This document shows positions 1 to 13,624 of a stretch of 13,624 bases of DNA, piece by piece. Source of the DNA: an uncultured archaeon. GTDB lineage: Archaea; Thermoproteota; Bathyarchaeia; Bathyarchaeales; Bathycorpusculaceae. A program made the position numbers and the translations under genes. The stretch covers positions 1-13,624 of the forward strand of contig CAWENF010000028.1 in NCBI GenBank assembly GCA_963810275.1, written 5' to 3'. A model generated the notes under the pieces. It saw nothing but the letters and a program-made list of their open reading frames with translations. It was not told the origin of the DNA and made no database searches. Positions within the stretch are counted from its first letter, which is position 1. Every line of letters starts with the position of its first letter.

Positions 1-114
1 TGGAACAGCAAAACCCTGCGCTGGGGCTTTAGGCAACTTAGCAAGGTTCGGAAACCAAAGAAAAGTGTGGGTGGCTACAACACGTCTGAAGTGGAGCAGC
101 AGAGCCAAGCGTAG
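1..114 (+). CDS. Probable 3' end of a gene entering from the left (partial, product unknown)
   Basis: Frame 1 is open from base 1 (WNSKTLRWGFRQLSKVRKPKKSVGGYNTSEVEQQSQA) to TAG at 112-114, which directly abuts the stop codon of the convergent gene at 115-117. Too short to assign a function. Confidence 0.5.
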   Translation, partial: WNSKTLRWGFRQLSKVRKPKKSVGGYNTSEVEQQSQA

Positions 115-2640
115 TTAGTTTTTGAATTTTTTAAGGTAAACGGCGCTTAATGCGACTGCCACTATGGCGATTGCTGCCATTATAGCGGCTATGTAGGTTG
201 CGTTTAGTTCGTCCTCTGGGGATGGCGTGCCGGTGGGTGTTGGAGTGCCGTCGCTTTGGTTGGCGCTGGTAACGTTTTCGGCGAAGCAGTAGAGGTTCCA
301 GTCGTTGCATCCGACGTAGAGGCGGTTGTTGGCTATGGTTGGCGAGGACCAGCTGCTGCTGCCTGTTGTGGCGGTATCTATGATGTTGCCTTCGTTGGTT
401 GTGTCTAAAACGAATATGTGACGTTGGCTGGTGACCATGTAGACTTTGCCGTCGGCATATGAGGGCGAAACGTAGAGTTCGTCGCCAGTGTACTTGTTCC
501 ATAGCGTCCAGCCGTTAGTGATGTTGACACATGTTAAGTCGAACTTGTCAATTAGCAGCACAGTGTCGTCAACATAGATAGGTGAGGAGACTATGAATTC
601 TGTGGCGGTGGGATTCTGGAAGTGCCACTCCATCATGCCGCTGTCCACGCTGTAACAGTAGTAGTCACCCCAGTCGGAGGAAGCAAACACTCTGCCCGCC
701 GCTACCGATGGCGAGCCGAGCATTTCTGTGCCGCCGCCAAACGAGAGGCGGTAGGGGATTTCGTTTTTCCACATGACTTCGCCTGTATCTGCGTTTAGTT
801 TGTATAGAGCACCTGTTTCGGGTTCTTCGGCGGTGAAGTAGACTGCGCCGTCGACGACTGCGGGGGAGGATTCGACGGGGCCCAGGGCTGCTGTTTGCCA
901 GAGTATGTCGCCGTTTGCGGCGTTTAATGCATATAGGTTGCCGTCCAAGCTGCCCACGTAAACGGTGTTGTTGGCGACCGCTGGAGAAGATTTCAACACC
1001 AAGTTTCCAAACGTGAAAGGCAGGTTACCGTTGACAAAGGTCTTCCAGAGAAACGCGCCAGTGTCTGCGTTGAGACAGTAAACGTAGCCGTCGTCTCCGC
1101 CAGTGTAGAGTCTGCCGTCTTCTACTGCCACGGAGGACTCTATTGGCGCCTGCGTTTTAAATTTCCAAAGTGGGTTGCCCGTCCAGGCATCTAGCGCGTA
1201 GATGTAGGTGTCTGAGGAACCAAAGTAAACCACTTCGTCAACCACCGAGGGAGACGAGATAACTGAGCCGCCGGTTTCATATTTCCATGCTAACGACAGA
1301 CTAGAGGGGCCTTTGGGTGCGGTCGAGCTGTGGGCTGCGTCGGCGCGCCACTGACTCCAGTCGCTAACAAACCGTGTTTCCTCGGTTTGCTCAGTGTCTT
1401 TTATTGCCCAGATTTGATGCTCGGTAGCGTACTCGTTACCAGAAATCGTATCCACCGCTGTGGTGACATCTCCGGGGATAATATAGAGGGTACCGTACGC
1501 AATAGCAACAGATTCACGGGGAGGCAAAGCTTCCAGATCGAACTTCCAAAGCTGCTGCCCATTATAAGCGTCCAAGCATGAAAACTCAGAGATGCCATCA
1601 GGCTTATTGTACTGTGCTGCTTCGCCAGTGGTCACATAGATTTTGCCGTCCGCCACCGAGGGCATGCCAGGCCACATCAACGAATCATTAGGCCCCTTAT
1701 ACTTCCAAACTATATCGCCTGTTTCTTGGCTGAAAGCATACATGAAGCCGTCTTTGTTCATTTCGTAAACCATGCCGTAAGCTACAGCGCAACCGGTTGT
1801 GAAGTAACCGTCGGTTTCGGGGGTGACTTTCCAGATTATGTCCCCCGTAGAAGCATTGAAACAGTACATGGTGTTGTCGTCACTTCCGCCCTTGAAGTAT
1901 TTGCCATCACTGTAGGCCCCCGTGAAAATCATGGGACCCTTAGTGTTGGTAGTCCAAAGGATTTCACCTGTCCGGGCATCCAAAGCGAGTTGCATGTTTT
2001 CAAACGAGCCAGTAAAAATTTTACCGTCCCCGTAAGCGGTTCCGATGCCTGTTATACCGCCGCCGCGAATGTAGGTTTCCCAAGCCACCGTGGGGGGATG
2101 AGAAGGATCAGAGAAATCCCAAGCCACAATAGTGGAGTTGACTTTGGTGTAGAACATTTTTTCCTCTGGACTGTACACGTTGGTGCTAAAGATTCCTGTG
2201 AAAGCGTTAAAGTCAGGGCTTTGCCAGAGTATTTTGCCTGTTTCGGGGTTAAGACAGTAGCTTTCGACTATCATGTGTGAGCTGTCGATTTTGTAGGCTA
2301 TGGGCCAATGAGTAGCGTTGGGAAACTCTGTTTGCCAAACGATGTCACCCTGTTGGTCAAGTGCGTACGCAACATGATTACTGCATATGTATACCTTGCC
2401 GTTGAAGGCTGAAAGGTACGGCTGGATTTCGGTTATGTTGGTTTTCCAGAGTACGTTGGGAGTGTTTGGGGCGGGTCCAGCGCTGAATCTGGTTAGTGCG
2501 GAGTCGCCTTGGTATTGGGGCCACTCGTACTCGTTTAGGGAGGTGGCGGCTTGGGCAACTTGCACGTTGGATAGGATAGAATATGCTGATGTGAATAGTA
2601 TACAGACTAAAATTATTGTTATTACATGTTTTTTTTGGAT
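115..2640 (-). CDS. Secreted, membrane-anchored tandem PQQ-like (BamB-type) beta-propeller protein
   Basis: 816-aa ORF from GTG 2565, extendable in frame to ATC 2640, which adds a signal peptide (IQKKHVITIILVCILFTSAYSILSNVQVAQA). It has two propeller domains, each opened by a cap motif (WPQYQGD, WSQWRAD), and repeated W-x-x-x-T..SSPAV..VYxGSxDxxLYAL blades. A Pro/Thr linker (TPTPTGTPSP) precedes a C-terminal TM helix and KKFKN tail. Many N-x-S/T sequons. The start position is uncertain. Confidence 0.88.
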   Translation of the reverse strand: MQKKHVITIILVCILFTSAYSILSNVQVAQAATSLNEYEWPQYQGDSALTRFSAGPAPNTPNVLWKTNITEIQPYLSAFNGKVYICSNHVAYALDQQGDIVWQTEFPNATHWPIAYKIDSSHMIVESYCLNPETGKILWQSPDFNAFTGIFSTNVYSPEEKMFYTKVNSTIVAWDFSDPSHPPTVAWETYIRGGGITGIGTAYGDGKIFTGSFENMQLALDARTGEILWTTNTKGPMIFTGAYSDGKYFKGGSDDNTMYCFNASTGDIIWKVTPETDGYFTTGCAVAYGMVYEMNKDGFMYAFSQETGDIVWKYKGPNDSLMWPGMPSVADGKIYVTTGEAAQYNKPDGISEFSCLDAYNGQQLWKFDLEALPPRESVAIAYGTLYIIPGDVTTAVDTISGNEYATEHQIWAIKDTEQTEETRFVSDWSQWRADAAHSSTAPKGPSSLSLAWKYETGGSVISSPSVVDEVVYFGSSDTYIYALDAWTGNPLWKFKTQAPIESSVAVEDGRLYTGGDDGYVYCLNADTGAFLWKTFVNGNLPFTFGNLVLKSSPAVANNTVYVGSLDGNLYALNAANGDILWQTAALGPVESSPAVVDGAVYFTAEEPETGALYKLNADTGEVMWKNEIPYRLSFGGGTEMLGSPSVAAGRVFASSDWGDYYCYSVDSGMMEWHFQNPTATEFIVSSPIYVDDTVLLIDKFDLTCVNITNGWTLWNKYTGDELYVSPSYADGKVYMVTSQRHIFVLDTTNEGNIIDTATTGSSSWSSPTIANNRLYVGCNDWNLYCFAENVTSANQSDGTPTPTGTPSPEDELNATYIAAIMAAIAIVAVALSAVYLKKFKN

Positions 2641-2731
2641 GACCGTTTCCCCCGTCTCCTTTGGGCAGTGTAAGTATTGATTCTGTGAGGTAGCCTTGTT
2701 CTGCCCTATCCTTAAACATCAGCTAGAGGCA

Positions 2732-2745
2732 CTATAAAGCTTATG
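2732..2745 (-). promoter_or_regulatory. Putative archaeal BRE/TATA box for the first propeller gene
   Basis: The minus strand reads CATAAGC-TTTATAG in the divergent intergenic region, resembling the other promoter candidates in the window. Confidence 0.5.
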
Positions 2746-2800
2746 GAAATGCCCCTTAAGCCTAAAACCATGCAAATAATGCTGGTTTAGCTTCTAAAGC

Positions 2801-2812
2801 TCCTTTAAAGGA
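2801..2812. promoter_or_regulatory. Perfect 12-bp palindrome, possible transcription-factor site
   Basis: TCCTTTAAAGGA is its own reverse complement and lies between the two divergent TATA candidates. Confidence 0.3.
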
Positions 2813-2817
2813 TAAAC

Positions 2818-2833
2818 GCGTAAGCTTATTAAA
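2818..2833 (+). promoter_or_regulatory. Putative archaeal BRE/TATA box for the SPASM radical SAM gene
   Basis: GCGTAAGC-TTATTAAA about 52 nt before TTG 2886. A purine-rich GGGAAAGAG lies upstream of the start. Confidence 0.5.
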
Positions 2834-2885
2834 GGGCGAAACAGCCCAAATACAACACACAAAAAAGGGAAAGAGACGATTCTAC

Positions 2886-3983
2886 TTGACCGAAAAGAAA
2901 GGACCCCTACTAATGACTTCTTGGCGGTCCACAGGCGCCTGCAACGCAAGATGCGCATACTGCAACGTAGACGCAACCTGTGAAAATGCACCCCGAGAAA
3001 TGACAACAGAAGAAGCATTTCACCTTGTTGATGAAGTGCACAATTTTGGCGTAAGATGGTTCGGCATCAAAGGCGGCGAACCGCTTCTACGCAAAGACAT
3101 CTTTGAAATCGTCAGGTACGCCAAAGGGAAAGGCTTAAACGTATGCCTGTTGACAAACGGCTGCTTTGTCGACGGCGAAATCTACGATAACTTAGTCAAA
3201 TACAATGTCTGGTCCTCAGTCAGCATCGACGGACCCCAAGAAATCAATGATCAACTTCGTGGCAAAGGCAGCTACAAAAAAGCCCTTGCAGCCATCGAAA
3301 AATTATCAGCAGGAAAAATCCTAAACGGTTTAGCCTGCGCCATCACAAGCAAAAACTATCAGCACCTCGACCACGTTGCAGAGTTGGCAGAGAAATACAA
3401 AGCGAACTTTGTCTGGTACAACGCTCTTGTGCCCAGCGGCAGGGCCAAAACCACCCTAGAATTAACCCCCACACCCGAACAGTTGGAGTGGACCCTAAAC
3501 CACATCTGGGAATTAACAGAGAAGTACCATGACAAATTCGAAATACACGTGCACTGCCCACACTTCGCAAGAGTCGTCAAACAACGCATCCCCGAGGAAC
3601 ACTTCAACGAATGGTATGAAAAAGAGTTCCACGGAAAATGCACCTACTTCGCATTCGGCGGCTACATATCAGTAACAGAAAACGGCGACTTAATCCCCTG
3701 CTTCTATACCGACCTCACACCCAACGAACCCATGATGCTTGGAAACATCCGCAACAAACCCTTAACTCAGGCATGGGAAGAAATCAAAGCCTCAACATAC
3801 TACAACAGATTCCAAGACCGCAGCATCCTCAAAGGCAAATGCGGCGTCTGTGAGTACCGAGAAATTTGCGGCGGATGTAGAAACCGCTCCTACGCCTACA
3901 CCGGCGACATCACCGAATCCGACCCTGCCTGCCCATACATTCCTAAAGCGTGGGCTGAAATGCAGAAGCAGAATAAACAGTAA
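2886..3983 (+). CDS. Radical SAM/SPASM domain protein (NirJ/AhbC-D/PqqE/MftC-like)
   Basis: WRSTGACNARCAYC (CxxxCxxC), GGEPLLR, LTNG and SIDG motifs. C-terminal SPASM cysteines: C-x14-G-x4-C, GNIR, CGVCEYREICGGCR and DPAC. TTG start. No room for an N-terminal PqqD/RRE domain. Confidence 0.93.
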   Translation: MTEKKGPLLMTSWRSTGACNARCAYCNVDATCENAPREMTTEEAFHLVDEVHNFGVRWFGIKGGEPLLRKDIFEIVRYAKGKGLNVCLLTNGCFVDGEIYDNLVKYNVWSSVSIDGPQEINDQLRGKGSYKKALAAIEKLSAGKILNGLACAITSKNYQHLDHVAELAEKYKANFVWYNALVPSGRAKTTLELTPTPEQLEWTLNHIWELTEKYHDKFEIHVHCPHFARVVKQRIPEEHFNEWYEKEFHGKCTYFAFGGYISVTENGDLIPCFYTDLTPNEPMMLGNIRNKPLTQAWEEIKASTYYNRFQDRSILKGKCGVCEYREICGGCRNRSYAYTGDITESDPACPYIPKAWAEMQKQNKQ

Positions 3984-4015
3984 ATTTCTTTTCTTAATTT
4001 TATTTTTTGTTTTTA
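3984..4015 (+). terminator. Oligo-T archaeal-type terminator candidate
   Basis: ATTTCTTTTCTTAATTTTATTTTTTGTTTTTA immediately follows the stop codon. Confidence 0.55.
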
Positions 4016-4061
4016 GCGAAAATCTAAAGGAGTAGAACTGAACATTATTTTTTGAGCGGAA

Positions 4062-6308
4062 ATGAATAGCAAGGTTTGGGTCTGCTTGGCACTTGTGTTG
4101 GTTTTGGGTTCCTCCGTCGCCATCTCAGAGGGAGCGCTAAGCAGAGATTCTTGGCCAATGTTCCGAGGCGACATAGCCCACACAAGCACCACAGACTCTT
4201 CGGCGCCGCAGAGTAACCAGACACTTTGGAAGTTCAACACAGGCGGACAAGTCGGCTCCCCAAACGTCGTCGACAGTGCGGTGTATGTTGGAAGCTATGA
4301 CAACAAAGTGTACGCTTTCAATGCTTCCACAGGTGAGAAACTCTGGGCTTTCACTACAGGAGCGATCGTGATTTCCAAACCAGCCATATCAGAGGGCACC
4401 GTATGCGTAGGTTCTGAAGACTACAACCTCTATGCATTAAACGCCTCTGACGGAACCAAAATTTGGAGTTTCCAGACGGGATACTATGTGGATTCTGACC
4501 CAGCAATTGTAGACGGAGTGATTTACTTTGGCTCAGAAGATAACCGCGTTTACGCTTTGAAGCTTGCCACTGGAGAGAAACTATGGAGCTTTGAGGCAGG
4601 TGACAAAATCATGCTATCCGCTGCAACCGTCGCTGAAGGAGTAGTCTACATTGGCTCTTTGGACAACACACTTTACGCCCTTGACGCCTCCACGGGCGAA
4701 CTTGTCTGGAGCTTCAAAACCGTCGACAGTATCGTATCGGTCCCTGCCGTCTCAGAGGAAACGGTGTTCTTCGGCTCAAGCGACGACTCAGTCTATGCTT
4801 TGGATGCGGTGGATGGAGCTTTGAAGTGGCAGTTTACTACTGACGGAGACGTTTACTCATCGCCATACGTGTCAGATGGAGTTGTTTATGTTGGTTCGCT
4901 AGACGGCTACGTTTACGCTCTCCAAGCCTCCAACGGTGAGGAACTATGGAAGTACCAGACGGGAGCGGGTGTGGCTTCGGCGCCAAACGTGTCGGGGGGC
5001 GTCGTGTACGTGGGTTCTAATGATTTCAAAATCTACGCTTTGAACACCGCAGACGGGAAACTCCTGTGGAATTACGCGACAGGTGAGATGGTGATTTCGC
5101 AGCCAGCGGTAGCTAATAACGGGGTATATGTTGGTTCAGGTGACGGCAAACTCTACGCCCTAGACGCAGCTGACGGCACTCTTGGGTGGAGTTTTGCCAC
5201 TGGCAGCAGCATCGACGCATCTCCCACAGTCGCCGATGGGCTGGTGTTTGTGGGTTCGCATGACGGCAAAATATACGCATTAGACGCCGAAACGGGCATG
5301 GTTGGGTTCGATTGGGAGCAGCATAATACGGTTGTTTGGAGCTACGACACGGGCGACATGCTCATGTTCTCTTCCGCCGCAGTTGAAAGCGACCGTCTCT
5401 ATATTGGGGGTTACAACGGCAAAATCTATTGCTTAAACGCTCAAACTGGCGATTATCTTTGGAGTTACCAAACGGGGTACGCTGTTGTTTCCTCGCCCAC
5501 TGTTTGCAACGGTGTGGTGTATATTGGTTCGGAGGATTACACTTTTTACGCACTCAACGCCAATACGGGAAAGCTGCTTTGGAATTACACGACTGGAGAC
5601 CAGATTGCGGTTTCCTCCGCGGCAGCTGTAGGCGGGGTAATTTATTTTGGCTCCAACGACGGCTACCTCTACGCATTGGAGGCCACGTATGGAGGCTTGA
5701 AGTGGAAGTTCCTTACGGGCGGTGAGGTGGTTTCTTCGCCTGCGGTGGTGGATGGCAAAGCTTACTTTGGCTCCTACGACCACAACATCTACTGCTTAGA
5801 CGCTGCAAACGGCGGCTTAGTGTGGAAGTATACATGCAGTGCCCCAGTGGCTTCGTCACCAGCAGTTGCAAACGGCGTGGTGTATTTTGGTTCGGACGAC
5901 GGAAAACTGTACGCATTTGATGCCTCCGACGGCGCAGTCAAATGGAGCTTTGAAACTGGAGGAGCGGTGGCTTCATCGCCAGCAGTAGCTAGTGGAGATG
6001 TGGTTTTTGGTTCCAGTGACGGAGAAATCTACTCATTAGACACTCAAAAAGGGATTTTGGTGTGGAGCTACCTGACAGACGACGCAGTAGTTTCGTCGCC
6101 TGCCGTCGCAAACGGGGTTGTTTATGTTGGTTCCTATGACCACTTTGTCTACGCAATCGGAGCGCTTGCGCACCAACCGCAACAGCCATCAAGCACTGAA
6201 GCGTCTTTGCTCGCATGGATTGTGATAGTCGCAAACACAGCTTTAATCACCGTTGTCGCCATAGCATACCTTGTTGCAAGGCGCCGCCAATCACGTACTT
6301 CCAGCTAA
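4062..6308 (+). CDS. Secreted, membrane-anchored PQQ-like beta-propeller repeat protein (16 blades)
   Basis: Signal peptide MNSKVWVCLALVLVLGSSVA and cap WPMFRGDIAHT. I count 16 consecutive repeats of about 40 aa (WxFxTGxxVxSSPAVxxGVVYxGSxDxxLYALDAxxG). C-terminal TM helix followed by RRR. Confidence 0.93.
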   Translation: MNSKVWVCLALVLVLGSSVAISEGALSRDSWPMFRGDIAHTSTTDSSAPQSNQTLWKFNTGGQVGSPNVVDSAVYVGSYDNKVYAFNASTGEKLWAFTTGAIVISKPAISEGTVCVGSEDYNLYALNASDGTKIWSFQTGYYVDSDPAIVDGVIYFGSEDNRVYALKLATGEKLWSFEAGDKIMLSAATVAEGVVYIGSLDNTLYALDASTGELVWSFKTVDSIVSVPAVSEETVFFGSSDDSVYALDAVDGALKWQFTTDGDVYSSPYVSDGVVYVGSLDGYVYALQASNGEELWKYQTGAGVASAPNVSGGVVYVGSNDFKIYALNTADGKLLWNYATGEMVISQPAVANNGVYVGSGDGKLYALDAADGTLGWSFATGSSIDASPTVADGLVFVGSHDGKIYALDAETGMVGFDWEQHNTVVWSYDTGDMLMFSSAAVESDRLYIGGYNGKIYCLNAQTGDYLWSYQTGYAVVSSPTVCNGVVYIGSEDYTFYALNANTGKLLWNYTTGDQIAVSSAAAVGGVIYFGSNDGYLYALEATYGGLKWKFLTGGEVVSSPAVVDGKAYFGSYDHNIYCLDAANGGLVWKYTCSAPVASSPAVANGVVYFGSDDGKLYAFDASDGAVKWSFETGGAVASSPAVASGDVVFGSSDGEIYSLDTQKGILVWSYLTDDAVVSSPAVANGVVYVGSYDHFVYAIGALAHQPQQPSSTEASLLAWIVIVANTALITVVAIAYLVARRRQSRTSS

Positions 6309-6341
6309 ACAACGGGAAAAAACGTATTGCGTTTCGTTTAG

Positions 6342-6356
6342 CCAAAAGTTCATAAG
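6342..6356 (+). promoter_or_regulatory. Weak BRE/TATA candidate for the B12 radical SAM gene
   Basis: CCAAAAG-TTCATAAG about 55 nt upstream of ATG 6411, with one mismatch to the TATA consensus. Confidence 0.35.
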
Positions 6357-6410
6357 CAAAAACATCATCGGTTAAAGTTCACTTGCTCTTCAGCACACGT
6401 GTGTGGATTC

Positions 6411-7817
6411 ATGACGACAAACAAGAAAGTAGCCCTCGTAAACCCGCCTCTACCAGTAGACATCGGCCACCACCCACAGTTTCCCCCGCTCGGGTTAGCT
6501 TACATGGCGGCGGTGCTGGAGCAAAACAATTTTGAAGTTAAAATCATCGACTGCCCAGTCAACCACTACGACCACGCAAACCTCAAAGCAGAACTCGACG
6601 CCTTCCAACCCGCCCTGATCGGGACAGGTGCTATGACTCCAACCATCGAGTCCGCCTTGAAAGGTACACAGGTAGCTAAAGAAGCCTGCCCTGATGCCAC
6701 CGTTGTTATGGGTGGTCCACACGCAACCTTCTCCGACGTCGAAGTTCTCACCCAAGAGAAAGCCGTGGACTTAATCGTGCGCGGGGAAGGCGAAGAAACA
6801 TTACTCGAATTAGCACAACAGCCCAAAACGGGGAAAAAACTAGGCGACATTAAAGGCATTTCTTTTCGCAAAGAAGGCAAAGTGGTGCAGACGCAACAGG
6901 GCCCATTTATCCAAGACCTTGACGCCTTACCCCTTCCAGCCTACCACCTGCTGCCAATAGAGAAATACTACGTGTCCAAACGCAAACTACTCCCAATAAT
7001 CACCAGCCGCGGCTGTCCCTACGCATGCGGCTTCTGCGTAGCCTCGCAGATGTTTGGGCAAAAGTTCCGTGCTCGCAGCCCAAAAAATGTGCTTGACGAG
7101 TTGGAGTGGCTACAAAACGAGTTCGGCGCAGAAGGAATCGCATTCCAAGACGACACATTCACTTTTGACCGCAACCGCGCCATGAAAATCTGCGACGGCA
7201 TGATTGAACGCAAACTAAAACTCCACTGGGGATGCGGAACCCGCGCCGATGTAGTCACCAAAGAAGTCTTAAACAAGATGGCGGCGGCGCACTGCGACGA
7301 AACCATGTTCGGAGTAGAAGCCGGCTGCCTAAGCATGCGAGCAATCCTTAAAAAAGGCGTTACAAACGAGCAAATCCAAAACGCCATCCAATGGGCAAAA
7401 GACGCAGGGATGTTTGTCACGGTCTCAGTGATTCTGGGTTATCCAGGCGAGACCCGCGAGACGCTTCAGGAAACATTGGATTTCGCGGGCAAGCTTAAAC
7501 CTGATGATGTTTGGCTCTGCCACTCCACACCATACCCGGGGACTCATCTGCGGGAAATCGTGGTTAAGAACGGCTGGCCTATGTCGCAGGACTGGAAAAC
7601 CTACAACACCATGAACGCCATCTACGAAGACCCCAACCTGCCAGCAAAAGAAATTGCCGAGATGCGGCGCCAGTTCTACAACAAGTTCTACAACGCCGCA
7701 TACATTCTGCGGCAAGCAAACAAAGGCTACCTCAAAGGCAACCTGTACAGCAAAATCATGACACGAACCGCCCTAAACTATAATCTTTGGAGGGTCATGT
7801 CAGCATTTCACCGCTAA
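6411..7817 (+). CDS. Cobalamin-binding radical SAM protein (class B methyltransferase/BchE-like)
   Basis: N-terminal B12-binding signatures PPLGLAYMAA, VVMGGPHAT and VRGEGE. Radical SAM core TSRGCPYACGFC, FQDDTF, FGVEAG, ILGYPGET and PYPGT. ATG 6411 is preferred over GTG 6399. Confidence 0.92.
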   Translation: MTTNKKVALVNPPLPVDIGHHPQFPPLGLAYMAAVLEQNNFEVKIIDCPVNHYDHANLKAELDAFQPALIGTGAMTPTIESALKGTQVAKEACPDATVVMGGPHATFSDVEVLTQEKAVDLIVRGEGEETLLELAQQPKTGKKLGDIKGISFRKEGKVVQTQQGPFIQDLDALPLPAYHLLPIEKYYVSKRKLLPIITSRGCPYACGFCVASQMFGQKFRARSPKNVLDELEWLQNEFGAEGIAFQDDTFTFDRNRAMKICDGMIERKLKLHWGCGTRADVVTKEVLNKMAAAHCDETMFGVEAGCLSMRAILKKGVTNEQIQNAIQWAKDAGMFVTVSVILGYPGETRETLQETLDFAGKLKPDDVWLCHSTPYPGTHLREIVVKNGWPMSQDWKTYNTMNAIYEDPNLPAKEIAEMRRQFYNKFYNAAYILRQANKGYLKGNLYSKIMTRTALNYNLWRVMSAFHR

Positions 7818-7856
7818 AAAGTGTCTTTACAAATTTTTCTTAAGCTGAATTTGAAC

Positions 7857-7872
7857 CAGTAAACTTTATTAC
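7857..7872 (+). promoter_or_regulatory. Putative BRE/TATA box for the HemN-like gene
   Basis: CAGTAAAC-TTTATTAC about 45 nt before ATG 7917. An SD-like AGGGGA lies just upstream of the start. Confidence 0.5.
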
Positions 7873-7916
7873 GCTACCAACCCGTTTTAACGTACAATCA
7901 AAAGGGGAAATATTCA

Positions 7917-9218
7917 ATGGCTAAAACCTCTGCAACTGCAGACCAGATAGAAGCTTATGGCTCACGGGAAAATTGGCCCCCATATACTTACCGTGATTAC
8001 CCAGAAATCCAACCAGAAACATACGAAGCATTCATGAAGTTTCTAAACACCGAAAACACGTCCGGTAGGCTAATGGAGCTGCAGCCGTGGGTTTCGGTAT
8101 GCGACAGCCGCTGCGCCTTCTGCTATTTCCCAACAACCGCTTCAAGAAATGTCGACATAGAAACTTACCTGAATCTGCTCAAAAAAGAGCTGGCGATGTA
8201 CGCTAAAACCAAATATGTACAAACCAGCTACTTTGACGAAATTGTGTTAGGCGGAGGAACCCCCAGCGTTTTGAGCGCTGAACAAATCATTGATTTAATT
8301 GATTTCTGCAAAGCCAACTTTAACACCAGCAAAGAATACTTCATCAAAGTCACAGGCTCATCCAAAACTTTGGCGATACCAAAAATCAAGAAGCTGGCGG
8401 AATATGGCGTTTACCAGATGGATATGGGTGCACAGACCTTTGACAACAAACTGCGCAAAGCGCTTTGCCTGCCAGACAGCGCCAAAGACGTTGAGGAAGC
8501 AATCAAGTATGCACGCAGCCTCGGCTTAGTCGTCTGCGTAGACATCATGTACAACCTGCCTGGACAAACTATGGAAAGCTGGGAAGACACGCTAAAGAAA
8601 ACAATCGAGTTAGACGCCGAAGTCGACTGCTACTCGCTACACGTTGACCCCGGAACCATTCTTGAAAAAATGATTCAAAACGGCACATCTCCACCACAGG
8701 GCGACGCAGAATTCGAAAAGCAACTCTTCATTAAAGCACATGAAACACTCACCAAAGCAGGCTACACCGCTGTGGGACACGACCGCTATAGTCGCGTCGA
8801 GTGGCACATGAGAGAAAACTGCCTAAACGGCTGGCCATGGGGCGGCATCTTAACAACAGGCGCAGGATGCTTCATGGGTTACCTGCAGAAGTTCAGCTAC
8901 TCAAACATCGAAGATATCCACAGCTACATGGATACGGTGCGTTCAGGCAAACTGCCAATCTCCAGACTGTCTGAGTCTACAATGGATGACATGATGCGGC
9001 GCACTATGTCCAGACTGTACCTAAGGTTGCCAGTGAGCAAAAAAGAGTTCATAGAGAAATTCAACACAACTCCCGAGGCAGTGTTTTCCAAACAGATTGA
9101 GAAGCTAAAAGCTGATGGCTTAATTGAAATAGACGAAAACGAAGTCCGCTTGACAAAGAAAGGCGAACTTTGGAAAGGCAACATTGCTTGGGAGTTTGCT
9201 CCCCAGGCTAAAGCCTAA
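7917..9218 (+). CDS. HemN-like (class C) radical SAM protein, function unknown
   Basis: CDSRCAFC, GGGTPS, MGAQTFD, DIMYNLPGQT, YSLHVDPGT and GAG motifs, plus a HemN_C-like end (VRLTKKG). It lacks the HemN RNFQGY and HemW HNxxYW signatures. Confidence 0.88.
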   Translation: MAKTSATADQIEAYGSRENWPPYTYRDYPEIQPETYEAFMKFLNTENTSGRLMELQPWVSVCDSRCAFCYFPTTASRNVDIETYLNLLKKELAMYAKTKYVQTSYFDEIVLGGGTPSVLSAEQIIDLIDFCKANFNTSKEYFIKVTGSSKTLAIPKIKKLAEYGVYQMDMGAQTFDNKLRKALCLPDSAKDVEEAIKYARSLGLVVCVDIMYNLPGQTMESWEDTLKKTIELDAEVDCYSLHVDPGTILEKMIQNGTSPPQGDAEFEKQLFIKAHETLTKAGYTAVGHDRYSRVEWHMRENCLNGWPWGGILTTGAGCFMGYLQKFSYSNIEDIHSYMDTVRSGKLPISRLSESTMDDMMRRTMSRLYLRLPVSKKEFIEKFNTTPEAVFSKQIEKLKADGLIEIDENEVRLTKKGELWKGNIAWEFAPQAKA

Positions 9219-9296
9219 ATCTTTATTTTTTAAAATTAATTTTGTAAAATTCAGGTTTTTTGGTATTCTGAAAAATAAAAGAAAAGGGTGGGAAAT
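9219..9296. terminator. Bidirectional T-rich termination region between convergent genes
   Basis: The plus strand has CTTTATTTTTT, TTTT and TTTTTT runs. The minus strand has CCCACCCTTTTCTTTTATTTTTC right after the stop at 9297. Confidence 0.5.
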
Positions 9297-10046
9297 TTAA
9301 TAGCCCATGCTATGCCTTTGCGGCTGGATACCGTACCATGTCATGACTTTAGCAAGAATCGGAACGATCACACCCAAAGCAATGCTTGGAACGAAACCAG
9401 TAACAATTGCCATCAGTGGATCAACTGCCCATTGACCTTGAGCCATGTTGCGTGCGGGTTCTAGCGAAATATTGTAGTTCATGAAGGCTTGAATGACAGC
9501 GGTGATTATTGCTGCTGTTAAGCCTGCGCCGAGCATGCGTTTGAAGTTTGTTGAGCCGTTGTTAAGTGCACCTGCCATGTAACCAATGATAACTGCGTTG
9601 ACTAAGTAGAAGAGCATGCTAATGTCGCCAAAGAAGTTGTAAGGAACCGAAGAATAGCCATTCATAGCTAGTGAGGTGATGCTTCCGTTGTAGATTCCGT
9701 TCAGTGTGTCTGTTGAGATTTGAATTTCGCCAAATACCATTCCACCCATAGCGTAAAGACCGTTGTATTGACCTGCATTTGCCACGTAGTAGATACCGCC
9801 CATGATGAAACCTGCAGCGCCACCAGCCCATTTATTCCACAGCAAACCCAACACAAGTGGGACACCAAGAATAATCATCTGAGCAAAGCCGCTTGTCAGA
9901 ATAACACCAATAACATCTTGACCAAGCAAATGATACTGACCGCCAATGTTAACATAGACTGCCAAGACATAGATGAGAACTGCGAGGATAATGGGTATGA
10001 GGACGCCTGCGAGGATGTCAGTTATTTTGGTTTTGTTTTCTGTCAA
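9297..10046 (-). CDS. Six-TM integral membrane protein, ECF S-component-like (paralogue 2)
   Basis: 249 aa with six hydrophobic segments. VPLVLGLLWNKWAGGAAGFIMGGIY resembles the TM2-TM3 hairpin of ECF S-components. TTG start preceded by SD-like AGGTG. The CDS is secure, but the family call is tentative. Confidence 0.8.
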   Translation of the reverse strand: MTENKTKITDILAGVLIPIILAVLIYVLAVYVNIGGQYHLLGQDVIGVILTSGFAQMIILGVPLVLGLLWNKWAGGAAGFIMGGIYYVANAGQYNGLYAMGGMVFGEIQISTDTLNGIYNGSITSLAMNGYSSVPYNFFGDISMLFYLVNAVIIGYMAGALNNGSTNFKRMLGAGLTAAIITAVIQAFMNYNISLEPARNMAQGQWAVDPLMAIVTGFVPSIALGVIVPILAKVMTWYGIQPQRHSMGY

Positions 10047-10754
10047 TTTTTTACACCTGCTTTCATTATGGGATTTAATATCCAGCGTGTTTCTGAGGCT
10101 GGATACCGTACCATGTCATGACTTTAGCAAGAATCGGAACGATCACACCCAAAGCAATGCTTGGAACGAAACCAGTAACAATTGCCATCAGTGGATCAAC
10201 TGCCCATTGACCTTGAGCCATGTTGCGTGCGGGTTCTAGCGAAATATTGTAGTTCATGAAGGCTTGAATTACTGCTGTTACGATTGCAGCGGTTAAACCT
10301 GCAACGAGCATACGTTTGAAGTTTGTTGAGCCGTTGTTAAGTGCACCTGCCATGTAACCAATGATAACTGCGTTGACTAAGTAGAAGAGCATGCTAATGT
10401 CGCCAAAGAAGTTGTAAGGAACCGAAGAATAGCCACTTACAGCTAGAGATGTAATTGAACCATTGCCGATGCCGTTTAAGATATCTGCTGAGACCATAGC
10501 TTGACCAGAAGCCATTCCACCCATAGCGTAAAGACCGTTGTATTGACCTGCATTTGCCACGTAGTAGATACCGCCCATGATGAAACCTGCAGCGCCACCA
10601 GCCCATTTATTCCACAGCAAACCCAACACAAGTGGGACACCAAGAATAATCATCTGAGCAAAGCCGCTTGTCAGAATAACACCAATAACATCTTGACCAA
10701 GCAAATGATACTGACCGCCAATGTTAACATAGACTGCCAAGACATAGATGAGAA
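9322..10754. repeat. Tandem gene duplication, 775-bp offset, with three identical blocks
   Basis: By manual alignment 9322-9494 = 10097-10269 (173 bp), 9538-9660 = 10313-10435 (123 bp) and 9737-9979 = 10512-10754 (243 bp), with no mismatches seen. Confidence 0.95.
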
Positions 10755-10824
10755 TTACTAGAATGATGGGTATGATAATGCCGCCGAAAATGTCTGCTAG
10801 TTTAAATCTGTTATCTTCTGCCAT
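10075..10824 (-). CDS. Six-TM integral membrane protein, ECF S-component-like (paralogue 1)
   Basis: 249 aa and near-identical to 9297-10046, except for the N-terminus, a loop of about 25 aa, two TM5 residues and the C-terminal tail. ATG preceded by AAGGGA. Confidence 0.8.
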   Translation of the reverse strand: MAEDNRFKLADIFGGIIIPIILVILIYVLAVYVNIGGQYHLLGQDVIGVILTSGFAQMIILGVPLVLGLLWNKWAGGAAGFIMGGIYYVANAGQYNGLYAMGGMASGQAMVSADILNGIGNGSITSLAVSGYSSVPYNFFGDISMLFYLVNAVIIGYMAGALNNGSTNFKRMLVAGLTAAIVTAVIQAFMNYNISLEPARNMAQGQWAVDPLMAIVTGFVPSIALGVIVPILAKVMTWYGIQPQKHAGY

Positions 10825-10860
10825 TTTTATCCCTTTACTTTATCTTTACATTGTGGCGGG

Positions 10861-10875
10861 TTTATAAGTTTAATG
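10861..10875 (-). promoter_or_regulatory. Putative BRE/TATA box for the membrane protein pair
   Basis: The minus strand reads CATTAAAC-TTATAAA about 37 nt upstream of ATG 10824. Confidence 0.55.
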
Positions 10876-10980
10876 CTTGAAAGCTTGGCATGTTAAAAAA
10901 TAATGGCAAATAGCCGCCATACAGGACATTAGATTCAAACACGTTATGCAGATATAGTGTTGCTTAAGTCGAGAATAGTT

Positions 10981-11010
10981 TAAAGAAAATATAAAAGGGG
11001 AAATGGGGGG
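10981..11010 (-). terminator. Pyrimidine/oligo-T terminator candidate after rnfC
   Basis: The minus strand reads CCCCCCATTTCCCCTTTTATATTTTCTTTA directly after the stop codon. Confidence 0.5.
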
Positions 11011-12291
11011 TTATTGACGCGCCATCTTAACGTTGAACGCTAGTGGCAAGTTGGCTGGGCAAACATACGAGCAAGTTCCACACATAATGCAGTCTTTAGC
11101 GTATAGTTTGGCTGCCTTCTCGAAGTCACCTTTAACGACGGCGTTGTAAATAGCTACTGGCTGCAAACGTACTGGACATGCGCTGACACATCTACCGCAA
11201 TGGATACATGCGGTTTGTTTTTTTGCTTTGGCGTGGGCTTTGTTGAAGACAATGATGCTTGAGGTGCGTTTAGTAATTGGAGCGGCAGTTTCTTGGAGTG
11301 CTGTTCCCATCATTACTCCGCCGACGACTACTGCACCAACGTTAGTGACGTTGTTTGCGCTAAGTATGTTGCTGATTGGAGTACCGATTTTCACCATCAG
11401 GTTCTTTGGTTTTGGTAAATCACCGTTCAGGGCTGTGACTCTGCTTATGAGAGGTTCGCCTTCAAAGACTGCGTTTGCGATTGCGTTCATCGTGGCTACG
11501 TTCTGGACGATGGTGCCCATTTCGTAGCTGCGTTTACCTGAGGGTTGTTCATATCCGAGGATAGCTTTTTGCATCAGGCCTGCATCACCCTGCTGATAGG
11601 TGAGGTGCAAAACGCGAACTTCTGAGTCTGGTTCTTTAGCGAATGCTTGTTGAAGTTTAGGTACAGCTTCAGCCTTGCTTTCTTTGGTGACGACGATAAC
11701 TTTGGGGTTACCCAAAATCTTGCGTACAACGCGAACACCGCGAACTAGGTTTGCGGTTTTCTCAGTCATTAAGCGTTCGTCGGCTGTGTCGTAGGGTTCG
11801 CCTTCTGCGCAGTTAACGAGGAGGTACTTGATTTTTTTGTCCGCTGGCACAGCCAACTTAACGGATGTTGGGAAGCCTGCGCCGCCCATGCCGATAATAC
11901 CGGCTTCACGGATGATTTTTAGGAGATCCTCGTTTTTGGTTGTTGCCAACTCTGTTTCTTTTATGGGTGTTATTGCTTTGTCAACGGTTTTTTTGCCGTC
12001 GTTTTCGATGTAGATAGCTTCGGTTGGTGCTTCAAAGCAGCTGTTGAATGCATTTTCGATTTTGATGACTTTACCGCAGATGGGGCTGTGAACTGGCGCG
12101 CTGATTTTGGCATCTACGTCTGCAATTTTCTGTCCGATTATAACTGCGTCACCGACTTTGACTGTTGGAACGTTGGTTGCTCCGACTTGCTGGTTGGTTA
12201 AGACTACTGCGATTTTGGGGTCTGGAAAGATTTCGATGGTTGTTTTTCGCGCGACATCTTTTACTTCTGGTATAGATACTAAGTTTGCCAT
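11011..12291 (-). CDS. rnfC: RnfC/RsxC-family flavin-binding 2x[4Fe-4S] electron transfer subunit
   Basis: N-terminal barrel-sandwich segment (VKVGDAV..GQKIA..SAPVHSPICGKV), AGIIGMGGAGFPTSVKL, NCAEGEPY.TADERLM, VQNVAT and GGVMMG. Two ferredoxin motifs, CIHCGRCVSACP and CIMCGTCSYVCP. Confidence 0.92.
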   Translation of the reverse strand: MANLVSIPEVKDVARKTTIEIFPDPKIAVVLTNQQVGATNVPTVKVGDAVIIGQKIADVDAKISAPVHSPICGKVIKIENAFNSCFEAPTEAIYIENDGKKTVDKAITPIKETELATTKNEDLLKIIREAGIIGMGGAGFPTSVKLAVPADKKIKYLLVNCAEGEPYDTADERLMTEKTANLVRGVRVVRKILGNPKVIVVTKESKAEAVPKLQQAFAKEPDSEVRVLHLTYQQGDAGLMQKAILGYEQPSGKRSYEMGTIVQNVATMNAIANAVFEGEPLISRVTALNGDLPKPKNLMVKIGTPISNILSANNVTNVGAVVVGGVMMGTALQETAAPITKRTSSIIVFNKAHAKAKKQTACIHCGRCVSACPVRLQPVAIYNAVVKGDFEKAAKLYAKDCIMCGTCSYVCPANLPLAFNVKMARQ

Positions 12292-12296
12292 TTTGT

Positions 12297-13421
12297 TTAC
12301 TCTCCAAAGGGTTTGTTTAAGCGAACTTTGTCGATAAACGGTACAGTTAGGTTCATGATTAGTAATGCAAGTAGTGAACCGCCGAAGAAGCCCATAAAGG
12401 TTTGTATCAGTATGGTCAAAACTGCTAAGCCGATGCCGAAGATGATTTGTCCTACGCCATTATACGGTGTTGTAGCGGGATCCGTTGCCATGAAGAACGC
12501 CATGAAGATTGAGCTGCCTGCGAAGAGTTCGAACAGCAGTCTTGTGGTAAAGTCTGCATCGCCAAAGATTGCTGAGAACATTACTGAGAGAATTGCGATT
12601 GCGACTAGGTAGCTTGCGGTGATTCTCCATTTGAAGTATTTGCGTCCGATAACGAATAGTGCGACACCTGCGATTATGACTGCGATGCTGCATGCTCCAC
12701 CGACCCATCCGTGGAATTTCGTTAACAACATAATTTCCTCTACACTGGGTAGAGTTTGGGCTGTGGGTAAAGCGTAGCAAGTTTGTAGGTAACCTGCAAA
12801 TGAAGAGTAGCCAGTTGGTCCGCCGTTTCCACCCACGATAACAGAGCCGATTGGACCTGACAGTGAGGGTACTTGAAGCAGGCCAGTTTTAAGGTGCCAG
12901 CTTGTGAGTAGAGTAGTGGCTGTTGCTGGAAGCAAGACAAGGAATTTAGCTGCTGCGGCAGGGTTTACGGGTTTGTGGCCAGCTAAGCTTGCGACTTTCT
13001 TGAAAACAACGAGACCTATGAGCGAGATTAATGCTATGTAGAAGAATGCGAGTGGTGCTTCGACAGGTACGCCAGTTTCCATGCCTACTGCCATGCCTGG
13101 GTAGCCGAGGGTGAAACAGTTAATTACGATTAAACCGAAGACGGCTGCTGACCAAGTGTTAACTTCGCTGTCTACGGCTAATTTGCCGATTAACAGGTCA
13201 ACGACTACGGCTATGCCGACTGCTATGAATGCGCCGAGAGCTACAGTTACACCCAAGTTCCATCCTGAGGGGGTAGTAACTTGAGACCAGAGAGCCGAGG
13301 AAACGATAGTGACTGCGAGAATTGCGAAGAAAGTAAGCTGCATTATGCGATTCTTTGTCATTGGACCATGAATGTGTGGTGCTTGGTTTACAACTAGTTC
13401 AGTTGAGTTTTCGTTACTCAT
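12297..13421 (-). CDS. rnfD: RnfD/NqrB-family membrane subunit (divergent)
   Basis: N-terminal APHIH..IM, NPAAAAK, KWRI and FFMATDPATTP motifs, with multiple TM helices. Its stop lies 5 nt before the rnfC ATG, and GGAG is embedded in its last codons. Confidence 0.88.
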   Translation of the reverse strand: MSNENSTELVVNQAPHIHGPMTKNRIMQLTFFAILAVTIVSSALWSQVTTPSGWNLGVTVALGAFIAVGIAVVVDLLIGKLAVDSEVNTWSAAVFGLIVINCFTLGYPGMAVGMETGVPVEAPLAFFYIALISLIGLVVFKKVASLAGHKPVNPAAAAKFLVLLPATATTLLTSWHLKTGLLQVPSLSGPIGSVIVGGNGGPTGYSSFAGYLQTCYALPTAQTLPSVEEIMLLTKFHGWVGGACSIAVIIAGVALFVIGRKYFKWRITASYLVAIAILSVMFSAIFGDADFTTRLLFELFAGSSIFMAFFMATDPATTPYNGVGQIIFGIGLAVLTILIQTFMGFFGGSLLALLIMNLTVPFIDKVRLNKPFGE

Positions 13422-13465
13422 TTATTCTAACCTTCTCAAATGAAGAGGTATTTCAGAGTGCTCAC

Positions 13466-13482
13466 TTATTAAACTTTTTCGC
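13466..13482 (-). promoter_or_regulatory. Putative BRE/TATA box for rnfD-rnfC
   Basis: The minus strand reads GCGAAAAAG-TTTAATAA about 45 nt upstream of ATG 13421. An SD-like GAAGGT precedes the start. Confidence 0.6.
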
Positions 13483-13488
13483 GAACAC

Positions 13489-13623
13489 TTAAAAAGCAAG
13501 CGAAAACTCCGTTCTAAAGGGTGGAATAAGACTTTTTTTCCAAAAACAGCAGAAGCACAGAAGCAGCAAAAGTGGATAACTAAGCAAAACTAATACGGCA
13601 CTGGCCTGAATATCAGGTATTGC
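13489..13623 (-). CDS. Possible 3' end of a membrane-anchored protein entering from the right (partial)
   Basis: Open frame from the window edge, AIPDIQASAVLVLLSYPLLLLLCFCCFWKKSLIPPFRTEFSLAF*. It has an IPDI motif, a hydrophobic stretch and KK, reminiscent of PEF-CTERM-like anchors. Confidence 0.3.
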   Translation of the reverse strand, partial: AIPDIQASAVLVLLSYPLLLLLCFCCFWKKSLIPPFRTEFSLAF

Positions 13624-13624
13624 C

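Follow-up and report, generated by a model that had tools for sequence, protein, structure and literature searches.

A conserved rnfD-like and rnfC gene pair of Bathyarchaeia as a candidate Rnf-derived membrane redox module

Rnf and Nqr are usually treated as fixed six-subunit ion pumps. The window analysed here, a stretch of 13,624 nucleotides from an uncultured archaeon of the Bathyarchaeia, carries an rnfD-like gene and an rnfC gene side by side, in a neighbourhood of radical SAM genes. The locus raises the question whether the pair is one part of a scattered pump or a membrane redox unit of a different kind. Of the six genes that define Rnf (A, B, C, D, E and G) and that normally share one operon, the window was found to hold C-type and D-type genes only.

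The gene pair and its surroundings

The rnfD-like gene comes first and rnfC second, and the two are separated by 5 nt (TAA-acaaa-ATG). This arrangement, reported in a preliminary description of the locus, was confirmed by both open reading frames and by their family matches (Table 1). The same description had proposed a TATA candidate upstream of the pair and a T-rich terminator candidate downstream from it; both signals proved to be conserved across species. The TAATA core of the promoter element was invariant in 24/24 aligned upstream regions from other species, with almost invariant flanking residues, and a T-rich consensus was found at the same place in 24 aligned intergenic regions between rnfC and M249, the gene for a membrane protein of 249 residues.

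A synteny survey of D-C pairs in related archaea showed the pair to be conserved: the RnfD-like gene was present in all 79 related species-level bathyarchaeial loci. The dN/dS values of rnfD-like and rnfC, calculated against three relatives, were 0.08-0.16, indicating purifying selection. The view of the locus as a stand-alone two-subunit unit was correct as to the D-C pair itself but not as to its isolation, since the tandem M249 genes located directly downstream are conserved partners.

Table 1. Positions of the features of the window discussed in the text.
Feature	Position	Strand	Remarks
SPASM radical SAM protein, AhbD/NirJ/AhbC type	2886-3983	plus	Radical_SAM and SPASM domains
B12-binding radical SAM protein	6399-7817	plus	B12-binding and Radical_SAM domains
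HemN/ChuW-like class C radical SAM protein	7917-9218	plus	Radical_SAM and HemN_C domains; convergent to the module
M249b, tandem paralogue of M249a, TTG start	9297-10046	minus	89% identical
M249a, 249-aa membrane protein without cysteine, motif GLLWNKWAGGAAGF	10075-10824	minus	conserved downstream partner
Promoter-like motif AAGCATTAAACTTATAAAC	10860-10878	minus	~40 nt 5' of the first 249-aa membrane-protein gene
T-rich tract, candidate archaeal terminator	~10982-11004	minus	directly 3' of the rnfC stop codon
rnfC	11011-12291	minus	ORF, 426 aa, ATG start
RnfD-like gene	12297-13421	minus	ORF, 374 aa, ATG start
Archaeal BRE/TATA-like promoter element CGAAAAAG-TTTAATA	13467-13481	minus	~50 nt 5' of the rnfD-like start codon

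A canonical RnfC beside a diverged RnfD-like protein

The Pfam scan identified RnfC_N, Complex1_51K and 4Fe-4S dicluster domains in RnfC. The protein thus comprises an RnfC_N barrel, a NuoF-like FMN/NAD(H) domain with the motif GMGGAGFPT and a C-terminal ferredoxin domain with two CxxCxxCxxxCP motifs. It scored 400.2 bits with the rnfC model TIGR01945 (cut-off 245.95) and 362.7 bits with the RsxC equivalog (cut-off 345). Comparison with solved RnfC chains gave 236-272 bits over residues 11-425, the best-scoring chain being 9eri_C (272 bits, residues 20-425); for E. coli RsxC the same chains gave 285-410 bits. The PrdC model TIGR04481 (146.6 bits, cut-off 490) and the NqrA model (53.4 bits, cut-off 450) remained below their cut-offs, and no PduS model was present among the best 25 of 36 NCBIfam matches. 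By score, the window RnfC is a canonical RnfC, which leaves the D member as the only one of the pair outside canonical Rnf.

The RnfD-like protein is polytopic, retains the motifs FFMATDP and NPAA, and matched PF03116 (NQR2_RnfD_RnfE) in Pfam with 129.5 bits. It was below the cut-off of three RnfD models: TIGR01946 (100.2 bits, cut-off 207.05), RsxD (74 bits, cut-off 415) and the Methanosarcina-type RnfD (61 bits, cut-off 400). Two NqrB models gave 56.2 bits (cut-off 414) and 50.9 bits (cut-off 350). All 29 aligned relatives were matched by TIGR01946, with a best E-value of 1.1e-31. Solved RnfD chains scored 55-67 bits with the window protein, compared with 183-263 bits for E. coli RsxD, which gave ~86 bits with NqrB.

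The FMN-bearing threonine of RnfD sits in what we take to be an (S/T)-x-A-T type motif. The segment, which reads DGMTGAT in A. vinelandii RnfD and DGISQAT in E. coli RsxD, aligns with a variable stretch that is deleted ('NG------ASF') in 20 of the 29 aligned relatives, and [ST]GA[TS] was found at this site in none of the 29. According to the available portion of PMC12174285, the FMN of RnfD is covalently bound to a threonine near the outer face, and the riboflavin of RnfD adjoins the proximal cluster of RnfC. The RnfD-like protein is strongly diverged from canonical RnfD/NqrB and has lost the flavinylation segment. The earlier claim that the module is distinct from ion-pumping Rnf consequently stands for D, on both family score and the missing flavinylation segment; C is canonical by score.

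The AF2 model of the RnfD-like protein was of low confidence (pLDDT 61.7). Its top Foldseek matches were the RnfD chains 9eri_D and 7zc6_D, and every one of the 15 matches at E<=0.001 was an RnfD or NqrB chain, suggesting a predicted fold that is still RnfD/NqrB-like.

Pfam and NCBIfam scans of the nine large ORFs of the window found no other rnf gene and no other nqr gene. Searches by phmmer with RsxA, RsxE and RsxG gave no match at E<=10 among ORFs of at least 60 aa, in the window and, in the 79 related loci, up to 10 kb to either side of the pair; the queries were single E. coli sequences, with which very divergent archaeal homologues could be missed. E. coli RsxB matched just two small ferredoxin-like ORFs, in loci L015 and L078 and none in the window, and the query for Ftp/ApbE of E. 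coli, the flavin transferase that matures RnfD and RnfG, matched nothing in the window or, over the same distance, in the 79 loci. The preliminary statement that no further rnf gene is recognisable in the window was borne out by these searches. Genes for G, E, A or B, whose presence just past the window had been considered, were found within 10 kb in none of the 79 relatives. These include the nearest relative, L015, which shares the gene order of the window and in which housekeeping genes, a regulator and a gene for a SPASM radical SAM protein occupy the 10 kb past the equivalent of the window's end. For absence across whole genomes, two published surveys are the basis in the portions available: RnfABCDEG was found in no Bathy-6 genome (PMC7886697), and 19 bathyarchaeotal MAGs gave BLAST hits for RnfB, RnfC and RnfD only, with none for RnfA, RnfE or RnfG and with RnfB hits in 18 of the 19 (PMC9534799).

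A tree of 74 RnfD-like rows (73 loci and the window) comprised 44 rows with a separate RnfC, the window included, 26 RnfD~Fer4 fusions and three RnfD~Fer4~FrhB fusions. In this quick tree, whose root is one very long outgroup branch, the fused forms all fell into one derived clade; their fusion partners are a two-[4Fe-4S] domain alone or the same domain with an F420 module of FrhB/FpoF-like type. The longer relatives found, 93 in number, all contain PF03116 together with the N and C domains of FrhB_FdhB, and a relative bears the name 'F420H2:quinone oxidoreductase subunit F' in one source. The gene context was unaffected by the type of module: loci L042, L043 and L078 retain the SPASM, M249 and HemN genes. 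Lineages thus differ in their cytoplasmic nucleotide module, which can be exchanged, being RnfC, absent, or of the FrhB/FpoF-like F420 type. NADH need not be the partner, since RnfC gives way in relatives to an Fe-S domain on its own or to a module of the F420 type, and the fusions identify the RnfD-like protein and its proximal Fe-S clusters as the constant core.

Membrane and radical SAM partners of the pair

M249a and M249b share 218 of 245 residues (BLASTP), with a dS of 0.26 between the copies, and M249b likewise contains no cysteine. The family is narrow, with no model in Pfam or NCBIfam. M249 was present in 57 of the 79 loci, 14 of which carry two copies, and its dN/dS was 0.05-0.08. 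The M249 genes have their own promoter-like motif, separate from the rnfD-like promoter, with 13 invariant columns across 24 species; it was matched once in the window and never in 200 shuffles. M249 and the HemN-like gene varied together among 65 loci (both present in 53, both absent in 11, discordant in one). Their absence close downstream in 11 of these loci indicates that they are not obligatory.

The AF2 model of M249a (pLDDT 84) has eight predicted helices. Its best Foldseek match was 6zg3_C (PanT), with an E-value of 0.09 and TM values of 0.45/0.53, and no match reached E<=0.001. The nearest named protein-atlas cluster was that of the ECF S-components (score 0.84, a lead only), and a sub-threshold match to PF12822 (E 0.024) occurred in one distant relative, with none in M249 itself. 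No EcfT or EcfA gene was seen in the gene neighbourhoods. The possibility that M249 is a disguised RnfA, RnfE or RnfG was discarded: hhalign against E. coli RsxA, RsxE and RsxG gave probabilities of 0.2-0.4%, and M249 has none of the cysteines expected as ligands of the intramembrane [2Fe-2S] cluster in RnfA/RnfE.

The three radical SAM proteins of the window were all below the cut-offs of their closest models. The HemN/ChuW-like protein matched HutW/ChuW best among NCBIfam models (183 bits, cut-off 400), the B12-binding protein matched HpnJ (241 bits) and BchE (239 bits), and the SPASM protein scored 217 bits with AhbD (cut-off 500). The SPASM gene of the window is a paralogue of the one that relatives carry upstream of the rnfD-like gene, a position that lies beyond the window's end. 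Of 72 loci, 68 have an AhbD/NirJ-like SPASM gene upstream of the rnfD-like gene, and in L023-L025 it is directly upstream on the same strand. In a distant member, L072, RnfD~Fer4 closes a same-strand run that includes two radical SAM genes of the SPASM type and two of the B12 type.

This context favours some link, radical SAM genes being constant neighbours of the pair and corrinoid genes lying beside it in a minority of loci. Corrinoid reduction and the supply of radical SAM enzymes, as raised in the preliminary description, are possible roles. The synteny may also reflect gene order kept within one class, and not function: several housekeeping genes were equally syntenic, among them those for SAM synthetase and a GPN-loop ATPase, in 36-38 loci.

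Proposed role and comparison with known systems

The reading that we prefer, and to which we give about an even chance, is that the pair forms a conserved Rnf-derived, non-pumping membrane redox module that most likely serves radical SAM enzymes, and not an Rnf complex. The linked radical SAM chemistry possibly acts on tetrapyrroles or corrinoids. By homology to Rnf, RnfC, with its FMN, its two [4Fe-4S] clusters and a site for NAD(H), would dock on the RnfD-like protein, and electrons would move between NAD(H) and a cofactor that the latter holds non-covalently in its interior. By analogy with RnfD and NqrB, a flavin of riboflavin type close to the cytoplasmic face would be this cofactor, giving electrons to, or receiving them from, a partner that lies within or at the membrane. 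The RnfD-like protein and the proximal two-cluster ferredoxin domain would be common to all forms as the constant core. Double membrane crossing and ion pumping are not expected, because no genes for the RnfA/E [2Fe-2S] unit, RnfG or RnfB lie in the vicinity and the RnfD-like protein lacks the segment to which FMN is attached in RnfD.

The module would thus be a membrane-associated electron relay for the AhbD/NirJ-like, HemN/ChuW-like and B12-dependent radical SAM enzymes. It could accept electrons released by oxidative radical SAM reactions and hand them to NAD+, or it could supply electrons. NADH has a potential of ~-320 mV and alone cannot reduce radical SAM clusters, so that a role as donor would need another energy input.

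A wider form of this proposal, which we regard as rather unlikely, would make the diverged RnfD scaffold the membrane core in a family of modular dehydrogenases of archaea that has not been described before. A proximal two-[4Fe-4S] domain would link it to interchangeable nucleotide modules, with RnfC as the module for NAD(H), an FrhB/FpoF-like module for F420 and none for ferredoxin. The scaffold would be the long-sought electron acceptor or relay for anaerobic oxidative radical SAM enzymes of the HemN, AhbD/NirJ and BchE classes, which would modify a tetrapyrrole or corrinoid at the membrane, with M249 holding the substrate.

The pair could instead be a corrinoid reductase, carrying out PduS-like cob(III/II)alamin reduction at the membrane with M249 as the corrinoid-binding membrane partner, either keeping B12 radical SAM enzymes and corrinoid proteins active or processing imported corrinoids. 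A B12 radical SAM gene belongs to the cluster and was found downstream in 36 of the 59 loci whose flank reaches 8 kb or more; 7 of the 79 loci have BtuFCD-like transporter genes, cobS and a MobA/CobY-like gene immediately upstream, 22 have MtrH and a corrinoid protein upstream, and the run of L072 that precedes RnfD~Fer4 also holds cbiB and a BtuF-like gene. M249 is, in addition, weakly similar to vitamin-binding ECF S-components. We nevertheless consider this explanation unlikely: the protein scores as RnfC, far below the PrdC cut-off and with no PduS model among the matches considered above, most loci have no adjacent corrinoid gene, the tightest partner is a SPASM enzyme without a B12 domain, and the S-component resemblance of M249 is not significant. 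PduS is also soluble, so that a corrinoid reductase would leave the membrane subunit unexplained.

A low probability is likewise given to a minimal NADH (or F420H2):lipophilic-acceptor oxidoreductase, an NqrB-like enzyme of respiratory type that would be unrelated to its radical SAM neighbours. The swappable input modules recall modular dehydrogenases, and the FrhB module of the fusions is of the same family as the subunit that oxidises F420H2 at the input of Fpo/Fqo. In NQR, as the accessible text of PMC12174285 describes it, electrons go straight from the riboflavin of NqrB to ubiquinone. Against this explanation, the same text states that the N-terminal amphipathic helices of the NqrB quinone site are absent from RnfD, and the alignment of the RnfD-like protein to NqrB does not begin before residue ~187. 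The 79 neighbourhoods showed no gene for making a quinone or a phenazine, and the ubiquinone pathway is described as only partial in bathyarchaeotal MAGs in the available part of PMC9534799.

Redox-coupled uptake, in which the RnfD-like protein as transporter and M249 would import a vitamin, tetrapyrrole or metal chelate that is reduced on entry by the Fe-S domain or RnfC, is improbable. After RnfD/NqrB, the next Foldseek matches of the RnfD-like model were urea transporters (E ~0.01) and Amt/Rh proteins, to which the RnfD/NqrB fold is evolutionarily related according to the portion of PMC12174285 available, and there are the leads to an S-component for M249. Against this, M249 resembles an S-component only weakly, 11 of 65 loci with D-C lack it, EcfT and EcfA were not seen, and confidence in the RnfD-like model is low.

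Finally, a split canonical Rnf, with the other four subunits encoded elsewhere and the pair as the C-D part of an ion-translocating ferredoxin:NAD+ oxidoreductase, would agree with the canonical RnfC, with regions examined that span 10 kb on either side of the pair and with the published RnfB hits, but is very improbable, given an RnfD-like protein far under the RnfD cut-off and without the segment needed to take electrons from RnfG, the replacement of RnfC by an Fe-S domain alone or an FrhB module, a poor fit to a fixed six-subunit machine, RsxB matches in related loci that are small ferredoxins, and the two genome surveys cited above.

The preferred reading, a non-pumping module beside radical SAM enzymes, concerns a two- or three-gene Rnf derivative conserved in at least 79 species-level Bathyarchaeia genomes, in which RnfC is canonical, RnfD is rebuilt without a covalent flavin site and the cytoplasmic module is swapped by lineage. 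The RnfD/NqrB fold seems to be a scaffold for electron transfer in the membrane that can be reused. Its constant association with radical SAM enzymes of the AhbD/NirJ-like, HemN/ChuW-like and B12 types provides a testable candidate for the route by which such enzymes exchange electrons in anaerobes, to our knowledge an open question for those of HemN type. Bathyarchaeia are counted, in the available portion of PMC9534799, as predominant archaea in anoxic marine sediments. An entry 'RnfC/RnfD present' in metagenome surveys of this class should be read neither as an Rnf pump nor as a partial, misassembled one.

Among known systems, the solved Rnf structures of A. woodii (9eri), C. tetanomorphum (7zc6) and A. 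vinelandii (8ahx) were compared. The window resembles them in a full-length, canonical RnfC with the same domains and both Fe-S motifs, in a membrane protein of RnfD/NqrB fold with FFMATDP and NPAA, and in the adjacency of the C and D genes. It differs in having no A, B, E or G gene nearby, in the order D before C, in an RnfD-like protein below cut-off and without the FMN-threonine segment, in relatives that replace RnfC by other modules, and in a new 249-aa membrane protein as conserved partner.

NqrB of the Na+-NQR of V. cholerae (7xk3) belongs to the same fold family as the RnfD-like protein and is a precedent for an RnfD/NqrB scaffold that passes riboflavin electrons directly to a membrane acceptor. 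The similarity is just 42-43 bits, however, there is no sign of the N-terminal quinone-site helices, and the window has no NqrA, C, D, E or F.

PduS and PrdC are RnfC homologues that act outside Rnf, an RnfC-type flavin/Fe-S protein thus working without the pump. The window RnfC differs from them in scoring as RnfC/RsxC, not PrdC, and in being paired with a membrane protein of RnfD type. The ECF S-components PanT (6zg3_C), RibU (5kbw_B), ThiT and BioY were the best structural matches of the M249 model, none of them significant; the eight predicted helices of M249 contrast with the six-helix S-component fold, and EcfT/EcfA genes are not nearby.

FpoF/FqoF and FrhB are F420-binding Fe-S flavoproteins that serve Fpo/Fqo and F420 hydrogenase as input modules. 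The F420 module is absent from the window and RnfC stands in that position. The RnfD-like proteins of relatives carry this module fused behind the two-cluster domain, an arrangement comparable to a membrane complex whose input subunit can be detached.

RnfD-like and rnfC genes in the window and in related loci

ORF calling and family searches agreed on an RnfD-like gene followed by rnfC, separated by 5 nt only (TAA acaaa ATG), as the preliminary description had read from the sequence. Against NCBIfam, the rnfC product scored 400.2 bits with the rnfC model (cut-off 246) and 362.7 bits with the RsxC equivalog (cut-off 345). The RnfD-like protein reached 100.2 bits with the rnfD model, far under the cut-off of 207, and was far under the cut-off of every RsxD, Methanosarcina-RnfD and NqrB model. 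No rnf gene was found by Pfam and NCBIfam among the other seven large ORFs of the window, and phmmer searches of all window ORFs of at least 60 aa with E. coli RsxA, RsxE and RsxG (queries from NC_000913.3) yielded no match at E<=10; the claim that the window holds no further recognisable rnf gene was thus upheld.

Coordinates of the features (window positions unless a locus is named; L numbers, related loci in other genomes; P numbers, protein relatives; M249, a family of 249-aa membrane proteins)
Feature	Position	Strand	Remarks
PQQ-like/BamB-like beta-propeller, 816 aa	115-2565	-	
PQQ-like/BamB-like beta-propeller, 748 aa	4062-6308	+	embedded between SPASM and B12 radical SAM genes
Tandem M249 duplication	9297-10824	-	89% aa identity and dS 0.26 between copies; second copy has TTG start
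Promoter-like motif AAGCATTAAACTTATAAAC / AAGCATTAARCTTATAAAC before M249	10860-10878	-	13 invariant columns, 24 species
rnfC	11011-12291	-	426 aa; RnfC_N, NuoF-like FMN domain and two-[4Fe-4S] ferredoxin domain
RnfD-like ORF	12297-13421	-	374 aa; PF03116 (NQR2/RnfD/RnfE), 129.5 bits
TATA candidate CGAAAAAG-TTTAATA	13467-13481	-	core invariant in 24/24 aligned upstream regions
151-aa gene divergent from RnfD-like gene	L015:9318-9782; L002:9387-9842	-	just past the window's end
RnfD-like/two-[4Fe-4S]/FrhB/FdhB fusions, about 700-750 aa	L042:9992-12148; L043; L078:10031-12202; P0234-P0326		

Among the best 120 of 901 matches, the closest proteins were 60-100% identical and came from Bathyarchaeia/Bathyarchaeota, including Candidatus Bathycorpusculum. 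A family-alignment scan with one genome per species gave 240 stretches with relatives; the best 80 of these 240 yielded 79 loci, each taken with up to 10 kb of flank on either side. Nearly all 79 were from records labelled Bathyarchaeota. The labels Methanocella sp., Nanoarchaeia, 'uncultured bacterium', Nitrososphaerota and Crenarchaeota occur among the cluster-bearing contigs L018, L065, L072, L016 and L017, probably owing to the way these genomes were binned or named rather than to gene transfer. The RnfD-like gene, rnfC or M249 was found split in the MAG contigs L009, L014, L019, L026, L037 and L051; this may be due to assembly frameshifts or to true decay.

The RnfD-like gene was present in all 79 loci. 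Of the 72 loci in which the upstream flank measured 2 kb or more, 68 had a SPASM radical SAM gene immediately upstream, usually divergent; a 151-aa gene lay in between in 37 of the 72; in L023-L025 it is found on the same strand, directly ahead of the RnfD-like gene. Downstream, one or two M249 copies (220-250 aa) were followed by a convergent HemN-like radical SAM gene. Where 4 kb or more of downstream sequence was available (65 loci), M249 and the HemN-like gene occurred together in 53 loci and were jointly missing from 11; in L061, counted among the 11, they lie farther off, and in the sole discordant locus, L009, M249 is in pieces. Farther downstream, counted over the 59 loci whose flank reached 8 kb or more, came large PQQ-like beta-propeller proteins (41/59), a B12-binding radical SAM gene (36/59) and a second SPASM gene (31/59). 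The window arrangement matched that of the nearest relative, L015 (OY970286.1), in which the 10 kb past the RnfD-like gene encode a small regulator, a SPASM protein, SAM synthetase, RidA, a GPN-loop ATPase and a DUF4443 regulator and are free of rnf genes. In the 79 loci, phmmer searches with RsxA, RsxE, RsxG and E. coli ApbE (Ftp) gave no match at E<=10, and matches to RsxB were limited to two small ferredoxin ORFs.

The dN/dS values, 0.08-0.16 for the RnfD-like gene and rnfC and 0.05-0.08 for M249, indicate that all are under purifying selection. These findings identify the gene pair as real, conserved and stand-alone to the extent of 10-kb flanks in 79 species. The alternative that the pair is what is left of an rnf operon in decay was ruled out by ORFs intact in most of the 79 loci, by dN/dS of 0.05-0.16 and by the conserved promoter.

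In the available portions of published surveys, RnfABCDEG was undetected in every Bathy-6 member (PMC7886697); only RnfB (18), RnfC (4) and RnfD (3) were found by BLAST in 19 MAGs, whether partial Rnf sets work being left open (PMC9534799); Rnf was confined to bacteria in one data set (PMC11631310); and the Methanosarcinales were the only archaea listed with Rnf (PMC4014512). The RnfCD literature among the matches listed deals, in its available text, mostly with bacterial or Methanosarcina Rnf and in no case with Bathyarchaeia. No description of this module, its RnfD-FrhB form included, was found in the open-access articles searched.

Diverged membrane protein and exchangeable cytoplasmic module

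Bit scores against E. coli sequences and solved PDB chains were used as the distance yardstick in place of a broad phylogeny. The window RnfC gave 236-272 bits with the solved chains of A. woodii, C. tetanomorphum and A. vinelandii, compared with 285-410 bits for E. coli RsxC. The RnfD-like protein gave 55-67 bits with solved RnfD and 42-43 with NqrB, the corresponding values for E. coli RsxD being 183-263 and about 86. By this yardstick the distance of the Bathyarchaeial RnfD-like protein from RnfD exceeds that between RsxD and NqrB and, as judged from sequence, RnfC is canonical and the RnfD-like protein is not. The AF2 model of the latter was of low confidence (pLDDT 61.7); all 15 Foldseek matches of this model at E<=0.001 were RnfD/NqrB chains, followed by urea transporters.

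The RnfD hallmarks NPAA and FFMATDP are retained. The FMN-carrying threonine, which we take to be that of DGMTGAT in A. vinelandii and DGISQAT in E. coli, falls in a family-variable segment (profile alignment with A. vinelandii RnfD; MAFFT with E. coli RsxD). This segment is deleted in 20 of 29 aligned relatives ('NG------ASF'), and [ST]GA[TS] occurs at the site in none of the 29. Family-specific invariant residues (H176, C215, H237 and W239) are located within the rebuilt region. In RnfD, according to the available part of PMC12174285, FMN sits on a threonine close to the outer face.

A quick ML tree was computed for 74 RnfD-like rows (73 loci and the window) and E. coli RsxD, leaving out six rows with ORFs shorter than 340 aa. 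In 26 of the 74 rows the RnfD-like protein, about 440-505 aa long, is fused solely to a two-[4Fe-4S] domain, which resembles the C-terminal 14-18% of the window RnfC (40-48% identity); these rows have no separate rnfC downstream. In three rows (L042, L043 and L078) the fusion adds FrhB/FdhB N- and C-terminal domains. A search for longer proteins returned 93 clusters of relatives of 692-751 aa, every one with PF03116 and the two FrhB_FdhB domains. Among them, one carries the label Hodarchaeota and one the source name 'F420H2:quinone oxidoreductase subunit F'. The diverged RnfD scaffold is hence also found with an F420-type module, and possibly also outside Bathyarchaeia.

The fused forms all grouped in a single derived clade (30 rows; SH-aLRT 99); the separate-RnfC forms were basal and FrhB addition arose at least twice in this tree, whose rooting, on a very long branch, is uncertain. 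The SPASM, M249 and HemN-like context was identical for all three module forms. Module swaps in an unchanged gene context point to the membrane protein and the proximal Fe-S domain as the constant core, for which NAD(H) is one among several possible partners.

Transcription signals and M249

A TATA candidate upstream of the pair and a T-rich terminator candidate after rnfC had been noted from the window; the core of the former was kept in every aligned upstream region, and the T-rich tract recurred in an alignment of 24 intergenic regions. The second promoter-like motif, before M249, occurs once in the window and in none of 200 shuffles. Taken together, these signals suggest that the RnfD-like gene and rnfC probably form a bicistronic unit and that M249, yet syntenic, is probably transcribed separately. 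The motif before M249 could be the binding site of a local regulator. It is preceded by CAAGCTT-like repeats. The 151-aa gene probably encodes a membrane-anchored local regulator: its product has a winged-helix-like N-terminus and a hydrophobic C-terminal half, and resembles winged-helix regulators, as judged from atlas clusters in which 10-29% of members carry LexA_DNA_bind, HTH_5 or TrmB; it had no Pfam or NCBIfam match.

The 5' leader of the RnfD-like gene (about 13425-13447, minus strand) contains a small hairpin-like inverted repeat, CTTC ATTT GAGAAG, overlapping a Shine-Dalgarno-like GAAGGT, with seeming compensatory changes, by eye, in other species (CTTAA/TTAAG, AAGT/ACTT, CTCT/AGAG). 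RNAalifold found no consensus structure in 26 upstream regions, five rows of which were out of register. Rfam gave no match at E<=1 over the entire window and no known riboswitch in the 186-nt gap before M249, and no tRNA was found in the window.

M249 occurs in two copies in 14 of the 79 related loci and in one copy in most others. It had no Pfam or NCBIfam match, and both window copies contain zero cysteines. Among 1.84 billion representatives its profile matched just 109 at E<=0.001, and many of these are fragments. Pfam searches of 13 of the 109 and of M249 itself gave none above cut-off for the M249 family; the sole above-cut-off match, Peptidase_M50 on the relative P0143, lies outside its M249-like part. 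A hidden RnfA, RnfE or RnfG was ruled out by the lack of cysteine and by hhalign probabilities <1% against RsxA, RsxE and RsxG.

The best PDB matches of the AF2 model of M249 (pLDDT 84, 8 helices) were ECF S-components, none significant (PanT, E 0.09, TM 0.45/0.53; RibU, ThiT, BioY). The protein atlas gave an ECF S-component cluster (0.84), ranked behind M249's own clusters, and one distant relative gave a sub-threshold PF12822 match (E 0.024). These three weak leads agree on a resemblance to ECF S-components, short of establishing membership. Complex prediction from the RnfD-like and M249 alignments (score 0.00, mark 0.32, without controls) is evidence neither way.

Radical SAM neighbours and the proposed role of the pair

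The best full-length matches of both SPASM paralogues were the tetrapyrrole side-chain enzymes AhbD (207-217 bits), NirJ1/2, NirJ and AhbC, with all scores far under the equivalog cut-offs. The HemN-like protein best matched ChuW/HutW (183 bits, cut-off 400), and the B12 radical SAM enzyme HpnJ and BchE.

What is seen is a gene set and its evolution (parts list, swaps and conservation), from which a mechanism may be proposed. RnfC would dock on the RnfD-like protein as in Rnf, where the proximal RnfC cluster faces the RnfD riboflavin (PMC12174285, available part). Electrons would be exchanged between NAD(H) and a cofactor bound non-covalently by the membrane protein, and from there would reach a partner within the membrane or at its surface. 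They would not be expected to cross the membrane twice, the step that drives ion pumping, since no RnfA/E/G/B genes were found nearby and the covalent FMN site is missing. That radical SAM genes regularly accompany the pair suggests, from gene context, an electron relay for the encoded enzymes, of which the nearest characterised relatives catalyse oxidative tetrapyrrole chemistry. Most simply, such a relay would be a sink that hands released electrons on to NAD+, with F420 or ferredoxin taking its place in the other module forms; RnfC operates in this direction in forward Rnf.

The pair could instead act as electron donor for the radical SAM enzymes. A PduS-like corrinoid reductase seems unlikely. 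Corrinoid genes recur next to the cluster in some loci, which make up a minority. BtuFCD-like, cobS and MobA/CobY-like genes occur directly upstream in 7 loci (corrinoid uptake/assembly genes at 1-9 kb in L023, L024, L027, L044, L049, L053 and L054), and an MtrH-like methyltransferase and a small corrinoid protein in 22. In L072, cbiB, a BtuF-like gene and a pair each of SPASM and B12 radical SAM genes form one same-strand run ending with an RnfD-like gene fused to the two-[4Fe-4S] domain; the corrinoid genes of this locus, together with an amidohydrolase gene, are located at L072:3899-9178. Upstream of the cluster, the 22 loci (e.g. L062:1901-8015) also carry a DUF1616 protein and two paralogues of about 770 aa (c26), which gave no Pfam or PDB match and just a 26-bit STT3 fragment in NCBIfam.

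A role like that of NqrB, reducing a lipophilic carrier, is improbable too. Redox-coupled uptake together with M249, whose S-component resemblance is weak, is very doubtful.
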